IMG/VR virus record: IMGVR_UViG_2574180238_000003 | DNA: 47,428 bases | Source: a virus | Taxonomy: Duplodnaviria > Heunggongvirae > Uroviricota > Caudoviricetes | Direction: 5' to 3' (one strand) | Part shown: positions 1-47,428 of the stretch, piece after piece | How the letters are laid out: each line of letters begins with the position of its first letter | How positions within the stretch are numbered: the first letter of the stretch is position 1 | The notes under the pieces: model-generated | Databases searched by the model: none | Told to the model about the DNA's origin: nothing | What the model saw: only the letters and a program-made list of their open reading frames with translations | Program-made: the position numbers and the translations under genes

Positions 1-1119
1 TCAAATAACCAACTTAACCCATTCCTGACCTCGGGTATCGTTATAGCGATCGGTGGTTGCCTGGACTTTATGTCCTAGTAAGGTTTTTGTATCGATACCC
101 TGTGCACGGTACAGCCGTTCAGATAGAGAGCGTTGTTCATGAAATGTGGGCGGTGTTTTTCCTGCTGGTGGAATTATTCCAGCCAGATCCCGCGCTTTGG
201 CAAAGTAGTCGCTCAGGTTGTCTTTACTCATCGGCTTTGGTTGTTTCTGGTGCCGACTATGGATTAGATATGGACTTAATATTCTGTCTCGGCATCCATC
301 AATAACGTCTTTTAACGTTATCCCAATGGCATCACAGCGTAGTGTAAGCGGTAACGCCAGACGCATTCCGGTTTTTCCCTGGGTGATATGCAAGTGTTCG
401 TTCCACACATCTGAAAAACGCATGTGGCAAATGTCATCACGGCGCTGACCAGTGACAATCGCAAGAAGCATTGCGTTACGGATAAAGTGTTTTTCCGGCG
501 TTGCGTTGTAAATTTTTTGCCAGTCTTCCAGGGCGAGCCTGGCTCTGGTTACTTTAGGGATCGGTTTACGGGTAGCCTCCGGAGGATTCCATCCAGGAGG
601 AACTTCCCCTGCATGTTGTGCTTCTTTATAAATATCAACCCATAATCCGCGATTTACTCTCGCTGTGCTGACCATGTCTTTATCCAGCCATTCATCCAGT
701 ATTAATGCAAAGTCTCTTACTTCCAGGTCTTTCAATGGGTGATTTCCCAGGCGGAAAACCAGGTATGCAGCCATTCGCGCCTTTTCTTTGTGGGTTGTAG
801 CTGCAATATCTCCATTTTTCAGTCGTGAGTCCTGTATTTTCAGATATCGATCAACCCATGCTTTTAATCTGATACCCCGACGTTTTGTTGCTGATGGACT
901 TTCATCAATTTTGCGCATGAAATATTCTGCTTCTGCTGCAGCTATTCGTTGATTAGCCGTGGAAGCGATTTTTTCTGCCTTGTCTTTGTCTGTTCCGAGT
1001 CCGTGAAATTTTCCAGTCACTGGATTTTTATACTGGTAGTAAACCTTGCCAGTTCTGCGATCAAACTTTTCGTAAAGACATGCTATGTCAGTGCTGTTTT
1101 TTCGTGGCCTCGGTGACAT
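1..1119 (-). CDS. int: Phage integrase (tyrosine recombinase)
   Basis: 372-aa ORF ending at window position 1. C-terminal half shows the tyrosine-recombinase layout (TGQRRDD arginine box, HEQR, LLGH, terminal Y in TDRY). Lies at the prophage left end overlapping xis, as in lambda. Confidence 0.9.
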   Translation of the reverse strand: MSPRPRKNSTDIACLYEKFDRRTGKVYYQYKNPVTGKFHGLGTDKDKAEKIASTANQRIAAAEAEYFMRKIDESPSATKRRGIRLKAWVDRYLKIQDSRLKNGDIAATTHKEKARMAAYLVFRLGNHPLKDLEVRDFALILDEWLDKDMVSTARVNRGLWVDIYKEAQHAGEVPPGWNPPEATRKPIPKVTRARLALEDWQKIYNATPEKHFIRNAMLLAIVTGQRRDDICHMRFSDVWNEHLHITQGKTGMRLALPLTLRCDAIGITLKDVIDGCRDRILSPYLIHSRHQKQPKPMSKDNLSDYFAKARDLAGIIPPAGKTPPTFHEQRSLSERLYRAQGIDTKTLLGHKVQATTDRYNDTRGQEWVKLVI

Positions 1120-1366
1120 GAGTTAAAATCTCCTTCAGTGCGTCATCATCGTCAGTATGAATTTCCGGCGCAATTCCTGTTTCACCAGGACCCACAAATA
1201 CTGCTCGGCGATCTATCAGCCAACGCCCACGGATTTTTTGTGGCCTTGGAACGATGTATCCCATTTTTCCGTATTTCACCAGGGTAGTGTTTGTTATTGG
1301 GAGACTGAACCGTTTAGGTTTCCACTCGTCGAGCGTTATCAGGTACTGTTCGCTCATGGCCATCAC
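1088..1366 (-). CDS. xis: Excisionase (Xis-like DNA-binding protein)
   Basis: 92-aa ORF immediately upstream of and overlapping the int start; small basic protein in the canonical xis position. Exact start Met among MMAM is uncertain. Confidence 0.7.
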   Translation of the reverse strand: MMAMSEQYLITLDEWKPKRFSLPITNTTLVKYGKMGYIVPRPQKIRGRWLIDRRAVFVGPGETGIAPEIHTDDDDALKEILTHVTEATKKQH

Positions 1367-1418
1367 TCCGGAATGCGCCAGTTGCAGAATAGCAACTACA
1401 ACTGGCGACGGTTGAACA

Positions 1419-3890
1419 TTAAAAATCAGCCTGACTCGGGATCAGTTTTTGCCAGATGGCTGAAACGTATTTTGCCTGGTAACGCGTATCGTGCAGGGCG
1501 TTATGGTGTTCACCTTCGAATGGAATAGTCGTTCTTGCGTCGAAATCCATCACCAGTCCCAGAGCAACCATCGTTCTTACATCGCGATCATTGGTGTAAC
1601 GCCACGGGCAGGGGATCCCCTGCCGTTCATATGAACGGCGTAAAATCACGTTGTCGAAAGTTGCACCGTTACCCCAGACCTGAACAAAAAATTCACCGGA
1701 GTTTTCGTCGATAAATTCCCGGAATTGCAGCAGTGCATCATCCAACGGGATTTCATCGGTCAGAATGGCGGATTGTGCTTCGCGTGACTGTTTCAGCCAC
1801 CACTTAATGGTGTCCCGTTCGATGACCCCGCCTGCGGTTTCCAGATCGATAGTTTTGCTGAATTCTGGCCCCATCTCTCCGGTTGCCGGATCAAAAAACT
1901 TACCGGCTATAGCGTTTATTGGCGCATCAGGATTTTTTCCCATTGTTTCAAGGTCAATCATCAGATGGTGCCACAACCTGCTGGTGGATGTGATTTCACG
2001 ATGACCGTTCACCTTAATTAAGGGATTTGCTGTCTCGCCAGTTTTATTATCGCTGGCGTGATACTGATCGCTGTCAGTGTTCTCCTTGTGCGGATCTTCA
2101 GTGCCTTCCATTTCCTCCGGAGCATTTTCCTGAACTTCAATCAGGCTCTCTCCATCGAATGTTTCCTGGTAGGTTGCGTCGCCCATCACCGCACCACAGT
2201 CAGGACAGTTGCCGCCACCGGTCTGACCGCATGCGGTGCAAACTTTCTCCACTTCCTGTTGCACTGCTGGTTCTGGTTGTTGCTCTTCTGGCCCGTTTTG
2301 TTGCGTATCCGGGCTGTTTTGTTCCGCTTCTGGCTCATTTTGTTTCACGCCGGGCTGATTCTGGCCCTCAGCGTTGCGACTCTGGATCCCTTTCACCCAT
2401 TTCGGATCATTAGGGTCGCTAATCCCTTCAACAAATTCACCACGTGATGCAGCAAGCAATTTATCGGCGTCAGGCTGGCTGATATTGGCTGCCTGCATAA
2501 TTTTGTTTACTTCGTCAGCGGTAACTTTTACCGGCTCTGGTTGTACGGAATCTTCAGCGGTATCTACATTTTGCGGTAAGCCCGTATATGTGCCATTTTT
2601 TCGGGCAAAATATTCCTCTTTTGAGATTTCGGTAGCGCCGGCAGCCAGCGCCTTGTCCAGACCAGAAAGTTTGTTTGCCCTGCCGTATTTTTCCTCGCCC
2701 TTATCGGTAAAGACGAAATAAAATGGTCCTTCACGCTCTACAGATGGTTCAGCTTCCACCAGGATTTCATTTTTTTGAGTATCGGATTCTGCCGTCTCCA
2801 CTGGAGCAGTTTGTGCTGCTGACGGCTGGAGAGTATCAGCAGAGCTCTGGTCTGTTTCTTCATGCTCAAACACGCCCTTTGTTGTCAGGTATTCGCTGAT
2901 ATATTTGTTCAGTGCAACGGGATCTTTGTGAATGTCGATCGGACGTTCACGGACAAGGCCAAAAATAGTCTGACGGTCATAGCCAAGTGCTTCGGGCTGT
3001 TTGCGCATTGATGCTGAGATACGCTTCCAGTCTTCGCGATCCTTGTCGATAACCTCATTTGTCGCCCAGCGATGGATGGTACCGTCAATATTTCCCGCAT
3101 TCACATCACCGGGCCAGAGGGCGCAGGCCAGCTCATTGTCGAGTGTTTTCCATGTCTGTTTGTATTCTCGGCGAACGGCAACAGTGACATCCCCGGTTTT
3201 TTCAGCAGAGTTTTCAGTGTTCTGTTGGTTTACTCTGGAACGGGCGATATCAACGACAGATGTGTATTTCCCGGTTTCCTTGCGTTCACCTTCGCGACGT
3301 TTTTTCCAGATGCGCATCTCTGCCTGAATTTCGGGCCATTTAGCAGCAGGCTTGCATTTATGCTTAACCCACCCGATGGCATGCAGCTTAAGCTCCGGAT
3401 ACATGGCGTTAACTTCTGGCATTTTCATCAACGCTTCAACGATATGGCCGTCGAATGTTGCCATGTCTTCCTGCAACAATTCCTGTGCGCTAATCACCAT
3501 ATCAACAGTGATGTTTTCACATGTGTCGAACTTAACCATGACGGCGTTCTGTACTTCAGGGGCCAGCTTGTCAAAGGTGACGTTCATCGGATCGGATTCA
3601 GTCTCGACCGGGACAAAGGAAGCAGACGCCTCATCCCAGCGGTTTTCCTGCATATATTCGGTATCCCAGGAATCGAGGGTAGGGCGGGGTATGCCGGGTT
3701 TATCCTCACAGACAATAAATTTATAAGCGCAGTCCTGAGCTGCCGGGAATTGCTCCAGAAATTGCCAGTGAAATTTTGCGCGTGCGCGACGCTCATCACC
3801 GGCTTCAATGGCAGTGGCCACCGCAACAGCGCTATCTTCTTTTATGGCCTGTTCATCAGGAATAGCCGCGCAAATAAAGATTTTACTCAT
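1419..3890 (-). CDS. Exodeoxyribonuclease VIII (RecE)-family protein with C-terminal DnaQ-like DEDDh 3'-5' exonuclease domain
   Basis: 823-aa ORF. Central Cys-rich segment (CTACGQTGGGNCPDCGAVMGDATYQETF) and the flanking KLLAASRGEFVEGISDPNDPKWVKGIQ segment resemble the RecE linker region as recalled. C-terminal ~200 aa carry DEDDh motifs read directly: MIDLETMG (DxE), WGNGATFDN, HNALHDTRY (Hx4D). Confidence 0.75.
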   Translation of the reverse strand: MSKIFICAAIPDEQAIKEDSAVAVATAIEAGDERRARAKFHWQFLEQFPAAQDCAYKFIVCEDKPGIPRPTLDSWDTEYMQENRWDEASASFVPVETESDPMNVTFDKLAPEVQNAVMVKFDTCENITVDMVISAQELLQEDMATFDGHIVEALMKMPEVNAMYPELKLHAIGWVKHKCKPAAKWPEIQAEMRIWKKRREGERKETGKYTSVVDIARSRVNQQNTENSAEKTGDVTVAVRREYKQTWKTLDNELACALWPGDVNAGNIDGTIHRWATNEVIDKDREDWKRISASMRKQPEALGYDRQTIFGLVRERPIDIHKDPVALNKYISEYLTTKGVFEHEETDQSSADTLQPSAAQTAPVETAESDTQKNEILVEAEPSVEREGPFYFVFTDKGEEKYGRANKLSGLDKALAAGATEISKEEYFARKNGTYTGLPQNVDTAEDSVQPEPVKVTADEVNKIMQAANISQPDADKLLAASRGEFVEGISDPNDPKWVKGIQSRNAEGQNQPGVKQNEPEAEQNSPDTQQNGPEEQQPEPAVQQEVEKVCTACGQTGGGNCPDCGAVMGDATYQETFDGESLIEVQENAPEEMEGTEDPHKENTDSDQYHASDNKTGETANPLIKVNGHREITSTSRLWHHLMIDLETMGKNPDAPINAIAGKFFDPATGEMGPEFSKTIDLETAGGVIERDTIKWWLKQSREAQSAILTDEIPLDDALLQFREFIDENSGEFFVQVWGNGATFDNVILRRSYERQGIPCPWRYTNDRDVRTMVALGLVMDFDARTTIPFEGEHHNALHDTRYQAKYVSAIWQKLIPSQADF

Positions 3891-3985
3891 TGTGTTTTAA
3901 CCTCATTACAGATTTCAGGGTGAACGAATCCCTGCCATTGCTGGAATTTTTAATCCGTTGGTATGGCGTTAATATGGCTGGAGGG

Positions 3986-4174
3986 TTATCCAGCCGGTGT
4001 TTCGTTATTCAGGTACAGCGATACTTTTTTTACCGGGAGGCATTCACCAGAAATTTTTTGCTCGTCTCTTGCCTGGAGGCAGGATTCTTTACTGGCATAA
4101 ATTCCGGTAATCACATTCTGTGATTCACCCGTTATAAGAAAAACCGTCATCACCAGTGCAAATGCTGAAGTCAT
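3986..4174 (-). CDS. Small membrane protein (N-terminal hydrophobic segment), function unknown
   Basis: 62-aa ORF directly downstream of the DicB-like gene with a 4-bp overlap, the position held by ydfD in Qin; hydrophobic N-terminus. Identity not recognised. Confidence 0.4.
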   Translation of the reverse strand: MTSAFALVMTVFLITGESQNVITGIYASKESCLQARDEQKISGECLPVKKVSLYLNNETPAG

Positions 4175-4359
4175 TGACGTTCTCCGAAAATACCAAGTTT
4201 AATAAGGGCAATTCGGGAAAGAATGGAATTATCATTGAGCAGATAAGGCTCATATTTCCGCATATTAATGGCATCCTCAGTAAACGCTTTATTACTGAGC
4301 AGAACACCAATATCAAAACAACCTTCAGACGTATTAACGTTTGGTAATAACGTTTCCAT
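4171..4359 (-). CDS. dicB: DicB-like cell-division inhibitor
   Basis: 62-aa ORF; N-terminus METLLPNVNTSEGCFDIGV...FTEDAIN closely matches the recalled E. coli DicB N-terminus; same length; lies just downstream of a DicF-like sRNA as in Qin. Confidence 0.7.
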   Translation of the reverse strand: METLLPNVNTSEGCFDIGVLLSNKAFTEDAINMRKYEPYLLNDNSILSRIALIKLGIFGERQ

Positions 4360-4534
4360 TATCGCGTCCTCAACAATGAATTTTGTGATGCCGTGCCTGG
4401 TGCCTCCAGGTGACGTTAACCAGTTAACAATTAACGCCGGATTGTTAGTTGATGTCTGTTACGCAAGTAAAAGACCGCTTGTTTTAACTGTTCCGCGTGC
4501 GCATGGCCGCATTCACCGCATCACAAAATTCACT

Positions 4535-4575
4535 TTAAAAAGAGCGGATATCCATTTCCGCCGAATCACCAGAAA
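4535..4575 (-). ncRNA. dicF: DicF-like small RNA with intrinsic terminator
   Basis: Minus-strand sequence tttctggtgattcggcggaaatggatatccgctcttttt: the 5' end matches the recalled DicF 5' end (UUUCUGGUGA), followed by a hairpin (gcgga/tccgc) and U-run. Downstream flank (uuuuuaaagugaauuuugugaug..gugaaugcggc..gcgcacgcggaacag) also matches the recalled dicF-dicB spacer. Ends are approximate. Confidence 0.55.
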
Positions 4576-4912
4576 AGTGATAACAGAGGTTGTTGTGGCT
4601 GGGGGGTCACTTAAGCGTATGGTCAACCTGACAACCCGGTGTCCTCAACGGGGGAAGGAATAACCCCGCCATACTTACCGCCGCGCTATTTCGCGGATTG
4701 CCACAACCGGAAACGCACGGTTGAAGAAATTTAACGACAAGCCTTATATGCAAAGGAATCTCGCCGTGCGCTTTCGTGTTATGCCCTGACTTTTCAGGGA
4801 TATATCCTTTCAGTAAACTGTCAGTGCCGGATTCTTATCCGTGTCCGGCGCACGACCACACGCTGTCACGAGAGGTCTCCATTCTCAACCAGTAACCTCA
4901 ATGGAGGATAAA

Positions 4913-5107
4913 ATGTCAGAGCAGGAGTTAAAACTTGGTGCATGTTATTGTGTTCTCAAGGAGCTGGTACACATGCTTCCATCTACTCAGTATCAACAGT
5001 TAGTTGGCAATTTAAATCAGCGAATCGAAGCTATGTTAAAATCTGATGGTTTTAATAACGTAGAAACGCTGATGCTAAAAAGATATCTTGATGGATTGAT
5101 CAGATAA
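4913..5107 (+). CDS. Hypothetical small protein (64 aa)
   Basis: ATG at 4913 preceded by GGAGGA (4901-4906); ORF MSEQELKLGACY...; convergent with the leftward operon and overlapping the 3' end of the 5075-5434 gene, so it may be spurious. Confidence 0.3.
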   Translation: MSEQELKLGACYCVLKELVHMLPSTQYQQLVGNLNQRIEAMLKSDGFNNVETLMLKRYLDGLIR

Positions 5108-5434
5108 CATTTTTTTACGGCGTTCATATTCGTTAATATTTATGAAGCCTGTTGCCAGAAGCAGTTCGTTAATTTCATGGTTGTTTGGCTGTTTCTGGCT
5201 CTTTGAACTGAGATCTTCCACTTCTTTTTCTGCAAATTGTTTTGCTGTATCCTCTGTGCCATGGATATTTAAAGCTGTATCTGAAAACAGCCCAGTAAAC
5301 GCATCGCGCACATTACGAGCCATATTATCAGTGTCTTTTTTTGTTACCGATTCCAATTCAAGTTCGTTCAGACGATGACGAAGTGTGTGTGCTGCAATCT
5401 CCTGGATTGAAGGCGGTAAATATTTAAATTCCAT
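5075..5434 (-). CDS. Hypothetical protein, first gene of leftward early operon
   Basis: ORF with internal start MEFKYLPP preceded by a GAGG Shine-Dalgarno; acidic, helical-looking protein; no family recognised. Confidence 0.5.
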   Translation of the reverse strand: MEFKYLPPSIQEIAAHTLRHRLNELELESVTKKDTDNMARNVRDAFTGLFSDTALNIHGTEDTAKQFAEKEVEDLSSKSQKQPNNHEINELLLATGFININEYERRKKMLSDQSIKISF

Positions 5435-5778
5435 CGTCAACCTCATCAGTCAGTGTTTCTTGCTAACCAGCGATGCGCGCCAGCTGCGGTTTTAAACGTT
5501 TTACTTTTGGTATACGTCATCACGGTGAAGGTGCCGTCCTAGTTAGGGAACACACCGCATACCAGAGATTCGTTGTTGCTAAGATTGAGCGTATCCATGT
5601 TGACCTCATTTCCCCTTAACGCCGGGGTAGCGGAACTAAAAACCTGCTGCGCTGTTATACAAAGTGTTCCCGCCGTCATGTTCATACGCCTCGGGCTGGC
5701 TACTTAACCCCTAATCACTGCCGGGTAACTCGAAGTATTGCCCGGTGTTCTGTGGGCGGGGTGGGTTGGTATGGGAGA

Positions 5779-5850
5779 ACTATAGGTAATGCCTAATTAA
5801 TTGTCAATAGGCTGCGCCTAATGTTTTTGACGAAAACCTAATAGGCGATG
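5779..5850 (-). promoter_or_regulatory. Leftward early promoter (PL-like) with repressor operator half-sites
   Basis: On the minus strand: TTGACA (5807-5802), 17-bp spacer, TATAGT (5784-5779). The gcctaat / attaggc motif recurs at 5791-5797, 5816-5822 and 5837-5846, the same motif as in the operators between the repressor and cro-like genes. Confidence 0.5.
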
Positions 5851-5917
5851 ATATGTGGAAGAGGTGATGGGGGGCTAGATAACGGGCTCTAGGAGGTTCC
5901 CATCAGACCATATAAGT

Positions 5918-6394
5918 TTAAGTTCCCGTTTTGGTGATGTTCTGGCTTTTCCGTTCTGATTCTTGATCTTTCAAATACTTACCTACCTTCATCTCCATTG
6001 TGGCAATGTAGGCGCGAACGTCATGATCAACCCAACCAGGTTCCGTGGCATTTGCTGATAAGAGAAAAGCCACAATGGCTCTTTTTTCATCAGAGGCGGC
6101 TTGATAAAGGCTGTTTATGTCTAAAAGTTCACTTTTTGTATCTGAAATGAGGGAGGTGGGTATGGGGTATTCGTTAAGCCCCCAATGCTCTGGGCCAACC
6201 ACATCAGAAAAGAAACGCCATAGCTCTGGAAGTTTATCTTTACTTATCGAACCTTTCTTAATCCAATCATAGATTGATGGTGGTTGGACTTTGAAGTGAC
6301 GCGCTACCTCCGCCTTTGATTTGACGGATCCTGATGCAATTTTTTTGTTAATGGCCTGCTCTATCGCTCGGCCTAAGTCTTTACCACTAAGCAT
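5918..6394 (-). CDS. Prophage repressor, RacR-like (XRE/CI-type HTH)
   Basis: 158-aa ORF divergent from a YdaS/YdaT-like pair; N-terminal HTH-like segment (SKAEVARHFKVQPPSIYDWIKKG); same length and context as Rac RacR. Confidence 0.7.
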   Translation of the reverse strand: MLSGKDLGRAIEQAINKKIASGSVKSKAEVARHFKVQPPSIYDWIKKGSISKDKLPELWRFFSDVVGPEHWGLNEYPIPTSLISDTKSELLDINSLYQAASDEKRAIVAFLLSANATEPGWVDHDVRAYIATMEMKVGKYLKDQESERKSQNITKTGT

Positions 6395-6519
6395 TGCTTA
6401 ATACTCTCCTATGCTCATTGCATTAGGCAATCCCTACTTCATTTGCGTTAGGCGACGCCTATTGACATTTGTATTAGGCGTCGCCTAATATTGTTTCGTG
6501 TTTTTTTGGAGTTCATTCG
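6395..6519. promoter_or_regulatory. Divergent promoter/operator region (OR-like) between repressor and cro-like gene
   Basis: Two 15-bp palindromes, ttaggcgacgcctat (6448-6462) and ttaggcgtcgcctaa (6474-6488), plus a half-site cattaggca (6421-6429); rightward promoter TTGACA (6462-6467) with TAATAT (6486-6491) overlapped by the second operator. Confidence 0.65.
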
Positions 6520-6843
6520 ATGAAAAAAGAGAACTATTCATTCAAACGAGCGTGTGCTGTTGTCGGTGGGCAATCTGCAATGGCTAGGCTTTTAGGTGTA
6601 TCACCTCCAAGCGTAAATCAATGGATCAAAGGTGTACGTCAGTTGCCTGCTGAGCGATGTCCAGCAATTGAACGTGCAACAAGAGGTGGTGTTCTGTGCG
6701 AAGAACTTCGTCCTGATGTTGACTGGTCATACTTACGACGCTCGTCATGCTATTCGCTGAATATGTTGATGAAGCAACCAAATGACGAAAACGAGCATAC
6801 CCGAAATATCAAGAGGCAAATGATTCATGAAAATCAGCCATGA
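6520..6843 (+). CDS. ydaS: YdaS-like Cro/CI-family HTH protein
   Basis: 107-aa ORF with HTH (QSAMARLLGVSPPSVNQWIKG); divergent from the repressor; followed by an overlapping YdaT-like gene, as in Rac. Confidence 0.7.
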   Translation: MKKENYSFKRACAVVGGQSAMARLLGVSPPSVNQWIKGVRQLPAERCPAIERATRGGVLCEELRPDVDWSYLRRSSCYSLNMLMKQPNDENEHTRNIKRQMIHENQP

Positions 6844-7252
6844 GCACATCCGCATGGCGATGAATGCCTGGGCGCATCCGGATGGCGAGAAAGTACCAAC
6901 TGCGAAGATTACCAAAGCGTATTTTGAACTGGGAATGACATTTCCGGAACTGTACGGCGACAGCCATCCGGAAGCCCTAGCTCGTAATACCCAGAAAATT
7001 TTCCGCTGGGTAGAGAAAGACACCCTTGATGCTGTTGAAAAAATTCAGGCGTTGTTACCAGCGATCGAAAAGGCAATGCCACCTTTGCTGGTGGCCCGAA
7101 TGCGCAGCCACAGTTCAGCCTATTTTCGGGAGCTGGTGGAGACGCGGGAACGACTGGTGAGAGACGCTGATGATTTTGTCGCAGTGGCGATTGCCGGTTT
7201 CAATCAGATGAACCGTGGTGGCCCGGCAGGAAATGCCGTGGTGATGCACTAA
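6827..7252 (+). CDS. ydaT: YdaT-like protein
   Basis: 141-aa ORF overlapping the end of the ydaS-like gene; size and context match Rac YdaT. Confidence 0.6.
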   Translation: MKISHEHIRMAMNAWAHPDGEKVPTAKITKAYFELGMTFPELYGDSHPEALARNTQKIFRWVEKDTLDAVEKIQALLPAIEKAMPPLLVARMRSHSSAYFRELVETRERLVRDADDFVAVAIAGFNQMNRGGPAGNAVVMH

Positions 7253-7260
7253 AAGCACGG

Positions 7261-7482
7261 ATGGCGTTAACAATGACGGAGGGGGCTGTGAATCTACCTG
7301 ATTTTTTTACTGTTCTTGCCTGTGGTATTGGTGGGGCTCTGGCCGGACATTTTATCGTGAATCTGTTCACCTGGTATCTCTTTGGTTTCAGGGATTACTT
7401 CACCCGATGGACTTTAAATTGTCTTCGTCGGTTCATTGGGCGCAAGCCTGATATGAGGATTTGGAAAGATGAAAAACGCTGA
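7261..7482 (+). CDS. Hypothetical small membrane protein
   Basis: 73-aa ORF with a hydrophobic core (FFTVLACGIGGALAGHFIVNLFTWYLFGF); no family recognised. Confidence 0.3.
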   Translation: MALTMTEGAVNLPDFFTVLACGIGGALAGHFIVNLFTWYLFGFRDYFTRWTLNCLRRFIGRKPDMRIWKDEKR

Positions 7483-7486
7483 TTGT

Positions 7487-7882
7487 TTATGGCATCGGGA
7501 GGCCGTTTTTCTCCCGATATCGCTCGATCTCTGCCTGAATTGCTGCAACAGCACACATGGAGTCGTACTGGATCAGTCTGAGATTTTCAATCGTGAATTT
7601 GTCTTCCTCCATCAGGTTGAGCATACGAAAGTATCGAAAGACGTAAACTTCTGGGCCGCTGACACCATACCCCTTTGCCTTCGATATGGTTTGGTGGAGC
7701 TCCCATTCTTTCAATGCGAGGGTGAGAGCCATTTCTCTTATTTTTGCTCTGGCTTCAGCAGCCCGGCGTTGCGCTTCAATGGTTCGTTCCGATTTGCGTT
7801 GCCAGGCACCATTAACCAGCGAAACCACGCCAGCAACACACGCACTCAACACAACGCTACTTGTGATAGTTGCAAAATCCAT
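7487..7882 (-). CDS. Hypothetical protein with N-terminal transmembrane segment
   Basis: 131-aa minus-strand ORF (N-terminal TM, then predicted coiled-coil) lying among plus-strand genes; protein-like composition, unlike the overlapping Cys-rich plus-strand ORF. Confidence 0.35.
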   Translation of the reverse strand: MDFATITSSVVLSACVAGVVSLVNGAWQRKSERTIEAQRRAAEARAKIREMALTLALKEWELHQTISKAKGYGVSGPEVYVFRYFRMLNLMEEDKFTIENLRLIQYDSMCAVAAIQAEIERYREKNGLPMP

Positions 7883-7961
7883 GTCGAACCTCCTCTGGTT
7901 CTGTTGATTAGTGAATCACAGATTATAACCAGAGGAAGGTTTGGCTCCAGACGAGGTGAAC

Positions 7962-9047
7962 ATGCGTGATTATGCAAAAGTTTCCCCGCGATTCTGGCTG
8001 GGAGAAACGGGGAGAGAACTTAGAAAGGCGGGTGCAGAAGCGCAAGTTGTTGCTTTTTACCTGATGACATCCCCTCACGCAAATATGTTGGGTTTGTATT
8101 ACCTGCCAGTTTTGTACCTTGCTCATGAATCCGGGCTTGGTCCGGAAGGGGCTTCGAAGGGGCTTAAAAGGGCTGTTGAAGCTGGTTTTTGTAGCTATGA
8201 CCATGATGCCGAGATGGTCTGGGTCCATGAAATGGCAGCCTGGCAGGTTGGGGAAACGTTGAAGCCTGGAGATAACCGTTGTGCAGGTGTCAGGAATGAG
8301 TATGCATCATTACCTGAAAACGCCTTTCTGTCAGCCTTTTACGACAGATATAAAACGGATTTCCATCTGGATGTGAGGCGGAATAATCGCCGGAATTCAG
8401 CAAGGGGCTTCGAAGAGGCTTTAAAGGGGCTTCTAAGCCAAGAACAGGAACAGGAGAAAGAACAGGATCAGGATAAAAATACTATGCTTCATGGCGAAAA
8501 AATCGCCACGAACCAGGCAGGGGATGTTCAGAACGTCAATCCTGGTCAGCCAGCAGGCACGACACCGGAAGCCGATTCGGGCGCTGTGCAGCAGGCGATG
8601 ACCGCAAGGCCGGAACAATCACACCAACTGCAGCAGCCTGAAGCCGATTCCGCCATTCAGCGGGAAGCCGATCAGGTAGTCCCGGAAAACACCGGGCAGC
8701 CTGTGGGACGAGTGGATTATCCGGATGTGTTCGAACAGGTCTGGCGGGAATACCCGTTGCGTGCCGGGGCAAACCCGAAGAAATCCGCTTTCAGTGCCTG
8801 GAAGGCCAGATTACGCGAGGGGGTGCCACCAGAGGCCATGCTGGATGGCGTGAGGCGTTACGCAAGATACTTGGCGACTACCGGGAAAACGGGAACGGAA
8901 TTTGTTCAGCGAGCGACGACGTTTTTTGGACCGGACCGGAATTTTGAAAACCCCTGGTTGCTCCCGGTAAGCGGCACGAACAACCAGCGTTGTGTGAATC
9001 ATGTTTCTGAACCGGATACCGAAATTCCGCCAGGCTTCAGGGGGTAA
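7962..9047 (+). CDS. Putative phage replication protein (YdaU/DUF1376-like N-terminal domain)
   Basis: ATG 7962 preceded by GAGGTG; N-terminal segment RFWLGETGRELRKAG...FYLMTSPHANMLGLYYLP, a low-complexity EQ-rich linker, and a Trp/Arg-rich C-terminal domain; in the replication-gene position after the immunity region. Family assignment is from memory. Confidence 0.5.
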   Translation: MRDYAKVSPRFWLGETGRELRKAGAEAQVVAFYLMTSPHANMLGLYYLPVLYLAHESGLGPEGASKGLKRAVEAGFCSYDHDAEMVWVHEMAAWQVGETLKPGDNRCAGVRNEYASLPENAFLSAFYDRYKTDFHLDVRRNNRRNSARGFEEALKGLLSQEQEQEKEQDQDKNTMLHGEKIATNQAGDVQNVNPGQPAGTTPEADSGAVQQAMTARPEQSHQLQQPEADSAIQREADQVVPENTGQPVGRVDYPDVFEQVWREYPLRAGANPKKSAFSAWKARLREGVPPEAMLDGVRRYARYLATTGKTGTEFVQRATTFFGPDRNFENPWLLPVSGTNNQRCVNHVSEPDTEIPPGFRG

Positions 9048-9087
9048 GTGTTTATTTCAGGTCATGAGGTAATTTTCAGGAGGGCTT

Positions 9088-9513
9088 GTGGCAAAAGTTT
9101 TTACACAAGAAGAGCGAGAAAAAATTAAAGGGCAGGTTGTTGAGCTAGTACGCCGGAGTGGGCGCGAGACGTTACGGCAACTGGAAGCCAAGACAGGTGC
9201 GACAAGATATCTGATGAGCGTTCTCGCCAGAGAGCTGGTTGCCAGTGGTGATGTATACAACTCTGGTTACGGGTTATTCCCGTCTGAACAGGCTCGTAAG
9301 GACTGGCAAAACGCCCGCAAAAAACTCTCAAGGGCAAAGCTGAAGAAAAAAACACCTGTGGTTGATCCGGACCTTATCTGGTCGTTACCAGACGGAGAAA
9401 TACGTCGTTATGACAGGCGTCAGAACATAATCTGTAGCGAGTGCCGGAAGAGCGAAGTTATGCAGCGCGTGCTGGCGTTTTATCAGGGGAATTTTCAGGA
9501 GGTGGTGCTGTGA
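9088..9513 (+). CDS. Hypothetical protein (possible winged-helix DNA-binding)
   Basis: 141-aa ORF with GTG start after GGAGGG; no family recognised. Confidence 0.45.
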   Translation: MAKVFTQEEREKIKGQVVELVRRSGRETLRQLEAKTGATRYLMSVLARELVASGDVYNSGYGLFPSEQARKDWQNARKKLSRAKLKKKTPVVDPDLIWSLPDGEIRRYDRRQNIICSECRKSEVMQRVLAFYQGNFQEVVL

Positions 9514-9570
9514 GTGAAATTAGCTATCAGGCTTCAATTGCCGCTGGCATTCGCATCAAAGGAGAGGAGC

Positions 9571-9927
9571 ATGGAAATAAAACCAGAAGATGAGTTAAGT
9601 AATATTGTTTTATTTCCGGTAAAAGAGGATGACCCACGTAATCAGGTTAATTTTCTTTATGAGCCATCGGAAAGGCCATATTGTCATCACGCCTCTGTCC
9701 GGGTTGACGAAAAAGAGCGTCAGGTCCGCTGTAAAATCTGCGGTGCAGTTGTGGAGCCATTTGACTGGATGCTCTCTGTTGCGAAAAGAGAAACCAGGCT
9801 GGCAGATGATGTAAAACTATTGCGCCTGGAGGAACAGGAAAGGCGAAAAAATATAGGAAAGCTAATTCAGATTGAGCGTAACGCGAAAGCGCGGATACGC
9901 AGAGCGACAAAATCCAGAACTGAATAA
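9571..9927 (+). CDS. Hypothetical protein with putative zinc-ribbon (CHH...CxxC)
   Basis: Internal ATG 9571 preceded by AAAGGAGAGGAG; Cys/His cluster YCHHASVRVDEKERQVRCKICG. Confidence 0.45.
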   Translation: MEIKPEDELSNIVLFPVKEDDPRNQVNFLYEPSERPYCHHASVRVDEKERQVRCKICGAVVEPFDWMLSVAKRETRLADDVKLLRLEEQERRKNIGKLIQIERNAKARIRRATKSRTE

Positions 9928-10021
9928 TTAAATTTAGCACTGCTAAAAATTAATCCTTAACCGGAGGGATTTCTGCACCCTCAGAACATCAGGAGACCGC
10001 CTGAAAGGGCGGTAATGAAAA

Positions 10022-10390
10022 ATGACTGAATTAACAAAAGAGCAATTAATCAAAGAAGCCAAATTAAAAATAGCGGTTGCGAAATGTTACCCTAATTCAG
10101 AGATGGCCAGGGTAGAGGGCGAGCTATTCAAAATTGCACTGGCATCGCTGGAAGCGGTTCCGGTGGCATGGCTGCATTCAGACAATGGCCTGGGTATTCC
10201 AGCAATAACCAGGAGTAAAAACGTTGCTGATAGTTGGTTATCAAAGGGCTGGTATGTTCAGCCGTTATATGTAGCCCAACCAGTACCGGTGGTGCCGGAT
10301 GCTCGTCCATCTTTAAATAATGGCATTGTCGGATTTGATGAAGGCTGGAATGCCTGCCGGGATGCCATGCTTAATGGAGATAAATCATGA
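10022..10390 (+). CDS. Hypothetical protein
   Basis: 122-aa ORF in the nin-like region; ATGA overlap with the next gene. Confidence 0.5.
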   Translation: MTELTKEQLIKEAKLKIAVAKCYPNSEMARVEGELFKIALASLEAVPVAWLHSDNGLGIPAITRSKNVADSWLSKGWYVQPLYVAQPVPVVPDARPSLNNGIVGFDEGWNACRDAMLNGDKS

Positions 10391-10869
10391 TTAATCGTAT
10401 CAAGCTGGAGCACATCCTCGAATATGCCAGGCAGCAGAAATGTATTGGGCAACTTTGTAAAATTCCACCAGGGGATATGGTTGAGATCATGGAAATAGCT
10501 ATGCGTCAGGCTGGCAACTTTCAGGTAATTCCTGATGACGGTCGCGAACAGTTCGAAGCGCTTATCAGGTTCTATGCGGATGATAAAAACCATGAAACAT
10601 TGTTGCTTCGTGCTAACGAAGGGATGAATTACCGGGATCCAAATGTGGATTTGGCGTGGATATCCTGGAAATCCAGCCGAGAGCACATATTGCCGGGAAA
10701 AAGCGACAATAATCCAGCATCAGGCGATCAGGTAAGTGAATTAACAATGTGGGTGAAGCGGTTATCTCATTCCTTAAAAAGCGTTAATAAATCAAGCAAA
10801 CTACCGGATAAAGCGATGGACTACCTGAAGCGAAACGGACTGATAAACGAGGAGGATATTTTACGATGA
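10387..10869 (+). CDS. Hypothetical protein
   Basis: 160-aa ORF translationally coupled to the upstream and downstream ORFs. Confidence 0.5.
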   Translation: MINRIKLEHILEYARQQKCIGQLCKIPPGDMVEIMEIAMRQAGNFQVIPDDGREQFEALIRFYADDKNHETLLLRANEGMNYRDPNVDLAWISWKSSREHILPGKSDNNPASGDQVSELTMWVKRLSHSLKSVNKSSKLPDKAMDYLKRNGLINEEDILR

Positions 10870-10949
10870 CCAGGCCTGAAGCGTTCATAACGGTAGGAAT
10901 AGCAATGGCGGTGGCGCTGGTGGTGTATTCGATTTGTCGCTGGGGATAA
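10866..10949 (+). CDS. Small hydrophobic peptide (27 aa)
   Basis: ATGA overlap with the upstream gene stop; MTRPEAFITVGIAMAVALVVYSICRWG is a single predicted transmembrane helix. Confidence 0.3.
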   Translation: MTRPEAFITVGIAMAVALVVYSICRWG

Positions 10950-11159
10950 AAACGGTTTGCGGGGAAAGAAGAGTTAAGTAGAATTGCTGCGGGTGCTTGA
11001 GGCTGTTTGCCTCGGGCATGCCGCCGTAAGGCAGACAGAGAAAAGCCCCAGTTAACATTACGCGTCTTGCAGGACGCTTAACATTAATCTGAGGCCCAAT
11101 CTATGCTTCACAAACGTAGGTTAGCCTCTTACGTGCCGAAAGGCAAGGAGAAGCAGGCT

Positions 11160-11315
11160 ATGAAGCAGCAAAAGGCGATGTTAATCGCCCTGATCGTCAT
11201 CTGTTTAACCGTCATAGTGACGGCACTGGTAACGAGGAAAGACCTCTGCGAGGTACGAATCCGAACCGGCCAGACGGAGGTTGCTGTCTTCGTAGACTAC
11301 GAATCTGAGAAGTAA
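11160..11315 (+). CDS. hokD: Hok/Gef-family type I toxin (HokD/RelF-like)
   Basis: MKQQKAMLIALIVICLTVIVTALVTRKDLCEVRIRTGQTEVAVF... matches the Hok family signature and recalled RelF/HokD; GC hairpin ggcgagggagaaatccctcgcc (11325-11346) just downstream, typical of hok mRNA 3' ends. Confidence 0.85.
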   Translation: MKQQKAMLIALIVICLTVIVTALVTRKDLCEVRIRTGQTEVAVFVDYESEK

Positions 11316-11393
11316 GAGTGACCAGGCGAGGGAGAAATCCCTCGCCACCTCTGATGTGTCAGGCATCCTCAACGCACCCGCACGTCCCCCGTT

Positions 11394-11756
11394 TTGGCAG
11401 ACTTTGTTTTTTCCTGGCATTCTGGTTTACAATTCGCACGTCAGCCTGAACAACTGGCACCTGCTGCGTCACCGGAGAACCCGATGGCGCAACATATAAA
11501 ATCCCACAATTCTGAAGTCGATCCGACCATTAAGCGGGGGCGGCGTTCACACGTATTTAAAACCGACTGGTTCCAGCATGACCTATGCACTGAAGAACAG
11601 GCCGAATGGCTGATCCAGTGTTACCGCAGGCGCGGATATGAGTTTGAGAAAGCCCTCAGCTTCGATCGTCGTCACTGGATAATCTCCGTCAGGCTCCCTT
11701 ATTCCGAACGCCCACCGCGTCCGTCCCGCACATTCCAGCAGCGCATCTGGAGGTAA
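11394..11756 (+). CDS. Hypothetical protein
   Basis: ORF between hok and the DUF968 gene; probable start at an internal Met (MAQHIKSHNSEV, 11484). Confidence 0.4.
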   Translation: MADFVFSWHSGLQFARQPEQLAPAASPENPMAQHIKSHNSEVDPTIKRGRRSHVFKTDWFQHDLCTEEQAEWLIQCYRRRGYEFEKALSFDRRHWIISVRLPYSERPPRPSRTFQQRIWR

Positions 11757-11757
11757 C

Positions 11758-12807
11758 GTGCGGGTATTACTTCGACCTGTTCTGGTACCGGAACTCGGTC
11801 TGGTTATCGTTAAGCCAGGCCGTGAATCAATGTCAGTATTCCATAACGGCAGAATATTGGTGGAGCCGGAACCGAAAAACATGCGCGGTCTGCCGTCCGG
11901 AGTCGTTCCTGCCGTTCGCCAGCCGCTGGCAGAGGATAAAACATTACTGCCATTTTTCAGCGATGAGCGGGTTATTCGTGCAGCAGGTGGTGCAGGTGCA
12001 CTGTCTGACTGGTTATTACGTCACGTGAAATCCTGCCAGTGGCCACACGGCGATTATCATCACAGCGAAACCGTCATTCACCGTTACGGTACCGGCGCGA
12101 TGGTGTTGTGTTGGCACTGTGACAACCAGCTGCGCGACCAGACATCAGAATCACTCGATCAACTTGCTCAGCAGAATCTGGTTGCCTGGATGATTGACGT
12201 CATCCGTCACGCAATAAGCGGTACGCAGGAGAGGGAGTTATCGCTGGCCGAATTATCCTGGTGGGCGGCCTGCAATCAGGTGGTGGATGCACTGCCTGAG
12301 GCAGTAGCGCGTCGTTCGCTGGGATTACCAGCGGAAAAAATCCGCTCCGTATACCGTGAGAGTGACATCGTACCGGGAGAACAGACAGCCATCAGCATAC
12401 TGAAGCAGCGCACAAAAAATATTGCGCTGCCACTTCACGTCCACCAGCAACAAAATCCACCACAGAAAAAAACGGTTGTCAGTATCGCTGTTGATCCGGA
12501 GTCTCCTGAATCGTTCATGAGGCGGCCTAAACGTCGCCGTTGGGTTAATGAGAAATACACGCGCTGGGTAAAGACACAGCCGTGTGCGTGTTGTGGTAAG
12601 CCAGCTGACGATCCGCATCACCTGATTGGTTATGGTCAGGGGGGAATGGGAACAAAGGCCCACGATATTTTCACGCTACCGTTGTGCCGGGAGCACCACA
12701 ACGAACTTCATGCAGACCCGCTGGAGTTTGAGAAAAAGTACGGCTCTCAGATTGAGTTAATTTTTCGTTTTCTTGATCACGCCTTTGCGACTGGCGTGCT
12801 CGGGTAA
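11758..12807 (+). CDS. YdfU-like DUF968 protein (Cys/His-rich C-terminal putative nuclease domain)
   Basis: 349-aa ORF; C-terminal CACCGKPADDPHHLIGYGQGGMGTKAHD...CREHHNELH cluster; same length and hok-adjacent context as Qin YdfU. Confidence 0.65.
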   Translation: MRVLLRPVLVPELGLVIVKPGRESMSVFHNGRILVEPEPKNMRGLPSGVVPAVRQPLAEDKTLLPFFSDERVIRAAGGAGALSDWLLRHVKSCQWPHGDYHHSETVIHRYGTGAMVLCWHCDNQLRDQTSESLDQLAQQNLVAWMIDVIRHAISGTQERELSLAELSWWAACNQVVDALPEAVARRSLGLPAEKIRSVYRESDIVPGEQTAISILKQRTKNIALPLHVHQQQNPPQKKTVVSIAVDPESPESFMRRPKRRRWVNEKYTRWVKTQPCACCGKPADDPHHLIGYGQGGMGTKAHDIFTLPLCREHHNELHADPLEFEKKYGSQIELIFRFLDHAFATGVLG

Positions 12808-12819
12808 AAGAGGTGACTG

Positions 12820-13179
12820 ATGCTCATAGATTTGGTTTTACCTTACCCGCCGACGGTGAACACTTACTGGCGTCGTCGTGGCAGCACATATTTTGTCTCA
12901 AAAGCCGGGGAGCGTTATCGCCGGGCAGTGGCGCTTATTGTTCGCCAGCAGCGGCTGAAATTAAGACTGTCCGGACGGCTGGCAATAAAAATTATTGCAG
13001 AGCCACCGGATAAGCGTCGTCGTGACCTGGACAATATTCTGAAAGCGCCGCTGGATGCGCTGACGCATGCGGGAATGTTAATGGACGATGAGCAGTTTGA
13101 TGAAATCAATATTGTACGTGGTCAGCCAGTATCTGGTGGACGGCTGGGTGTGAAGATTTACAAAATTGAGAGTGAGTGA
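12820..13179 (+). CDS. rusA: RusA Holliday-junction resolvase
   Basis: 119-aa ORF; LPYPPTVNTYWR... N-terminus and the DKRRRDLDN acidic motif match the RusA family; nin-region position upstream of Q. Confidence 0.85.
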   Translation: MLIDLVLPYPPTVNTYWRRRGSTYFVSKAGERYRRAVALIVRQQRLKLRLSGRLAIKIIAEPPDKRRRDLDNILKAPLDALTHAGMLMDDEQFDEINIVRGQPVSGGRLGVKIYKIESE

Positions 13180-13187
13180 GCGTAAAT

Positions 13188-13718
13188 ATGATATATCCGG
13201 AAATTACAGGCAAAAGCGGCGAACATTTACGCCTGAACACGCTGGAAGCAGTCTGGATCCAGGGGAAATTACGGATGTGGGGGCGGTGGTCGTATATCGG
13301 TGGGGGTAAATCCGGAAATATGTTTAACCGGTTACTGGTTTCGAAAAAACTGACGAAAACCGCAGTTAATGAGGTTTTACGCAGAATGAAGAAATCCGGG
13401 CTGGATAAACCGGAACTTGAGGCATTTTTTCGGGATATGACAAGAGGAAAGCAGAAGAGCTGGTTGTCACATTGTACAGACACAGAGGCGTTGATTATTG
13501 ATCGCGTTATCAGTGAGGTGCTTGGGGAATATCCCGGGCTAATCAATGTTCTCCGGCAAAGGTACGAAGGACGGGGAATGAGTAAGAGAAAAATGGCAGA
13601 ATGTTTAAATCGTACTCACCCGGAATGGTGCTTCAGCACATGTGAGAAACGTATTGCAGGTTGGTTAGCCGTGGCTGAACACATGCTTTATGTACCTATG
13701 CACGATTCATTTCGATAA
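13188..13718 (+). CDS. Late-gene antiterminator Q
   Basis: 176-aa ORF directly upstream of the late region (methylase, tRNAs, lysis genes), downstream of rusA; Cys/His-containing C-terminus; assigned mainly by position and size. Confidence 0.65.
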   Translation: MIYPEITGKSGEHLRLNTLEAVWIQGKLRMWGRWSYIGGGKSGNMFNRLLVSKKLTKTAVNEVLRRMKKSGLDKPELEAFFRDMTRGKQKSWLSHCTDTEALIIDRVISEVLGEYPGLINVLRQRYEGRGMSKRKMAECLNRTHPEWCFSTCEKRIAGWLAVAEHMLYVPMHDSFR

Positions 13719-13810
13719 AAAAAGCTTGCTTTTTTACGCAGAAACAGCTTGAATTCGTGTAAGCTTCGCAAAGCTGTATCGCGAGGCGAAACGCAAGTTT
13801 TTTCGCACAA

Positions 13811-13838
13811 GGAAGCCACCGGAAAGTGGTTTTTTTGT
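13811..13838 (+). terminator. Candidate intrinsic terminator downstream of Q (tR'-like)
   Basis: gccaccggaaagtgg hairpin followed by ttttttt; short stem, so weak. Confidence 0.35.
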
Positions 13839-13959
13839 GTCCGTAATATACAGCAGCGCAATAAATTCGCTGGTGGTTATTAATACCGTTCTTTCAGCTT
13901 GCTGGCTTTTTTGACAAGAGTTATTGGTGTGTCACGTTAACCGGAAAAGGGAAAAAGAC

Positions 13960-14157
13960 ATGCTGAAACAGCAGGATATGACAGAAACCGCCAGAGCAGT
14001 GTTTAATGAATTAAGCGTCACCGAACCGGCGACAGTCGGGGAGATTGCGCAGAATACTTACCTTTCACGCGAACGCTGCCAGTTAATACTGACCCAGCTT
14101 GTTATGGCGGGTCTGGCAGACTATCAGTTCGGTTGTTACAGACGCCTTCGGTCCTGA
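13960..14157 (+). CDS. Hypothetical small protein
   Basis: 66-aa ORF from an internal Met (MLKQQDMTETARAVF...), preceded by an AAGGGA purine-rich stretch. Confidence 0.4.
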   Translation: MLKQQDMTETARAVFNELSVTEPATVGEIAQNTYLSRERCQLILTQLVMAGLADYQFGCYRRLRS

Positions 14158-14307
14158 AGGCTTTTTTATTTGTGGTAAATGGGCGGCTGGTGGGTGTTAG
14201 GGGCACTCACCAGCCATCTGCTCATGCGTCCGGATCACAAGCAAACCTCAGGCCCACTGCTTTGCGCAAAAGCAGAATGAGCCTATCAGAGACAGGCTTA
14301 ATGATCC

Positions 14308-15366
14308 ATGTTTAATACTGTAAAAATATCCAGTTGTGAGTTGATCAACGCTGACTGCCTGGAATTTATCCGGTCGTTACCCGAAAATTCTGTTGACCTG
14401 ATAGTCACGGCCCCGCCGTACTTTAAAGTGAAGCCTGAGGGCTGGGATAACCAGTGGAAGGGCGACGATGATTACCTGAAATGGCTGGACCAGTGTCTGG
14501 CGCAGTTCTGGCGGGTGCTGAAACCTGCCGGAAGTCTTTACCTGTTCTGTGGCCATCGCCTGGCATCTGACATTGAAATCATGATGCGAGAACGCTTCAG
14601 TGTGCTGAACCATATTATCTGGGCGAAGCCGTCCGGACGCTGGAACGGGTGCAACAAGGAAAGCCTGAGGGCGTATTTCCCCGCCACAGAGCGCATTCTG
14701 TTCGCGGAACATTATCAGGGGCCGTATCGTCCGAAAGATGCCGGGTATGAGGCGAAGGGCAGGGCACTGAAACAGCATGTGATGGCACCGCTGATTGCTT
14801 ACTTTCGTGATGCGCGTGCTGCCCTGGGGATAACGGCAAAACAGATTGCTGATGCCACAGGAAAGAAAAACATGGTGTCGCACTGGTTCAGTGCCAGTCA
14901 GTGGCAGTTACCGAACGAAAGCGATTATCTGAAATTACAGGTGCTGTTTGCCCGGGTGGCAGAAGAGAAGCATCAGCGGGGTGAACTGGAAAAGCCCCAC
15001 CACCAGCTGCTGGAGACGTATACTTCACTGAACCGGCAGTATGCGGAACTGCAGAGTGAATATAAGCATCTGCGGCGGTATTTTGGCGTGACGGCGCAGG
15101 TGCCGTACACGGATGTGTGGACGCATAAACCGGTGCAGTACTATCCCGGGAAACATCCGTGCGAAAAACCGGCAGAAATGCTGCAGCAGATAATCAGCGC
15201 GAGCAGTCGTCCGGGTGACCTGGTTGCAGATTTTTTCATGGGGTCGGGTTCGACAGTCAAAGCCGCGATGGCGCTGGGGCGGCGTGCAACTGGCGTTGAG
15301 CTGGGGACTGAACGTTTTGAGCAGACGGTCAGAGAAGTTCAGGATTTAGTCAGTCAGAACGGATGA
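14308..15366 (+). CDS. Orphan DNA methyltransferase (beta-class amino-MTase)
   Basis: 352-aa ORF; catalytic TAPPY motif near the N-terminus and AdoMet-binding FMGSGST near the C-terminus (circularly permuted order typical of beta-class MTases); no adjacent restriction enzyme. Confidence 0.85.
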   Translation: MFNTVKISSCELINADCLEFIRSLPENSVDLIVTAPPYFKVKPEGWDNQWKGDDDYLKWLDQCLAQFWRVLKPAGSLYLFCGHRLASDIEIMMRERFSVLNHIIWAKPSGRWNGCNKESLRAYFPATERILFAEHYQGPYRPKDAGYEAKGRALKQHVMAPLIAYFRDARAALGITAKQIADATGKKNMVSHWFSASQWQLPNESDYLKLQVLFARVAEEKHQRGELEKPHHQLLETYTSLNRQYAELQSEYKHLRRYFGVTAQVPYTDVWTHKPVQYYPGKHPCEKPAEMLQQIISASSRPGDLVADFFMGSGSTVKAAMALGRRATGVELGTERFEQTVREVQDLVSQNG

Positions 15367-15406
15367 TATTGCAGGATTAGTTACGTACCGTTATTATCCT
15401 GCGCCC

Positions 15407-15482
15407 GGCCCTTTAGCTCAGTGGTGAGAGCGAGCGACTCATAATCGCCAGGTCGCTGGTTCAAATCCAGCAAGGGCCACCA
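15407..15482 (+). tRNA. tRNA with CAU anticodon (Ile2/lysidine-type, ileZ-like; Met not excluded)
   Basis: 76-nt cloverleaf: acceptor GGCCCTT/AAGGGCC, D-arm GCTC..GAGC, anticodon loop CTCATAA, T-loop GGTTCAAATCC, 3' ACCA encoded; close to recalled E. coli ileX. Confidence 0.85.
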
Positions 15483-15491
15483 TATCACATA

Positions 15492-15568
15492 CCGCCATTA
15501 GCTCATCGGGATAGAGCGCCAGCCTTCGAAGCTGGCTGCGCGGGGTTCGAGTCCTCGATGGCGGTCCA
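15492..15568 (+). tRNA. tRNA-Arg (anticodon UCG)
   Basis: 77-nt cloverleaf: acceptor CCGCCAT/ATGGCGG, anticodon stem CCAGC/GCTGG with loop CTTCGAA, T-arm CGGGG-TTCGAGT-CCTCG, 3' TCCA. Confidence 0.8.
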
Positions 15569-15846
15569 TTATCTGCATTATGCGTTGTTGGTTCTGATGA
15601 GTGAATCATTGTCTTTTGAGCAACAGGCTATCATATAAGATAGCCTCAGACTTCCTTGTTTATTCTCGCCGGATGCTTCGTAGATATTTGCAGGCATCTG
15701 TATGCAGGGGTATTATTGCGGCATATATCATCCGGAAAAATAAAAACTACATGCTGATCCGGAGATGATAGTTACAAGTCCTCCCGGATCCCGCATATTT
15801 ACTATATTTTATAGATAATTGTTCTTGTTAATATGGAGATGGATAA

Positions 15847-16275
15847 ATGTATTGCCGTGCTGTACCGGTTCTTGTTTTGATATTAGCCAGTCTGACAACT
15901 GGCTGCACAAAAGATGTATCGACAAATAATCATGATGCTTCTCTGTATCACTCAGATAAATTAATAAAGTCGCAAAATTTGAGCTCATCGGAACGTACCC
16001 CTGATGCCAGTGAAGAAATCCGGCAGTATGCCATTCAGGTCAGGAAAGCCATAGAAGAACAGTTAAAGGATGCGAGTAAGTATTCAGGAAAAGAGTGTTC
16101 ACTGAGAATGTATATGGCCCCGAATGGTCTTCTGCTACAGGTTAAAAGAGAAAGCGGTGATCCCGATTTATGTCGTGAAGCGATGAATGCAGTAAAGAAT
16201 GCTGATATACCATCACCACCGTCTTCAGGAGTATATAAAGCATTTAGAAATGGCGTGCTGGATTTTAAACTCTGA
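15847..16275 (+). CDS. Lipoprotein with TolA C-terminal domain (domain III)-like region
   Basis: Signal peptide plus lipobox LTTGC; C-terminal ~80 aa (IQVRKAIEEQLKDASKYSGKECSLRMYMAPNGLLLQVKRESGDPDLCREAMNAVKNADIPSPPSSGVYKAFRNGVLDFKL) align to recalled E. coli TolA domain III including the conserved Cys pair; AT-rich upstream flank. Confidence 0.7.
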   Translation: MYCRAVPVLVLILASLTTGCTKDVSTNNHDASLYHSDKLIKSQNLSSSERTPDASEEIRQYAIQVRKAIEEQLKDASKYSGKECSLRMYMAPNGLLLQVKRESGDPDLCREAMNAVKNADIPSPPSSGVYKAFRNGVLDFKL

Positions 16276-16334
16276 CAGGGGGAGAAGATTTTCTCCTGTC
16301 CTGATGATTTTGGGGCGCTGGAAAGATATTGTGC

Positions 16335-16590
16335 TGTGAAGTGTTAAATCCCTCACAATTCAGTAAGTTGACAGTTGCCTGTCAGACTGAGCATTTGTTA
16401 AAAAAATTTCGCATGGTGAATCCCCCTGTGCGGAGGGGCGACTGGTGAACGGTATGATCTCTTTGATGATCGTAAGCGAGAATACGCGGGTTTGGTGTCA
16501 CCGGGCTGAACTCACCGGGAGGCACCCGGCACCATGCTCATGGTGATACAGAAATGCGGCTTCAGCCCCTCTCCGGAGGGGCTTTCTTAT
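16335..16590 (+). repeat. Structured repeat unit 1 of 4 (candidate sRNA)
   Basis: Conserved blocks ttaaatccctcacaattcag, gcatggtgaatccccctgtgcggaggggc, caccgggaggcacccggcaccatgc, and terminator hairpin gcccctctccggaggggc with T-run. Confidence 0.6.
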
Positions 16591-16746
16591 GGACAAAAAA
16601 AGCCCGCGCTGGGAGACGCGGGCGGCAAGGAATAAACAATAAAACGTGAAGTAATACTTCAACTGGCGAATAATACCCGACAGTAATCACTCTGCGCAAT
16701 AGCGTGGCCTTTTTCGAATTGCGGGCTGTAGTCTCCCTTCTGCCGG

Positions 16747-16900
16747 GTGTCCTGGTTGCAGATTTCTTCATGGGGTAGGGTTCGGCAGTTAAAGCAGCGA
16801 TGGCGCTGGGGCGTCGTGCAACTGGCGTTGAGCTGGATACCGGGCGTTTTGAACAGACTGCGCAGGAAATCAGGGATGTATTTAGCGGGAGCGGTTTGCA
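16747..16900 (+). pseudogene. 3' fragment of a DNA methyltransferase gene (paralogous to 15216-15366), in-frame stop
   Basis: Nucleotide similarity to the 3' end of the intact methylase gene; translates as VLVADFFMG*GSAVKAAMALGRRATGVELDTGRFEQ... Confidence 0.7.
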
Positions 16901-16970
16901 GAAGTAATCTCCCAAAATGCCATTTTTGGAATATACTGGTATTAAGTCTTTTTGCTCAGGTTAATTCAAA

Positions 16971-17696
16971 ATGGATGTTGCCTGCTCTGTGGTCCTGATT
17001 CGCTATCCGATAGATATTTTTCTTGAAAAAGAAAAAGTTTCACTCGATGCCGGAAGTGTTATGCTTGTTGCCAGAAATATAAGAGGGCTTTTCTGTGCTT
17101 ATGCCGACAGAGTGAAAATGGCAGATATAAGTAACAGCGTCGTCAATCAGTATCTGGAAAGGGAGTGTGAACTGACGGAGTATACACCGACAAAAATGCC
17201 TCTTTATTTGATGTCTGATATTTACAATACGGAACTGGCGGAGGCTTTAATAACCCAGCATAGTGAATCCAGTGATACTTTGAAGGATTTCTCTGTTATA
17301 ACCGCATTTTCATGTATCTCCTTATTTGCAACAGACAGACGTCTGCCATTATTTTTGTCCGGTGCTGTAAATAATATCAGCTGTAAAGTAAGGGCTATAA
17401 TTCAGACCGACATATCGGCAGGCTGGATGCTTGGTGTGATTGCATTACAATTGCATATGAGCGAAAGCTTGTTGAAGCGAAAACTTAAGGATGAAGGTTA
17501 TAGCTTTAGTCGGTTGTTGCTGGAGGAGCGAATGCGTGTTGCTGTTAATCTTGTATGTTTCCAGCGAGAGTGTGGACAAGCGATAGCGGAAAAATGTGGT
17601 TACTCAAGTAAGTCCTACTTCATTTCTGTATTTCACCAGTATTATGGTGCACCACCTGAGAGCTATGCATATTTGCAGAAAGCAGACGTTATCTGA
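16971..17696 (+). CDS. AraC-family transcriptional regulator
   Basis: 241-aa ORF; C-terminal AraC-type dual HTH (GWMLGVIALQLHMSESLLKRKLKDEGYSFSRLLLEERMRVAVNLV...KCGYSSKSYFISVFHQYYGAPPESY); AT-rich gene in the accessory block. Confidence 0.8.
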   Translation: MDVACSVVLIRYPIDIFLEKEKVSLDAGSVMLVARNIRGLFCAYADRVKMADISNSVVNQYLERECELTEYTPTKMPLYLMSDIYNTELAEALITQHSESSDTLKDFSVITAFSCISLFATDRRLPLFLSGAVNNISCKVRAIIQTDISAGWMLGVIALQLHMSESLLKRKLKDEGYSFSRLLLEERMRVAVNLVCFQRECGQAIAEKCGYSSKSYFISVFHQYYGAPPESYAYLQKADVI

Positions 17697-17785
17697 TGTT
17701 TTTTCATCAGGCATATATTGATTGACTGTATTAGATATAGTCTGAATGTGTTCAGCATAAAAAGTTATAATCATTTGGTGTTTGC

Positions 17786-18064
17786 GTGAATATTGATGAG
17801 AAAATCAGATGTAGCCAACTGTTACAGCGTATTGAAGCCGTCAATGTGGAACGAACAAAGGTCTTCAGTCGTCTGACAGTTTTATTTTGTACCCCTGATC
17901 GACGTTCAGGTCAGGAGATGGTTCTTCTGGATGTAGATGCACTTCGGAACGTCTGTGAGGAGTTCACCGCGGCTAATTCGGAGTTACTGAGTCTTGTTCA
18001 GGAGTACAACAGAATTGCAGGTAGTAACGGTTTTGATGAAATCAAAATTATATCCCGTGGATAA
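17786..18064 (+). CDS. Hypothetical protein
   Basis: 92-aa ORF (GTG start, or ATG 17796) downstream of the AraC gene. Confidence 0.35.
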   Translation: MNIDEKIRCSQLLQRIEAVNVERTKVFSRLTVLFCTPDRRSGQEMVLLDVDALRNVCEEFTAANSELLSLVQEYNRIAGSNGFDEIKIISRG

Positions 18065-18304
18065 AACATATCCTGTATATTTATGTTGTTACATACAGGC
18101 GCTTTTAGTATCTGCCGCACGGCAGTTGTACTTCAGAATAAGATGCTTTTGTGACTGGTGGTGTTGTATCTGGGGTTAGCCAGTAGGCAGGTTCAGAGAG
18201 TCCGGTGGTAATTATGTGTATGCAGTGGTTGTTGCTGTACCGTGGGCAAGTTCTGGAACTGGCTTCGTCCATTGTAGATGATTGTTAGCTGGATATCAGT
18301 TACC

Positions 18305-18548
18305 TCATGGAAATGTTAAATGACTCACAATTCGGTTGATGGGCTATTGTCTGATCGATGGAAGTCTTGTAAAAACGAGCCAGCATAGTGAATCCCCCTG
18401 TGCGGAGGGGCGTCTGACATGGTCTCCATAGCGATGGTCACAATACGCAGATTCAGTAGTCAGGCTGAATCTACCGGGAGGCACCCGGCACTATGCTGCT
18501 TATGGTGTATACATAGCGATCGGCCCCTCTCCGGAGGGGCTTTTTTTG
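18305..18548 (+). repeat. Structured repeat unit 2 of 4
   Basis: Same block order as unit 1; long-range helix gcatagtg (18383-18390) / cactatgc (18489-18496) carries a compensatory base-pair change relative to unit 1; terminator gcccctctccggaggggc plus T7. Confidence 0.6.
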
Positions 18549-18564
18549 TGCGGGAAAAGGCTGT

Positions 18565-18806
18565 GTTGTTAAGTGTTAAATTCCTCACAGTTCAGATGGT
18601 TGATGCTTGCCTGTCTGAGGGGGCGTTGTTAAAAAAGTTCTGCATGGTGAATCCCCCTGAGCGGAGGGGCATATCAGCGCAGGTGTTTCTACTCTATCCT
18701 TTCTGTGCGGGTTCAGGTGCTGATACTGAACTCATCGGGAGGCACCCGGCATCATGCATATGGTTAACAGACACGTAGCGAAGCCCCTCTCCGGAGGGGC
18801 TTTTTT
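18565..18806 (+). repeat. Structured repeat unit 3 of 4
   Basis: Same blocks; helix gcatggtg / catcatgc (G-U wobble); terminator gcccctctccggaggggc plus T6. Confidence 0.6.
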
Positions 18807-18824
18807 ATGCAGGGAAAAGGCTGT

Positions 18825-19062
18825 GTTGTGAAATGTTAAATTCCTCACAATTCATGAGGTTGATGATTGTCTGATTGATGAGGAGTTTGTTAAAAAAAAC
18901 GGGCATGGTGAATCCCCCTGTGCGGAGGGGTGATATCGTATCATTTCCTGTGTGGCCGACTGATATCACGGACATTTGTTCACCGGGAGGCACCCGGCAC
19001 CATGCAGTATACAGAGATTAGGCATACATCCAGGCTCCTCATCGCAGGAGCCTTTTTACATG
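18825..19062 (+). repeat. Structured repeat unit 4 of 4
   Basis: Same blocks; helix gcatggtg / caccatgc; different terminator sequence (ggctcctcatcgcaggagcc plus T5) in the same position. Confidence 0.6.
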
Positions 19063-19291
19063 TAAAAAAAAAAACGCTCCTGGGAAGAGCGGTTGGCAAG
19101 GAAGCAAGGAATAAATAACAAAACGTGAAGTAATTTATTCAGCACCCTAATAATACCTTAGAGTAATCACATTGCGCAACTGTAAGGGCGTATTTCTTTT
19201 TTGCGGGCTGTTTTTCTGTGTGACTTTTGTGTTTCCGGAGGTCAGCCCGTGCCTTCTCTGACTCAGAACATTATCCCGGCCGGGAGGATTC

Positions 19292-21256
19292 ATGGCATTT
19301 AAACACTACGATGTGGTCAGGGCGGCATCGCCGTCAGACCTTGCTGAACGACTGACACAAAAACTGAAGGAGGGCTGGCAGCCATTTGGCAGTCCGGTGG
19401 CCATCACGCCTTATACCCTGATGCAGGCCATTGCGGCGGAAGGTGATGTCACCACACCAGTGGCGGTGACCGGTAATGAGGGTAAGGCGGTGGCTGTCAG
19501 TGCCACCAGCGACCCGGAGTATTACTTTGTTGTGGTTCTGGCAGGGCAGTCAAATGGCATGTCGTATGGTGAAGGTCTTCCGCTGCCGGAGACATATGAC
19601 CGTCCGGACCCGCGCATTAAGCAGCTGGCGCGCCGCAGTACGGTGACACCGGGCGGTGCAGCATGCAAATATAACGACATCATTCCGGCGGACCATTGTC
19701 TGCATGATGTGCAGGACATGAGCCGCCTTAACCATCCGAAAGCGGACCTGTCAAAGGGGCAGTACGGTACCGTGGGGCAGGGGCTGCATATCGCCAAAAA
19801 ACTGCTGCCGTTTATACCGGCGAATGCGGGTATTCTGCTGGTTCCGTGCTGTCGTGGGGGTTCAGCGTTCACCACCGGAGCTGATGGCACATACAGTGAC
19901 GCTGGCGGTGCCTCGGAGAATTCAGCGCGCTGGGGTGTGGACAAGCCGCTGTATAAGGACCTTATCGGTCGAACAAAAGCAGCACTGAAGAAGAACCCGA
20001 AAAATGTGCTGTTTGCCGTGGTGTGGATGCAGGGGGAATTTGATTTTGACGGCACGCCCGGAAATCACGCAGCACAGTTTGGTGCGCTGGTTGATAAATT
20101 CCGTGCAGACCTGGCGGATATGGCAGGCCAGTGCGTCAGTGGCTCTGCTGGCGGTGTTCCCTGGATATGCGGGGACACGACGTATTTCTGGAAGCAGAAG
20201 AACGAATCCACGTACCAGACGGTGTACGGCAGCTATAAAAACAAAACGGAAAAGAATATCCATTTCGTACCGTTCATGACGGATGAGAACGGGGTGAATG
20301 TGCCGACGAACAAACCGGAAGAAGACCCGGACATTCCGGGTATCGGGTATTACGGTTCGAAATGGCGTGACAGCTCAGCCCCCTGGACGTCACAGGACAG
20401 GGCGAGCCATTTCAGCACCTGGGCACGCCGGGGGATTATTTCCGACCGTCTGGCAACGGCGATTCTGGTGCACGCCGGGAGAACCGCTGAATTCATTACC
20501 GGAAAACAGCCTGATATGGTGAAGCCCACCGTACCTTCCGGTGAAGGTCCGGAGAGAGAGGCGGAAGCCCCGGTCAGTAACCGAACCCTGATGAGTCTGC
20601 TGGCATCCGGCGAAGACCTGGCATCACAGGGCTGGCGCTATTATCACAAACCGGCGGGCGGGGACAGTGTTAACAAAAACATTGCTGAAGCGGTGGTCAG
20701 TGATGCGGGGGCTACGGGAGGTAAGGCTCTGCAACTGAACAAACCGGAAAACCACATCTGGTTTCTGGAGCATGATGCAGCCGGACAGGGTGCGGAGTTA
20801 CTGAAGAAGGGCGGACGTGTGAGCGTACGGTTTAAGTTGCCGGGTTCACTGGTGCCGAATCAGTTTGCCCTGGGCATTTACTGGCAGTTGTCGTCCCTGC
20901 CGGAGGGGGTGACGCTGTCAGGAGAAGGTAACGATATGCTGATGTCTTTCTTCCTGCAGACGGATACGACGAACCTGAACGCGATGCATCACAGGAAGCC
21001 GAATGCGAAGCTGGATACATTCGGGGTCTTTGATAACGGATGGCACACGCTGGCTTTTGAGTTTGCCGGAAACAACAGCATTCAGGTGACACCAGTACTG
21101 GATGAGAAACGGGGAGCGGCGTTCACACTGGTGAAGTCACCGGCATCGGGGGCGGCGGACAAACTGCAACTGACCGATATATCAAAATCGGCGACGTATA
21201 CGCTGCTGATTGACAGCATTGCGGTGGAAGTGAACAGCACAGACACTGCGGCATGA
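19292..21256 (+). CDS. NanS-p-type sialate O-acetylesterase (SGNH/SASA hydrolase)
   Basis: 654-aa ORF; GQSN catalytic motif (VVVLAGQSNGMSYGEG); location between Q/tRNAs and the lysis cassette as in Stx-type lambdoid phages. Confidence 0.75.
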   Translation: MAFKHYDVVRAASPSDLAERLTQKLKEGWQPFGSPVAITPYTLMQAIAAEGDVTTPVAVTGNEGKAVAVSATSDPEYYFVVVLAGQSNGMSYGEGLPLPETYDRPDPRIKQLARRSTVTPGGAACKYNDIIPADHCLHDVQDMSRLNHPKADLSKGQYGTVGQGLHIAKKLLPFIPANAGILLVPCCRGGSAFTTGADGTYSDAGGASENSARWGVDKPLYKDLIGRTKAALKKNPKNVLFAVVWMQGEFDFDGTPGNHAAQFGALVDKFRADLADMAGQCVSGSAGGVPWICGDTTYFWKQKNESTYQTVYGSYKNKTEKNIHFVPFMTDENGVNVPTNKPEEDPDIPGIGYYGSKWRDSSAPWTSQDRASHFSTWARRGIISDRLATAILVHAGRTAEFITGKQPDMVKPTVPSGEGPEREAEAPVSNRTLMSLLASGEDLASQGWRYYHKPAGGDSVNKNIAEAVVSDAGATGGKALQLNKPENHIWFLEHDAAGQGAELLKKGGRVSVRFKLPGSLVPNQFALGIYWQLSSLPEGVTLSGEGNDMLMSFFLQTDTTNLNAMHHRKPNAKLDTFGVFDNGWHTLAFEFAGNNSIQVTPVLDEKRGAAFTLVKSPASGAADKLQLTDISKSATYTLLIDSIAVEVNSTDTAA

Positions 21257-21625
21257 TAAAAAAGCCGCCAGTTACCGGAATGGACTGGCGGGGGAGCTCT
21301 ATGGACACTCCAGAGAAACATTTTTGTACATGAATATTTTCAAATGAAAAATATTCTTATTGTCAATATGTGTCAGCGGTATTTGCGGGGCAAAAAAAAT
21401 CCACCAGTAAGCACAGGGAGAAATGCGTCATGCTTCTGGTGGAAATAGTACGGCTGTGAGGTTTTATTGTTATGCATGCCATAATTTTTCTACACAAAAG
21501 CGATTCTTAATGTCAACACGTTTGACAGGGAATTGTTGGGCACTCAGAGTAACTACACGAGGCTGTCAGTGGAGCACTGGCGGCCTTTTTCATGTTGTGA
21601 GCTTCCGGATTGCGGGAGACGGGGT

Positions 21626-21841
21626 ATGTACCAGATGGAAAAAATCACAACAGGTGTGTCATACACCACGTCAGCGGTGGGAACGGGCTACTGGTTCCTG
21701 CAGTTGCTGGACAGGGTTTCCCCGTCTCAGTGGGCGGCAATAGGCGTGCTGGGGAGTCTGCTGTTTGGTCTGCTGACGTACCTGACGAACCTGTATTTCA
21801 AAATCAGAGAGGACCGGCGTAAGGCGGCACGGGGAGAGTAA
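21626..21841 (+). CDS. Holin (class II, phage 21 S-like pinholin) with dual-start motif
   Basis: [71 protein letters not shown] closely matches recalled S21; two Met starts three codons apart. Confidence 0.85.
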
Positions 21842-21845
21842 GCTG

Positions 21846-22379
21846 ATGAGCAGGAAACTCCGCTATGGTTTATCGGCTGCCGTTCTGGCGCTGATTGCCG
21901 CAGGTGCTTCTGCGCCTGAAATCCTCGACCAGTTTCTGGATGAAAAGGAAGGCAACCACACCACGGCATACCGTGATGGTGCGGGTATCTGGACCATCTG
22001 CCGAGGTGCCATCATGGTGGATGGCAAGCCTGTTATTCCTGGCATGAAGCTGTCGAAGGGGAAATGCGACCGGGTTAACGCCATTGAGCGTGATAAGGCG
22101 CTGGCATGGGTGGCGAAAAACATCAAAGTGCCACTGACTGAACCCCAGAAAGCGGGTATTGCGTCATTCTGTCCTTACAACATTGGCCCGGGTAAGTGTT
22201 TCCCGTCGACGTTTTATAAGCGGCTTAATGCCGGTGATCGTAAAGGTGCCTGTGAGTCGATTCGCTGGTGGATTAAGGACGGTGGGCGTGATTGCCGCAC
22301 ACGTTCAAATAACTGCTACGGACAGGTTATTCGTCGTGACCAGGAAAGCGCATTAGCCTGTTGGGGGATAGATCAGTGA
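21846..22379 (+). CDS. SAR endolysin (T4-lysozyme family, GH24)
   Basis: 177-aa ORF; N-terminal signal-anchor-release segment ([15 protein letters not shown]) followed by an E..D..T lysozyme core ([20 protein letters not shown]). Confidence 0.85.
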
Positions 22380-22813
22380 GAAGAGTAGCCGCGATTATCT
22401 CCGCTCTGGTTATTTGCATCATCGTCTGCCTGTCATGGGCTGTTAATCATTACCGTGATAACGCCATTACCTATAAAGAACAGCGCGATAAAGCCAGGTA
22501 CATCATCGCTGACATGCAGAAGCGTCAACGTGATGTAGCAGAACTTGACGCCAGATACACAAAGGAGCTTGCTGATGCTAACGCGACTATCGAAAGTCTC
22601 CGTGCTGATGTTTCTGCTGGGCGTAAGCGCCTGCAAGTCGCCGCCACCTGTGCAAAGTCAACGACCGGAGCCAGCAGCATGGGCGATGGAGAAAGCCCAG
22701 GACTTACAGCAGATGCTGAACTCAATTATTACCGTCTCCGAAGTGGAATCGACAAGATAACCGCGCAGGTCAACTACCTGCAGGAGTACATCAGGACGCA
22801 GTGCTTAAAATAA
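22376..22813 (+). CDS. Rz (i-spanin)
   Basis: [34 protein letters not shown]... matches recalled lambda Rz; GTG start overlaps the endolysin stop. Confidence 0.85.
22575..22760 (+). CDS. Rz1 (o-spanin lipoprotein), embedded in Rz in the +1 frame
   Basis: Lipobox LGVSAC followed by a proline-rich segment ([13 protein letters not shown]), fully nested in Rz. Confidence 0.75.
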
Positions 22814-22850
22814 TTTTAATTTCACTGAAATTTAATACGTGACTTTCAGG

Positions 22851-22880
22851 AAAATGCCTCGCAGATGCGGGGCATTTTTG
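22851..22880 (+). terminator. Intrinsic terminator after lysis cassette
   Basis: atgcctcgc-agatg-cggggcat hairpin followed by ttttt. Confidence 0.6.
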
Positions 22881-23229
22881 TACAGGTATTTCACCGCGCA
22901 TCGCAGCGCACTCAACCACGTCGAACCAAACCCTTTGGAATGAGCCTTTGAGTAGTCAGTTAGTGCTGGTGAGCCTTGACGGGCTGATCTCCTATGCAGC
23001 AAAGGTTCATCTCAAAGTAAGGCGAACGCTATGACAAACCAAGATTCTATAGACCTATCTGATCTTCGTGGAATGGTCAGTTTTCCAGACAAAAGGTAAT
23101 CACCATAGTCGTATGGCTATGAATCTTGTTGCTGCAGATAAGCATTTTGTGATTGAAGTGGTCAAATCTCTCAAATGCAGTAAAATGCAGTGCGCTATAA
23201 TTCAATAACGGAGGGAGTAAGGAGAAGTC

Positions 23230-23850
23230 ATGAAAGATCAAGATGTTAGGTTCGCGGTGCATCATAAGCTTTTGAAAGAATCGCATTTAGATCCAGACTG
23301 CCTTGTGGTCGATGAATTTTCCATATCCCTTGGCGCCAGTAGAGCAGACATTGCTGTAATAAATGGTGTTATACACGGGTACGAGCTCAAAAGTGAATAT
23401 GACTCTTTGGAGCGTTTGCCTCTTCAAATCAAGCATTATTCTTCTGTAATGGACAAGGTTACTCTTGTCGTAGCTGAGAAACATCTTGAGGGAGCATTAA
23501 AGTTAATCCCAGGTTGGTGGGGCGTTAAAACGGTTTCTGTTGGGTCAAAAGGCGCCATTCTTATAAAGCACATGCGTGGAGAAAAGCTTAATCGAAACCA
23601 TGACACATTGATGCTCGCTCAATTGCTTTGGAAAGATGAATGTATCGACGTACTTGAACGATGGGGCTATTCCAAAGGAATCAAAAGCAAGCCCCGATTT
23701 GAGTTATGGAATATTATTGCGGAAAATATTCCAATAGCGAATCTCAGGCTTGAAGTCAGAACAGCCTTAAAGAAACGCGTAGGCTGGAAAGTTAAGGCTT
23801 GGCAGGCTGAGTCTGCGCCAACCAATAAAGCTGTCTCACGACTAACGTAA
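23230..23850 (+). CDS. Hypothetical protein with PD-(D/E)xK-like nuclease motif
   Basis: 206-aa ORF with a strong Shine-Dalgarno (GGAGGGAGTAAGGAGAAG before the ATG); putative active-site elements RADIAVINGVIHGYELKSE (D...ExK); AT-rich; convergent with and overlapping the next gene. Confidence 0.6.
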   Translation: MKDQDVRFAVHHKLLKESHLDPDCLVVDEFSISLGASRADIAVINGVIHGYELKSEYDSLERLPLQIKHYSSVMDKVTLVVAEKHLEGALKLIPGWWGVKTVSVGSKGAILIKHMRGEKLNRNHDTLMLAQLLWKDECIDVLERWGYSKGIKSKPRFELWNIIAENIPIANLRLEVRTALKKRVGWKVKAWQAESAPTNKAVSRLT

Positions 23851-24859
23851 TATGGTGCGTATGTGCAACTTTACGCCATTCTTTAGAGCCGCCAGATTTG
23901 TTAGCGCCTAATGATCTTTGGTAAATGTAATCATCCCCCCAACTAAATTTGGAGCCAAAGACTTGATACTCTGGCGAACTAACAAGGGTAGTACATAAGT
24001 TTTTAGTTTGGCCCCATCCATTTCCTTTAACTGCGGTACCTTTTACAAAGATCCATGAGGTATCGTTCGAATATCTCACTGAGACATACTGAGACATGAA
24101 GCGTGGGTCTACGCTCGTAATGGTAGAGCTAGCGGTGGGATAATCACTAAAACTTGGCGTTCTTCCATTGCTAAAATTCTGTACTACGTACATCCAAAGA
24201 TCGTATTCATGGCGCGGAATATGATGAACTTGATGTTGCGGTATCCCTGCCTGTGATGCCGGGTATGCGGTTGAAGATAAAATCAAGTTTCTCCACGGAG
24301 CTTGGCCTGATAATGTGTTGACCATGCTTAATGCTTGTTGTTTTAAACTATCAGTTGCGTTTTGAATATCTCCAAAATCAATGATTACATCAATTAAACT
24401 AGGATGAATATTTAAGTGGTTAACCAGACTTGTGAATTGGTGCCATGTCTGGGGGGTGATAGATATAGCGAGCCCATTGATTAAGTTGCGTTGAACAGCA
24501 TGTATATAGTTTGTTGAATATGTGGGAGAAACAACAGGGATAATTTCCTTACCATTTACTCTAGCATCTTGGATACACATATCTAGAGGATGATGGCGGC
24601 TCGAACCATGTTTATCTAAATATTTAACATCCAGCAAAACAGGACGATTGGCTTTCCAGGATGCCGCAAGGTTAATACCGAAGTCAGATAAGTAAGAACT
24701 CAAACTCTTCTTGTAGCATTCGTTTTCATAATCCCAGTCTATGTCTGGAATGGTAATGATCGGAGTAAAACCAGAGAGCGTAGTTTGATCTAAAAGCATC
24801 AGAGATTCATATTCAGCAGGCTTCCATTTCAGCTGTGGATAATATTGATGTTGACTCAT
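23792..24859 (-). CDS. Hypothetical protein (355 aa), partner of the PD-(D/E)xK-like gene
   Basis: Minus-strand ORF with an AAGGAG Shine-Dalgarno upstream; its 3' end overlaps the plus-strand gene by 59 bp; no recognisable motifs; AT-rich promoter region at 24860-25060. Confidence 0.6.
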   Translation of the reverse strand: MSQHQYYPQLKWKPAEYESLMLLDQTTLSGFTPIITIPDIDWDYENECYKKSLSSYLSDFGINLAASWKANRPVLLDVKYLDKHGSSRHHPLDMCIQDARVNGKEIIPVVSPTYSTNYIHAVQRNLINGLAISITPQTWHQFTSLVNHLNIHPSLIDVIIDFGDIQNATDSLKQQALSMVNTLSGQAPWRNLILSSTAYPASQAGIPQHQVHHIPRHEYDLWMYVVQNFSNGRTPSFSDYPTASSTITSVDPRFMSQYVSVRYSNDTSWIFVKGTAVKGNGWGQTKNLCTTLVSSPEYQVFGSKFSWGDDYIYQRSLGANKSGGSKEWRKVAHTHHITLVVRQLYWLAQTQPAKP

Positions 24860-25059
24860 TAAAACTCCTTAAAATCTTTACTTATTCTAAGTATAGTGTT
24901 ATAGCGTAACGCCAATTGTTTTTATACAATTGAAAACATTGGGAAAAGTTGAGCTATATCTAAATTTACAAAATTGGATGTTATAGAAATCGAGGTTTCA
25001 ACTAGGCATGGAACTGCAAAATTTTTAATGCCTGCACGCGAAAGTCGTTGGCGGGTCCT

Positions 25060-25263
25060 TTCCGGTGATCCAGACCGTTACGGGGCGGCGACCTCGCGGG
25101 GTTTCACTATTTATGAAAATTTTTCGGGAAAAAGCAGATCCGTTCTTCTTCTTTTTAACTGATTGATTATCAATAGAATATTAAAAATATAAAAGGATCT
25201 AACAAAGGCTGTTTTTGTCCGAAAATGCCATTTTCAGATCCTTTCTGGTTTCCAGAGGAGTGT
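25060..25263 (+). other. cos site (cosN/cosB), lambda-like
   Basis: ggggcggcgacctcgcggggtttcactatttatgaaaatttttcgg matches the recalled lambda left end (GGGCGGCGACCTCGCGGGTTTTCGCTATTTATGAAAATTTTCCGG); cohesive-end sequence at 25083-25094; immediately upstream of Nu1. Confidence 0.85.
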
Positions 25264-25812
25264 ATGAACGTCAATAAGAAAAAATTGGCCGATATTTTTG
25301 GCGTTGATGTCAGGACCATCACCGCCTGGCAGAGTCAGGGGTTACCACTAGTTTCTGGTGGAGGGAAAGGGACTGAATCAGTTTTTGATACAACTGCTGC
25401 CATTCAGTGGTATGCGCAGCGCGAAGCTGATATTGAAAACGAAAAACTCCGTAAAGAGGTCGAGGATTTGAGGGCTGCCAGCGAATCAGACCTTCAGCCC
25501 GGCACCATTGATTACGAACGTTACCGACTGACGAAGGCACAGGCAGATGCACAGGAACTGAAAAATGCCCGCGACAGTGGGCAGGTCATTGATACAGGGT
25601 TTTGCCTTTTTGCTCTGGGAAGACTGGCACAGGAGATCTCTGCCATTCTTGACTCCATTCCATTGTCCATGCAGAGACAGTTTCCGGCACTGACGCCCGC
25701 TATGCTTGATTTCCTGAAAACCGATATAGCAAAGGCGGCAAACCGATGCGCATCAACGGCAGAGAAGTTACCGGAGATGCTGGATGAATACCTCAGAGAA
25801 GCAGCTAAATAA
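25264..25812 (+). CDS. nu1: Terminase small subunit (Nu1)
   Basis: [29 protein letters not shown]...GGGKG matches recalled lambda Nu1 (MEVNKKQLADIFGASIRTIQNWQEQGMPV...). Confidence 0.9.
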
Positions 25813-27712
25813 CTTTGCTGTTGTTTGTGGAGTGGCACTTCGTGGGCTTTTACGCCCACTGCCTGTAACCACCGTTGAATGGGCCGATCAAAATTATTAT
25901 TTGCCCCCGGAGTCCTCTTATCTTGCCGGGCGGTGGAAGACGTTGCCCTTTCAGGTGGCAATAATGAACTGCATGGGTAATGACCGGATCCGCACAATTA
26001 ATCTTATAAAATCAGCTCGAGTCGGTTACACCAAAATGCTGATGGGCGTTATTGGTTACTTTATTGAGCATAAAAACCGTAACAGTCTTCTGTTTCAGCC
26101 TACGGATTCTGTCGCTGAAGATTTTATGAAGTCTCATGTGGAGTCAACATTACGGGATGTTCCCTGTCTGAAAATTCTTTCCCCCTGGCTGGGGCGTAAG
26201 CACCGGGATAACACACTGACATTAAAAAGATTCACGTCCCGTGTGGGGTTCTGGTGCCTGGGTGGTGCTGCCGCCAAAAACTACCGTGAAAAATCAGTGG
26301 ATGTGGTCTGCTATGACGAACTTTCCTCATTCGAGCCGGATGTCGAAAAAGAGGGCTCGCCAACCCTGCTGGGGGATAAGCGTATTGAGGGCTCGGTATG
26401 GCCAAAATCCATTCGCGGCTCGACGCCAAAAATAAAAGGCTCCTGCCAGATCGAAAAAGCGGCCAACGAGTCGGCACATTTCATGCGTTTTTATGTGCCC
26501 TGCCCGCACTGTGGGGAGGAGCAGTATCTGAAATTTGGCGATGAGTCCACGCCTTTTGGGCTTAAATGGGAGAAGGACAGTCCCGAAAGTGTTTTCTACC
26601 TCTGTGAACATCATGGCTGCGTGATCCATCAGTCTGAACTGGACCAGAGCAACGGGCGGTGGATCTGTGAAAACACGGGGATGTGGACCCGTGACGGTCT
26701 GACGTTTTTCAGCGCTGCGGGTAATGAAATTCCGCCGCCGCGCTCCATCACATTCCATATCTGGACGGCGTACAGTCCGTTCACCACCTGGGTACAGATA
26801 GTCTATTACTGGCTGGATGCACTGAAAGATCCCAACGGCCTGAAAACTTTTGTGAACACCACGCTGGGCGAGACCTGGGAAGAGGCCGTGGGCGAAAAAC
26901 TCGATCACCAGGTACTGATGGATAAGGTTGTGCGTTACACGGCGGCGGTGCCTGTCCGGGTGGTTTATCTGACGGCGGGCATTGACTCGCAGCGAAACCG
27001 TTTTGAGATGTATGTCTGGGGATGGGCTCCGGGAGAGGAAGCTTTTCTGGTGGATAAAATCATCATTATGGGGCGTCCCGATGAGGAAGAGACGCTGTTA
27101 CGTGTGGATGCGGCGATCAACAAAAAATACTGCCATGCAGATGGAACCGAAATGACCATTTCCCGTGTCTGCTGGGACACCGGGGGGATCGATGGTGAAA
27201 TTGTTTATCAGAGATCAAAAAAACACGGTGTTTTCCGGGTGCTGCCGGTAAAAGGCGCGTCTGTCTATGGCAAGCCGGTGATCACCATGCCAAAAACCCG
27301 CAATCAGCGGGGCGTGTATCTGTGTGAAGTGGGGACGGACACCGCAAAAGAAATTCTCTATGCCCGTATGAAAGCCGATCCCACGCCTGTGGATGAAGCC
27401 ACGTCGTATGCCATCCGTTTTCCTGATGATCCGGAGATTTTTTCGCAGACAGAGGCGCAGCAACTGGTCGCGGAAGAGCTTGTGGAGAAGTGGGAAAAAG
27501 GAAAGATGCGTCTGCTGTGGGATAACAAAAAGCGGCGTAACGAAGCGCTGGACTGCCTGGTGTATGCCTACGCGGCATTACGTGTGTCCGTGCAACGCTG
27601 GCAGCTTGATCTGGCTGTACTGGCAAAATCCCGGGAAGAAGAGACGACCCGGCCAACCCTGAAAGAACTGGCAGCGAAGCTGTCCGGAGGAGTGAATGGT
27701 TACAGTCGCTGA
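25784..27712 (+). CDS. A: Terminase large subunit (gpA)
   Basis: 642-aa ORF collinear with recalled lambda A ([35 protein letters not shown] Walker-like region, [17 protein letters not shown]). Confidence 0.9.
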
Positions 27713-27902
27713 ACTGCAGGCGCTGCGTCAGGCGCGCCTTGATTTATTAACCGGTAAACGGGTGGTGTCTGTCCAGAAAGATGGTCGCAGAATTGAATAT
27801 ACGGCGGCTTCTCTGGATGAGCTTAACCGGGCGATCAATGATGCGGAGTCGGTACTGGGGACAACCCGGCGTCGCCGTCGTCCGCTGGGAGTGAGGTTAT
27901 GA
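27696..27902 (+). CDS. W: Head-tail joining protein W
   Basis: 68 aa; LTGKRVVSVQKDGRRIEYTAASL matches recalled lambda W. Confidence 0.8.
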   Translation: MVTVAELQALRQARLDLLTGKRVVSVQKDGRRIEYTAASLDELNRAINDAESVLGTTRRRRRPLGVRL

Positions 27903-29491
27903 AACGAACGCCTGTCCTGATTGATGTGAACGGCGTTCCGCTTCGTGAGAGTCTCAGCTACAACGGGGGCGGTGCAGGATTTGGCGGGCAAATGGCTGAG
28001 TGGTTGCCACCGGCGCAGAGTGCCGATGCGGCCCTGCTGCCCGCGTTGCGTCTGGGGAATGCCCGGGCAGATGATCTGGTGCGCAATAACGGAATAGCGG
28101 CTAATGCGGTGGCTCTGCATAAGGATCACATTGTCGGGCATATGTTTCTGATCAGCTACCGTCCGAACTGGCGCTGGCTGGGGATGCGGGAGACCGCGGC
28201 AAAAAGCTTTGTCGATGAGGTGGAGGCGGCCTGGTCGGAATACGCCGAAGGGATGTTTGGCGAGATCGACGTGGAAGGAAAACGCACGTTCACGGAATTT
28301 ATCCGTGAAGGTGTGGGCGTTCATGCGTTTAACGGCGAAATCTTTGTGCAGCCGGTCTGGGATACGGAAACCACGCAGTTATTCCGTACGCGTTTTAAAG
28401 CCGTGAGTCCGAAACGGGTGGACACGCCTGGACACGGTATGGGGAACCGTTTTCTGCGGGCCGGTGTGGAGGTCGATCGATATGGCCGTGCCGTTGCGTA
28501 CCATATCTGTGAGGATGATTTTCCGTTCTCCGGGAGTGGACGATGGGAACGGATCCCGCGTGAACTTCCCACCGGGCGTCCGGCCATGCTGCATATTTTC
28601 GAGCCGGTGGAGGACGGGCAGACCCGTGGAGCCAATCAGTTTTACAGCGTCATGGAACGGCTGAAGATGCTGGATACGCTGCAGAACACGCAGCTGCAGA
28701 GCGCCATTGTGAAGGCGATGTATGCAGCGACGATTGAAAGTGAACTTGATACCGAAAAGGCCTTTGAATATATCGCGGGGGCACCGCAGGGTCAGCAGGA
28801 TAATCCGCTTATTAATATTCTGGAGAAGTTCTCCAGTTGGTATGACACGAATCATGTGACGCTGGGCGGTGTCAAAATTCCGCACCTTTTCCCCGGGGAT
28901 GATCTGAAACTGCAGACCGCACAGGATTCAGACAATGGATTTTCGGCACTTGAACAGGCGCTGCTGCGGTATATCGCCGCCGGTCTTGGCGTTTCCTACG
29001 AACAGTTGTCCCGTGATTACTCGAAGGTCAGTTATTCAAGTGCCCGCGCCTCCGCCAATGAGTCGTGGCGCTATTTTATGGGACGACGAAAATTTATTGC
29101 GGCCCGGCTGGCCACGCAGATGTTTTCCTGCTGGCTGGAAGAGGCACTTCTTCGGGGGATTATTCGTCCGCCACGGGCGCGTTTTGATTTTTATCAGGCG
29201 CGTTCAGCCTGGTCACGGGCAGAGTGGATTGGAGCCGGAAGAATGGTCATTGACGGGCTCAAGGAGGTCCAGGAATCAGTGATGCGCATTGAGGCCGGAC
29301 TGAGCACGTATGAGAAAGAGCTGGCGCTGATGGGTGAGGATTATCAGGACATTTTCCGCCAGCAGGTCAGGGAATCCGCAGAGCGGGAAAAAGCCGGACT
29401 CTCACGTCCGGTGTGGATAGCGCAGGCGTATCAGCAGCAGATAGCGGAGAGCCGCAGGCCGGAAGAGGAGACAACACCACGTGAGACGTAA
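27899..29491 (+). CDS. B: Portal protein (gpB)
   Basis: 530-aa ORF after W, collinear with lambda B as recalled. Confidence 0.85.
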   Translation: MKRTPVLIDVNGVPLRESLSYNGGGAGFGGQMAEWLPPAQSADAALLPALRLGNARADDLVRNNGIAANAVALHKDHIVGHMFLISYRPNWRWLGMRETAAKSFVDEVEAAWSEYAEGMFGEIDVEGKRTFTEFIREGVGVHAFNGEIFVQPVWDTETTQLFRTRFKAVSPKRVDTPGHGMGNRFLRAGVEVDRYGRAVAYHICEDDFPFSGSGRWERIPRELPTGRPAMLHIFEPVEDGQTRGANQFYSVMERLKMLDTLQNTQLQSAIVKAMYAATIESELDTEKAFEYIAGAPQGQQDNPLINILEKFSSWYDTNHVTLGGVKIPHLFPGDDLKLQTAQDSDNGFSALEQALLRYIAAGLGVSYEQLSRDYSKVSYSSARASANESWRYFMGRRKFIAARLATQMFSCWLEEALLRGIIRPPRARFDFYQARSAWSRAEWIGAGRMVIDGLKEVQESVMRIEAGLSTYEKELALMGEDYQDIFRQQVRESAEREKAGLSRPVWIAQAYQQQIAESRRPEEETTPRET

Positions 29492-30986
29492 TCTTTCACA
29501 CATTATTGCCGCAGCATTCAATGAACCGCTGCTTCTGGAGCCCGCCTATGCGCGGGTTTTCTTTTGCGCGCTCGGGCGCGAGATGGGGGCAGCAAGTCTT
29601 TCGTTACCACAACAGCAGGTACAGCTTGATGCTCCCGGGATGCTGGCTGAAACGGACGAGTACATGGCCGGAGGTAAACGACCGGCCCGTGTTTACCGGG
29701 TGGTGAACGGTATTGCGGTACTGCCGGTGACCGGCACGCTGGTGCACCGGCTGGGTGGTATGCGGCCATTTTCCGGAATGACAGGCTATGACGGCATTGT
29801 TGCCTGTCTTCAGCAGGCAATGGCGGACACCTCTGTCCGGGGCGTACTGCTGGATATTGACAGTCCGGGCGGGCAGGCCGCCGGTGCGTTTGACTGCGCT
29901 GACATGATTTACCGCCTCCGGCAGCAGAAGCCGGTCTGGGCACTGTGTAATGACACGGCCTGTTCTGCGGCCATGCTGCTGGCGTCGGCCTGCTCCCGAC
30001 GGCTGGTTACCCAGACATCCCGTATCGGCTCCATTGGCGTGATGATGGGCCATGTCAGCTATGCCGGTCATCTGGCGCAGGCCGGAGTGGATATCACGCT
30101 GATTTATGCCGGGGCGCATAAGGTGGATGGCAATCAGTTTGAAGCGTTGCCGTCAGAGGTTCGCCAGGACATGCAGCAGCGGATTGATGCGGCGCACCGG
30201 ATGTTTGCCGAAAAAGTGGCGATGTATACGGGGCTGTCTGTGGAAGCTGTCACGGGGACAGAGGCTGCCGTTTTTGAAGGTCAGTCCGGTATTGAGGCCG
30301 GGCTGGCGGATGAATTAATCAATGCGTCGGATGCCATCAGCGTGATGGCTGCGGCGCTGAACACACATGATACAGGAGGCACTATGCCGCAATTAACTGC
30401 AACGGAAGCCGCCGCGCAGGAGAACCAGCGAGTGATGGGGATCCTGACATGCCAGGAAGCGAAAGGACGTGAACAGCTTGCCACGATGCTGGCAGGACAA
30501 CAGGGCATGAGCGTTGAACAGGCCCGGGCGATTCTGGCCGCGGCAGCACCGCAGCAGCCGGTGGCATCCGCGCAGAGTGAAGCCGATCGCATTATGGCGT
30601 GTGAAGAAGCGAAAGGTCGTGAACAACTGGCGGCAACGCTGGCGGCGATGCCGGATATGACGGTGGAAAAAGCCCGCCCGATCCTGGCGGCTTCACCGCA
30701 GGCGGATGCCGGACCCTCACTCCGTGATCAGATTATGGCTCTGGATGAGGCAAAAGGGGCTGAGGCGCAGGCTGAAAAACTGGCGGCGTTTCCCGGAATG
30801 ACGGTGGAGGCTGCCCGCGACATTCTGTCCTCATCGCCGGATAAAGCAGAACCGGTTTCTGCATCCACAACCGCCATGTTTGAACGCATCATGGCGAACC
30901 ATTCACCGGCAGCCGTGCAGGGTGGCGTGTCACAGACGTCGGCAGACGGTGATGCGGACGTGAAAATGCTCATGGCCATGCCATGA
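29481..30986 (+). CDS. C: Head protease/scaffold C (S49-family) with Nu3-like C-terminal repeats
   Basis: N-terminal NEPLLLEPAYARVFFCAL and ClpP/S49-like core match recalled lambda C; the C-terminal third has three tandem ~38-aa repeats (CQEAKGREQLA..., CEEAKGREQLA..., LDEAKGAEAQA...). Confidence 0.8.
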   Translation: MRRNLSHIIAAAFNEPLLLEPAYARVFFCALGREMGAASLSLPQQQVQLDAPGMLAETDEYMAGGKRPARVYRVVNGIAVLPVTGTLVHRLGGMRPFSGMTGYDGIVACLQQAMADTSVRGVLLDIDSPGGQAAGAFDCADMIYRLRQQKPVWALCNDTACSAAMLLASACSRRLVTQTSRIGSIGVMMGHVSYAGHLAQAGVDITLIYAGAHKVDGNQFEALPSEVRQDMQQRIDAAHRMFAEKVAMYTGLSVEAVTGTEAAVFEGQSGIEAGLADELINASDAISVMAAALNTHDTGGTMPQLTATEAAAQENQRVMGILTCQEAKGREQLATMLAGQQGMSVEQARAILAAAAPQQPVASAQSEADRIMACEEAKGREQLAATLAAMPDMTVEKARPILAASPQADAGPSLRDQIMALDEAKGAEAQAEKLAAFPGMTVEAARDILSSSPDKAEPVSASTTAMFERIMANHSPAAVQGGVSQTSADGDADVKMLMAMP

Positions 30987-31022
30987 AGTCAGTGCTGACC
31001 ATCAATATGAGGTTTTTACAAT

Positions 31023-31370
31023 ATGGTAACGAAAACCATCACTGAACAACGTGCAGAAGTACGTATTTTTGCCGGTAATGATCCGGCTCATACCGCCACA
31101 GGCAGCAGCGGGATTTCTCAGGCAACACCGGCACTGACGCCCCTGATGCTGGATGAAGCCAGCGGGAAACTGGTGGTCTGGGACGGACAGAAAGCCGGTA
31201 GTGCGGCTGGCATACTGGTACTGCCGCTTGAAGGCACAGAGACGGTGCTGACGTATTACAAGTCGGGGACCTTTGCGACGGAGGCAATCCGCTGGCCTGA
31301 AAGTGTGGATGAACACAAAAAGGCCAACGCCTTTGCTGGCACAGCCCTGAGTCACGCGGCGCTGCCATAA
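31023..31370 (+). CDS. D: Head decoration protein D
   Basis: 115 aa; DPAHTAT...TPLMLD...YYKSGTF...FAGTA matches recalled lambda D. Confidence 0.85.
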   Translation: MVTKTITEQRAEVRIFAGNDPAHTATGSSGISQATPALTPLMLDEASGKLVVWDGQKAGSAAGILVLPLEGTETVLTYYKSGTFATEAIRWPESVDEHKKANAFAGTALSHAALP

Positions 31371-31427
31371 CACGTTATCAGGCCACCGCGTTGGCCTGAC
31401 TGATTTCTGAATGAAAGGAACTGATTT

Positions 31428-32456
31428 ATGGGATTGTTTACGACCCGCCAGTTACTCGGTTATACCGAACAAAAAGTGAAATTTCGTGCGCTGTTTCTGG
31501 AACTGTTTTTCCACCGTACGGTGAATTTCCACACCGAAGAGGTGATGCTGGACAAAATTACCGGAAAAACGCCGGTGGCAGCCTATGTCTCCCCGGTTGT
31601 TGAAGGAAAAGTGCTGCGTCATCGTGGTGGTGAAACCCGCGTGTTACGTCCGGGCTACGTCAAGCCGAAACACGAATTTAATTACCAGCAGGCGGTGGAG
31701 CGCCTTCCCGGTGAAGATCCGGCGCAGCTGAACGACCCGGCCTACCGTCGTCTGCGTATCATCACCGATAACCTCAAACAGGAAGAGCACGCCATTGTCC
31801 AGGTGGAAGAAATGCAGGCGGTGAATGCCGTACTGTATGGCAAATACACCATGGAAGGAGACCAGTTCGAGAAAATTGAGGTTGATTTTGGCAGATCGAC
31901 GAAGAATAACATCATACAGGGTAGCGGTAAGGAGTGGTCAAAACAGGACCGTGACACGTTCGACCCGACATATGATATCGACCTTTTCTGTGATCAGGCC
32001 AGCGGTCTTGTGAATATTGCCATCATGGACGGTACCGTCTGGCGTCTGCTGAATGGCTTTAAGCTGTTCCGCGAAAAACTGGATACCCGTCGCGGCTCAA
32101 ATTCACAACTCGAAACGGCAGTGAAAGACCTGGGGTCGGTGGTATCTTTCAAGGGGTATTACGGCGATCTGGCCATTGTGGTGGCGAAAACATCTTATGT
32201 GGCAGAGGACGGTACCGAAAAACGTTATCTTCCAGATGGCACGCTGGTCCTGGGAAATACGGCTGCTGAGGGCATCCGTTGCTATGGTGCCATTCAGGAT
32301 GCGCAGGCGTTGTCCGAAGGTGTGGTGGCCTCTTCCCGTTATCCGAAACACTGGATGACCGTGGGCGATCCGGCCCGTGAATTCACCATGACGCAGTCCG
32401 CGCCGCTGATGGTGCTGCCGGATCCGGATGAGTTTGTGGTGGTACAGGTGAAATAA
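31428..32456 (+). CDS. E: Major capsid protein E
   Basis: 342 aa; collinear with recalled lambda E (PGYVKPKHE, QVEEMQAV, KLDTRRGSNS, TGDPAREFTM). Confidence 0.9.
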   Translation: MGLFTTRQLLGYTEQKVKFRALFLELFFHRTVNFHTEEVMLDKITGKTPVAAYVSPVVEGKVLRHRGGETRVLRPGYVKPKHEFNYQQAVERLPGEDPAQLNDPAYRRLRIITDNLKQEEHAIVQVEEMQAVNAVLYGKYTMEGDQFEKIEVDFGRSTKNNIIQGSGKEWSKQDRDTFDPTYDIDLFCDQASGLVNIAIMDGTVWRLLNGFKLFREKLDTRRGSNSQLETAVKDLGSVVSFKGYYGDLAIVVAKTSYVAEDGTEKRYLPDGTLVLGNTAAEGIRCYGAIQDAQALSEGVVASSRYPKHWMTVGDPAREFTMTQSAPLMVLPDPDEFVVVQVK

Positions 32457-32508
32457 TCCGGGAGCGGGGGCGAAATGCCCCCGTGTCTTTTTTCACAGGG
32501 GGCTGGAT

Positions 32509-32877
32509 ATGGCAACAAAAGAAGAAAATCAGAAACGTCTTCGTGAACTGGCTGGCCTGCTGGGGCGCGAGGCGGATATGTCGGGGAGTGCAGCGGATAT
32601 CGCACAGCGTGTGGCAGAGTGGGAAGAGGAGGTTTGCGCATCGGAAAATGAAATCGCAGATGTTGATGATACCGTTTATGAGCAGGCATACAGGAACACC
32701 GGTGAGGATGCTTTCGGTATTCTGGAACGTATCAGGCTTCTGAAGTGTTTTTACCTGTGCGGTGTTGACGATGAAACAGGTGAGCCTGTTGAGCATGTTG
32801 ATGCTGGCAGAGTAATTCTGATGCCCCCCTCAGTGGCAAAAGACATGGTCAAGAGTGGAATGGCCGTTTATGCGTGA
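32509..32877 (+). CDS. DNA packaging protein FI
   Basis: 122-aa acidic protein in the FI position between E and FII. Confidence 0.6.
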   Translation: MATKEENQKRLRELAGLLGREADMSGSAADIAQRVAEWEEEVCASENEIADVDDTVYEQAYRNTGEDAFGILERIRLLKCFYLCGVDDETGEPVEHVDAGRVILMPPSVAKDMVKSGMAVYA

Positions 32878-33223
32878 TTTTCAGAATGCCTTCGATGCTG
32901 CCCTCGCCGGGGTGGACAGCACGATTGTTGAAGTGATGGGACTCTGTGCGCAGTTCACCTCGGGGGCACAGCGTGGCGGCGAAGTTCAGGGGGTTTTTGA
33001 CGATCCGGAGTCGCTGGGTTTTGCCGGTGGCGGGGTCCGTATTGAAGGAAGCAGCCCGTCATTATTTGTGCGGACGGATACGGTTCGGGCTGTGCGGCGT
33101 GGTGACACGCTGACCATTAACGGCGAGATGTTCTGGGTGGATCGTGTTTCTCCGGATGACGGGGGCAGCTGTTATCTCTGGCTCAACCGTGGGCAACCAC
33201 CCGCAGTTAACCGGCGACGATAA
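32870..33223 (+). CDS. Head-tail connector FII
   Basis: MRDFQNAFDAA...VFDDPE...GVRIEGSSPSLFVRTD...VDRVSPDDGGSCYLWL matches recalled lambda FII. Confidence 0.85.
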   Translation: MRDFQNAFDAALAGVDSTIVEVMGLCAQFTSGAQRGGEVQGVFDDPESLGFAGGGVRIEGSSPSLFVRTDTVRAVRRGDTLTINGEMFWVDRVSPDDGGSCYLWLNRGQPPAVNRRR

Positions 33224-33238
33224 ACGCAGGGTGAAATT

Positions 33239-33772
33239 ATGGCGATAAAAGGGCTTGATCAGGCGATTGAAAATCTGAGCCGGGTTCGTAAAAACGCCAT
33301 TCCTGCTGCTTCAGCAATGGCCATTAACCGCGTGGCCACAACGGCAATAAATCAGTCTGCGTCACAGGTTGCCCGTGAGACAAAGGTACGCCGGAAACTG
33401 GTAAAGGAACGCTCCAGACTGAAACGGGCCACGGTCAGAAATCCGAATGCAAAAATTATCGTTAACCGCGGTGATCTTCCAGTGATTAAGCTGGGGATCA
33501 GGATGCTGGGCCGTCGTCCGAACAGCATACTTAAAGCCGGTCAGCATCGGTATCAGCGGGCATTCATTCAGCGATTAAAAAACGGTCGCTGGCATGTCAT
33601 GCAGCGTGTGGCCGGGAAAAACCGTTACCCTATTGATGTGGTGAAAATCCCGATGGCGGCCCCACTGAAACAGGCGTTTGATGAGAATGTTGACCGTATC
33701 CGGCGTGAACGCCTGCCCGGAGAACTGGCATCCGCGCTGAAACAACAACTGAGGATTGCGATAAAACGATGA
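33239..33772 (+). CDS. Z: Tail component Z
   Basis: MAIKGLDQAIENLSR...RVAGKNRYPIDVVKIPMA... matches recalled lambda Z. Confidence 0.85.
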   Translation: MAIKGLDQAIENLSRVRKNAIPAASAMAINRVATTAINQSASQVARETKVRRKLVKERSRLKRATVRNPNAKIIVNRGDLPVIKLGIRMLGRRPNSILKAGQHRYQRAFIQRLKNGRWHVMQRVAGKNRYPIDVVKIPMAAPLKQAFDENVDRIRRERLPGELASALKQQLRIAIKR

Positions 33773-34164
33773 AACATACTGATATCCGTGCTGCAGTGCT
33801 GGATGCACTCGAGCAGCATGAACACGGGGCGACGCTGTTTGATGGTCGCCCTGTTGTTTTTGACGAAGAGGATTTTCCTGCGATCGCGGTTTATCTGACG
33901 GATGCAGAGTATACCGGTGAAGAGCTGGATGCAGATACCTGGCGGGCCACACTGCATATTGAGGTGTTTTTACCGGCACAGGTACCTGATTCGGAGCTCG
34001 ATCAGTGGATGGAAAGCCGGATTTATCCGGCGATGACTGCGATCCCGGCACTGGCAGGACTGATTACCACGATGGTTACGCAGGGCTATGAGTATCGTCG
34101 TGATGACGATATGGCGTTATGGAGCTCTGCGGATCTGACTTATTCCATTACATACGAGATGTGA
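33769..34164 (+). CDS. U: Tail terminator U
   Basis: 131-aa ORF between Z and V; lambda gene order. Confidence 0.75.
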
Positions 34165-34171
34165 GGACGAT

Positions 34172-34921
34172 ATGGCAACACCAAATCCCCTGGAGCCGGT
34201 AAAAGGTGCCGGTACCACTCTGTGGGTTTACAACGGCAAGGCTGATGCTTATGCAAACCCGTTGTCAGACGATGACTGGCAGCGACTGGCGAAGGTGAAG
34301 GATCTGACCCCCGGCGAGATGACGGCAGAATCCTACGATGATAACTATCTGGATGATGAGGATGCTGACTGGGTATCCACCGGGCAGGGGCAGAAATCTG
34401 CCGGTGACACCAGTTTTACGCTGGCCTGGAAGCCGGGTGAGAAAGGGCAGCGCGATTTGATTGCCTGGTTTGACAGCAGTGAGACACGGGCCTACAAAAT
34501 CCGTTTCCCGAACGGCACGGTGGATGTGTTCCGTGGCTGGGTGAGTGCTATTGGTAAAGCGGTGACCGCCAAAGAGGTGATCACCCGTACCGTGAAGATC
34601 ACCAATATCGGCCGTCCGTCGCTGGCGGAAGATCAGGGGGACATCACACCGGTCACCGGTATTACCGTGACGCCACCAACGGGCAATGTGGCAAAAGGTC
34701 AGAATATCACCCTGACCGTGGCTGTTCAGCCGGAAGGGGCGACGGATAAAACATTCCGTGCCACGTCGGCGAATCAGAATTTCGCCACCATTACCGTGAA
34801 GGGGAACACGATCACGGTGAAAGGTGTTGCGGCAGGGAAAGCACAGATCCCTGTGGTTACCGGCAATGGTGAGTTTGCGGCAGTGGCGGAAATTACCGTC
34901 ACGGATGGTGCAACGGGTTAA
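34172..34921 (+). CDS. V: Major tail protein V (with C-terminal Ig-like domain)
   Basis: 249 aa; C-terminal Big_2-like repeat region ([31 protein letters not shown]); position before G/GT. Confidence 0.85.
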
Positions 34922-34940
34922 GCTGAGGGAGTGATAAAGC

Positions 34941-35372
34941 ATGTTTCTGAAAACAGAACAATTTGAATATAACGGTGTGTCTGTCACGCTTTCTGAGCTG
35001 TCTGCGCTGCAGCGTATTGAGCATCTTGCCCTCCTGAAACGGCGGGCAGAAGAGGCTGAAGCCTGCGGTAACCGGCAGGTGAGCGTGGAGGACCTTGTCA
35101 GAACCGGGGCGTTTCTGGTGGCGATGTCCCTGTGGCATAACCATCCACAGAAAACGGCGTCACCGTCAATGAATGAGGCCGTGATGAAGATAGAGCAGGA
35201 AGTGCTCACCACCTGGCCTGCCGATGCCATTGCCCGGGCGGAAGACGTTGTGTTGTGCCTGTCCGGGATGATCGAAGCTGTTCGTCCGGATACTGATATC
35301 ACCGAAGTGGCGAAAAATAACGTGCTGACTGATGATGATTTTTCTGCGGGAAAGTCTTCGACGGCGAGCTGA
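34941..35372 (+). CDS. G: Tail assembly chaperone G
   Basis: MFLKTEQFEYNGVSVTLSELSALQRIEHLALLKRRAE... matches recalled lambda G; slippery heptamer G GGA AAG at 35348-35354. Confidence 0.85.
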   Translation: MFLKTEQFEYNGVSVTLSELSALQRIEHLALLKRRAEEAEACGNRQVSVEDLVRTGAFLVAMSLWHNHPQKTASPSMNEAVMKIEQEVLTTWPADAIARAEDVVLCLSGMIEAVRPDTDITEVAKNNVLTDDDFSAGKSSTAS

Positions 35373-35812
35373 ATTTTGCCCTCAGACTGGCGCGTGAGAT
35401 GGGGAGACCCGACTGGCGCGCCATGCTTGCCGGGATGACATCCACCGAATATGCCGACTGGCGACATTTTTACCGCACGCATTATTTTCACGATACCCAG
35501 CTGGATATGCATTTTTCCGGGCTGACGTACGCTGTACTCAGCCTGTTTTTTTGCGATCCGGATATGCATCCCTCTGATTTCAGTCTGCTTGTCCCCCGGC
35601 ATGAGGAAGCGCAGGTGGAGAGGCAGGATGAGGACAAAATGCTGATGCAGAAAGCGGCAGGACTTGCCGGAGGCGTCCGGTTCGGTGGGGACGGAGGGCG
35701 CGATATTTTATCGTCTGCGGATGTGGCGGATGTCATGGTGGATGATGCCGTATTAATGATGTCTTCAGCGGGGATTTCCGGAGGTGTGAGATATGTCCCA
35801 GCCGGTTGGTGA
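34941..35812 (+). CDS. Tail assembly chaperone G-T fusion (programmed -1 frameshift)
   Basis: Slip at GGGAAAG (35348-35354) into the -1 frame continues through the 35399-35812 ORF (RPDWRAMLAGMTSTEYADW...), matching recalled lambda gpGT. Confidence 0.75.
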
Positions 35813-38393
35813 TCTTGTTATTGACCTGAGTCTGGATGCGGTCCGTTTCGATGAGCAGATGAGCCGGGTAAGGCGTCATTTTTCCGGACTGGATACCGAC
35901 GCCAGAAAGACCGCCAGTGCTGTTGAGCAGGGGCTGAGCCGCCAGGCGCTGGCTGCACAAAAAGCCGGGATTTCCGTCGGGCAGTATAAAGCGGCCATGC
36001 GAACCCTGCCTGCACAGTTTACGGATATCGCCACGCAGCTTGCCGGTGGTCAGAATCCCTGGCTCATCCTGCTGCAACAGGGCGGTCAGGTGAAGGACTC
36101 CTTCGGCGGGATGATCCCCATGTTCCGGGGGCTTGCCGGTGCGATCAGCCTGCCGATGGTCGGGGTCACCTCGCTGGCGGTGGCGACCGGTGCGCTGGTG
36201 TACGCCTGGTACCAGGGGGATTCCACGCTTTCAGCGTTTAATAAAACCCTGGTTCTTTCCGGTAATCAGTCAGGACTGACGGCAGAGCGCATGCTGACGC
36301 TCTCCAGAGCCGGGCAGGCGGCAGGGCTGACGTTTAACCAGGCGGGAGAGTCACTGGCAGCCCTGGTCAGTGCCGGTGTGCGTGGTGGTGAACAGTTTGA
36401 TGCCATTAACCAGAGTGTCGCGCGTTTTGCGTCTGCCTCCGGTGTGGAGGTGGACAAGGTTGCAGAGGCTTTCGGAAAACTGACCACCGACCCGACGTCG
36501 GGGCTGACTGCGATGGCACGCCAGTTCCGCAACGTGACGGCGGAGCAGATTGCGTATGTTGCACAGCTGCAGCGTTCCGGAGACGAGGCCGGTGCCTTAC
36601 AGGCGGCGAACGATATCGCCACGAAAGGCTTTGATGACCAGACCCGCCGCCTGAAAGAGAACATGGGGACGCTGGAAACCTGGGCGGATAAAACAGGAAA
36701 GGCGTTCAAATCGATGTGGGATGCCATTCTGGATATCGGTCGTCCGGAATCTTCTGCGGACATGCTCGCCAGTGCGCAGAAGGCATTTGATGAAGCGGAT
36801 AAAAAATGGCAGTGGTACCAGAGCCGGAGCCTGCGCCACGGTAAAACCTCCTCTTTCCGGGCCAACCTTCAGGGTGCATGGGATGACCGGGAAAATGCCC
36901 GTCTGGGGCTGGCGGCGGCAACGCTGCAGTCGGATATGGAAAAAGCCGGTGAACTGGCGGCAAGGGACAGGGCTGAGCGTGAGGCGTCACAGCTGAAGTA
37001 TACCGGAGAGGCGCAGAAAGCGTATGAACGCCTGCTGTCGCCGCTGGAGAAATATACCGCCCGTCAGGAAGAACTGAACAGGGCCCTGAGAGACGGGAAA
37101 ATCCTGCAGGCGGATTACAACACGCTGATGGCGTCGGCGAAAAAGGATTATGAATCGACGCTGAAAAAACCGAAGTCGTCAGGTGCGAAGGTGTCTGCCG
37201 GTGAGCGCCAGGAAGACCGGGCACATGCTGCCCTGCTGGCGCTTGAAACCGAGCTCCGGACGCTGGAGAAGCACAGCGGTGCGAATGAGAAAATCAGCCA
37301 GCAGCGCCGTGATTTATGGAAGGCGGAAAGCCAGTATGCCGTGTTACATGAAAAGCTGCTTGTGGATGCACAGGCCGGACAGAAAAAATCACTTGCATTG
37401 CAGGAAAAATCCCTGCTGGTTCATGAGAAAGAAACGCTGGAGTACAAACGCCAGCTGGCTGAGCTGGGTGACAAGGTGGAGCACCAGAAACGCCTGAATG
37501 AGCTGGCACAGCAGGCGGTGCGGTTTGAAGAGCAACAGAGCGCGAAGCAGGCCGCCATCAGCGCAAAAGCCCGCGGTCTCACTGACCGTCAGGCGCAGCG
37601 GGAGTCTGAAGCGCAGCGTCTTCGTGACGTGTATGGCGATAATCCGCAGGCGCTGGCCCGGGTCACCGGGGCACTGAAACAGACATGGGCGGATGAAGAC
37701 ATGCTGCGCGGTGACTGGCTGGCCGGGCTGAAGTCCGGCTGGGGGGAGTGGGCGGAAAGTGCGACGGACAGTTTTTCGCAGGTTAAAAGTGCTGCCACGC
37801 AGACCTTTGACGGTATTGCACAGAATATGGCGGCGATGCTGACCGGTGCAGAGGCAGACTGGCGGGGATTCACCCGTTCGGTGCTGTCCATGATGACAGA
37901 AATCCTGCTTAAACAGGCCATGGTGGGCATTGTCGGGCGTATCGGCAGCGCCATTGGTGGTGCTTTCGGTGGTGGTGCATCTGCTTCCTCGGGGACGGCC
38001 ATTGAGGCTGCGGCGGCGAACTTCCATTTCGCGACCGGAGGATTTACGGGGACGGGCGGCAAATATGAGCCTGCGGGGATAGTTCACCGCGGGGAGTTTG
38101 TTTTCACGAAAGAGGCAACCAGCCGGATAGGTGTGGGGAATCTTTACCGTCTGATGCGCGGCTATGCGGAAGGTGGTTATGTGGGTGGTGCCGGAAGTCC
38201 GGCGCAGATGCGGCGGGCGGAAGGTATTAATTTTAATCAGAACAATCACGTGGTGATTCAGAACGACGGTATCAACGGACAGGCGGGGCCGCAGCTGATG
38301 AAGGCGGTGTATGACATGGCCCGCAAGGGGGCGCAGGATGAACTCCGGCTGCAGTTGCGTGATGGCGGTATGTTATCAGGGAGCGGGCGATGA
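35793..38393 (+). CDS. H: Tail tape measure protein H
   Basis: 866 aa; extensive collinearity with recalled lambda H (PVGDLVIDLSLDAVRFDEQM..., GISVGQYKAAMR..., C-terminal GGFTGTGGKYEPAGIVHRGEFVFTKEATSRIG). Confidence 0.9.
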   Translation: MSQPVGDLVIDLSLDAVRFDEQMSRVRRHFSGLDTDARKTASAVEQGLSRQALAAQKAGISVGQYKAAMRTLPAQFTDIATQLAGGQNPWLILLQQGGQVKDSFGGMIPMFRGLAGAISLPMVGVTSLAVATGALVYAWYQGDSTLSAFNKTLVLSGNQSGLTAERMLTLSRAGQAAGLTFNQAGESLAALVSAGVRGGEQFDAINQSVARFASASGVEVDKVAEAFGKLTTDPTSGLTAMARQFRNVTAEQIAYVAQLQRSGDEAGALQAANDIATKGFDDQTRRLKENMGTLETWADKTGKAFKSMWDAILDIGRPESSADMLASAQKAFDEADKKWQWYQSRSLRHGKTSSFRANLQGAWDDRENARLGLAAATLQSDMEKAGELAARDRAEREASQLKYTGEAQKAYERLLSPLEKYTARQEELNRALRDGKILQADYNTLMASAKKDYESTLKKPKSSGAKVSAGERQEDRAHAALLALETELRTLEKHSGANEKISQQRRDLWKAESQYAVLHEKLLVDAQAGQKKSLALQEKSLLVHEKETLEYKRQLAELGDKVEHQKRLNELAQQAVRFEEQQSAKQAAISAKARGLTDRQAQRESEAQRLRDVYGDNPQALARVTGALKQTWADEDMLRGDWLAGLKSGWGEWAESATDSFSQVKSAATQTFDGIAQNMAAMLTGAEADWRGFTRSVLSMMTEILLKQAMVGIVGRIGSAIGGAFGGGASASSGTAIEAAAANFHFATGGFTGTGGKYEPAGIVHRGEFVFTKEATSRIGVGNLYRLMRGYAEGGYVGGAGSPAQMRRAEGINFNQNNHVVIQNDGINGQAGPQLMKAVYDMARKGAQDELRLQLRDGGMLSGSGR

Positions 38394-38719
38394 AAACCTT
38401 TCGCTGGAAAGTGAAGCCGGATATGGAGGTGAACTCGCAGCCGTCGGTGCGTGAAGTGCGTTTTGGTGACGGGTACTCACAGCGTATGGCGGCAGGGCTG
38501 AATGCTGACCTGAAAACATACCGGGTGATGCTTTCCGTGAGCCGGGAGGAGGCCCGGCATCTGGAAGCGTTCCTGGCAGAGCACGGGGGCTGGAAGGCAT
38601 TTTTGTGGAAGCCACCCTATGCATACCGGCAGATAAAGGTGACCTGTGCCGGGTGGTCTGCGCGGGTCGGGATGTTGCGCGTTGAGTTCAGCGCGGAGTT
38701 TAAGCAGGTGGTGAACTGA
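38390..38719 (+). CDS. M: Tail tip protein M
   Basis: MKTFRWKVKPDMEVNSQPSVREVRFGDGYSQR... matches recalled lambda M. Confidence 0.9.
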   Translation: MKTFRWKVKPDMEVNSQPSVREVRFGDGYSQRMAAGLNADLKTYRVMLSVSREEARHLEAFLAEHGGWKAFLWKPPYAYRQIKVTCAGWSARVGMLRVEFSAEFKQVVN

Positions 38720-39417
38720 TGCAGGATATTCACGAAGAAAGCCTGAACGAGTCGGTTAAGTCAGAGCAGTCACCGCGGGTGGTGCTCTGGGAAATCGACC
38801 TGACGGTGCAGGGCGGTGAGCGGTATTTTTTCTGCAATGAGCTGAATGAAAAAGGGGAGCCGGTGACCTGGCAGGGGCGTGAATATCAGGCGTACCCGAT
38901 TGAGGGCAGCGGCTTTGAGATGAACGGAAAGGGCAGCAGTGCCCGCCCGTCGCTGACGGTGTCCAATCTTTTCAGCCTTGTCACCGGGATGGCGGAGGAT
39001 TTGCAGAGCCTGGTGGGTGCCACGGTGGTCCGCCGCCGGGTGTATGCGCGTTTTCTTGATGCGGTGAACTTTGTGGCGGGGAATCCGGAGGCAGACCCGG
39101 AGCAGGAGCTGACGGACCGGTGGGTGGTGGAGCAGTTATCAGCGCTGACGGCCATGACGGCCTCGTTTGTGCTGGCGACACCGACGGAGACGGACGGTGC
39201 GCTGTTTCCCGGTCGCATCATGCTGGCGAACACCTGTATGTGGGATTACCGGGGCGATGAATGCGGGTATAACGGTCCGGCAGTGGCGGATGAGTTCGAC
39301 AACCCCACCACGGATATCCGGAAGGACAGATGCAGTAAATGCATGCGCGGGTGTGAGATGCGCGGCATGGTGGCTAATTTCGGCGGTTTCCTTTCCATTA
39401 ATAAACTTTCGCAGTAA
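38719..39417 (+). CDS. L: Tail tip protein L
   Basis: 232 aa; collinear with recalled lambda L, including the C-terminal Cys cluster (CSKCMRGCEMRG). Confidence 0.9.
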   Translation: MQDIHEESLNESVKSEQSPRVVLWEIDLTVQGGERYFFCNELNEKGEPVTWQGREYQAYPIEGSGFEMNGKGSSARPSLTVSNLFSLVTGMAEDLQSLVGATVVRRRVYARFLDAVNFVAGNPEADPEQELTDRWVVEQLSALTAMTASFVLATPTETDGALFPGRIMLANTCMWDYRGDECGYNGPAVADEFDNPTTDIRKDRCSKCMRGCEMRGMVANFGGFLSINKLSQ

Positions 39418-39427
39418 ATCCCGTTTT

Positions 39428-40171
39428 ATGACACAGACTGAATCAGCGATTCTGGCGCATGCCCGGCGGTGTGCGCCAGCGGAGTCGTGCGGCTTCGTGA
39501 TAAGCACCCCGGAGGGCGAACGGTACCAGCCCTGCGTGAATATCTCCGCAGAGCCGGAGGCGTATTTTCGTATTGCACCGGAAGACTGGCTGCAGGCACA
39601 GATGCAGGGGGAGATTGTGGCGCTGGTCCACAGTCATCCCGGTGGACTGCCCTGGCTGAGCGAGGCGGACCGGCGGCTGCAGATAAAGAGTGCCCTGCCC
39701 TGGTGGCTGGTCTGCCGGGGTGACATTCACCGGTTCCGCTGTGTGCCGCACCTGACCGGACGGCGCTTTGAACACGGTGTGACGGACTGTTACACCCTGT
39801 TCCGGGATGCTTACCATCTGGCGGGGATAACGCTGCCGGATTTTGTGCGTGAGGATGACTGGTGGCGCAACGGTCAGAACCTGTACCTGGACAACCTGGC
39901 GGAAAACGGCTTTTACCGGGTGTCTCCGTCCCGTGCACAGGCAGGCGATATTCTGCTGTGCTGCTTTGGCGCATCGGTGCCGAATCATGCCGCCATTTAC
40001 TGTGGCAACGGTGAACTGCTTCACCATATACCTGAACAACTGAGTAAACGGGAGAGGTATTCAGAGAAATGGCAACGACGAACGCATTCTGTCTGGCGTC
40101 ACCGCCACTGGTCCGCATCTGCCTTCACGGGGATTTACAACGATTTGGTCGCCGCATCAGCCTGTATGTGA
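39428..40171 (+). CDS. K: Tail tip assembly protein K (NlpC/P60 plus MPN/JAB-like)
   Basis: Start ATG 39428 (MTQTESAILAHARRCAPAESCGFV...); HSHP motif and a downstream Cys/His region; matches recalled lambda K. Confidence 0.85.
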   Translation: MTQTESAILAHARRCAPAESCGFVISTPEGERYQPCVNISAEPEAYFRIAPEDWLQAQMQGEIVALVHSHPGGLPWLSEADRRLQIKSALPWWLVCRGDIHRFRCVPHLTGRRFEHGVTDCYTLFRDAYHLAGITLPDFVREDDWWRNGQNLYLDNLAENGFYRVSPSRAQAGDILLCCFGASVPNHAAIYCGNGELLHHIPEQLSKRERYSEKWQRRTHSVWRHRHWSASAFTGIYNDLVAASACM

Positions 40172-40749
40172 ACACGGCAGCGGAGGCCATCCGTGCCCTG
40201 TCGCTGCAGGTGCCGGGATTCCGCTGTCAGATGAACGAAGGCTGGTATCAGATACGTATTGCCGGTGAGGATACCGCGCCGGAGGCGGTGTATGCCCGTC
40301 TTCATGAACCGTTGAGCGGGAGGGCCGTGATTCATATTGTACCGAGGCTGGCAGGGGCCGGGGGAAATGGTGTTTTTCAGGTGGTGCTGGGGGCAGCAGC
40401 CATCGTGGGCTCTTTCTTCACCGCCGGCGCAACGATGGCGTTGTGGGGCGCAGCCCTGAGTGCCGGAGGGCTGACTGCCACCACGATGCTGTTCTCACTG
40501 GGTGCCAGCATGATACTGGGTGGTGTGGCCCAGATGCTGGCCCCGAAGGCAAAGACGCCGGAATACAAAAGTACGGATAACGGTAAACAGAACACGTATT
40601 TTTCGTCACTGGACAACATGATTGCCCAGGGTAACCCGATGCCGGTGCCTTACGGTGAAATGCTGGTTGGTTCACGACGGATATCCCAGGACATCAGCAC
40701 CCGTGATGAGGGCGGAGACGGGAAAGTGGTGGTTATCGGACGGGGATAA
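40069..40749 (+). CDS. I: Tail assembly protein I
   Basis: 226-aa ORF overlapping the K 3' end in the lambda I position; hydrophobic Gly/Ala-rich middle. Confidence 0.8.
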   Translation: MATTNAFCLASPPLVRICLHGDLQRFGRRISLYVNTAAEAIRALSLQVPGFRCQMNEGWYQIRIAGEDTAPEAVYARLHEPLSGRAVIHIVPRLAGAGGNGVFQVVLGAAAIVGSFFTAGATMALWGAALSAGGLTATTMLFSLGASMILGGVAQMLAPKAKTPEYKSTDNGKQNTYFSSLDNMIAQGNPMPVPYGEMLVGSRRISQDISTRDEGGDGKVVVIGRG

Positions 40750-41173
40750 AAATAAAAAAATCCCGCAGAGTTAGCGGAGCTGCGGGAAGAGATACGAAGA
40801 TTAACTGTAAGGAGTTATTATTATGTCACAGCAAAAAAAACGGTAACGCAGAGAAATTATAAGCGCCACTGGGATTTTGTGAAAATGTGAAGAATTTCAG
40901 AAATTTTCTGTTGCGGAGCTGAACTAAAAAACGCTCCCGCAATACACCTGGATATTAACGGGAGGAACGAATAGTCACCTTAAGGAGTTGCGATTAATTG
41001 CTTTTATTGACCGCAGGTAATCTACCCATCCGGCAAGGTTTCCTCCACGGGAATTTGCCGGAAATGTGAAGAATTTCAGAAATTTTATTCCGTCATGACA
41101 CAGGCCCCCTCCGGGGTGCCTGTCGTTTTCTGGCATAAACAGATTCAGACATCAGACAGGAGAGGGGGACAGA

Positions 41174-44100
41174 GTGGGTAAAGGGGGCGGCAAGGGGCAC
41201 ACACCGCGTGAGGCGAAGGACAATCTCAAATCAACGCAGATGATGAGCGTGATTGATGCCATTGGTGAGGGACCGGTGGAAGGTCCGGTGAAGGGACTGC
41301 AGAGTATTCTGGTGAACAAAACCCCGCTGACGGACACGGACGGTAATCCTGTGATACACGGTGTGACCGCCGTCTGGCGTGCCGGGGAGCAGGAGCAGAC
41401 ACCGCCGGAAGGCTTTGAGTCCTCCGGGGCGGAAACCGCACTGGGCGTGGAGGTGACGAAGGCAAAGCCGGTGACGCGCACCATCACGTCAGCGAACATT
41501 GACCGTCTGCGGGTCACCTTCGGGGTGCAGTCACTGGTGGAGACCACCTCAAAGGGTGACCGTAACCCCTCTTCTGTCCGCCTGCTGATTCAGCTTGAGC
41601 GTAACGGTAACTGGGTGACGGAGAAGGATATCACCATTAACGGCAAGACTACCTCGCAGTACCTGACGTCGGTGATTCTGAATAATCTCCCTGAGCGCCC
41701 CTTTAACATCCGGATGGTCAGGGAGACGGCGGACAGCACCACGGACCAGCTGCAGAACAGAACGCTGTGGTCGTCATACACCGAAATCATCGATGTGAAA
41801 CAGTGCTACCCGAACACGGCGATTGTGGGGCTGCAGGTGGATGCGGAGCAGTTTGGTGGCCAGCAGCTGACGGTGAACTACCATATCCGTGGTCGCATCA
41901 TCCAGGTGCCGTCAAACTATGACCCGGAAAAACGCACCTACAGCGGTATCTGGGACGGGAGTCTGAAACCGGCATACAGCAATAACCCGGCCTGGTGCCT
42001 GTGGGACATGCTGACCCACCCGCGCTACGGGATGGGAAAACGCCTGGGGGCCGCGGATGTGGACAAGTGGGCACTGTATGCCATCGGGCAGTACTGCGAC
42101 CAGACGGTCCCGGATGGTTTCGGAGGCACAGAGCCGCGGATGACCTTTAATGCGTACCTGTCACAGCAGCGTAAGGTGTGGGATGTCCTGGGGGATTTCT
42201 GCTCGGCGATGCGCTGTATGCCGGTATGGAACGGCCAGACGCTGACGTTCGTTCAGGACCGCCCGTCGGATGTGGTGTGGCCGTACACCAACAGCGATGT
42301 GGTGGTGGATGATAACGGCGTGGGGTTCCGCTACAGCTTCAGTGCCCTGAAGGACCGGCACACGGCGGTGGAGGTGAATTACACTGACCCGCAGAACGGC
42401 TGGCAGACTTCCACGGAACTGGTGGAAGACCCGGACGCCATCCTGCGCTACGGACGCAATCTGCTGAAGATGGATGCGTTTGGCTGTACCAGCCGCGGTC
42501 AGGCCCACCGTGCCGGACTGTGGGTGATAAAGACCGAACTGCTGGAAACGCAGACGGTGGATTTCACGCTCGGGTCACAGGGGCTGCGGCACACACCCGG
42601 TGACATCATTGAAATCTGTGATAACGACTACGCCGGGACCCTGACCGGCGGACGCATCCTGTCCATGGATGCCGCCAGTCGCACCCTGACGCTGGACCGT
42701 GAGGTGACACTGCCGGAGACAGGTACATCGACGGTGAACCTGATTAACGGCAGCGGTAAGCCGGTGCGCGTGGACATCACTGCACACCCCGCCCCTGACC
42801 GGATACAGGTCAGCGTCCTGCCTGATGGCGTGGCAACATACGGTGTGTGGGGACTCTCCCTGCCGTCACTGCGTCGTCGCCTGTTCCGCTGTGTTTCCAT
42901 CCGGGAAAACACGGACGGCACCTTTGCCATCACGGCAGTGCAGCACGTACCGGAAAAAGAAGCCATTGTGGATAACGGAGCCCGCTTTGAGCCGCTGTCC
43001 GGTTCACTGAACAGCGTCATCCCGCCGGCAGTGCAGCACCTCACGGTGGAGGTGAGTGCCTCAGACGGCCAGTATCTGGCGCTGGCGAAATGGGACACGC
43101 CGCGGGTGGTGAAGGGCGTGCGCTTCAGTCTGCGCCTGACCAGTGGCAGTGGTGAAAACAGCCGCCTGGTGACCACCGCCATCACTGCCGACACGGAGCA
43201 CCGTTTCAGTGGCCTGCCTCTGGGGGAATACACCCTGACGGTCAGGGCGATAAACAGCTACGGCCAGCAGGGCGAACCTGCCACCACCACGTTCCGGATT
43301 AACGCCCCGGCAGCACCGGACAGCATTGAGCTGACGCCGGGGTATTATCAGATAACAGCAGTACCGGTGCTGGCGGTGTATGACCCGACGGTACAGTATG
43401 AATTCTGGTTCTCAGAAAAACGCATCACGGACACGGCACAGGTGGAAATCTCTGCCCGTTATCTGGGGACAGGCAGCCAGTGGAGTGTCTCCGGCCCGCA
43501 CATTAAGCCGGGGAGGGATTTCTGGTTTTATGTGCGCAGCGTCAACCTGGTGGGGAAATCTGCGTTTGTGGAAGCCAGTGGCCGGGCGAGCAATGATGCG
43601 GAAGGGTATCTGGACTTTTTCAGAGGAGAAATCGGGAAGACACATCTGGCACAGGGGATGTGGGAGCTGATTGATAACAGCCAGCTTGACGATGAGATGG
43701 CGGAGATGAAGACCACCATCACCGAAACCCGCAATGAAATCACGCAGACGGTCAGTAAAACTCTGGAAGACCAGAGTGCCACCATACAGCAGATACAGCG
43801 GGTGCAGACAGACACAAATAACGACCTGGCTGCGCTGTACATGCTGAAGGTGCAGAAAACAAAAAACGGCATTCCGTATGTTGCCGGTATAGGTGCGGGG
43901 ATTGAGGATGCTGATGGCCAGCCCCTGAGCAATATACTGCTGCAGGCGGACCGTATCGCGATGATTAACCCGGAGAACGGCAACACCACGCCGCTGTTTG
44001 TGGCGCAGGGGAATCAGCTGTTCATGAACGATGTGTTCCTGAAGCGGTTGTTTGCAGTGAGCATCACCTCGTCCGGCAATCCCCCGACGTTCTCCCTGAC

Positions 44101-44641
44101 GCCGGAGGGCAGGCTGACGGCCCGCAATGCGGACATCAGCGGACATATCAGTGCGAACTCGGGCACGCTCAATAATGTCGTGATAGCGGAGAACTGTACG
44201 ATAAATGGCACGCTGAAAGCGGAGAACATTATTGGTGATCTTGTGAAATGTGCAGGGGTGGCTTTTCCGGTGGATGGTAGTTACCTTGCGAACGGTACAC
44301 GAACGCTGACGGTGTATGACGATCACAGCTTTGACCGGCAGATTATAATCCCGCCGATAATCTATGTCGGGTCAAAACAGGAATCCCGCACCAGTAATGA
44401 CATCTGGACAGAGTGCTTCCTGCATGTTGATCAGAACGGACGCCGGATTTATTCAGGCAGGTCAGTGACAGAGCCGGGAATTTTCAGCGGGATCATCGAT
44501 ATGCCAGCCGGTCATGGTCATATCACCCTGAGTTTTACCGTAAGTTCACGACGTCAGAACGGGAGTTTTGGCAGTTCACGTATCAGTAACCTTCAGGCGA
44601 TAGTGGTGAAGAAAAACAGCGCGGGGATCAGTATCCGCTGA
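41174..44641 (+). CDS. J: Central tail fibre / host-specificity protein J
   Basis: 1155 aa, GTG start; N-terminus [21 protein letters not shown]... and long stretches are collinear with recalled lambda J; the extreme C-terminus diverges. Confidence 0.9.
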
Positions 44642-44839
44642 ACATCGCGCCCCGGGATTGCCGGAAGGAGACAAAAACCGTACAGTATGCGCGGGTGCCT
44701 TTGGCTGATGGCCGGAGGGAACACCTGAAGGCCGGATGTGAAAAGGCCCCGGGCAAACATTCATGTTTAACCCGAGGCCTGACCATTCATCCTAAGCAAG
44801 TGAAAGGTTAGCGCCTCTCCGTAAAAGGAGCAAGCGTTT

Positions 44840-44980
44840 ATGTCGCAAAAACCGTTAAAAACCACCGTGATTTGTATCACGGTAGTGCTCATTATCTGGA
44901 TCACCCACAGTTCACTGTGCGAGTTCCGGTTCCGGATAGCGGGCGCGGAGATTGCGGCGTTCTTACAGTGTAAGCAGTAA
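44840..44980 (+). CDS. Hok/Gef-family-like small toxin (46 aa)
   Basis: AAGGAG RBS 9 nt upstream; MSQKPLKTTVICITVVLIIWITHSSLCEFRFRIAGAEIAAFLQCKQ has a TM helix then the SLCE-(I/F)R...E(V/I)AAF signature; GC hairpin ggcgggggg-agaata-ccccccgcc downstream. Confidence 0.6.
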   Translation: MSQKPLKTTVICITVVLIIWITHSSLCEFRFRIAGAEIAAFLQCKQ

Positions 44981-45072
44981 GAAACCGTGGCGGGGGAGAA
45001 TACCCCCCGCCGACCGGTTGCTGAGGGTGGTCAGCCGGATGGCACCGTTTTAACACCAACAAACCACAAATA

Positions 45073-45108
45073 TTACCGCAGGCCGGGAAACCGGTACTGC
45101 GGTTTTTT
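45073..45108 (+). terminator. Intrinsic terminator
   Basis: accgcaggccgggaaaccggtactgcggt compound hairpin followed by ttttttt. Confidence 0.6.
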
Positions 45109-45122
45109 TATGGGGGAAATCC

Positions 45123-46523
45123 ATGACAGTCAGAATATCGGGTGTGCTGAAGGATGGTACGGGAAAAGCGGTACCGGGATGCACGATAGAGCTGAAAGCG
45201 CGCCGCACAACGGAGACGGTGATTGTCACCACGGTGGCGTATGGTCAGCCGGGGGAAACCGGCAGTTACAGTATGGATGTTGAGCCGGGGTTGTACCGGG
45301 TGACGCTGAACACGGAAGGGTACGCGCCGTCATATGTGGGTGACATTCTGGTGAAGGCGGATTCTGCACCGGGAACGCTGAATAAATTTCTGATGGACCT
45401 GGAGGACGCACAGTATTACCCGAAAGCCCTTGCAGAGCTGGAAGCGGTGGCAGCGGAAATCCTGAAACGTGCAGAAGCGTCAGCGGCCAGTGCGGAGGAG
45501 GCAAAAAAACGGGCAGAGAATGCGCGGGGACCGAAGGGGGATAAGGGGGACACCGGGCCGCAGGGTATTCCCGGGCCAAAAGGCGATACCGGCGAGCGGG
45601 GGCCAAAGGGTGAGCGTGGTGAGACAGGACCACAGGGGCTTCAGGGTGTGAAAGGTGAACGGGGAGAGAAGGGCGAAAAAGGCGAGCCGGGAGGGCCGGA
45701 TGCGACGACGGCACAGAAGGGAATTGTGCAGTTAAGCAGCGCAACGGACAGTGATGATGAAACGAAGGCAGCCACCCCGAAAGCGGTGAAAGCGGCAATG
45801 GACAAAGCGGACGGATGCCTGGAGAAAGCGAAAAACGGTGACGATATCCCGGATAAGGTGAAGTTTCTGAACACCGTGGGAGCAGCCAGAGTATACGGGC
45901 GGGACATTCATACGGAGACCGGTGAATGGACCACGAGTGAGTTTGTGGCCTGGCTGAAAGAAAAGGGGGCATTTGACCAGCCTTACTGGATGATGAAGGC
46001 ATCACTGCTTGCGGAATTTAATAAGGTCATCACGGATGTCGGACCGGGAAAACTCAATCTGGGAGGCTGCGCCATTGAGGTGATGGGGACGTATAACGCA
46101 GCCATAGTCCGGGTCACCATCGGCGAATACGGTGGCGATGGTTTTCTGAACGGCACGGTCTGTACCTGTACAGTTTACGGAGACACACAACGTTTTCACT
46201 GGCGGGGGGATTACAGCACAAAAAACAAGCCCACAACAGCAAGCCTGACAGTAAATGGCTGGGAGCGTGATGAAGTAACCGGTCGTTTGCGGCAATGGGG
46301 CAGTATTGAGGTAAGTGAGGATGATGGTAAGCTTATGACACAACACTCTATCCGTTTTCCTGTCGCTTTTCCGGTTGCTGCTCTGAATGCTCAGGTGTCT
46401 GCAGTGGGAGACCCCAACGTCATTAAGATGTATACCCTGTCGAATCCGTCATTAGTGTCTGTGACTCTGATAACAGTCAGGGGATGCTACGGCAAGTTTT
46501 CATGGGAAGCGATCGGATACTGA
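45123..46523 (+). CDS. Side tail fibre protein (Stf-like) with collagen-like G-X-Y repeats
   Basis: N-terminus [28 protein letters not shown] matches recalled lambda Stf ([17 protein letters not shown]...); [10 protein letters not shown]...AATPKAVK conserved; 19 consecutive G-X-Y triplets ([13 protein letters not shown]...). Confidence 0.85.
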
Positions 46524-46532
46524 GGGCATTGT

Positions 46533-46757
46533 ATGGAACAGTATGTTTTTTCACCGTCAGAGAATATGTTTTATCCCCTGTCCCTGCGGCCGGTTTATGA
46601 GGCAGCAGGGCGCTGGCCGGAAGACGGTATTGTGGTGGATTATGTGGTGTATAAAGTCTTTGCAGCGGATGCTGCACCGGCAGGTATGAAGCGGGGCGTC
46701 GGTGCGGAAAAAATGCCGGTCTGGGTGCCGGTATCGGAGGAGGGCACGGAAACATGA
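46533..46757 (+). CDS. Hypothetical protein downstream of tail fibre
   Basis: 74-aa ORF, ATGA-coupled to the next gene. Confidence 0.4.
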   Translation: MEQYVFSPSENMFYPLSLRPVYEAAGRWPEDGIVVDYVVYKVFAADAAPAGMKRGVGAEKMPVWVPVSEEGTET

Positions 46758-47428
46758 TGCATATCAGAAATTTTTCGTATTACACCCCGGCGGAGCCGGA
46801 TGTTGCAGGCGCGATGTACCTGAAGTCTGAGGATGGTCAGGACTGGTATGAGTGTCAGGCGTTGTTTTCGCCGGAGACGCTGAAGGTGGTGTATGACAGC
46901 CGGGGTGTGATTACGGGATACGGTAAGGAGACTGCCTTGTTGTGGCCGGTGAACCAGAGTGTGGCAGAAGTGCCGGATACCCCGGAGAGCCGGAAAATTG
47001 ACCTGAGCGGGCGCTGGGGCTTTGACGGGGAGAAAATCACGGACCTGCTGACCGCGGAGAAAGCGCGCGGGATGAAGGGCGATGAAATTAACGCCTGGCG
47101 TAATGCGATGGAAGCGGCGAACTACACGTTTGAGCACAATGGGCGTAAATGGGACTACGGGAAGTCAACGCAGACGCGTCTTGAGCCGTCGGTGGCTGCA
47201 GCGAAAGCGGGGAAACTGCCGGAGGCGTTTTTCTGGACGGATGCGGAAAACAATGATGTGCCGGTGACAGCAGAAGAGCTTATTGCGCTGAGTGAAGCGG
47301 CAGAGCAGGCGATGTTCACTAAAGGGATGGAAATCCACATTCGCCAGCGCACCATGAAGAAGGACCTGGAATCGCTGAGCAGTGCGGATGAGATCCTGGC
47401 ATACAGGGTTGGCTGGGCACAGGAATAA
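46754..47428 (+). CDS. Putative tail fibre assembly/chaperone protein
   Basis: 224-aa ORF immediately after stf, ending with a stop at the window edge; assignment by position only. Confidence 0.4.
   Translation: MMHIRNFSYYTPAEPDVAGAMYLKSEDGQDWYECQALFSPETLKVVYDSRGVITGYGKETALLWPVNQSVAEVPDTPESRKIDLSGRWGFDGEKITDLLTAEKARGMKGDEINAWRNAMEAANYTFEHNGRKWDYGKSTQTRLEPSVAAAKAGKLPEAFFWTDAENNDVPVTAEELIALSEAAEQAMFTKGMEIHIRQRTMKKDLESLSSADEILAYRVGWAQE

Follow-up and report, generated by a model that had tools for sequence, protein, structure and literature searches.

A TolA domain III lipoprotein gene between Q and the lysis genes of a lambdoid prophage, and its possible role as a decoy for Tol-dependent import

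[quoted passage not shown] The member of this family described here is encoded in a near-complete lambdoid prophage of E. coli (IMG/VR UViG_2606217173_000002), which makes up the window, i.e., the whole stretch of 47,428 nucleotides that was analysed. Profile and structure searches confirm that its product is tripartite: a lipoprotein signal peptide is followed by a tether of about 33 residues, predicted to be disordered, and by a genuine TolA domain III (TolA-III). All group A colicins and filamentous phages enter by way of TolA or TolB, and the known natural protection against them consists of specific immunity proteins, loss of the receptor and tol mutations, of which the last cripple the envelope. 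For the function of the lipoprotein, we give an even chance to the reading that it is a decoy, tethered to the outer membrane, which intercepts Tol-dependent colicins and Ff-type phages. Such a transferable copy of the TolA tip, if the reading is true, would represent a new, cheap and broad mechanism of tolerance. Here, we describe the architecture of the protein, the setting and distribution of its gene and the evidence that bears on this and other possible functions.

A lipoprotein signal peptide, a disordered tether and a TolA domain III

An earlier sequence-only reading of this DNA had given the coordinates of the 142-aa open reading frame exactly; the frame lies on the plus strand and starts with ATG (Table 1). 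The N-terminus of the protein, MYCRAVPVLVLILASLTTGC, has one basic residue, a hydrophobic core of 12 residues and a cysteine at position 20, and the signal reads MYCR-AVPVLVLILASL-TTG-C. Cys20 is invariant across 25 divergent family members, and the position of the lipobox is kept in the E. coli subtypes A, B and C (TTGC, TAGC, and IIGC) and in 50 short relatives; the lipoprotein signal claimed in the earlier reading is thereby well supported. According to the Lol sorting rule of E. coli, an aspartate at position +2 leads to retention in the inner membrane. The +2 residue of the window protein is a threonine, and aspartate was never seen at this position among the members inspected. Because of this threonine, the lipoprotein is predicted to be sorted to the outer membrane and anchored in its inner leaflet. 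The tether that follows holds the residues D-K-L-I...L-S-S-S, which resemble, by eye, the VDDLLGDLSSGKNAPK junction in front of domain III of real TolA. Many family members share this junction motif, which also occurs in the TolA fragment P0146, and the putative homology of the tether to the TolA junction is based on comparison by eye only.

The C-terminal part of the protein matches the Pfam family of the TolA C-terminus (PF06519; E=5.7e-23, 81.4 bits with a cut-off of 25) over residues 52-140, whereby positions 7-96 of the 96 profile positions are covered. A phmmer search against the PDB returned E. coli TolA-III (1S62, 3QDP, 2X9A, 1TOL; E=1.6e-25 to 8e-25) over residues 54-141, with 51% identity over 89 columns. 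Both cysteines are retained, Cys84 and Cys109 aligning with the C363 and C388 pair of TolA, and a disulfide bond between them is predicted. The alignment with TolA-III that had originally been made by eye, including both cysteines, is far beyond chance by these scores. Structure prediction, which had been proposed as a check, with the lack of a TolA-III fold as a refutation, does give this fold: an AlphaFold2 (AF2) model with ten family members as input has a pLDDT of 72-91 at residues 52-142 (<50 at residues 1-51) and matches TolA-III 3QDR_A with E=2e-11, a TM score (target) of 0.88 and an rmsd of 1.4 A, next to matches with 2X9A_B and 1TOL. The modeled domain consists of helices at residues 52-72, 106-118, and 127-134, strands at 83-90 and 96-104, and a C-terminal strand at 137-141 (LDFK). 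In the earlier reading the domain was called a TolA domain III mimic; the relation to TolA-III holds, but the word mimic does not, as the domain is a true homologue.

Despite this homology the protein is not a TolA. RefSeq names the gene "tolA: cell envelope integrity protein TolA," which is a misnomer, and a misleading one because the protein has neither the membrane anchor that couples TolA to TolQR nor the helical domain II. The long Ala/Lys/Glu-rich helices of this domain, which in TolA spans the periplasm, are absent from the lipoprotein, which has 142 residues vs. about 420 in TolA. The NCBIfam TolA models align only via roughly 90 positions at their end (297-386 of 387 and 266-361 of 362), with a score for PRK09510 below the cut-off (103 vs. 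213), while TIGR02794 passes its cut-off (75.9 vs. 59.45) through the C-terminal domain alone. With E. coli TolA-III (1S62, 3QDP/3QDR, 1TOL, 2X9A) the lipoprotein shares the fold, the disulfide pair, the beta3 strand LDFK and residues Y340, I348, and E349. However, E. coli TolA has an inner-membrane anchor and domain II in the place of the lipoprotein signal and predicted outer-membrane tether found here, and is encoded in the tol-pal operon, whereas the lipoprotein is encoded by a prophage gene outside the tolQRA-tolB-pal cluster, flanked by the phage genes for Q, methylase and tRNAs on one side and by an AraC-type gene, an esterase gene and lysis genes on the other. Blastn with the open reading frame against 5,426 complete E. 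coli genomes gave no nucleotide match to host tolA. In a neighbour-joining tree of low resolution, the short lipoproteins fall outside the clade of the full-length TolAs, which suggests that the architecture is old and was not captured recently. A recent origin from host tolA was considered and rejected in view of the degree of identity, the lack of a nucleotide match and the placement in the tree.

Table 1. Features of the window in and around the TolA-III lipoprotein gene.
Feature	Position	Strand	Evidence and remarks
Late antiterminator Q, DUF1133 type	13176..13718	+	Pfam DUF1133 E=1e-110, Phage_antitermQ E=2e-8
Terminator-like hairpin with T-run, 3' of Q	14144..14161	+	Consensus scan
DNA methyltransferase (N6_N4_Mtase)	14308..15366	+	Pfam E=1.6e-42
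tRNA gene, anticodon CAT	15407..15482	+	ARAGORN, Rfam tRNA
tRNA gene, anticodon TCG	15492..15568	+	ARAGORN, Rfam tRNA
GGAG, Shine-Dalgarno-like, 8 nt 5' of the lipoprotein ATG	15835..15838	+	Read from sequence
TolA-III lipoprotein gene, stop codon included	15847..16275	+	ORF list; ATG start, 142 aa
Signal peptide with lipobox L-T-T-G-C, aa 1-20	15847..15906	+	Sequence; Cys20 is the predicted lipidated residue
Disordered tether, aa 21-53	15907..16005	+	AF2 pLDDT <50 for residues 1-51
TolA domain III, aa 54-142	16006..16272	+	PDB match, AF2 model, alignment
STnc100-like RNA element, with a terminator-like hairpin (16564-16583) at its end	16382..16594	+	Rfam RF02076, 172 bits
654-aa ORF	19292-21256		Length and position equal those of the SASA-family carbohydrate esterase of the near-identical locus L001

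Genomic setting and expression signals

The lipoprotein gene is an insert ("moron") of deviating base composition between conserved phage genes. The earlier description of an AT-rich insert after Q and the tRNA genes agrees with the GC content, which is 0.39-0.42 over positions 15600-16350 compared to 0.53-0.57 upstream. The 3' border of the insert is formed by the STnc100-like element, past which lie an AraC-type gene, three further STnc100-like copies, the 654-aa ORF and the lysis genes. The first of the two tRNA genes is annotated by RefSeq as tRNA-Ile in L001. The segment 3' of the lipoprotein ORF matches, at 88%, the DNA right after stx1B in Stx1 phages (AP005153 and H-19B). In AP005153, Q is followed by a promoter and terminator, stx1A, stx1B, the STnc100-like element, a YjhS-like ORF, S and R. 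The shared STnc100-like 3' segment and the gene order in Stx1 phages indicate that the lipoprotein gene sits in the stx1AB slot. The likeness to Shiga toxin and other Q-to-S conversion inserts thus comprises the slot itself, the STnc100-like element that follows stx1AB, the low GC content and the location 3' of Q and the tRNA genes, whereas the cargo differs, being a toxin there and an envelope lipoprotein here.

By its position, the hairpin 3' of Q may be tR', in which case the lipoprotein gene would belong to the Q-dependent late unit. A promoter scan of the 100 nt next to the ATG of the window allele found no sigma-70-like promoter with at least 9 of 12 matching positions, and manual reading of the same region gave only a GATAAT without credible -35. 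Since the gene is located downstream of Q and the terminator-like hairpin and has no convincing promoter of its own in the window allele, the lipoprotein may be produced chiefly in the late lytic phase, at which point there is little to gain from protection against colicins. In subtype C, a promoter-like TTGAGC-18-TATAAT (10/12) is present 30 nt upstream of the gene. LexA boxes are absent from positions 15569-15850 of the window and from the regions upstream of TolA-III genes, and were found only at bacteriocin genes. SOS co-regulation of the TolA-III genes was dropped on these grounds; the distribution of the boxes fits a standing protection and argues against a role that is co-induced with bacteriocin release.

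Distribution of the family and neighbourhoods of its genes

The sequence-only reading took the lipoprotein for a one-off prophage gene, a view that does not survive a wider search. Blastn with the ORF alone finds a family member in 897 of 5,426 complete E. coli genomes (16.5%), and tblastn finds relatives on 1,321 of 72,556 plasmids. Three 142-aa subtypes with a mutual identity of 65-74% are present in E. coli (word-indexed search), all with the lipobox cysteine and Thr at +2. The window allele itself (at least 95% identity) accounts for about 107 of the 897 E. coli carriers, mostly cattle-associated, Shiga-toxin-producing strains. Family members are carried by 61 IMG/VR loci (single-protein scan) and by a single one of 50,697 deposited phage genomes, mEp460_ev081. 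The gene takes the Q-to-holin position in every case that was checked, namely in E. coli subtypes A and C, in phage mEp460 and in a Salmonella homologue with 40% identity, and the Q upstream of it belongs to at least three different types. For the wider family, an exhaustive HMMER search through 1.84 billion cluster representatives yielded 305 matches; 50 of the best 150 are short (115-170 aa), have a lipobox and end in TolA-III, and they stem from Serratia, Kosakonia, Klebsiella and others. The lipoprotein belongs to PHROG family 5772, for which no function is annotated, and PADLOC gave no match for it.

Pairwise Nei-Gojobori estimates between the E. coli subtypes put dN/dS at 0.33-0.41 for the whole gene, 0.23-0.33 for the domain and 0.2-0.9 for the tether, with a dS of 0.43-0.66. 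The gene is under purifying selection (dN/dS about 0.3) and is maintained, not debris. A pseudogene had been considered and was rejected on these selection data together with the conserved length of 142 aa.

The relatives occur in a variety of neighbourhoods. On ColRNAI Klebsiella plasmids of 10 to 12 kb, which also encode a colicin-like tRNase bacteriocin, the lipoprotein gene and a gene for a TonB C-terminal-domain protein with a Sec signal peptide overlap, and the same gene pair is found on a cloacin-type contig of K. pneumoniae. A TolA-III lipoprotein gene accompanies MccV-like microcin genes on a Salmonella contig, and another adjoins a colicin A-like pore-former with a putative immunity gene. 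On IncR plasmids, the lipoprotein gene comes after a gene for a periplasmic thioredoxin-fold protein, and on pO157-like plasmids it lies between hok and toxB. Further settings are a phage- or satellite-like region and two chromosomes, that of K. aerogenes, with the gene between an AraC-type gene and mlrA, and that of Scandinavium, with the gene between a CLC channel and an ABC transporter. The association with colicin, klebicin or microcin genes holds for about four of the roughly dozen contexts sampled, of which one (MccV) has a Ton-dependent toxin. The bacteriocin genes as neighbours, together with the pairing with a secreted TonB C-terminal domain, point to interference with import.

Ligand-binding surfaces and candidate functions

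Two ligand-binding sites are known for TolA-III. Site one is formed by beta3 (F412, A415-K420) and the first helix and takes the N1 domain of g3p, colicin N, and the N-terminus of TolB by strand addition; D418P and K420P in this strand abolish TolB binding and lead to a tol phenotype (PMC4339652, PMC7391070). The affinity between TolA and TolB is low, with a Kd of 40-200 uM (PMC7391070). Site two lies at the opposite edge (L375-P380, K368, K379, K396) and takes colicin A (PMC3365938). In the window protein, 6 of the 8 residues of site one are identical (FNGVLDFK vs. FNAPLDFK in TolA), as compared to 51% identity overall, and the first-helix residues Y340, A341, Q343, I348, and E349 are retained. 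Only 4 of 8 are identical at site two (YLLQVKRK vs. KLLDIKPK), where the TolA contacts with colicin A K368, D377, and P380 are all altered (K368 to Y or H, D377 to Q or E, and P380 to R). Among plasmid relatives, the agreement is 5-7 of 8 at site one (2 of 8 in the very divergent pO157-type protein) and 0-2 of 8 at site two. The numbers are small and the pattern is consistent, suggesting that it is the beta3 strand-addition site which the family has retained.

The affinity of TolA-III for parasitic ligands is near micromolar, and the translocation domains of colicins as well as g3p emerge just beneath the outer membrane. As a decoy, the role put forward in the earlier reading and partly supported here, the lipoprotein would be exported by Sec and lipidated at Cys20, and its disulfide-bonded TolA-III would be displayed on the tether just beneath the outer membrane, with neither an inner-membrane anchor nor a link to the TolQR motor. 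The predicted anchoring in the outer membrane would put TolA-III where the colicin and g3p epitopes enter, which fits a decoy. By analogy with TolA, beta3 (LDFK) and the first helix could capture g3p-N1 or the TolA box of colicin N as these emerge, and the captured ligands would be held in a complex that cannot be energised, so that fewer group A bacteriocins and Ff-type phages would be imported. Given the weak complex of TolA and TolB, a modest dose of the decoy would probably disturb the Tol-Pal system of the host only slightly. Such a dose may protect without a strong tol phenotype, because the Kd of this complex is 40-200 uM while parasitic ligands bind more tightly. The conserved site for g3p-N1 and colicin N and the bacteriocin loci among the neighbours also fit a decoy. 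As the colicin A site is only half conserved, protection would not directly cover all group A colicins. The window gene would then be a lysogenic-conversion insert in the Q-to-lysis slot and one allele of a wide decoy family on prophages and bacteriocin plasmids.

Since the beta3 site is the TolB site too, the lipoprotein could equally act on the Tol-Pal system of its host, the modulation of which the earlier reading had named as an alternative, as a saboteur that causes a partial tol phenotype with a leaky outer membrane and more vesicles. Made from the late unit, it would promote vesiculation, the breakdown of the envelope or, at lysis, the liberation of phage or periplasmic cargo. In lysogens, more vesicles or an activation of Rcs and capsule could result, leading to indirect phage resistance. 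The position of the gene between Q and the lysis cassette, 3' of the terminator-like hairpin and with no good promoter of its own in the window allele, is in line with such a role, as is the finding that the TolB-binding beta3 strand is the best-conserved functional surface. TolA mutants that do not bind TolB show a tol phenotype (PMC4339652), and co-overexpression of TolA-III makes E. coli leak periplasmic protein according to Wan and Baneyx (1998) as cited in PMC2689190. However, a holin, a lysozyme and an Rz-type lysis protein are already present in the prophage, the affinity of TolA for TolB is low (PMC7391070), and the family is also found on plasmids, which have no lytic cycle and whose TolA-III genes are not SOS co-regulated with bacteriocin release. 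Chronic leakiness with sensitivity to detergent and bile would be costly in the gut, and the promoter-like site of subtype C speaks against a saboteur expressed late. We therefore regard sabotage of Tol-Pal as rather unlikely; if true, it would amount to a means by which phages and plasmids control the integrity of the outer membrane and the release of vesicles.

The chromosomal genes of K. aerogenes and Scandinavium, without mobile elements or bacteriocin genes as neighbours, and the pairing with a periplasmic thioredoxin-fold protein on IncR plasmids would suit a lipoprotein that benefits the envelope of the host and has nothing to do with invaders, for example an extra outer-membrane partner of TolB or of the peptidoglycan machinery that makes the envelope more stable during stress, comparable to the conversion gene bor. 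Yet there is no known mechanism by which a TolA-III without motor would stabilise the envelope, the dissociation of TolB and Pal is thought to need force (PMC7391070), and the repeated placement at bacteriocin genes and in phage conversion slots would be left unexplained, which makes this role improbable. Frameshifts or truncations are seen in some of the database variants (P0019-P0029, P0037, P0038), as would be expected from a non-functional remnant, be it a fragment of host tolA or a decaying gene. A remnant is nevertheless very hard to reconcile with a protein that is 51% identical to host TolA-III without nucleotide match to host tolA, carries a lipoprotein signal lacking in TolA, shows a dN/dS of about 0.3 at a dS of 0.45-0.66 and has kept its 142-aa length in a widespread family, and it has next to no probability in our view.

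The decoy reading may be extended, tentatively and with more doubt than confidence, to a general "import-decoy" immunity layer on the mobile elements of Enterobacterales, made up of free TolA-III lipoproteins and secreted TonB C-terminal domains. In such a layer, copies of the ligand-receiving tips of TolA and TonB, the two energy transducers of the envelope, would sequester the Tol and Ton boxes of bacteriocins and phage entry proteins on their way in. The window gene would represent the prophage branch, located in the Shiga-toxin slot, with the TonB partner in the same operon on some bacteriocin plasmids. If true, the layer would be a broad complement to specific immunity proteins, independent of toxin class, and would correspond, in nature, to the dominant-negative fragments of TolA-III and TonB known from laboratory work.

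Phage T5 Llp and Cor of phages phi80, N15 and mEp are small lipoproteins in the inner leaflet of the outer membrane that stop the entry of phages or colicins. The lipoprotein described here is likewise small, phage-encoded and predicted to reside in this leaflet. However, Llp and Cor, which are unrelated to it in sequence, inactivate FhuA, whereas the TolA-III lipoprotein would be a decoy of a periplasmic co-receptor and not a receptor plug. Such excluding phage lipoproteins are already known, as are the TolA-III domain, its fold and the dominant-negative effect of free TolA-III. The free C-terminal domain of TolA reportedly interferes with Tol-dependent import and with outer-membrane integrity. 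Recombinant periplasmic TolA-III resembles the lipoprotein in being a TolA-III uncoupled from the motor, but is a laboratory product, overexpressed, soluble and identical to that of the host, whereas the lipoprotein is natural, diverged, under selection, mobile and has a predicted lipid anchor (Levengood-Freyermuth et al., 1993; Wan and Baneyx, 1998). Periplasmic g3p-N1 or pIII (g3p) sequesters TolA, which makes cells tolerant to colicin A and lowers phage uptake by 4 logs, and thus blocks the same interface between TolA-III and its ligands (PMC10424213). The proteins are not homologous, and pIII occupies the receptor of the host, while the lipoprotein, itself a receptor copy, would engage the invader.

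Within the part of the literature that was accessible, no functional study of mobile TolA-III lipoproteins was found, nor any account that treats a natural, mobile TolA-III with a lipid anchor as a functional entity. A decoy, if true, would affect pathogen control based on colicins, klebicins or phages as well as the competition between strains in the gut, with carriers that include about one in six sequenced E. coli, many non-O157 Shiga-toxin-producing cattle strains among them, and common Klebsiella plasmids. The natural, diverged variants of TolA-III may help to separate the surface that serves TolB from that which serves invaders. A single paper was found to mention the TolA-III lipoprotein genes on plasmids, without interpretation. 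All of the 50 short relatives are named TolA or "colicin import membrane protein," and a decoy, if true, would also change the reading of hundreds of RefSeq "tolA" gene calls.

Plasmid-borne relatives and their partner genes

Relatives of the prophage lipoprotein are carried by several kinds of plasmid, each with its own gene neighborhood. On small bacteriocin plasmids the gene for the lipoprotein with TolA domain III (TolA-III) overlaps by 4 nt with a gene whose 121-aa product carries a TonB C-terminal domain and is preceded by a Sec signal peptide, and this overlap indicates that a single operon encodes free copies of both energy-transducer tips. This lipoprotein is found in approximately 376 plasmid records at an identity of at least 99%. 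In many IncR/IncF plasmids of Klebsiella and Enterobacter, a gene for a periplasmic thioredoxin-fold (DsbC-like) protein directly precedes that of a 144-aa TolA-III lipoprotein, and the product of this neighbor may be dedicated to helping the two-cysteine domain form its disulfide. In pO157-type plasmids, the lipoprotein that bears a TolA C-terminal domain has diverged strongly (28% identity, lipobox VAGC); its gene is located downstream of psiB-psiA-hok and upstream of toxB, and its edge strand beta3 reads FDMR and is not conserved.

Coordinates of the features in the window and in the compared loci
Feature	Locus	Position	Details
tRNA gene	window	15407-15482	ARAGORN: Met, anticodon CAT
STnc100-like RNA element, four copies	window	16382-16594, 18354-18549, 18614-18812, 18874-19063	Rfam RF02076, 120-172 bits
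AraC-type regulator gene	window	16971-17696	241 aa, HTH_18/HTH_AraC
TolA-III lipoprotein gene + TonB C-terminal domain gene	L073	2725-3096 and 3093-3458	K. pneumoniae ColRNAI plasmid NZ_CP026582.3
Same gene pair, second example	L072	7001-7369 and 7366-7584	
Thioredoxin-fold gene + TolA-III lipoprotein gene	L074	6406-6954 and 7001-7435	IncR plasmid NZ_CP143922.1
Divergent TolA C-terminal domain lipoprotein gene	L075	5947-6378	pO157-like IncF plasmid NZ_CP028664.1

Tether motif, variant alleles and a third architecture

Many family members share the motif (E/Q)VDDL(F/L) in the tether (broad family alignment A3), which matches the junction VDDLLGDLSSGKNAPK ahead of domain III in a fragment of real TolA (P0146); judged by this match, the captured piece apparently comprises the junction between domains II and III. 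In the window protein, this part of the tether (window 15940-16005, aa 32-53) carries a degenerate version, SDKLIKSQNLSSSERTP. Among the database variants P0019-P0029, P0037 and P0038, several of subtype C are frameshifted near residue 125, thereby losing beta3 and ending in ...RRKYIKYFKMGCWILNPD..., and others are cut short; such variants represent either assembly errors or alleles that have lost function naturally. A separate set of proteins of 250-280 aa (P0094, P0129, P0136, P0142, P0185, and P0188) represents a third architecture beside TolA and the short lipoproteins: these proteins have a signal peptide that can be cleaved, their N-terminal part is unrelated, and they end in a TolA-III domain.

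Neighboring elements in the low-GC region

The low-GC inserts of the window are bracketed by STnc100-like copies, all four of which have the core CATGGTGAATCCCCCTGTGCGGAGGGGC in common. Since the same element also comes after stx1B in Stx1 phages, it may be a marker or mediator of cassette exchange in the Q-to-S region. The AraC-type gene lies within the same low-GC region, approximately 700 nt downstream of the lipoprotein gene, and on the K. aerogenes chromosome (L070 6524-6883) a short AraC-type gene is directly followed by a TolA-III lipoprotein gene; this recurrence may be a coincidence or may reflect a regulatory link.

Database annotation

PGAP gives the 142-aa prophage lipoprotein (window 15847-16275; 897 RefSeq E. 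coli genomes) the gene symbol tolA and describes the product as 'cell envelope integrity protein TolA', because the C-terminal domain alone passes the cut-off of the NCBIfam TolA model TIGR02794, and consequently two or more apparent tolA genes are listed per genome. In the near-identical prophage locus L001, the equivalent of the window tRNA is annotated in RefSeq as tRNA-Ile, meaning an Ile2 tRNA of the lysidine type like those in the tRNA clusters of Stx phages.

Follow-up and report, generated by a model that had tools for sequence, protein, structure and literature searches.

Four paralogous elements in the cargo slot of a lambdoid prophage

The window analysed here, a 47,428-nucleotide stretch of viral DNA (IMG/VR record IMGVR_UViG_2574180238_000003), carries four paralogous plus-strand elements of ~240 bp each, which raises the question of what these elements are and what they do at this place in the genome. 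They occupy the cargo ('moron') slot that a lambdoid prophage has between Q and its lysis genes, and all four units lie on the late-gene strand in a late region that starts with a Q-type antiterminator gene (13176–13718, plus strand). Unit 1 (16382–16594) closes off a cargo gene whose product has a Pfam TolA C-terminal domain (15847–16275, plus strand). A gene remnant follows this unit. Units 2 (18354–18549), 3 (18614–18812) and 4 (18874–19063) close off a second cargo (16971–18064), made up of an AraC-family regulator with a Pfam AraC-type HTH (16971–17696, plus strand) and a 92-aa open reading frame (17786–18064, plus strand). The first late gene past this array is a nanS-p-type SASA esterase gene (19292–21256, plus strand; Pfam). 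The first-pass annotation had likewise set three units before the esterase gene, but had assigned the remaining one to the AraC gene; unit 1 is better placed after the TolA-like gene than before the regulator. Phage 933W has the same layout, with its unit after stx2B, and arrays of such elements recur in other genera.

An alignment of the units (A1) and the repeat families D1–D3 both recovered a common order of blocks, in agreement with the four ordered units described from the first reading of the sequence. On the 5' side each unit has TGTTAAAT-N3-CTCACArTTC, an A-tract, GCATGGTGAATCCCCCTGnGCGGAGGGG and a variable insert of 53–77 nt; after the insert come CCGGGAGGCACCCGGCAyyATGC, then a linker, and finally the terminator and its T-run.

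Assignment to the STnc100 family and covariation of the core

When searched against Rfam, as the first-pass annotation had proposed, all four units matched RF02076 (STnc100; model length 206 nt) over model positions 1–206 of 206. The scores were 172.4, 119.5, 134.9 and 141.3 bits for units 1 to 4, respectively, against a curated gathering score of 47 bits, and E-values of 1e-25 to 3e-39 exclude chance similarity. STnc100 is a gammaproteobacterial prophage sRNA that was first listed in Salmonella, and RNAs of this type are among the most often annotated sRNAs in bacterial genomes. The units share with it the closing helix, two conserved hairpins and the terminator, with no essential difference; they also have the covariation in closing helix and internal hairpins, the 3' terminator and the Q-to-lysis location that characterize the family. 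The four repeats are structured small-RNA genes of this already catalogued family, kin to EcOnc27 and PasD. The element is not of a new kind, and the fold that had gone unrecognised on first reading is that of RF02076, related to PasD. What this locus adds is that diverged family copies can stand in direct tandem, as three do here, whereas the family description is without direct tandem triplets.

The core of unit 1 (16411–16537, plus strand) is closed by an 8-bp helix (16411–16418/16530–16537), within which lie the hairpin CCCCCTGTGCGGAGGGG (16422–16438), the variable insert and the hairpin CCGGGAGGCACCCGG (16515–16529). The cores of units 2, 3 and 4 (18383–18496, 18642–18757 and 18903–19005, plus strand) are closed in the same way, by strands at 18383–18390/18489–18496, 18642–18649/18750–18757 and 18903–18910/18998–19005, so that the long-range helix proposed earlier could be located in every unit. 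Unit 2 does carry a true compensatory change from G-C to A-U and unit 3 a G-U wobble, but the two changes fall on adjacent base pairs (5/125 and 6/124) and not, as had been stated, on the same one.

Covariation was then assessed by aligning 68 relatives, which represent about 40 species of enterobacteria. Paired cells amounted to 91%, versus about 44% in slid controls, and double changes were found in 36 of 42 pairs, including six of the eight pairs of the long-range helix; in the terminator helix (helix 6), every one of the nine pairs covaries. An alignment-free check recovered variant helices such as GTGTGGTG/CACCACAC, TTGCGGTG/CACCGCAA and TCGCAGTG/CACTGTGG. This strong covariation, the full-length Rfam matches and the Hfq-bound, northern-visible homologues described below bear out the original proposal of a functional structured RNA and candidate sRNA. 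They also bear on the idea that the units encode protein, or are nothing more than DNA repeats without an RNA function. A 119-aa open reading frame does run across units 2 and 3, and 'hypothetical protein' is annotated over homologues in some phage records; however, that frame has no Pfam match, compensatory base-pair changes dominate the variation, and in E. coli EDL933 ribosome coverage is low for several family copies (ribosomal coverage value <0.3), with higher values for others. We find this explanation scarcely credible.

Leader, linker and terminator modules

The leader of unit 1 (16342–16410, plus strand) contains the block TGTTAAATCCCTCACAATTCAG (16342–16363), GTTGAC, TTGCCT (16375–16380) and TGTTAAAAAAA (16396–16406), and the leaders of units 2, 3 and 4 occupy 18314–18382, 18574–18641 and 18834–18902 on the same strand. 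In the Rfam model this leader accounts for the first 29 positions, which may stand for RNA or for promoter; here, too, the leader either is a promoter or forms the 5' portion of an extended transcript, or does both. Throughout the family, and across genera, a promoter abuts the helix. Its geometry, together with PasD, favours a 5' start at the helix, whereas northern sizes and the CRAC peak in EHEC favour a start 55–75 nt upstream of it. Both places are candidate 5' ends. For the A-tract, a role as a -10 element only would fit the mapped 5' end of PasD2 and the way promoters are laid out in other genera, but the EHEC copies contradict it: the EcOnc27 Hfq-CRAC peak covers the A-tract, northern bands run at ~222 and ~235/247 nt, and the EcOnc13 probe lies inside the leader. 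The locus adds to the family a helix-abutting promoter that is kept across genera, whereas the EHEC data imply a longer RNA.

In a class I CRP-dependent promoter, two half-sites (TGTGA/TCACA) centre around position -61.5 relative to the transcription start. Counted from the helix G, the upstream block matches the CRP core at 9 of 10 positions with its centre at -61.5 or -60.5, the start site itself being uncertain. CRP-like sites are also more numerous in the window than expected (8 versus 1.7). Among 83 distinct upstream sequences the left half-site is weak and variable, with the second G never present and TTTTA in many copies. We assign a CRP site a low probability, and the block may itself lie at the RNA 5' end. 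Folding 17 non-redundant leaders with RNAalifold returned no pairs for a conserved leader hairpin. A scan of viral contigs that required the TCACA block, and was biased by it, yielded 11 loci; an RNA-based anchor was used in its stead.

Downstream of the core, the linker of unit 1 (16538–16563, plus strand) is variable, is predicted to be mostly unpaired and sits where PasD has its seed. All four linkers differ in sequence (units 2, 3 and 4, 18497–18521, 18758–18781 and 19006–19031, plus strand), and the PasD seed TGTGAG occurs in none of them. Each linker leads into a terminator, an intrinsic stem with a T-run at 16564–16589 in unit 1, with counterparts at 18522–18547, 18782–18807 and 19032–19058 in units 2, 3 and 4 (all plus strand). 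A terminator scan of the region, which returned 12 sites versus 3.1 expected, detected all four, and the stem of unit 4 is self-complementary (19032–19053) despite its different sequence, as the first-pass annotation had claimed on both counts.

Riboswitches have a comparable layout, in which a junction of several helices leads into a terminator ahead of a gene, and the fold of unit 1 by itself allows pairing between the first hairpin and the terminator. The units could accordingly be read as cis-acting leaders, of riboswitch or attenuator kind, that regulate nanS-p (and AraC) by controlled termination. This candidate antiterminator pairing is, however, not conserved in relatives, because terminator stems vary freely in their alignment, in contrast to a first hairpin that hardly changes. 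Nor is the downstream gene constant: the neighbour varies among family members, a gene remnant lies beyond unit 1, PasD1 reportedly adjoins holin and lysozyme genes and not an esterase gene, and the esterase gene of 933W and Sp4 is separated from the unit by a convergent sRNA and a further hairpin. As the units also have promoter-like elements of their own, we consider leader-type control very improbable, and the earlier label of a 'riboregulator' of downstream genes gains no support.

Across the family, linker/terminator types number at least 10 and occur in changing combinations with leaders and inserts. By module typing, unit 1 has a leader of the 933W/EcOnc27 type, while the linker and terminator of unit 4 are of the EcOnc27 type; the identification of unit 3 as EcOnc06 was rejected, the match to the probe being only about 16 nt. 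The locus adds the reassortment of leaders, inserts and linkers between prophages to what is known of the family, and this exchange explains the multiple copies. Duplicated flanks (D4–D6) surround the AraC cassette together with a methylase remnant, and these features mark recombination.

These observations lend themselves to another explanation, in which the units are mainly cis boundary modules, serving as strong insulating terminators and as recombination sites for cargo swaps, and their RNA is a by-product with little function in trans. The units always lie at the 3' edge of cargo (stx2B in 933W, tRNAs in Sakai Sp4, the TolA-like and AraC cargo here), reassortment takes place at conserved blocks, and the bracketed cassette and the arrays in other genera fit as well. 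A plain terminator, however, needs neither a covarying multi-hairpin core of ~120 nt nor its own promoter, and homologues are abundant and Hfq-bound, with many RIL-seq partners. We therefore regard a mainly cis role as unlikely.

Relatives, convergent partners and proposed function

Much of what can be said about function comes from homologues. In E. coli O157:H7, EcOnc27 (= sRNA103), EcOnc05 and EcOnc13 show Hfq-CRAC peaks and are visible as bands on northern blots, and effects of sRNA103 on fimZ and espA have been reported, with a putative mechanism. In EDL933, 11 family copies are transcribed, one of them northern-positive. The three EcOnc RNAs resemble the units in family and in their slot between cargo and esterase gene, and unit 1 closely resembles the EcOnc05 locus of Sakai Sp4 in its tail and in the flank that follows, but the three RNAs differ from the units in their inserts and in three of four linkers. 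The setting of the EcOnc27 type differs as well, with Shiga toxin as cargo in place of the TolA-like and AraC genes, and with AsxR as partner in place of an RNA of EcOnc08 type.

PasD1/2 of EPEC E2348/69, found by Hfq RIL-seq, give northern bands and are described as Hfq-dependent for stability, with their seed in the linker; PasD and STnc100 have been judged homologous. PasD2 scored 41.4 bits against RF02076 (E = 6.5e-07), below the cut-off, and 35.4 bits against model R1. PasD and the units have in common the closing helix, the first hairpin and the terminator, PasD is Hfq-binding, and PasD2 lies directly upstream of a sialate esterase gene. PasD differs in lacking an intact CCGGGAGGCACCCGG hairpin, in its long U-rich linker with the UGUGAG seed, and in its strong TTGACT promoter, which has no CTCACA block upstream of it. 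StxS, which is Hfq-bound and acts in trans, and lambda 6S RNA are likewise short terminated transcripts of the lambdoid late region; they are non-homologous and run from pR' at tR' right after Q, whereas the units lie 2.6–5 kb downstream of Q.

On the minus strand, an sRNA candidate converges on unit 1 and another on unit 4; by sequence, both are of EcOnc08 type. The candidate past unit 1 (16595–16710, minus strand; terminator 16623–16602) is homologous to the EcOnc08/21 locus of Sakai Sp4 and to an EPEC RIL-seq sRNA, and the one past unit 4 (19065–19190, minus strand; terminator 19091–19075) is its paralogue within the D4–D6 duplication. The arrangement resembles the AsxR/AgvB dyads, in which a short, terminator-bearing minus-strand RNA gene converges on an STnc100 unit in the same slot. 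The partners in the window nevertheless match the EcOnc08/21 locus and the EPEC RIL-seq sRNA; an identity as AsxR or AgvB was rejected, since neither RF02703 nor RF02702 gave a match at E up to 1, while AsxR of 933W, as control, scored 88 bits in Rfam.

Taken with the structure and context of the units, these parallels make it probable that they are four separate genes for Hfq-dependent, trans-acting sRNAs of the STnc100/EcOnc27/PasD type, which differ in their linkers and whose terminators also insulate. Each would be its own transcription unit on the late strand, with promoter-like leader blocks, a core of ~120 nt, an unpaired linker of 24–26 nt and a U-tailed terminator; by analogy with the homologues, these particular copies are presumably expressed. 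Hfq would bind the RNA, likely contacting the U-tail and the terminator, and in a long form also the A-tract. Action in trans would be by base-pairing, most likely through the linker, which we infer to be the seed from the UGUGAG seed of PasD. With four different linkers and inserts, the target sets should differ. In the lysogen the terminators would have a role in cis, shutting the TolA-like cargo and the AraC gene with its 92-aa companion off from nanS-p and the lysis genes, and probably shield the lysis genes from cargo transcription; during lytic growth, Q-modified RNA polymerase would read through them. Multiple and tandem copies would have arisen by recombination between units of different prophages.

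A core of ~120 nt that covaries across genera exceeds the typical need of an Hfq sRNA, and another or additional function of the core is therefore likely. Rather unlikely, though worth entertaining, is a specific version of this idea, in which the core is a functional module (say, a domain for protein binding or stability, or a cis-acting element within the late operon) in a promoter-core-terminator scaffold whose linker 'seeds' are swapped by recombination. If this were true, tandem arrays would be sRNA batteries with distinct targets at cargo boundaries. Stx2 phages carry a family copy right after the Shiga-toxin genes, and leader sequence variants of that STnc100-type copy have been reported to track with severe disease; variants linked to outcome include -15 T>C and a T deletion. 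Cross-talk between family members is a further possibility, since the leaders carry a CUCACAA block that could base-pair with the PasD seed.

Four STnc100 copies in a prophage cargo slot

The four paralogous plus-strand units described in the first-pass annotation were recovered, with their common ordered blocks, by a four-way alignment and a repeat search (families D1-D3). Each consists, in order, of TGTTAAAT-N3-CTCACArTTC, an A-tract, GCATGGTGAATCCCCCTGnGCGGAGGGG, a variable insert of 53-77 nt, CCGGGAGGCACCCGGCAyyATGC, a linker of 24-26 nt, and a hairpin rich in G+C followed by a T-run. Although the fold had not been recognised as that of a known sRNA, an Rfam scan of the whole window identified unit 1 (16382-16594), unit 2 (18354-18549), unit 3 (18614-18812) and unit 4 (18874-19063), all on the plus strand, as full-length matches to RF02076 (STnc100), at 119-172 bits (E-values 1e-25 to 3e-39; gathering score 47 bits). 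Since the RF02076 consensus includes the long-range helix noted in the first pass, the fold was already known. The units are therefore members of a catalogued family with experimentally studied homologues, which supports the earlier reading of them as sRNAs. Of 5426 complete E. coli genomes, 1182 contain such a unit, at up to 10 places per genome, and RefSeq leaves it unannotated.

The window is a lambdoid prophage with 99.8% identity to copies in sequenced E. coli genomes. On its plus strand, a Q-type antiterminator (13176-13718), an intact DNA methylase (14308-15366), a tRNA-Met(CAT) called by ARAGORN (15407-15482), a tRNA-Arg and a TolA C-terminal domain gene (15847-16275; 142 aa, Pfam E = 5.7e-23) precede unit 1. 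Downstream lie the 3' remnant of a DNA methyltransferase gene (~16743-16907), an AraC-family gene (16971-17696), a 92-aa ORF, units 2-4, a SASA esterase gene (19292-21256) and a lysozyme gene. This locus is a cargo slot, with the late promoter on one side and the lysis genes on the other. The equivalent slot of phage 933W holds stx2AB, an STnc100 copy (208 bits) 75 nt further on and the convergent AsxR gene, while that of Sakai Sp4 holds tRNAs followed by an STnc100-type copy. The TolA-domain protein may act as a decoy for phages or colicins whose entry depends on TolA. In a closely related RefSeq genome the homologue of the 15407-15482 tRNA is annotated as a tRNA-Ile, of the ileZ type that decodes AUA once modified with lysidine and is also seen in Stx phages. 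The window also contains a hok/sok-type toxin-antitoxin locus (10991-11165, plus strand; ORF 11103-11315; Rfam sok, 115.8 bits), at which hokD is annotated in a homologous genome.

All 11 annotated STnc100 copies of EDL933 are transcribed, and one is northern-positive. Tree et al. 2014 reported Hfq-bound convergent sRNA pairs at the cargo slot of eight Sakai prophages, at the sizes given in their Table S2 for EcOnc27 (~235/247 nt), EcOnc05 (~222 nt) and EcOnc13 (~187 nt). EcOnc27 lies 3' of stx2B, and its 247-nt form is destabilised without Hfq. Coordinates or probe sequences show that these three sRNAs correspond to STnc100 copies. EcOnc27 is also known as sRNA103, overexpression of which raised fimZ and espA transcripts. 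The EPEC sRNAs PasD1/2 were detected by Hfq RIL-seq, with northern bands and Hfq-dependent stability described and a predicted seed, UGUGAG; a 2026 preprint concluded that PasD and STnc100 share a common ancestor, and PasD2 scores 41 bits on the RF02076 model.

Two further sRNA candidates lie on the minus strand, 3' of unit 1 (16595-16710) and 3' of unit 4 (19065-19190), each convergent with its unit and carrying an intrinsic terminator. Both contain the conserved stretch CUUCACGUUUUrUUrUUUAUUCCUUGC and are absent from Rfam. Their homologues are the Sakai Sp4 EcOnc08/21 locus, which gives a northern band of ~271 nt, and the EPEC RIL-seq sRNA E2348C_1409.E2348C_1408.IGR (predicted seed CUUGCG). 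A 271-nt form of the 19065-19190 candidate would run antisense over the nanS-p start codon at 19292.

Covariation of the fold

The 8-bp strands GCATGGTG and CACCATGC are spaced ~107-119 nt apart. A compensatory G-C to A-U change in unit 2 and a G-U wobble in unit 3 are present as claimed, but at adjacent pairs rather than at the same one. A terminator scan detected the hairpins of all four units, including the unit 4 stem, which, as noted earlier, differs in sequence and is still self-complementary. In partition-function folds the core was predicted to be closed and the linker mostly unpaired, and the terminator was also formed; with the ~56-nt leader added, the A-tract was also predicted to be unpaired.

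A covariance model built from units 1-4 and the 933W copy was searched against enterobacterial loci fetched by one conserved 16-mer. This yielded 68 matches, of which 61 were full-length family members; the genera represented include Escherichia, Citrobacter, Enterobacter, Superficieibacter, Pantoea and Cedecea. Standard pairs occupied 91% of cells in the 68-match alignment versus ~44% with partners slid by 1-3 columns, and 36 of 42 pairs had changed on both sides, values reached by no shuffle; within the long-range helix, compensatory changes occurred at 6 of 8 pairs. As this alignment was fitted to the model, the helix was retested alignment-free, using the 8 nt adjoining each of two invariant anchors. 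This gave 55 distinct variants, among them GTGTGGTG/CACCACAC, TTGTGGTG/CACCACAA, TTGCGGTG/CACCGCAA, GAGCGGTG/CACCGCTC and TCGCAGTG/CACTGTGG, with 82.5% pairing; when partners were shuffled 2000 times, pairing was 70.8% and never exceeded 75.7%. Covariation thus persists in the larger alignment, and the structure of the units is real. This pattern of variation contradicts protein coding, which is excluded; the ORF across units 2 and 3 has no Pfam domain. That 119-aa ORF (18419-18778, plus strand) resembles ORFs that certain phage records label hypothetical proteins, and is probably spurious given the lack of a Pfam match and its overlap with two structured RNA units.

Module reassortment and the role of the units

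The linkers of units 1-4 are all different, and in PasD2 the seed sits within the linker. Among 111 Escherichia-type copies, 12 leader, 7 insert and 12 linker/terminator types occur in 27 combinations. Unit 1 has the same leader as the 933W copy, and its tail and downstream flank closely resemble those of Sakai Sp4; unit 4 has the 933W linker and terminator, which indicates that modules are reshuffled by recombination within the conserved blocks. The duplicated flanks D4-D6 and the methylase remnant (~16743-16907), a scar of the event, show that such recombination brought in the AraC cassette. Diverged copies in direct tandem and module reassortment are the less familiar features here. Other tandem or clustered STnc100-type arrays were found in an IMG/VR contig (1+4 copies; L176 5018-7804), Escherichia albertii (three; L006 4825-5452), Superficieibacter electus (three; L010 1238-1915) and another locus (four; L115 10188-11955); the 2026 preprint reports no tandem or clustered arrangement of PasA or PasD.

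We propose that the units are four Hfq-dependent sRNA genes sharing one scaffold with different probable seeds, and that their terminators would also separate cargo transcription from the lysis genes, up to the point at which Q-modified polymerase passes through them. Both the trans-acting and the insulating role are our inference. A riboswitch-like leader controlling nanS-p is unlikely, as the genes downstream of the units are not constant and a conserved antiterminator is missing. A purely cis-acting terminator and recombination module would account for the placement of the units, but leaves unexplained both the covarying core and the unit's own promoter.

Leaders and transcription start

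The RNA-seq-estimated start of PasD2 is the G of GCAUGGUG, with TTGACT-18-TAAAAA-7 upstream. Among the 61 full-length members, which come from many genera, 23 have a best sigma-70-like match whose -10 ends 5-8 nt upstream of the helix, versus 0-3 cases at each of the remaining 110 positions. Both observations are evidence for transcription starting at the helix. Evidence for a start further upstream comes from the EcOnc27 CRAC peak (-40 to +40 around the helix G), northern sizes of the EHEC homologues that are 55-75 nt above the span from helix to terminator, and the EcOnc13 probe, which maps within the leader. These data call for either a second start site or an origin of the long forms in upstream transcripts.

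No consensus RNA structure was found in Escherichia-type leaders, which are conserved as blocks only (TCACAATTCAG, GTTGAy, TTGyCTG and TTGTTAAAAA); TTGyCTG and TTGTTAAAAA have promoter spacing, which also speaks for a start at the helix. The upstream block looks like a CRP site with its centre at -61.5, an idea given low weight because its left half is weak. The most conserved block contains CUCACAA (16350-16358, 18322-18330, 18582-18590 and 18842-18850), the PasD RIL-seq target motif complementary to the PasD seed UUGUGAG; family members might pair with one another, provided that this block is part of the long RNA form.

Two polymorphisms 3' of stx2B, T>C at +90 and loss of a T at +103, have been linked to the risk of haemolytic uraemic syndrome in O157:H7 (PMC12711010); they map to the leader of the 933W STnc100 copy (L002 3792 and 3803-3805), equivalent to 16396 and 16407-16409 in the window. 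The positions affected are the T in TGnTAAAAA and the TTT separating the A-tract from the helix, so that promoter strength or the Hfq site could be altered; locus L175 shows the variant.

Follow-up and report, generated by a model that had tools for sequence, protein, structure and literature searches.

Two predicted leftward small RNA genes of the EcOnc08/21/42 kind in one prophage sequence share a seed with CpxQ

Two trailer segments convergent with STnc100 units

The window, that is, the whole 47,428-nt stretch of DNA analysed here (IMG/VR record IMGVR_UViG_2574180238_000003), contains two related segments, or trailers, each abutting the end of an STnc100 unit (Table 1). Both lie where the original prediction had placed them, and the motifs that it quoted, ggcaaggaataaa..aaaacgtgaagtaat and agtaatcac..tgcgcaa, are found in copies 1 and 2. 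Aligned from the U-tract through the -35 hexamer, the copies are 74% identical (83% over the promoter stretch). Identity drops to 54%, roughly background, over the 60 nt past the -35; the conserved unit is ∼105–116 bp, shorter than the ∼150 bp first proposed.

As described earlier, each trailer opens on the plus strand with an A-run and a hairpin: seven A (16595–16601) and a hairpin at 16602–16623 in copy 1, and eleven A (19064–19074) and a hairpin at 19075–19091 in copy 2. The terminator scan calls both on the minus strand as intrinsic terminators, with 8 pairs (7 G-C) and T7 in copy 1 and 7 pairs and T10+ in copy 2. Both minus strands read as a conserved promoter (TTGCGC-N18-TATTAT), an RNA body of 70–80 nt and a hairpin with a U-run. 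The region as a whole contains 12 terminator-like sites, compared with 3.6 ± 2.0 in shuffled sequences. A back-to-back arrangement with a plus-strand terminator had been noted for copy 2 and holds there, although it is not confined to that copy, since copy 1 likewise adjoins one. In the scan, the STnc100 terminator hairpins are separate from those of the trailers. The latter are not bidirectional terminators because no plus-strand T-run follows the A-run and hairpin; GGCAAGG or GTTGGCAAGG stands there instead. Small-protein coding was also rejected, the minus-strand ORFs at 16562–16915 and 19147–19293 not being common to both copies.

A covariance model (R1) built from members of the trailer-RNA family finds exactly two significant matches in the window, copy 1 (16595–16663, 97.1 bits, E = 1e-21) and copy 2 (19066–19143, 69.6 bits, E = 7e-15).

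Table 1. Coordinates of the trailer RNA genes and their neighbours in the window
Feature	Position	Strand	Details
STnc100 unit 1	16382..16594	+	Convergent partner of copy 1; Rfam RF02076, 172 bits
STnc100 terminator, unit 1	16564-16583	+	Abuts trailer copy 1
Trailer segment copy 1	16595-16699	-	sRNA gene
sRNA copy 1, predicted short form	16595..16664	-	∼70 nt; AGUUGAAGUAUUACUUCACGUUUUAUUGUUUAUUCCUUGCCGCCCGCGUCUCCCAGCGCGGGCUUUUUUU; R1, fold, homology
Copy 1 intrinsic terminator stem-loop	16602..16623	-	Then U7 tract 16601..16595
Copy 1 seed	16624..16632	-	UUCCUUGCC; unpaired, directly 5′ of terminator
P1 copy 1	16670..16699	-	-35 TTGCGC 16699..16694, 18-nt spacer, -10 TATTAT 16675..16670
STnc100 unit 4	18874..19063	+	Convergent partner of copy 2; Rfam RF02076, 141 bits
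STnc100 terminator, unit 4	19032-19053	+	Abuts trailer copy 2
Trailer segment copy 2	19064-19179	-	sRNA gene
sRNA copy 2, predicted short form	19064..19143	-	∼80 nt; GCUGAAUAAAUUACUUCACGUUUUGUUAUUUAUUCCUUGCUUCCUUGCCAACCGCUCUUCCCAGGAGCGUUUUUUUUUUU; R1, fold
Copy 2 intrinsic terminator stem-loop	19075..19091	-	7 pairs, then U11 tract 19074..19064
Copy 2 duplicated seed	19094..19111	-	UUCCUUGC|UUCCUUGCCA; 8-nt tandem duplication; alignments
P1 copy 2	19150..19179	-	-35 TTGCGC 19179..19174, 18-nt spacer, -10 TATTAT 19155..19150
P2, candidate distal promoter	19270..19298	-	ATGCCA-N17-GATAAT; overlaps nanS-p RBS and start codon

The two predicted RNA genes

Copy 1 has a predicted fold of -20.9 kcal/mol (z -4.65), and its 5′ end probably lies near 16664, judging from P1 and by analogy with AsxR. 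It shares ∼95% identity with both Sakai EcOnc08 and the EPEC sRNA described below (93–95% by blastn), and its downstream neighbour is a methylase remnant in place of nanS-p. Among 5,426 complete E. coli genomes, ∼1,100 carry sequences of this type at 90–100% identity, and no annotation lies beneath them. Among 22 distinct family sequences, three stem pairs of the terminator show compensatory changes and 96.6% of cells are paired, a covariation score that none of 500 shuffles reaches; the sequences counted are closely related and their alignment was fitted to the model. The predicted folds leave the seeds unpaired, and that of copy 1 is unpaired in the MFE structure.

Copy 2 (predicted fold -15.1 kcal/mol, z -3.4) is a rarer, diverged allele in which another terminator has taken the place of the original and 8 nt of the seed are duplicated. 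Its variant is found in ∼80 of the 5,426 genomes at at least 89% identity over the full 241-nt query. The stem sequence is wholly unlike that of copy 1, with pairing kept; it has one G-C pair fewer than in the closest genome, L001, because the window has T for G. We regard the seed duplication as derived, since a copy-2-type relative without it exists (L051, 12443–12511). The second repeat has a 10-mer in common with CpxQ.

Homologues in EHEC and EPEC prophages

RNAs of this kind have been detected before. EcOnc08, EcOnc21 and EcOnc42 were reported as Hfq-CRAC sRNA candidates in prophages Sp4 and Sp15 of E. coli O157:H7 Sakai, and ‘convergent sRNA pairs’ in this moron slot were described in the same study (Tree et al. 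2014, PMC4104026). Their function is listed as unknown in PMC7873438. In EPEC E2348/69, prophage PP6 yields the RIL-seq sRNA ‘E2348C_1409.E2348C_1408.IGR’ (Pearl Mizrahi et al. 2021, PMC8550237). The EcOnc08 CRAC peak (Sakai 1179938–1180010, minus strand, 73 nt) falls on the Sp4 interval between the predicted start and the terminator, the EcOnc21 peak lies just upstream of the P1-to-terminator stretch, and a northern band was detected. EcOnc42 lies 3′ of stx1 in Sp15, and the EPEC RNA has its 3′ end at 1444795-7 on the minus strand. Sp4, Sp15 and PP6 share both the trailer sequence and its location.

By sequence and predicted structure, the trailers belong to this family, for which expression and Hfq binding have been shown in the Sakai and EPEC homologues. 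R1 scores the Sakai and EPEC homologues at 103 bits, and both window copies resemble the Sp4 and PP6 RNAs by R1 and blastn. Both occupy the minus-strand slot that runs from an STnc100-type terminator to nanS-p, copy 1 having the methylase remnant there instead, and both combine an intrinsic terminator with an intact, unpaired CCUUGCC seed. The convergent sRNA that had been predicted is supported, as near-identical homologues of copy 1 yield minus-strand, Hfq-bound RNAs with 3′ ends at the same hairpin, yet the RNA was already known from EHEC and EPEC prophages. The trailer RNA is a known kind, correctly called, and not a new class.

Neither trailer matches any Rfam family at gathering scores or at E ≤ 10; matches to OmrA-B, Spot42 and suhB (14–20 bits) are chance, terminator-only matches. 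An exact 24-mer had no match in the GTDB species-representative genomes searched. A loosened 18-base pattern gave ∼100 chance matches in unrelated AT-rich genomes; the five that were tested with R1 (Gammaproteobacteria) scored at noise, and we found no evidence of the family in the representatives searched. Nor did we find, in the literature searched, that EcOnc08/21/42 had since been named or characterised. Identity with PasA/PasC, suspected because PasA lies near the esterase gene, was rejected: the sequence differs, and the window lacks the PasA core as published.

Promoters and RNA ends

The P1 hexamers are invariant across 46 unique family variants (the IMG/VR copy of the same contig apart), with variation in the 3′ half of the spacer; in hexamers and spacing, copy 2 agrees with copy 1 and with the other members. 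A TTGCGC -35 at an equal 18-nt spacing is also present in AsxR, for which Tree et al. 2014 (PMC4104026) mapped the primary 5′ end. P1 was not called by the scan tool because its -35 has just three of the six consensus bases. The leftward RNA had been expected to start upstream of nanS-p or, for copy 1, in the methylase remnant. The conserved start signal lies instead within the trailer, ∼70–80 nt from the terminator, and no promoter-like site was found in the remnant; a longer form from the nanS-p side is plausible for copy 2 only. For that copy, the candidate promoter P2 (9 of 12 matches in the promoter scan, with an equivalent site called in Sakai Sp4) may give a long form of ∼200 nt. Copy 1 is without a P2 equivalent.

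The sizes reported for the homologues, ∼271 nt on a northern blot in Sakai and 182 nt by RNA-seq boundaries in EPEC (PMC8550237), leave room for a second reading. Because the P1 prediction fits neither size, the 70-nt short form could arise by processing. The functional species might be a long (∼200–270 nt) leftward transcript from or within the nanS-p start region with a chiefly cis-acting role, either as an antisense partner of the late (PR′-driven) transcript or of the nanS-p leader, or through occlusion of a promoter at the nanS-p RBS. The Hfq-bound piece of 70 nt would then be no more than its stable 3′ end, and trans action could coexist. Both published sizes agree with this, as does the EcOnc21 CRAC peak upstream of P1. 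P2, moreover, overlaps the start of nanS-p in Sp4 as well as in the window, and even a comparison of the AsxR locus with the EcOnc08 locus shows the P1-to-P2 interval conserved. We nonetheless consider this reading unlikely, though the most serious of the alternatives. In copy 1 the upstream part is replaced by the methylase remnant, yet P1, body and terminator are intact; the RIL-seq partners are trans targets with a common seed motif; a P2 product would not overlap the nanS-p RBS itself; and P2 overlaps the nanS-p start codon, which confounds its conservation. Promoter scans of the window and of Sakai Sp4 found no promoter able to give the ∼271-nt species.

A seed shared with CpxQ and its targets

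The seed of the trailer RNA, UUCCUUGCC(A), is that of the 5′ end of CpxQ: UUCCUUGCC of copy 1 corresponds to CpxQ nt 3–11, and copy 2 carries UUCCUUGCCA. It is complementary to the GGCA(A/G)GG motif of the RIL-seq targets of the EPEC homologue. That RNA was always the second RNA of its chimeras, with eight partners (cfa, dppA, pcm, emrA, tir, espC, perA and E2348C_3965), headed by the cfa 5′UTR (767 chimeras), the dppA 5′UTR (197) and pcm (118) (PMC8550237). This is the only partner list available for the family. The partners listed comprise mRNAs, 5′UTRs and an intergenic region; none is an sRNA.

For CpxQ, binding of CCUUGCC to cfa -135..-129 has been validated by a compensatory pair, CpxQ C11G and cfa G-135C; by our own count, CGGCAAGG lies at -136..-129 of the EPEC cfa leader, and the CpxQ site is the exact complement of the trailer RNA seed. 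Seed identity, presence of the site, the CpxQ validation and the RIL-seq data of the homologue all point to the same -135..-129 pairing. In the portion of the CpxQ partner list covered here, six of the eight EPEC partners recur (E2348C_3965, cfa, emrA, espC, tir and perA), five of these six with overlapping chimera windows; dppA and pcm are absent among the partners listed there. This overlap is inflated, since the abundant virulence mRNAs tir, espC and perA pair promiscuously in RIL-seq. When the seed region was paired with the RIL-seq windows of cfa, dppA and pcm, its duplex energies did not improve on those of shuffled seeds, so the pairing argument rests on the exact motif and RIL-seq, not on energetics. 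Upstream of the seed, the GU-rich stretch may add GcvB-like targeting of dppA. It reads UUUGUUGUUU in EPEC, UUUAUUGUUU in copy 1 and UUUGUUAUUU in copy 2, both window copies having a G-to-A change in this stretch, which would pair with dppA.

The targets also bear on whether the RNA is an anti-sRNA, or sponge, that mainly titrates or destabilises a core sRNA, as its slot-mates AsxR and AgvB do. Slot, orientation and -35 are those of AsxR, and Tree et al. 2014 (PMC4104026) proposed that the slot encodes anti-sRNAs. We judge this quite improbable: neither the Rfam AsxR and AgvB models nor R1 shows cross-similarity, no sRNA is among the listed EPEC partners, and the seed resembles that of an sRNA (CpxQ) rather than a target site.

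Proposed mechanism

We propose that each trailer is a leftward gene for an Hfq-dependent base-pairing RNA that runs from P1 to the terminator and acts through its seed, on cfa in the manner of CpxQ. As a whole, we give this explanation a probability of about 80%. The sigma-70 promoter within the trailer (TTGCGC-N18-TATTAT) would start an RNA of 70–80 nt, its start being placed by prediction. The RNA would end at the GC hairpin and U-run that abut the rightward STnc100 terminator, where the 3′ end has been shown in homologues. It would have three parts: a small hairpin at the 5′ end; a GU-rich, unpaired stretch that has the seed at its end; and the terminator together with its U-tail. A terminator with a U-tail is the usual Hfq handle. 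The seed would then pair with GGCAAGG-type sites in host and virulence mRNAs, the EPEC partners in this step being the cfa and dppA 5′UTRs, pcm, emrA, tir, espC and perA. Because the seed equals the CpxQ 5′ seed and its site in cfa has been validated for CpxQ, we infer that the prophage RNA may lower cfa mRNA as CpxQ does, independently of the Cpx response. A second promoter, at the start of nanS-p, may in addition give rise to a ∼200-nt form of copy 2.

That the trailers are mere recombination scars, giving no functional RNA and having hairpins that insulate STnc100 from stray leftward transcription or serve the plus strand as nanS-p leader or terminator, is very improbable: the trailer does lie at a recombination-prone module boundary, with a gene remnant after copy 1 and a plus-strand terminator-like hairpin overlapping the -35, but the left arm of that hairpin changes from CGCGC to CATAC or CTTAC, uncompensated, while TTGCGC is invariant, homologues give abundant Hfq-bound minus-strand RNA, and two unrelated stem sequences both keep hairpin and U-run. 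The plus-strand terminator candidate at 16692–16707 was rejected, as its stem is not maintained across variants.

A broader reading, to which we give even odds, is that the prophage RNA mimics the CpxQ seed under its own promoter and so runs the CpxQ post-transcriptional programme without Cpx activation. If true, this mimicry would bring cfa under repression through the validated -135..-129 site and would extend to emrA and LEE transcripts as targets, and the tandem seed of copy 2, a derived allele, would make the CpxQ-like programme stronger or broader.

About one in five complete E. coli genomes carries the trailer RNA. Its locations include Stx1 phages, in which it lies directly 3′ of the toxin genes. 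Detected earlier and never characterised, the family has no name, Rfam model or annotation, and its function is listed as unknown. The gene definition given here permits annotation, and a working covariance model now exists. Seed identity with CpxQ leads to the testable idea that lambdoid prophages may rewire host control of membrane-lipid and virulence genes.

Comparison with known RNAs

The closest relatives are EcOnc08/21/42, which are ∼95% identical to copy 1 and have the same strand, terminator and promoter hexamers. They too converge on an STnc100-type sRNA and have the moron or stx1 on one side and nanS-p on the other. The window differs in having two copies within one prophage, copy 2 being ∼74% identical with another stem and the 8-nt duplication, and in its upstream moron, a TolA-like ORF rather than stx1 or tRNAs alone. 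The EPEC PP6 sRNA is near-identical to copy 1 in body, seed and terminator, whereas the STnc100 upstream of it is truncated by an IS element.

The neighbouring STnc100 (RF02076) and PasD RNAs share the prophage moron region and association with Hfq and form the convergent pair with the trailer RNA, but are on the opposite strand, ∼200 nt long and unrelated in sequence and structure. AsxR (RF02703) and AgvB (RF02702), the anti-sRNAs of Stx and lambdoid prophages, occupy the same slot, directly after the STnc100 terminator on the minus strand and upstream of nanS-p, with the flank and the TTGCGC -35 at 18-nt spacing in common; both trailers, like them, lie 3′ of a moron and run leftward from this -35 towards an STnc100-type sRNA. 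They likewise have a GC hairpin with a C-rich loop, then a U-run. Their bodies are unrelated to that of the trailer RNA and shorter (51–60 nt as against 70–80 nt), and their partner is a core sRNA rather than the mRNAs of the EPEC homologue. Membership in AsxR/AgvB was rejected: covariance models match in neither direction, and the Rfam models, which cover a conserved ∼42-nt 3′ region, are silent on both trailers even at E ≤ 10. As a positive control, AsxR was found in Sakai Sp5 at 88 bits; R1 does not match it.

CpxQ is alike in its identical seed and in the shared cfa site. Homology with CpxQ, or an origin like that of CpxQ (cpxP 3′UTR, processed by RNase E), was rejected, as only the 9–10 nt seed is shared, there is no Rfam match and the trailer RNA has its own prophage promoter; no statement linking an EcOnc08/21/42-type RNA to CpxQ was found in the literature searched. 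CpxQ derives from the 3′UTR of the cpxP mRNA and the trailer RNA from that prophage promoter. The second seed of CpxQ and its partner skp are missing in the trailer RNA, and there is no homology outside the first seed. The CpxQ seed stands at a processed 5′ end, whereas that of the trailer RNA is internal and adjoins the terminator.

Identity and prophage setting of the trailer RNAs

The trailers behind STnc100 units 1 and 4 are, by sequence, two alleles (copies 1 and 2) of a known, unnamed and uncharacterised prophage sRNA family, with expression in the window strain predicted. Neither at gathering scores nor at E ≤ 10 did Rfam return a family for the trailer RNA. In O157 Sakai, 'convergent sRNA pairs' were reported on the 3′ side of the moron in lambdoid prophages, for example the STnc100-like EcOnc27 opposite AsxR in Sp5, with similar pairs in Sp3, 4, 9, 10, 11, 15 and 17 (Tree et al. 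2014, PMC4104026). Table S2 of that study lists two minus-strand Hfq-CRAC peaks in Sp4, EcOnc08 (1179938-1180010) and EcOnc21 (1180016-1180101), with a northern band of ∼271 nt and with EcOnc42 as homologue. In the Sp4 sequence, the EcOnc08 peak runs precisely from the terminator to the predicted start and is ∼95% identical to copy 1. The Sp15 copy, located 3′ of stx1, corresponds to EcOnc42, whose targets a 2021 review enters as unknown. RIL-seq recovered the same RNA from PP6 of EPEC E2348/69 (minus strand, 1444797-1444978), and its EcOnc homology was noted (Pearl Mizrahi et al. 2021, PMC8550237). With homologous Hfq-bound minus-strand RNAs in the literature, the original prediction was right in both its observation and its convergent-sRNA interpretation. 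Among 5,426 complete E. coli genomes, the copy 1 type occurs in ∼1,100, with nothing annotated beneath, and the copy 2 type in ∼80.

The window represents the late region of a Shiga-toxigenic-type E. coli lambdoid prophage; over the 3 kb compared (16300-19300), its identity to strain 05-3629 is 99.8%. The methyltransferase remnant, the AraC-type HTH gene and the 92-aa ORF (∼16745-18064) look like a second moron module that recombined in, which would explain the trailer duplication. The prophage has four STnc100 genes, three of them head-to-tail, each having a separate promoter-like lead and terminator; the leftward sRNA is present only behind the first and last. The TolA-called ORF occupies the slot of the stx genes in Stx phages, and the tRNA-Met(CAT) carries a tRNA-Ile annotation in a near-identical RefSeq genome. 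An Rfam match to sok antitoxin RNA at 10991-11165 (+) (RF01794, 115.8 bits) implies a hok/sok-type toxin-antitoxin locus in the early/late junction region.

Features of the late region, in gene order
Feature	Position	Strand	Remark
Q antiterminator
DNA methyltransferase
tRNA-Met(CAT), tRNA-Arg(TCG)	within 15407-16275
TolA-like moron, 142 aa	within 15407-16275		RefSeq name TolA
STnc100 unit 1	16382-16594	+
Trailer 1 (copy 1)	16595-16699	-
Copy 1 terminator	16623..16602 + T7	-	terminator scan
Methyltransferase C-terminal remnant			RefSeq pseudogene
AraC-type HTH gene	16971-17696
Small ORF, 92 aa
Three tandem STnc100 units	18354-19063	+	last is unit 4
Trailer 2 (copy 2)	19064-19179	-
Copy 2 terminator	19091..19075 + T10+	-	terminator scan
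nanS-p (sialate esterase)	19292-21256

Terminators, promoters and predicted transcripts

On the plus strand both trailers begin with an A-run and then a GC hairpin. The terminator scan calls a minus-strand intrinsic terminator in each, as originally proposed, among 12 terminator-like sites in the region (3.6 ± 2.0 in shuffles). A gap of ∼10 nt separates each from the plus-strand terminator that closes the STnc100 unit before it. The copies share 74% identity from the U-tract to TTGCGC (105 and 116 bp) and 83% across the promoter, and identity falls to 54% past TTGCGC. The two segments are thus related as described, but the conserved unit is shorter than the reported ∼150 bp.

Both copies have the same minus-strand layout: TTGCGC, exactly 18 nt, TATTAT, ∼6 nt to a purine, and the RNA. 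The predicted RNAs (70 nt for copy 1, 80 nt for copy 2) comprise a short 5′ hairpin, an unpaired ACGUUUU(A/G)UU(G/A)UUUAUUCCUUGCC and a terminator hairpin with U-tail. Predicted folds have energies of -20.9 kcal/mol for copy 1 (z = -4.65 vs shuffles) and -15.1 kcal/mol for copy 2 (z = -3.4), with the middle stretch unpaired in both. A primary 5′ end was mapped for AsxR (Tree et al. 2014, PMC4104026); it lies 6 nt past TAAAAT, itself 18 nt from the same TTGCGC. Because of this equivalent spacing, we infer that this promoter, P1, marks a probable transcription start site in both trailers. In the window (16692-16707 (+)) and in Sakai Sp4 (2534-2549 of locus L006), the leftward -35 coincides in part with a terminator-like hairpin of the plus strand that includes CCTTTTTCG. 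Its left arm mutates without compensation across variants, which speaks against a maintained terminator and favours the promoter reading; its A-tract, upstream of the minus-strand -35, could be a UP-like element. The first base of the copy 1 -10 (16675) is one of three differences (with 14411 and 14678) between the window and another IMG/VR entry for this 47,428-nt contig, IMGVR_UViG_2606217173_000002, which reads GATTAT in place of the TATTAT that the window shares with the family consensus.

Neither published size, ∼271 nt (northern) or 182 nt (EPEC), agrees with the 70 nt predicted from P1; the short Hfq-bound form may be either a primary transcript or a product of processing. The promoter scan found a second promoter-like site, P2 (ATGCCA-N17-GATAAT, 19298..19270), overlapping the nanS-p start; in both copy 2 and Sp4, initiation there would yield a transcript of ∼200 nt. 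Copy 1 has no P2-type site. The proposed leftward start near nanS-p therefore survives as a candidate for copy 2, and its copy 1 counterpart does not.

Family variation

A pattern scan of IMG/VR matched at least 120 loci, giving 46 unique promoter-plus-gene variants among the matches listed. TTGCGC, TATTAT and their spacing are invariant among these 46, the sole exception being the IMG/VR copy of the window contig, and the 3′ half of the spacer is variable. The listed variants carry at least three terminator stem versions (GCCCGCG/CGCGGGC, GCCCGCAU/AUGCGGGC and CCGCUCU/GGAGCGG). The body from CACG to TTGC was fixed by the search pattern, so its invariance in this set carries no evidential weight. 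In a model-based alignment of 104 matches (22 distinct sequences), 96.6% of cells are paired, three stem pairs are changed on both sides, and the covariation score exceeds all 500 shuffles and every slid register, in sequences that are close relatives and an alignment fitted to the covariance model.

Copy 2 has a different 5′ end, a wholly replaced terminator stem and a tandem duplication of 8 nt that produces UUCCUUGC-UUCCUUGCCA; the duplication is derived, since an unduplicated relative exists (locus L051). Compared with the nearest genome, copy 2 in the window has a stem one G-C pair shorter and a longer U-tract. The family model, R1, gave weak matches at 40754-40901 (-) (E 0.09-0.9), neither of them an sRNA copy; the downstream match (40754-40832) contains a minus-strand GC hairpin and T-run terminator (cccgcag...ctgcggg ttttttt).

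Comparison with AsxR and CpxQ

In Sakai Sp5, AsxR (Rfam) lies directly behind STnc100, the position of the trailer RNA. The AsxR and EcOnc08 loci are alike from the nanS-p start to the -35 TTGCGCAG but diverge between the -35 and the STnc100 terminator. AsxR is missed by R1, and the trailers are missed by the Rfam models of AsxR and AgvB. By these results the RNA bodies are unrelated and membership in the AsxR family is rejected, which makes the trailer RNA a different cassette in the AsxR slot. The EPEC RNA labelled E2348C_1013 in the RIL-seq table (NC_011601, 1060613-1060672 (-)), ∼180 nt from PasD1 and convergent with it, looks like another cassette of this paired architecture; its RNA partners include the entC 5′UTR and the nlpD intergenic region.

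Small RNAs are usually the second RNA of a RIL-seq chimera, joined at their 3′ end. The EPEC homologue always occupied this position, likewise joined at its 3′ end (PMC8550237). Its partners were the cfa 5′UTR (767 chimeras), dppA 5′UTR (197), pcm (118), perA (30), tir (29), espC (26), E2348C_3965 (16) and emrA (15). The authors' target motif, GGCA(A/G)GG (PMC8550237), is the complement of CCUUGCC in the prophage RNA. dppA and pcm are absent from the CpxQ partners in the available part of the RIL-seq sheet. dppA may be reached via the GU-rich stretch, where UUUGUUGUUU is complementary to AAACAACAAA of the dppA leader; each copy in the window has a single G-to-A change in this stretch. Duplex energies against the cfa, dppA and pcm RIL-seq windows were no better than shuffles.

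The 5′ seed of CpxQ (UUUUCCUUGCCAUAG...) contains CCUUGCC extended to UUCCUUGCC, as in the prophage RNA; the literature searched held no statement of a link between the two. CpxQ-cfa pairing was validated by the compensatory pair CpxQ C11G/cfa G-135C (Bianco et al. 2019). By our count CGGCAAGG lies at -136..-129 of the EPEC cfa leader, so the predicted cfa site of the prophage RNA is the CpxQ site. The available part of the same table lists six of the eight partners for CpxQ too (E2348C_3965, cfa 5′UTR, emrA, espC, tir and perA), with overlapping chimera windows for the first five, the shared virulence mRNAs being promiscuous RIL-seq partners. CpxQ represses cfa; the prophage RNA would act on shared targets as CpxQ does, and cfa would likewise be repressed. 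We judge this seed identity with CpxQ to be the single lead worth pursuing.

Follow-up and report, generated by a model that had tools for sequence, protein, structure and literature searches.

Does an AraC-type regulator gene carried within a prophage serve the phage or its host and, if it serves the host, which genes would it control? The question arises at a locus within a 47,428-nucleotide stretch of viral DNA (hereafter the window), which holds a lambdoid prophage extending from the integrase gene (positions 1–1119, minus strand) to the genes for the tail tip, the tail fibre and fibre assembly. The initial annotation had described an AT-rich gene for a 241-aa AraC-type regulator, located between repeat units and outside the positions needed for phage development, and had considered it a possible host-directed regulator. 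The ORF listing returned exactly this reading frame, intact from its ATG start to its stop codon, and the AT richness was likewise borne out by a GC content of 41.3% for the gene compared with 51.8% for the window. The repeat units flanking it proved to be copies of the small RNA STnc100, with copy 1 on its left and copies 2–4 on its right (Table 1).

An accessory gene between Q and the lysis genes

From the late-gene antiterminator gene Q to the lysis genes, all features lie on the plus strand in the order Q, methyltransferase, tRNAs, lipoprotein, STnc100 copy 1, methyltransferase remnant, regulator, orf92, STnc100 copies 2–4, esterase and lysis genes. The regulator gene, which we refer to as psr-like for the reasons given below, is an accessory gene of a lambdoid prophage: it sits within the accessory interval between Q and the lysis genes and shares its strand with both. 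In Stx phages this interval is occupied by stx, and a SASA-type esterase gene is the typical downstream neighbour of the stx locus. No stx genes were found at the Q-to-lysis locus studied here, and no effector or PerC/Pch-type genes were recognised among the scanned ORFs of the window. A review describes Psr regulators as associated with type III effector loci and with Pch regulators in LEE-positive strains. The same arrangement around the regulator was found in O113:H21 FWSEC0010 and in a bovine isolate, and in strain 05-3629 the prophage adjoins ompW.

Table 1. Features around the psr-like regulator gene, with positions in the window.
Feature	Position	Strand	Basis
Late-gene antiterminator Q, DUF1133 type	13176–13718	+	Pfam DUF1133 (E = 1.4e-110), Phage_antitermQ
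DNA methyltransferase	14308–15366	+	
Two phage tRNAs: CAT anticodon and tRNA-Arg(TCG)	15407–15568	+	ARAGORN
Predicted lipoprotein with TolA C-terminal domain, 142 aa	15847–16275	+	PF06519 (E = 5.7e-23), signal/lipobox region
STnc100 copy 1	16382–16594	+	Rfam RF02076, 172.4 bits
Methyltransferase 3'-end remnant, 152 nt	16743–16894	+	Repeat search; 80% identical to 15211–15362
-10-like hexamer TATACT, 33 nt 5' of ATG	16932–16937	+	Comparison of upstream regions
1,289-bp cassette: most of -10 box, psr-like gene, orf92, 157 bp 3'	16933–18221	+	blastn against STEC2018-607, junction sequences
psr-like gene, AraC/XylS-family regulator, 241 aa	16971–17696	+	ORF, Pfam, phrog_1450, match to GadX structure 3mkl, tree, dN/dS
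orf92, 92 aa, GTG start	17786–18064	+	phrog_2873 (E = 1e-46); not annotated by PGAP
STnc100 copy 2	18354–18549	+	Rfam RF02076, 119.5 bits
STnc100 copy 3	18614–18812	+	Rfam RF02076, 134.9 bits
STnc100 copy 4	18874–19063	+	Rfam RF02076, 141.3 bits
Esterase gene, SASA/DUF1737/DUF6645	19292–21256	+	Pfam; PGAP 'SASA family carbohydrate esterase'

The Rfam scores of the four STnc100 copies compare with a gathering score of 47 for RF02076. A repeat search revealed that copies 2–4 are arranged in tandem with a period of 260 nt, while copy 1 is closed by a terminator-like hairpin at 16564–16583. According to the available part of a recent preprint (10.64898/2026.05.13.724894), STnc100 is related to the prophage sRNA PasD and is found close to esterase genes in Stx-phage-related prophages; tandem STnc100 arrays receive no mention in that part of the text. 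The copy number of STnc100 varies by strain, and the gap between the regulator and esterase genes measures 1,595 bp here, 1,865 bp in O113:H21 FWSEC0010 and 1,594 bp in OkiPb01681.

Several further features of the prophage were recorded alongside. The first phage tRNA was called tRNA-Met(CAT) by ARAGORN and tRNA-Ile by PGAP in related genomes, where it was presumably read as lysidine-modified, and two tRNAs are present at this position compared with three in Stx phages such as phiSTEC1575-Stx2k. The gene for the TolA-domain lipoprotein, just 3' of the tRNAs, is also present in phage mEp460_ev081; speculatively, a free periplasmic TolA domain III could block Tol-dependent colicins or filamentous phages. 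In the early-right region, a sok antitoxin RNA (10991–11165, plus strand; RF01794, 115.8 bits) indicates a putative toxin-antitoxin locus of the hok/sok type. Between the lysis genes and the terminase gene lies an AT-rich convergent gene pair (38–42% GC; 23230–23850, plus strand, and 23792–24859, minus strand), one member belonging to the sce7726 family (NCBIfam, 184.9 bits; PADLOC 'cll', E = 2e-31) and the other matching Beta_protein (PF14350, E = 7.7e-56; PADLOC PD-Lambda-2_C, E = 5.6e-32, and 'beta'). By these matches, the pair looks like anti-phage defence cargo.

Relationship to Psr, PatE and the chromosomal regulators

Both Pfam HTH_18 (E = 2.6e-12, 47.3 bits, cut-off 33.6) and HTH_AraC (E = 1.4e-10, 41.5 bits, cut-off 26.6) matched residues 158–232 of the regulator, and the phage family phrog_1450 covered its full length with 309 bits. 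The best match among solved structures was the DNA-binding domain of GadX (3mkl, E = 1.9e-18). The C-terminal DNA-binding domain (approximately residues 135–235) with its two helix-turn-helix motifs places the protein in the AraC/XylS family, in line with the earlier assignment. The putative N-terminal domain (approximately residues 1–130), of the kind that serves dimerisation or signal sensing in this family, aligns with those of Psr, PatE, YdeO and GadW, and the N-termini of full-length homologues line up with that of the regulator residue for residue. An AlphaFold2 model built from a 16-sequence alignment reached a pLDDT of 48, too low for use. All database names for the protein are generic (e.g. 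'helix-turn-helix domain-containing protein'), a literature search found no mention of the accession WP_000382066, and defence-system models returned no match to the regulator.

The phylogeny against characterised AraC-like regulators that the initial annotation had called for placed the protein within the Psr clade with 100% bootstrap support (neighbour-joining tree, 500 replicates), with PatE, YdeO, GadW, GadX, AppY and EnvY outside. Its nearest relative, P0002 (62–63% identity), paired with it in 83–93% of the bootstrap replicates, while a grouping of Psr with PatE was recovered in only 40%. The clade is diverse, its lineages being 56–92% identical to the Psr protein of EDL933. For the identity comparisons, reference proteins were taken from EDL933 and K-12, and EDL933_RS10010 (1.905 Mb, OI-57-region prophage) is, by its position, the protein that we take to be PsrB. 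The regulator is 59% identical overall to this Psr-type protein, with 48% over the N-terminal 130 residues and 73% over the DNA-binding domain, and shares 36% identity with PatE, 34% with GadW, 30% with YdeO, 27% with AppY and 26% with GadX. As PsrA-like reference we used P0015, the most abundant Psr-type cluster (2,285 members); this assignment derives from its 91% identity to the EDL933 copy, in keeping with the 90% reported for PsrA versus PsrB (PMC8565820).

Orthology to individual known regulators found no support. The best NCBIfam model, the YdeO equivalog NF007407, aligned with residues 1–230 at 119.8 bits compared with a cut-off of 348, and the GadX equivalog NF007432 matched the C-terminal half only, at 92.6 bits compared with a cut-off of 500. 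As these scores lie far under the equivalog cut-offs, the regulator is orthologous to none of the chromosomal regulators. Assignment as a YdeO or GadX orthologue was rejected on these scores together with the low identities, and assignment as a PatE orthologue on its identity and the position of PatE outside the Psr clade. Taken by its sequence, the regulator is a divergent, uncharacterised, deep branch of the Psr family and the sort of phage cargo to be expected, without a new mechanism.

With PsrA and PsrB (prophage-encoded secretion regulators, z1789/z2104, E. coli O157:H7 EDL933) it shares the clade, the apparent two-domain architecture, a similar length (237 versus 241 aa), the position between Q and the lysis genes among the accessory genes of lambdoid prophages, the late-operon strand and a conserved -10 box. 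It differs from them not only in overall and N-terminal identity but also in its surroundings, as it lies 3' of the phage tRNAs within an STnc100 array and is linked to orf92, whereas PsrA and PsrB are encoded immediately 5' of tRNAs. PatE (z0321, prophage CP-933H / OI-8) is likewise prophage-borne, AraC-like and part of the YdeO/GadX-like subfamily, and differs little from the regulator in recognition helix 1 (SESLLKRKLK-D/E-EG), but it occupies another type of prophage position. YdeO, GadW, GadX and AppY of the DLP12 prophage are set apart by their identities of 26–34% to the regulator, even though YdeO provided the best NCBIfam model and GadX the best structural match. A further psr-type gene is gp36 of the Stx2k phage phiSTEC1575-Stx2k, a lambdoid phage; it is 59% identical to the regulator and lies in the same interval 3' of Q. 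In contrast, gp36 shares 92% identity with the Psr protein of EDL933 and is located directly 5' of tRNAs and stx2k.

In phiSTEC1575-Stx2k, which was deposited as a complete genome, the segment 6001–8324 comprises the psr-type gene, the tRNAs and stx2k, with an iraM-like anti-adaptor gene just 3', so that regulators of the acid and stress network travel with toxin genes in this phage. Reviews place psrA (z1789) on OI-50, and one mentions six additional Psr homologs. In the OI-50 region of the revised EDL933 assembly (NZ_CP008957.1, 1,625,001–1,675,000), however, the interval from Q to the esterase gene proved to be devoid of psr-type genes, and psrA could not be located; the prophage of this region adjoins potC and carries nleL, espN and espK.

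The putative recognition helices of the regulator were placed by alignment to the helix-turn-helix motifs of the family as SESLLKRKLKDEG and SSKSYFISVFHQYY. In the alignment, both fall within the variation among PsrB, the PsrA-like P0015, P0004 and PatE, and helix 1 is the same as that of P0004 and one residue off that of PatE. The putative base-contacting residues are R170 and K214; the corresponding residues are T and R in PsrB and I and W in the PsrA-like protein. These differences suggest that the DNA site preference could differ from that of PsrA and PsrB, and the N-terminal divergence from PsrB suggests that the signal input or the interaction partners may differ as well.

A dispensable cassette, its companion ORF and signs of selection

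The methyltransferase remnant upstream of the regulator is annotated by PGAP as a pseudogene at loci L001, L011 and L012, and loci L009 and L010 carry an intact methylase gene directly 5' of a psr-type gene. From this methylase-psr order it follows that the remnant would mark the ancestral gene order, and we interpret it as a recombination scar left when the cassette arrived from a phage ordered methylase, psr, sRNAs and esterase, as at L010. Comparison by blastn with the prophage of STEC2018-607 revealed a 97%-identical backbone that has the sRNAs and the esterase gene and is devoid of the 1,289-bp cassette, the junction showing a 2-bp AT microhomology. Given the ancestral order, the cassette-minus strain would most simply have arisen by deletion. 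The phage backbone can do without the cassette, and this presence/absence polymorphism, together with the Q-to-lysis position, upholds the earlier view that the gene lies outside the positions needed for phage development.

Within the cassette, the regulator gene is followed by orf92. A homologue that is 62% identical follows the regulator's closest relative at L009, and with a dN/dS of 0.33 orf92 is a conserved small ORF under purifying selection. AlphaFold2 modelled the product as two long helices forming a helical hairpin (pLDDT 82). Searches of Pfam, NCBIfam and PADLOC gave no match, and Foldseek comparison of the model with the PDB returned nothing at E < 0.3 and only generic coiled coils. 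Resemblance to a TraM-like anti-activator was seen at E of about 1 and provides no evidence for such a role, and there was no similarity to the PerC family. An obligate partnership with the regulator was rejected for two reasons: at L010, in EDL933 and in the Stx2k phage the psr-type genes have no orf92 beside them, and in phage mEp460_ev081 orf92 occurs on its own, between Q and a TolA-like gene and without any AraC gene. The linkage between orf92 and the regulator is confined to this sub-lineage.

These neighbours bear on the possibility that the regulator acts locally on the phage and its cargo, that is on orf92, the STnc100 array, the esterase gene, the late genes or induction, and not on the host chromosome. 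Control of adjacent genes is common among AraC-family regulators, an sRNA array surrounds the gene, and orf92 has stayed linked in two lineages that now share about 62% identity. We nevertheless regard local control as improbable, as the neighbours of psr-type genes vary (tRNAs in EDL933 and the Stx2k phage, no orf92 at L010), orf92 occurs without an AraC gene in mEp460_ev081, and the cassette-minus backbone keeps its sRNAs and esterase gene.

The dN/dS values of the regulator were 0.17, 0.16 and 0.23 in comparisons with three diverged homologues, whose synonymous sites are nearly saturated, and place the gene under purifying selection. Together with the intact ORF and the conservation at 99% identity or more in 79 complete genomes, this answers the concern raised at the outset that the gene might be a pseudogene. 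Upstream of the gene, the -10-like hexamer (TATAAT or TATACT) is invariant in position 5' of five diverged psr-type genes, their upstream regions being otherwise only about 50–70% identical. Because of this invariance, we suggest that the regulator has its own promoter. A generic sigma-70 scan called no promoter 5' of the regulator, no good -35 element was recognisable there, and the Shine-Dalgarno sequence is weak. A terminator scan placed two terminator-like hairpins, the one closing STnc100 copy 1 and another at 16692–16707, between the late promoter region and the regulator.

The regulator could also be a silent passenger that has stayed intact because it was acquired recently, is kept silent by H-NS and affects neither phage nor host. 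The AT-rich composition, the weak promoter and ribosome-binding site, the harmless loss of the gene from the backbone in some strains and the identity of at least 99% among carriers, which leaves little time for decay, would all fit. However, dN/dS values of 0.16–0.23 at near-saturated synonymous divergence imply a lineage long maintained as protein, different lineages have kept the -10 box, and phenotypes have been measured for its close relatives PsrA and PsrB (PMC10877973, PMC8565820). A gene without any effect is hardly to be expected on this evidence.

Carrier strains and the proposed function

The regulator gene was found at 99% identity or more in 79 of 5,426 complete E. coli genomes and at 95–99% in one more, and the 3.3-kb arrangement around it is common to 78 complete genomes. 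A further 728 records, among them O157:H7, O26, O103, O111 and O145 strains, hold classical psr types only, at about 69% DNA identity and usually in 2–3 copies. Among the best 60 of the 79 carriers exactly one psr-like locus was present in each, so that no other psr-like gene exists there. Where carriers have a named serotype, it is O113:H21, O91:H21, O91, O104:H21, O22:H8 or O43; O113:H21, O91:H21 and O22:H8 belong to the commonest LEE-negative STEC serotypes (PMC6455142), O104:H21 is likewise a LEE-negative type, and by these serotype names the carriers appear to be LEE-negative STEC. This sets them apart from the strains of PsrA and PsrB: they have neither psrA nor psrB, and a repression of type III secretion, to which Psr owes its name, would probably have no target. 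As the carriers look LEE-negative, the type III secretion arm of Psr function is probably inapplicable and only the acid-resistance arm would apply. The hdeA-hdeD-gadE region is present in 5,417 of the 5,426 complete E. coli genomes.

According to reviews, PsrA and PsrB raise GadE and YhiF, and PsrB attaches to the promoter of gadE and has one binding segment in the hdeA promoter in common with PatE, acid resistance being increased and the LEE repressed indirectly (PMC10877973, PMC8565820). PatE activates gadE and hdeAB (PMC10877973), and AppY, GadX, GadW and YdeO likewise converge on gadE/AR2 (PMC10057817). Since all characterised members of the subfamily act on gadE/AR2 at mutual identities of about 30%, activation of the acid fitness island (gadE/hdeA) would be the best-supported role for the regulator. 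We infer host-directed regulation from homology, the function being transferred across 59% identity, and we consider it fairly probable that the gene encodes an intact Psr-type activator, a self-contained accessory gene of the prophage that raises host acid resistance via gadE/hdeA.

According to this proposal, the gene would be transcribed in the lysogen from its own weak promoter, possibly in an activator- or stationary-phase-dependent manner, while upon prophage induction it would be read through, as stx is, from the Q-antiterminated late transcript past the hairpins at 16564–16583 and 16692–16707. The targets of the protein would be AT-rich sites in two promoter regions of the acid fitness island on the host chromosome, those of gadE and hdeA/hdeD, and by binding there it would raise glutamate-dependent acid resistance (AR2), as do PsrA, PsrB, PatE, AppY, YdeO, GadX and GadW. 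The payoff would be acid survival in the stomach, the rumen or food, and not the repression of type III secretion.

A functional Psr-clade regulator might also have a regulon other than the acid-resistance island, and its targets could be adhesins, toxins or metabolic genes of LEE-negative STEC, or AT-rich acquired genes on which it would act as an anti-H-NS factor. The deep branching within the clade and the divergence from PsrB, most marked in the N-terminal domain, the inferred recognition positions 170 and 214 that are unlike those of PsrA and PsrB, the status as sole psr-like gene in 60 of 60 inspected carriers with a pathotype other than that of PsrA/PsrB strains, and the control of pili and toxins by the structure-solved AraC relatives Rns, CsvR and ToxT lend this some weight. 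On the other hand, the characterised subfamily members all converge on gadE/hdeA at mutual identities of 26–37%, and recognition helix 1 matches P0004 fully and PatE in all but one residue. We thus regard a different regulon as rather unlikely, though a more serious contender than local control or a silent passenger. A bolder version, to which we attach little credence, would combine the cassette, as a two-part module, with the four STnc100/PasD-type sRNAs that surround it and would be co-expressed with it at the stx-equivalent locus into a phage-borne regulatory island of LEE-negative STEC, in which the regulator would have a re-tuned N-terminal sensor and orf92 would serve as its modulator or anti-activator, rewiring a regulon beyond the acid island and boosted on induction.

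Activation of the acid fitness island remains the preferred reading, and the regulator does not change the understanding of Psr-type systems. No phage cargo illustrates a connection to the acid-resistance network of the host more clearly than the prophage-borne PsrA, PsrB, PatE and AppY, and to our knowledge prophage AraC-like regulators have so far been studied only in O157:H7 and K-12. In LEE-negative STEC, for example O113:H21 and O91:H21, which are likewise causes of severe disease, the psr lineage described here appears to be their equivalent. With the type III secretion output probably absent from these strains, the lineage would offer a clean test of whether acid survival alone keeps such regulators in place. 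The natural cassette-plus and cassette-minus strains with their 97%-identical backbone provide a ready-made comparison.

Follow-up and report, generated by a model that had tools for sequence, protein, structure and literature searches.

A prophage NanS-p sialate O-acetylesterase gene downstream of predicted tandem STnc100 small RNA genes

Among described systems, the locus studied here is closest to those of the Stx phages 933W and phi24B, whose NanS-p proteins are Z1466/L0105 and vb_24B_21/gp84, respectively. Activity as a Neu5,9Ac2 esterase has been shown for Z1466 and for every prophage allele tested from EDL933 and O104:H4 (PMC8065619). In phi24B, gp84 decorates the capsid: hexamers of its DUF1737 domain plug the hexon centres, using a loop that contains Tyr42, while the enzymatic portion is apparently cleaved from the capsid (bioRxiv 10.64898/2026.04.10.717836). 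The chromosomal esterase NanS (YjhS), in contrast, is a member of the sialic-acid regulon and not a phage gene, and it has neither the DUF1737 nor the lectin-like domain of the phage enzymes. A second element recurs at these loci. The published norm is a single STnc100/PasD small RNA (sRNA) gene upstream of nanS-p; the paper describing the Pas sRNAs reports no tandem copies, and the pasD copies are at least 74 kb apart. The STnc100 RNA encoded downstream of stx2B is the Hfq-binding EcOnc27/sRNA103 (PMC12711010, PMC12370729), and both EcOnc27/sRNA103 and PasD are expressed and bound by Hfq (PMC12711010, PMC8550237).

We analyzed a locus of this kind in a 47,428-nt stretch of viral DNA (IMG/VR record IMGVR_UViG_2574180238_000003), hereafter the window, to which all positions refer. 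Our overall reading, to which we assign a probability of about 0.8, is that the gene encodes a late, Q-dependent NanS-p esterase that is released by lysis and is probably tethered to the phage head, and that the repeats upstream of it are separate genes for trans-acting sRNAs.

The nanS-p gene and its protein

The nanS-p reading frame runs on the + strand from an ATG at 19292 to a stop codon reached at 21256 (19292-21256, stop codon included) and encodes 654 aa. Direct reading of the sequence places a Shine-Dalgarno sequence, GGGAGG (19282-19287, +), 4 nt 5' of the ATG. A first-pass annotation had called an esterase with a GQSN motif here; its coordinates were exact, and the motif corresponds to residues 85-88 of the protein. 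The domain search that it had suggested, for DUF1737 plus SASA, was positive. In Pfam, the 654-aa protein matched DUF1737 (PF08410) over aa 3-50 at 9e-16 and SASA (PF03629) over aa 80-276 at 6e-11, as well as DUF6645 over aa 504-617 at 7e-41. A sequence search of the PDB matched aa 71-392 to the NanS/YjhS structure 3PT5 at 2e-115, the SGNH core being homologous along its whole length, and aa 464-649 to the NanS-p C-terminal domain 6YP6 at 8e-62; the same search found no chain for DUF1737. From these matches and an alignment to the 933W protein we delimited three domains, all on the + strand: DUF1737, aa 1-53 (19292-19450; Pfam, 933W alignment); an SGNH/SASA esterase domain, aa 77-397 (19520-20482; 3PT5 alignment); and a lectin-like jelly-roll C-terminal domain containing DUF6645, aa 464-654 (20681-21253; Pfam, 6YP6).

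In the 3PT5 alignment, where both GQSN and SHF line up, Ser87 of the GQSN motif and His373 of a RASH motif pair with the equivalent Ser and His of NanS. Catalytic roles for those two residues in NanS were reportedly assigned by Rangarajan in 2011. Block IV of NanS-p proteins takes the form RASH or RSSH (PMC10462455). At positions Y510, Y515, Y540 and F611 of the proposed sugar-binding site (PMC10462455), the 933W alignment places F, Y, F and F in the protein studied here, all four being aromatic.

The three-domain architecture and the GQSN and RASH blocks are common to this protein and those of 933W and phi24B. Identity to 933W NanS-p is about 97% in the esterase core but 76% overall: in its second half, DUF1737 is of another variant (V1, lacking 3 aa at the Tyr42 loop), neither linker is the same, and the C-terminal domains are only about 57% identical. 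A 99.8% identical protein in RefSeq (WP_032223194.1) is already annotated as 'SASA family carbohydrate esterase', and positions 18200-21400 of the window are 99.7% identical to a prophage in E. coli HY220605. These matches support the prediction that the gene product is a prophage NanS-p sialate O-acetylesterase, a member of a well-characterised family from phages of pathogenic E. coli, and that its existing annotation is correct. The activity proposed in the first-pass annotation, release of Neu5Ac from mucin, needs correction: an enzyme of this kind strips O-acetyl groups (Neu5,9Ac2 to Neu5Ac) and does not itself free sialic acid.

The STnc100 units upstream of nanS-p

Immediately upstream of nanS-p and on the same strand lie three units, each of about 260 nt and arranged head to tail, and a fourth copy is found 2 kb further upstream. 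All four match the Rfam family STnc100 (RF02076; cut-off 47 bits), and the matches span model positions 1-206. Unit 1 (18312-18571; predicted sRNA ~18383-18547) scored 119.5 bits, with the Rfam match placed at 18354-18549; unit 2 (18572-18831; predicted sRNA ~18642-18806) scored 134.9 bits, placed at 18614-18812; and unit 3 (18832-19069; predicted sRNA ~18903-19057) scored 141.3 bits, placed at 18874-19063. The distal unit, or copy 0 (16340-16603; predicted sRNA ~16411-16592), was found by Rfam (172.4 bits, placed at 16382-16594) and by nhmmer, and is additional to the three repeats noticed in the first-pass annotation. A relaxed Rfam search of positions 15500-22000 returned nothing besides STnc100 and tRNAs. 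The array repeats were recovered by a repeat search, by Rfam and by an nhmmer profile, but Tandem Repeats Finder reported no repeats in the array region because the unit copies are only 56-63% identical overall. At this identity they are diverged paralogues and not fresh duplicates. A 119-aa ORF at 18419-18778 and other ORFs inside the repeats were rejected as spurious, because the same strand matches an Rfam sRNA model along its full length.

The conservation of the units is uneven. Identity is 66-96% across promoter and 5' hairpin, middle hairpin and terminator, whereas the segments between the hairpins, at 15-54%, are not conserved. PasD1 and PasD2 of EPEC E2348/69 and EcOnc27 have the same arrangement of a 5' hairpin, a middle hairpin and a terminator, and the same position just 5' of a sialate esterase gene (10.64898/2026.05.13.724894; PMC12711010). 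Unlike those loci, the window has three diverged tandem paralogues with a fourth 2 kb away, and the inter-hairpin segments, including the region of the PasD seed, are not conserved. The 5' end of PasD2 mapped by RNA-seq in EPEC (NC_011601:741157) aligns to GCATGGTGAATCC in every unit, and upstream of this site the four copies share the invariant boxes TTGyCT-N17/18-T(T/A)AAAA. Every unit closes with a GC-rich hairpin followed by a T-run; the terminators of the array lie at 18522-18541 (unit 1, followed by T7), 18786-18799 (unit 2) and 19032-19053 (unit 3), all on the + strand. Each unit therefore appears to be a complete sRNA gene encoding an RNA of about 155-165 nt, its promoter part being deduced from the boxes and the PasD2 alignment.

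To place the array among related loci, we surveyed 114 non-duplicate IMG/VR nanS-p loci. One STnc100 unit was present in 85 of the 114, mostly 150-250 nt before the ATG; two units were present in six, and none was detectable in 20. Two loci (L003 and L006) carry four tandem units, the window having three in tandem plus the distal copy, and close relatives of the window nanS-p allele have 1, 3 or 4 tandem units. Some alleles of the array also occur alone: in four loci (L057, L058, L069 and L121) the sole copy ahead of nanS-p is the unit 2 allele, and in another (L007) it is the unit 3 allele. The 3' half of unit 3 is of the 933W/EcOnc27 type, with 86-88% identity to the 933W copy in the 3' part. 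The junction between units 1 and 2 was found in 86 of 5,426 complete E. coli genomes (~1.6%), and the genomes with tandem STnc100 arrays are mostly those of human and cattle isolates that produce Shiga toxin. That an sRNA gene is paired with the esterase gene is thus already known, and the tandem array is a rare minor variant of it that varies in copy number.

The first-pass annotation had suggested that the three tandem structured repeats could regulate the esterase gene. The repeats themselves are clearly there, with STnc100 E-values of 1e-25 to 3e-31, but they do not look like a dedicated cis-regulatory leader. Such a leader, an attenuator or riboswitch-like element tuning nanS-p expression, would fit the location of the repeats directly 5' of the gene on the same strand, the spacing of 150-250 nt seen in most loci, and the fact that three serial intrinsic terminators must lower read-through from upstream promoters. 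Yet each unit has promoter-like boxes of its own and starts where the mapped PasD2 transcript starts, members of the family are discrete Hfq-bound sRNAs with targets in trans (PMC8550237, PMC12711010), and STnc100 was the only Rfam family matched apart from tRNAs. STnc100 is moreover found away from esterases, copy 0 preceding the AraC-type gene, and a unit is undetectable in 20 of the 114 nanS-p loci. We therefore regard a cis-acting leader as quite unlikely. On the sequence evidence, the repeats are best read as paralogous genes of a known Hfq-binding family, relatives of STnc100, EcOnc27 and PasD, that would insulate nanS-p as its neighbours. The only evident effect of the array on nanS-p in cis is that its three terminators should block transcription that is not antiterminated.

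Further candidate sRNAs lie on the minus strand. One, of about 80 nt (19064-19147, -), is convergent and situated between unit 3 and nanS-p; it ends in a terminator followed by T10, its sequence resembles the EPEC RIL-seq candidate E2348C_1409.E2348C_1408.IGR, and a conserved TTGCGC-N18-TATTAT lies upstream of it. It has a twin at ~16596-16668 (-). Another, a PasC/PasA-like candidate (21259-21341, -; folding z-score -2.3), is convergent with nanS-p, its terminator abutting the stop codon. It is about the size of PasC/PasA (EcOnc51/52) and, like PasC in E2348/69, is convergent and located between the esterase and holin genes. With PasC it also has in common a TTGACA -35 box and the terminator, whereas the rest of the RNA is too diverged to be aligned with confidence; the alignment to PasA was unconvincing. 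Since the likeness to PasC is limited to promoter box, terminator and position, we list 21259-21341 as a candidate only.

Prophage context and late expression

The host prophage is a lambda-like prophage of E. coli without stx. A Q-type late antiterminator gene (13188-13718; DUF1133 at 1e-110 and Phage_antitermQ at 2e-8 in Pfam) is followed by genes for a 352-aa DNA methylase and tRNAs (tRNA-Ile(CAU)/Arg, 15407-15568), an ORF with a TolA C-terminal domain, STnc100 copy 0, a methylase gene fragment, an AraC-type regulator (16971-17696), the three STnc100 units, nanS-p, the lysis genes and then the head genes, all of these genes from Q to capsid being on the + strand. The lysis cassette (21626-22813) comprises a P21-type holin (21626-21841), a lysozyme or endolysin (21846-22379), Rz (22376-22813) and, embedded in it, Rz1 (22545-22760), assigned from Pfam, the RefSeq annotation of a near-identical locus and the ORFs. 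Past it come lambda-type terminase, portal, protease, decoration protein and capsid genes, with the major capsid protein encoded at 31428-32456. The end of nanS-p is 370 nt from the holin, in agreement with the first-pass description of an esterase just upstream of the lysis genes. In 933W and phi24B, too, nanS-p lies between the Q region and the holin with an STnc100 gene upstream, and the Q-stx-nanS-p-S layout of Stx phages is kept in the window except that other morons occupy the stx position: the TolA-like ORF, the AraC-type regulator and the extra sRNA copies.

We looked for promoters from which nanS-p might be transcribed. A sigma-70 consensus scan gave hits no more numerous than in shuffled sequence, none of them a + strand site either 5' of nanS-p or within the STnc100 units, and the region after Q, inspected by eye, offered only weak late-promoter candidates. 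Direct reading of the translation gave no sign of a signal peptide, the N-terminus not being hydrophobic. With neither a signal peptide nor a recognisable promoter of its own, nanS-p is probably transcribed with the late operon, and its product probably leaves the cell at lysis. With three or four terminators in series ahead of it, nanS-p should also depend on antitermination. Mitomycin C raises nanS-p expression by 1-2.4 log in other strains (PMC10462455). Gene order and this published induction together make late co-expression of nanS-p with the lysis genes plausible.

The mechanism we propose is as follows. The Q-type antiterminator would let RNA polymerase pass the four STnc100 terminators, so that nanS-p joins the late operon transcript, and NanS-p would exit the cell at phage lysis. 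The released enzyme would strip 7-, 8- and 9-O-acetyl groups from free or mucin-bound sialic acids, which could then be used by sialidases and by sibling lysogens. The lectin-like jelly-roll domain presumably keeps the enzyme on glycans, and DUF1737, in a version that matches the lambda-like capsid, would tether it to the phage head.

DUF1737 and the phage head

The capsid in the phi24B study is that of a T=9 podovirus, whereas the head of the window prophage is lambda-like. Among relatives, aa 1-30 of DUF1737 are near-invariant, while aa 31-52 are variable and here constitute variant V1, 'PFGSPVAITPYTLMQAIAAEG'. Of the first 31 residues, 29 are identical to those of 933W, whose numbering fits gp84, but the half that forms the anchor loop has diverged: the three missing residues fall at the 'GYG' tooth, and a tyrosine, Y41, is present in a different context. 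The cleavage motifs SISSP and SSP are replaced by DVTTP and TVP in the 933W alignment.

We then asked whether the variable half follows the type of head, using 49 non-duplicate loci whose sequence extends as far as the head genes, a sample that is not phylogenetically independent. V1 occurred with lambda-like heads A (18 loci) and two divergent A-like heads, with HK97-like heads C (7) and with one divergent B-like head; V2 with head type B (13); and V3 with 933W-type heads D (7) and once with C. The adjusted mutual information (AMI) between aa 31-52 and head type was 0.71 over the 49 loci, against -0.01 in the case of the esterase core and 0.12 in that of both linker 2 and the C-terminal domain. 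When the loci were reduced to 25 distinct mosaics, the AMI of aa 31-52 was 0.61, a value reached in none of 2000 permutations, and that of the esterase core, linker 2 and C-terminal domain was about 0. Two loci (L120 and L095) are exceptions, and V1 serves two head types. Plain backbone linkage as the cause of the association is weakened by the finding that, within head types A, B and C, the Q genes upstream are of shuffled types.

These results have to be weighed against the classical view, in which NanS-p is a purely soluble metabolic enzyme that is released by lysis, or leaks from cells in which the prophage is induced spontaneously, and only feeds lysogens, DUF1737 being a leftover with no role at the capsid in this siphovirus-type prophage. 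That view has experiments behind it, on growth with Neu5,9Ac2 and on the removal of O-acetyl groups from mucin glycans (PMC8065619, PMC8319020); in addition, the anchor loop in the window is unlike that of phi24B, and the lambda-like head here has a gpD-type decoration protein of its own. It is difficult to see, however, why a functionless remnant would stay intact, with its variable half co-segregating with the head while the rest of the gene recombines. A solely soluble role is, in our estimation, possible but doubtful. A different proposal has the enzyme act for the phage on bacterial and not host glycans, stripping O-acetyl groups from O-antigen or capsule and so aiding adsorption or release. 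This possibility was raised in PMC8065619, and capsid display would put the enzyme on the particle. Since the catalytic and lectin domains of the phi24B protein appear to be cut off the capsid after release, and the substrates tested are sialic acids, we find this improbable. Based on the covariation and the phi24B preprint, DUF1737 is probably a head-matched capsid anchor in the window prophage.

NanS-p esterases and the adjoining STnc100/PasD gene have been described before; the leads for specialists are the matching to the head and the sRNA arrays. A broader picture, which we put forward tentatively at slightly less than even odds, is that NanS-p would be a modular enzyme displayed on the capsid across many unrelated E. 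coli phage head types, phi24B being one case, and that the STnc100 arrays would be built by unequal recombination. If so, the latter half of DUF1737 would serve as an adaptor specific to the head and remain with the head genes, the esterase and lectin modules being freely swapped, and the virion of the window's lambda-like prophage would bear the esterase. The conserved STnc100 modules would be the sites of unequal recombination, which would generate variable arrays of diverged sRNAs with differing seed regions in front of nanS-p. With DUF1737 matched to the head type, what one cryo-EM study observed would hold for lambda-like and HK97-like prophages as well.

Accessory genes from the early region to the terminase genes

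The early region contains a hok/sok-type toxin-antitoxin module at 10991-11315 (+). Its sok component was matched by Rfam at 10991-11165, and hokD is annotated at this module in a near-identical genome. Two phage tRNA genes lie at 15407-15568 (+), as found with ARAGORN and in RefSeq. The first was called tRNA-Met(CAU) by ARAGORN, but the identical gene is annotated as tRNA-Ile in RefSeq, a call that corresponds to the ileZ type of the Stx phage 933W; the second is tRNA-Arg(UCG). Whereas 933W carries a third tRNA gene, argO, the window lacks it. A short way 3' of the tRNA genes, a 142-aa ORF (15847-16275, +) encodes a TolA C-terminal domain (6e-23), in a position approximating that of stx in Stx phages. 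This ORF may be a moron acting in superinfection exclusion or as a decoy of a colicin or phage receptor. An overlapping convergent gene pair occupies 23230-24859, between the lysis and terminase genes. Its plus-strand gene encodes a sce7726-family protein (PADLOC 'cll', 2e-31) and its minus-strand gene a Pfam Beta_protein (PADLOC PD-Lambda-2_C, 4e-32, also 'beta'); the pair is probably an anti-phage defence moron.

Convergent small-RNA candidates and a hairpin before the holin gene

Two almost identical convergent elements on the minus strand, at 16596-16668 and 19064-19147, lie directly past copies 0 and 3, respectively, of the STnc100 small-RNA gene. Each carries a TTGCGC-N18-TATTAT box as well as a terminator with a T-run behind it, and both resemble the EPEC RIL-seq sRNA candidate E2348C_1409.E2348C_1408.IGR. 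Another candidate, PasC/PasA-like, is convergent with nanS-p at 21259-21341 (-). Its terminator adjoins the nanS-p stop codon, as is the case for PasC in E2348/69; the RNA body has no confident alignment with PasC or PasA. Further downstream, a strong terminator-like hairpin (21559-21587, +; 13 pairs, then TTTTTC) is situated about 35 nt 5' of the holin start, within the presumed late transcript.

Mosaicism of nanS-p and the distal STnc100 copy

We compared the window gene (19292-21256) with IMG/VR nanS-p loci from the series L003-L145. NanS-p genes proved highly mosaic: variants of the linker, the esterase and the C-terminus are combined in no fewer than 25 different ways among 49 loci. By sequence identity, the esterase cores of these loci form three main classes, which cut across all head types. 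Behind the distal fourth STnc100 copy, copy 0 (16382-16594, Rfam span), come a fragment of a DNA-methylase gene (~16743-16907) and the gene for a regulator of the AraC family (16971-17696; HTH_18/HTH_AraC); together they make up a block at 16340-17696. Since this block lies within the array region in some genomes (matches H33, H34 and H36), its position suggests that cassettes are shuffled via recombination at STnc100 units.

Follow-up and report, generated by a model that had tools for sequence, protein, structure and literature searches.

Within the window, i.e., the whole stretch of viral DNA analyzed here (47,428 nucleotides), a low-GC insert of approximately 1.8 kb was found between the Rz gene and cosN of an Escherichia coli lambda-like prophage. 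It carries two convergent genes, referred to as A and B, and the region comprises the following features:

up to 22813: Rz (end of the gene)
22814-23034, plus strand: rha remnant directly after Rz, 86% identity to the 3' part of P22 rha; left boundary, outside the system
23124-24983: mobile cassette block, both genes with about 90-120 bp upstream of each
23159-23201, plus strand: promoter-like region of gene A, nearly invariant in six cassette copies
23230-23850, plus strand: gene A, sce7726-family (P4 cII-like) protein, 206 aa
23792-23850: 3'-3' overlap of the two genes, dual-coding on opposite strands, 59 bp
23792-24859, minus strand: gene B, Beta protein (PF14350), 355 aa
24865-24963, minus strand: 5' region of gene B, with a Shine-Dalgarno sequence and conserved elements
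25083-25094, plus strand: cosN 12-nt sequence GGGCGGCGACCT, right boundary, 224 nt from the start of gene B

The AT-rich character of the insert, claimed in the original prediction, was confirmed by the GC profile (0.36-0.44 over about 23000-25400, the lysis and terminase genes having 0.49-0.57), and its position by the localization of cosN. The coordinates of both ORFs were also exactly as proposed there, the same two CDSs being annotated in RefSeq for identical E. coli copies, and each gene is indeed preceded by an AGGAG-type Shine-Dalgarno sequence, read directly 5-6 nt before the ATG. Going outward from cos, beta comes first and the convergent cII-like gene second, as in P4 apart from the missing gop. 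The rha remnant was recognized through 34 P22-like phage records matching query positions 1-221. The interval from gene B (start at 24859) to cos contains no ORF, and no known RNA elements were detected in the region 22000-26000.

Candidates for additional genes were rejected. A 46-aa ORF (23068-23208), considered as a third gene, is located outside the conserved block and has no RefSeq annotation; the same applies to the ORFs in 22814-23229, part of which is the rha remnant.

Protein families of genes A and B

The gene A protein matches the NF033832 profile with 184.9 bits (E-value 1.3e-54; residues 1-183 on profile positions 1-182 of 184), well above the curated cut-off of 70 bits, and an identical protein is named "sce7726 family protein" in RefSeq (WP_000654793.1). 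Residues 1 to about 117 form a PD-(D/E)xK nuclease domain (E29, D40, E52, and K54), residues from about 120 to 187 a helical, SAP-like and probably DNA-binding domain, and residues 189-206 a read-through tail predicted to be disordered. The core fold is alpha-beta-beta-beta-alpha-beta, as in the PD-(D/E)xK/restriction-endonuclease fold, and the closest solved structure is that of an MmcB-like protein (3dnx). The nuclease motif RADIAVINGVIHGYELKSE pointed out earlier turned out to be real: D40, E52, and K54, together with E29, are 100% invariant in 79 gene A homologs originating from many phyla. Both the motif and the fold thus uphold the proposed PD-(D/E)xK nuclease, and the protein, in which the fold and the catalytic residues were recognized, may be presumed to be a Mg-dependent DNA nuclease. 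As regards the annotation of homologs, one is named "DNA repair protein MmcB-like" in one database source, and that of Gordonia phages is annotated as "exonuclease".

The gene B protein matches PF14350 over the entire length of the profile (190.4 bits, E-value 7.8e-56; residues 6-342 on positions 1-342 of 342; gathering threshold 27 bits), practically as P4 beta does (191.3 bits), and is named "beta family protein" in RefSeq. The view that neither protein belongs to a recognizable family has therefore to be abandoned; the two families were founded on P4 beta and cII. The fold of the gene B protein is a TIM barrel with a C-terminal helical cap, and its conserved polar residues are E16, D161, R216, D239, Y263, D309, W328, and H336. 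When this fold was compared with enzyme families, no specific family was matched, and therefore both the chemistry of the protein and its role as a "sensor", discussed below, are guesses. When a diverse Beta alignment was used for a profile search, the matches were largely the close relatives already obtained. The sce7725 family (NF033831), i.e., the partner family named after the neighbor of sce7726 in Sorangium, did not match gene B, and among the 58 partner Beta proteins it matched only one, weakly (1.5e-4).

Overlap, upstream elements and distribution of the gene pair

Beta was found convergent to sce7726 in 77 of 80 sce7726 genome loci, representing more than 10 phyla, so that the co-occurrence proposed as a check on the pair proved to be near-exceptionless. 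The divergence of one protein is correlated with that of the other (Mantel r = 0.78, a value reached by 0 of 999 permutations), with Beta diverging faster (median identity of 27% to the gene B protein vs. 42% for the gene A protein).

The 59-bp 3' overlap of genes A and B was confirmed, while its length appeared to be lineage-specific: it is composed of an 11-nt overlap, as in Klebsiella-type copies, and the 16-codon read-through tail of gene A. Overlapping as such is a conserved family trait and no accident of this copy, in line with the importance originally attached to it, as the 3' ends overlap in 75 of the 77 convergent loci. One phase is kept in 72/77 of them, and the codons of two conserved residues are exactly 34 nt apart in 60/71 loci, which indicates that the tail-to-tail arrangement is ancestral. 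It reaches from Actinobacteria phages to bacteria of the candidate phyla radiation (CPR), and this antiparallel overlap is unusually old and offers a clean system for studying antisense regulation of an immune module. No intrinsic terminator was found between or just inside the two genes, and therefore each transcript must run antisense into the other gene. Such mutually antisense mRNAs might couple or limit the expression of both genes; alternatively, dual coding may simply have frozen the overlap in one phase by accident, with no regulatory function.

The upstream regions are also conserved. In the alignment of six cassette copies (about 75% identity overall), the region preceding gene A contains a TATAAT that does not vary (23196-23201) and a conserved ATGCAGTAAAATGC(A/T)GTGCGC element, which may be an operator; at 23159-23186, TGGTCA-16-TAAAAT offers an alternative match. 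On the minus strand, gene B is preceded by the Shine-Dalgarno sequence AAGGAG (24865-24870) and by conserved TATAAA (24921-24926) and TTAGAT(A/T)TAGCTCA (24950-24963) elements, whose conservation suggests a putative promoter. Gene A points in the direction of the prophage late operon, to which gene B is antisense; hence, late transcription of the phage would be expected to silence Beta.

At the level of at least 99% identity, 127 of the 5426 complete E. coli genomes (2.3%) carry the cassette, among them that of the well-studied strain 55989, where the region identical to 23124-24983 is NC_011748.1 1430620-1432479. Copies are also present in Klebsiella, Edwardsiella, and Pectobacterium, where, as revealed by blastn, only the block 23124-24983 is common and the flanks are unrelated, which substantiates the earlier suggestion of a self-contained, horizontally mobile cassette. 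The sce7726 family as a whole was detected with one peptide pattern in 218 of 100,044 species-representative genomes, which is a lower bound, and its spread is sporadic, across many phyla and on plasmids, prophages, and chromosomes. Genes found near sce7726 loci include those for recombinases and for Type III R-M, Gabija, DRT, and PD-Lambda-1 systems. In a minority of loci, effector or toxin genes are located upstream of Beta (Xre-M78 in 11-13, HigB in 7, and DUF6932 in 5), similarly to gop upstream of beta in P4; the gop-less form constitutes the majority, i.e., about 64 of the 77 sampled loci.

That the cassette is a decaying or neutral passenger, functionless in the present prophage, would agree with the repeated presence of IS elements in beta, but it is an extremely improbable explanation, given that the large majority of the 127 carrier E. 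coli genomes have both ORFs intact, at an identity of at least 99%, the catalytic residues are invariant across phyla, and the promoter-like elements are conserved. It is also highly improbable that the pair serves as a DNA-repair or recombination accessory of the mobile element, or as a counter-defense in its own lytic growth, with no host immunity involved. The MmcB-like structural neighbor, the two annotations of homologs mentioned above and the co-directionality of gene A with the late operon speak for such a role; however, homologous pairs are present in two systems with measured anti-phage phenotypes, the cassette occupies variable hotspots adjoining other defense genes, and its distribution is sporadic, both within E. 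coli and across phyla and replicons.

Natural disruptions of beta and the proposed role of the cassette

Six independent disruptions of beta were identified in complete E. coli genomes, caused by IS3, IS5, IS1, IS1A, IS66, and one frameshift, and in all six cases an annotated, uninterrupted sce7726 gene lies beside the disrupted beta. In strain 2013C-3181, the beta-disrupted case checked by accession, sce7726 is identical. No disruption of sce7726 was seen among about 90 records viewed, and this six-to-zero split has a chance of about 0.06 if disruptions are proportional to gene length, i.e., it is statistically indecisive. As these disruptions coexist with an intact nuclease gene, Beta does not appear to be an essential antitoxin; the tolerated loss of beta is suggestive in this respect, although the IS insertions could alternatively be tolerated through a lack of nuclease expression.

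These data bear upon the simple abortive-infection or toxin-antitoxin interpretation contained in the original prediction, according to which the nuclease would be a constitutive toxin and Beta its antitoxin, stabilizing the prophage or causing abortive infection upon Beta loss. The nuclease gene almost never occurs without Beta, as toxins rarely occur without their antitoxins, and gop-beta-cII and PD-lambda-2 were both classed as TA-like in the published papers. P4 beta itself was described as an antidote to Gop, at least according to the citation of Ghisotti 1990 in PMC9122126. The beta knock-outs with an intact sce7726 gene in viable E. coli argue against this interpretation, as do the size of Beta, which is larger than the putative toxin and resembles an enzyme (a TIM barrel with a conserved polar pocket), and the convergent position of beta, which forms no toxin-antitoxin operon. 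Moreover, the homologous PD-lambda-2C is needed for defense and dispensable for neutralization of the PD-lambda-2 toxin (PMC9519451). Altogether, we consider this interpretation unlikely.

The enzyme-like nature of Beta leads to another proposal, in which it would modify self DNA or the nucleotide pool, and the nuclease would cut unmodified incoming DNA, by analogy with restriction-modification. The convergent order of a nuclease gene and the gene of an enzyme-like partner fits this, since the genes of type II R-M systems are commonly arranged convergently. Nevertheless, the DpdA score for gene B was no better than that for dozens of unrelated TIM barrels, and gene B could not be linked at the sequence level to any transglycosylase or methyltransferase. 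The loss of a modification gene should also be lethal, yet the beta knock-outs persist, and, judging from the orientation of the genes, late transcription of the prophage would shut off the "modification" gene and express the nuclease at the same time. This proposal is thus very unlikely as well.

We tentatively favor (with a probability of roughly 0.45) the reading that these two genes are the minimal core of the Beta/cII anti-phage family and are carried as a moron by a lambdoid prophage at the variable site beside cos, with Beta as the sensor or activator and the nuclease as the effector. In a lysogen, both genes would be expressed from their own promoters travelling with the cassette, as the conserved upstream elements suggest. 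The cII-like protein would act as a Mg-dependent PD-(D/E)xK nuclease with a SAP-like DNA-binding tail, and Beta, the faster-evolving TIM-barrel protein, would be the sensor or activator on which the nuclease depends, and no restraining antitoxin. Such a role of Beta is suggested by the near absence of nuclease genes without Beta, the occurrence of Beta without the nuclease and its pairing with other effectors, the tolerance of beta knock-outs with the nuclease gene intact, and the above-mentioned requirement for PD-lambda-2C in defense and not in toxin neutralization, a pattern that fits a sensor or activator. The trigger might be a protein or a state of the infecting phage, for which phage orf184, triggering cell death by gop-beta-cII, is a precedent, and DNA cleavage would then block the infection.

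The pair therefore probably protects its host from other phages. The earlier idea of a defense candidate gained from the homology of both proteins to components of the systems described in PMC9122126 and PMC9519451; it has to be toned down in that the toxic parts of those systems are absent, and, with Gop and the PD-lambda-2 Xre-peptidase missing, defense by the two-gene form is a matter of inference. Likewise, the profile searches, whose outcome could have assigned the pair to non-defense families, did place both proteins in named families, but these families supply anti-phage components.

A broader view, possible albeit in our opinion doubtful, is that Beta and sce7726 constitute an ancient, autonomous immune module distributed in many phyla, in which Beta activates the nuclease, the overlap is a control device, and gop, HigB/Xre-M78, and DUF6932 are lineage-specific add-ons on a Beta hub. 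If this is true, natural PD-lambda-2 loci are four-gene systems. Irrespective of that, detection rules requiring gop, or HigB together with the Xre-peptidase, should miss the gop-less form.

Comparison with known systems

The slot between Rz and cos of lambdoid phages is also occupied by lambda bor and other morons. The lambda bor gene runs antisense to the late operon and has a promoter of its own. Gene B has the same orientation, and its own promoter may be expected; the proteins are, however, unrelated, and a two-gene convergent unit is present here instead of a single lipoprotein gene.

With MmcB-like, NucS, Can2, and type II restriction-enzyme nucleases, the gene A protein shares the invariant E...D...ExK constellation. 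It differs from them in lacking sequence-level membership in any of these groups, as well as a CARF, SAVED, or other sensor domain, and in having a SAP-like C-terminal helical domain and an obligate TIM-barrel partner.

In PD-lambda-2 (Vassallo et al. 2022, PMC9519451), the third component (C) is a Beta protein. The PADLOC PD-Lambda-2_C models match gene B with E-values of 4.3e-32 and 2.2e-25, covering only residues from about 132 to 349, and they match all 58 diverse partner Beta proteins. Unlike that system, the cassette contains neither the HigB-like component A nor the Xre-peptidase (M78) component B, the latter being the component shown to be toxic in PD-lambda-2; in tblastn searches of the window, the HigB and Xre-M78 proteins of related loci gave nothing (best E-value > 1). 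Conversely, PD-lambda-2 as defined includes no nuclease. Nonetheless, 11-13 genome loci with a strong match to PD-Lambda-2_B (best E-value 6e-159) have a convergent sce7726 after C, as does the Agrobacterium plasmid pAt2788b, while at least one Xre-M78 and Beta locus, on the Rhizobium phaseoli plasmid pRphaN931b, has no detectable sce7726. The PD-lambda-2 clone extended only about 396 bp beyond gene C; since it was functional with sce7726 incomplete at best, the PD-lambda-2 phenotype does not require the nuclease, and this observation counts against the nuclease-effector model.

The P4 gop-beta-cII system ("Rst_gop_beta_cll" in DefenseFinder and "gop_beta_cll" in PADLOC) protects against lambda and P1, and its anti-phage phenotype was demonstrated for P4-type three-gene loci only (Rousset et al. 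2022, PMC9122126). The PADLOC "cll" model matches gene A (2e-31) and the "beta" model matches gene B over its full length (2.7e-10); in tblastn, P4 cII showed 27% identity to gene A (E-value 9e-17) and P4 beta 22% identity to gene B (E-value 8e-6). In both cases, Beta has 355 aa, beta and cII are convergent, and the genes lie at a variable site next to cos in a temperate element and are oriented alike with respect to cos. On the other hand, there is no gop here: P4 Gop, a 133-aa protein with a hydrophobic N-terminus and the toxic component of the system (PMC9122126), gave in tblastn against the whole window a best E-value of 0.08, at an unrelated site. The P4 genes are 27 nt apart and separated by a terminator, in contrast to the overlap found here, P4 cII is longer at its C-terminus by about 70 aa, and the cassette is carried here by a lambdoid prophage and no P4-like satellite. 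According to one preprint, gop-beta-cII is confined to Proteobacteria, whereas the core Beta/sce7726 pair is not. This common core links two validated, unexplained systems, P4 gop-beta-cII and PD-lambda-2, and both become more tractable once an effector (the nuclease) and a hub (Beta) are proposed.

Location and mobility of the cassette

The window represents a complete lambdoid prophage, and the cassette (gene A, encoding an sce7726-family protein, and gene B, encoding a Beta protein) is localized between its lysis genes and cos.

Features of the cassette region (window positions)
22813, end of Rz
ca. 23124-24983, mobile unit, the common block among copies in different genomes
23230-23850, plus strand, gene A, ORF of 206 aa
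23792-24859, minus strand, gene B, ORF of 355 aa
25083-25094, cosN (GGGCGGCGACCT)

The original prediction described two ORFs overlapping by 59 bp at their 3' ends, each with its own Shine-Dalgarno sequence, in an AT-rich insert between Rz and cos. The re-analysis reproduced this arrangement with identical coordinates of both ORFs and the overlap; ribosome-binding sites of the AGGAG type precede genes A and B, and the GC content is 0.36-0.44 in the cassette region versus 0.49-0.57 in the flanks.

A 2.27-kb region is 99-100% identical in about 126-127 of 5426 complete E. coli genomes, and the copies inspected occupy the same site, with the cassette between the lysis genes and the small terminase. 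The copies found in Klebsiella, Edwardsiella and Pectobacterium, as well as in several viral contigs, have only the mobile block in common with it (approximately 74-76% nucleotide identity) and their flanks are unrelated. The 221 nt directly following Rz (22814-23034) match the 3' end portion of the rha gene of P22-like phages with 86% identity, a remnant which marks an earlier arrangement of genes at this site. A second accessory gene of the prophage, encoding a 654-aa SASA-family carbohydrate esterase (19292-21256), lies just upstream of the holin gene, between the Q region and the lysis genes.

The predicted sce7726 nuclease, Beta and the overlap of their genes

The product of gene A belongs, over its full length, to the NCBIfam sce7726 family (E 1.3e-54) and also matches the PADLOC model for P4 cII (2e-31) and phrog_984. 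Its AlphaFold model (pLDDT 89) has an alpha-beta-beta-beta-alpha-beta core as in restriction endonucleases, and E29, D40, E52 and K54 are 100% conserved among 79 homologues from many phyla, so the nuclease motif originally recognized in this protein was correct. Residues 189-206, coded within the overlap, form a disordered, non-conserved tail. Gene B encodes a full-length Beta protein (PF14350, E 7.8e-56), with further matches to PADLOC PD-Lambda-2_C (4e-32) and P4 'beta' (2.7e-10). Its predicted model (pLDDT 92) shows a TIM barrel capped by C-terminal helices, for which a sequence-profile search found no solved relative, and the conserved residues (P108, D161, D239, W328, E16, R216, Y263, D309 and H336) suggest a putative catalytic or ligand-binding pocket. 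Given an endonuclease-like core in one protein and a TIM barrel in the other, the genes might also be read as an R-M-like pair of modification and restriction functions, which we consider improbable.

A scan with the sce7726 alignment, taking a single genome of each species, yielded 218 confirmed loci, 80 of which were kept, from Proteobacteria, Firmicutes, Bacteroidota, Myxococcota, Melainabacteria, Chloroflexi, Elusimicrobiota, Omnitrophota, Spirochaetes, Acidobacteria, Gemmatimonadetes and several candidate-phyla-radiation (CPR) lineages. The convergent neighbour of sce7726 is a Beta homologue in 77/80 loci; the proposed unity of the two genes is thus borne out as a near-obligate pairing. 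Two of the three other loci stop at a contig edge, and the third (L008, 6001-7810, Xenorhabdus koppenhoeferi) is the only complete locus carrying sce7726 without a Beta partner; visual inspection of the translated co-directional ORFs that follow sce7726 there points to part of a Ser/Thr kinase and a PP2C phosphatase.

The 3' overlap is present in 75 of the 77 paired loci (median 47 nt, range 4-134) and its length equals 2 mod 3 in 72 of them. In 60/71 loci, the codon of the invariant R183 of A lies exactly 34 nt from that of the near-invariant H336 of B on the other strand, a register shared by Rac-type prophages of E. coli, a phage of Gordonia, Firmicutes and CPR bacteria. The spacing is 73 nt in the clade of the window (13 extra codons, in phase) and 345 nt in P4, the outlier. 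With such a fixed register, conserved C-terminal residues of both proteins are coded on opposite strands of the same DNA. As the phase was kept through stop-codon shifts and in-frame indels, the sce7726 and Beta genes have overlapped continuously since their common ancestor. The proteins also co-diverge (Mantel r = 0.78, a value reached by 0 of 999 permutations), with Beta diverging about 1.2 times faster. That the cassette is a neutral passenger is very improbable.

The other neighbours of sce7726/Beta loci include recombinases, integrases, Type III R-M, Gabija, DRT and PD-Lambda-1, which are mobile-element and defence-island contexts. A function in repair or counter-defence is also improbable.

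Regulation, natural loss of beta and the proposed function

Upstream of gene A, within the mobile block, an invariant TATAAT (23196-23201) is abutted by a near-invariant 20-nt element, ATGCAGTAAAATGC(A/T)GTGCGC (23176-23195), whose copy in the window holds a direct repeat of ATGCAGT and which may be an operator. Gene B is preceded by two conserved elements, TATAAA and TTAGAT(A/T)TAGCTCA; at 24920-24940 (minus strand), CAATTGTATAAAAACAATTG comprises two palindromic CAATTG hexamers flanking TATAAA, a pair specific to the E. coli lineage, since the first site is AGAGG or AGAAT in other cassette copies. The 22000-26000 region gave no match to an Rfam family. No intrinsic terminator was found between or just inside the two genes, hence each transcript must run antisense into the other gene. 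Gene A is transcribed in the direction of the prophage's late operon, gene B against it, so Q-dependent late transcripts would be expected to boost expression of A and hamper that of B.

Among some 90 inspected records, out of the 127 from E. coli, beta was found disrupted six times independently and sce7726 never.

Disruptions of beta in E. coli
IS3, strain 2013C-3181 (locus L125)
IS5, strain 100416
IS1, strain 1532WA (locus L127)
IS1A, strain NMBU-W12E19
IS66, strain RM10410 (locus L128)
frameshift, strain PRO_A-1534-6M-A

In all six strains sce7726 is a single uninterrupted annotated CDS, and in 2013C-3181 and RM10410 it encodes WP_000654793.1, as does the cassette 100% identical to that of the window. 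Strain CUVET17-972 carries IS2 between beta and cos. Were disruptions proportional to gene length, six against none would be expected with a probability of about 0.06, so the pattern is only suggestive. It argues against Beta being the indispensable antitoxin of a constitutively toxic nuclease and fits a nuclease inert without Beta. A classical toxin-antitoxin pair is unlikely here, even though gop and beta of P4 were treated as such in the study showing that gop-beta-cII protects against lambda and P1 (Rousset et al., PMC9122126); component C of PD-lambda-2 is needed for defence and not for toxin neutralisation (Vassallo et al., PMC9519451).

We propose a two-gene anti-phage module with a Beta-activated sce7726 nuclease and antisense-tuned expression, and give this whole mechanism a probability of about 0.45. 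In a lysogen expressing the cassette, Beta would sense an infection cue, or make or bind a ligand, and would then be required to activate the nuclease, which would cut DNA and halt the infection, while convergent antisense transcription would tune expression of both genes. A defence role is probable, and the nuclease is, slightly less firmly, its likely effector. The assignment of Beta as activator rather than antitoxin is tentative, and a functional antisense coupling through the overlap is somewhat more doubtful. The analysis itself established the families to which the proteins belong, their folds, the invariance of the catalytic residues, the near-obligate pairing with its conserved geometry, the mobility of the cassette and the tolerance of beta loss; expression in the lysogen, activity of the nuclease, the trigger, the direction of control and any role of the overlap are inferred.

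Relation to gop-beta-cII and PD-lambda-2

Both proteins and their P4 prototypes are already known and homologous systems have been validated; the cassette is not categorically new. In P4, gop (133 aa) and beta (355 aa) share one strand, and the other encodes cII, named 'sce7726 family protein' in RefSeq; P4 is a member with separated genes, and a terminator lies between beta and cII. Mutation of this terminator, in work ascribed to Ghisotti et al. in 1990, reportedly impaired beta expression. According to a preprint, the phage accessory gene orf184 sets off cell death via gop-beta-cII. PD-lambda-2 has three components, of which one is HigB-like, one is a toxic Xre-peptidase and the third is the 'P4 antitoxin-like' component C (Vassallo et al., PMC9519451).

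In a minority of the sce7726 loci, Beta has additional genes of the same orientation upstream: an Xre-M78 peptidase in 11-13 loci (strong PD-Lambda-2_B match, best E 6e-159), HigB in seven and DUF6932 in five. PD-lambda-2-type loci thus often have a convergent sce7726 gene as fourth member, which the published definition of three genes does not include; the fragment cloned in that work reaches only about 396 bp past gene C, too short for a whole sce7726. In L044 (7647-9129), L055 (7605-9502) and L129 (2526-5880), HigB or DUF6932, Xre-M78 and Beta are followed by a convergent overlapping sce7726. A plasmid search with the Xre-M78 protein as query, unbiased toward sce7726, found Xre-M78, Beta and convergent sce7726 with a 47-nt overlap on Agrobacterium pAt2788b (L129). 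On Rhizobium phaseoli pRphaN931b (L131, 2854-5297), it found Xre-M78 and Beta, but neither a detectable sce7726 nor an annotated HigB; Beta therefore need not be accompanied by the nuclease. The dependency is asymmetric, as the nuclease hardly ever occurs apart from Beta, while Beta can work with other partners. On Acinetobacter pittii pNDM-AP_882 (L130, 2770-5271), an ImmA/IrrE peptidase gene is accompanied by an N-terminal Beta fragment cut off by the IS30 element preceding blaNDM-1, a resistance-gene insertion which broke a defence-type locus.

The searchable papers yielded no description of Beta and sce7726 as a widespread core with gop or HigB/Xre as add-ons, of its strict convergence and phase-lock across phyla, or of the nuclease as a common member of PD-lambda-2-type loci. 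No homologues of gop, HigB, the Xre-peptidase or DUF6932 were found in the window, and its cassette is therefore neither gop-beta-cII nor PD-lambda-2 as defined; it comprises only the parts common, or partly common, to these two systems.
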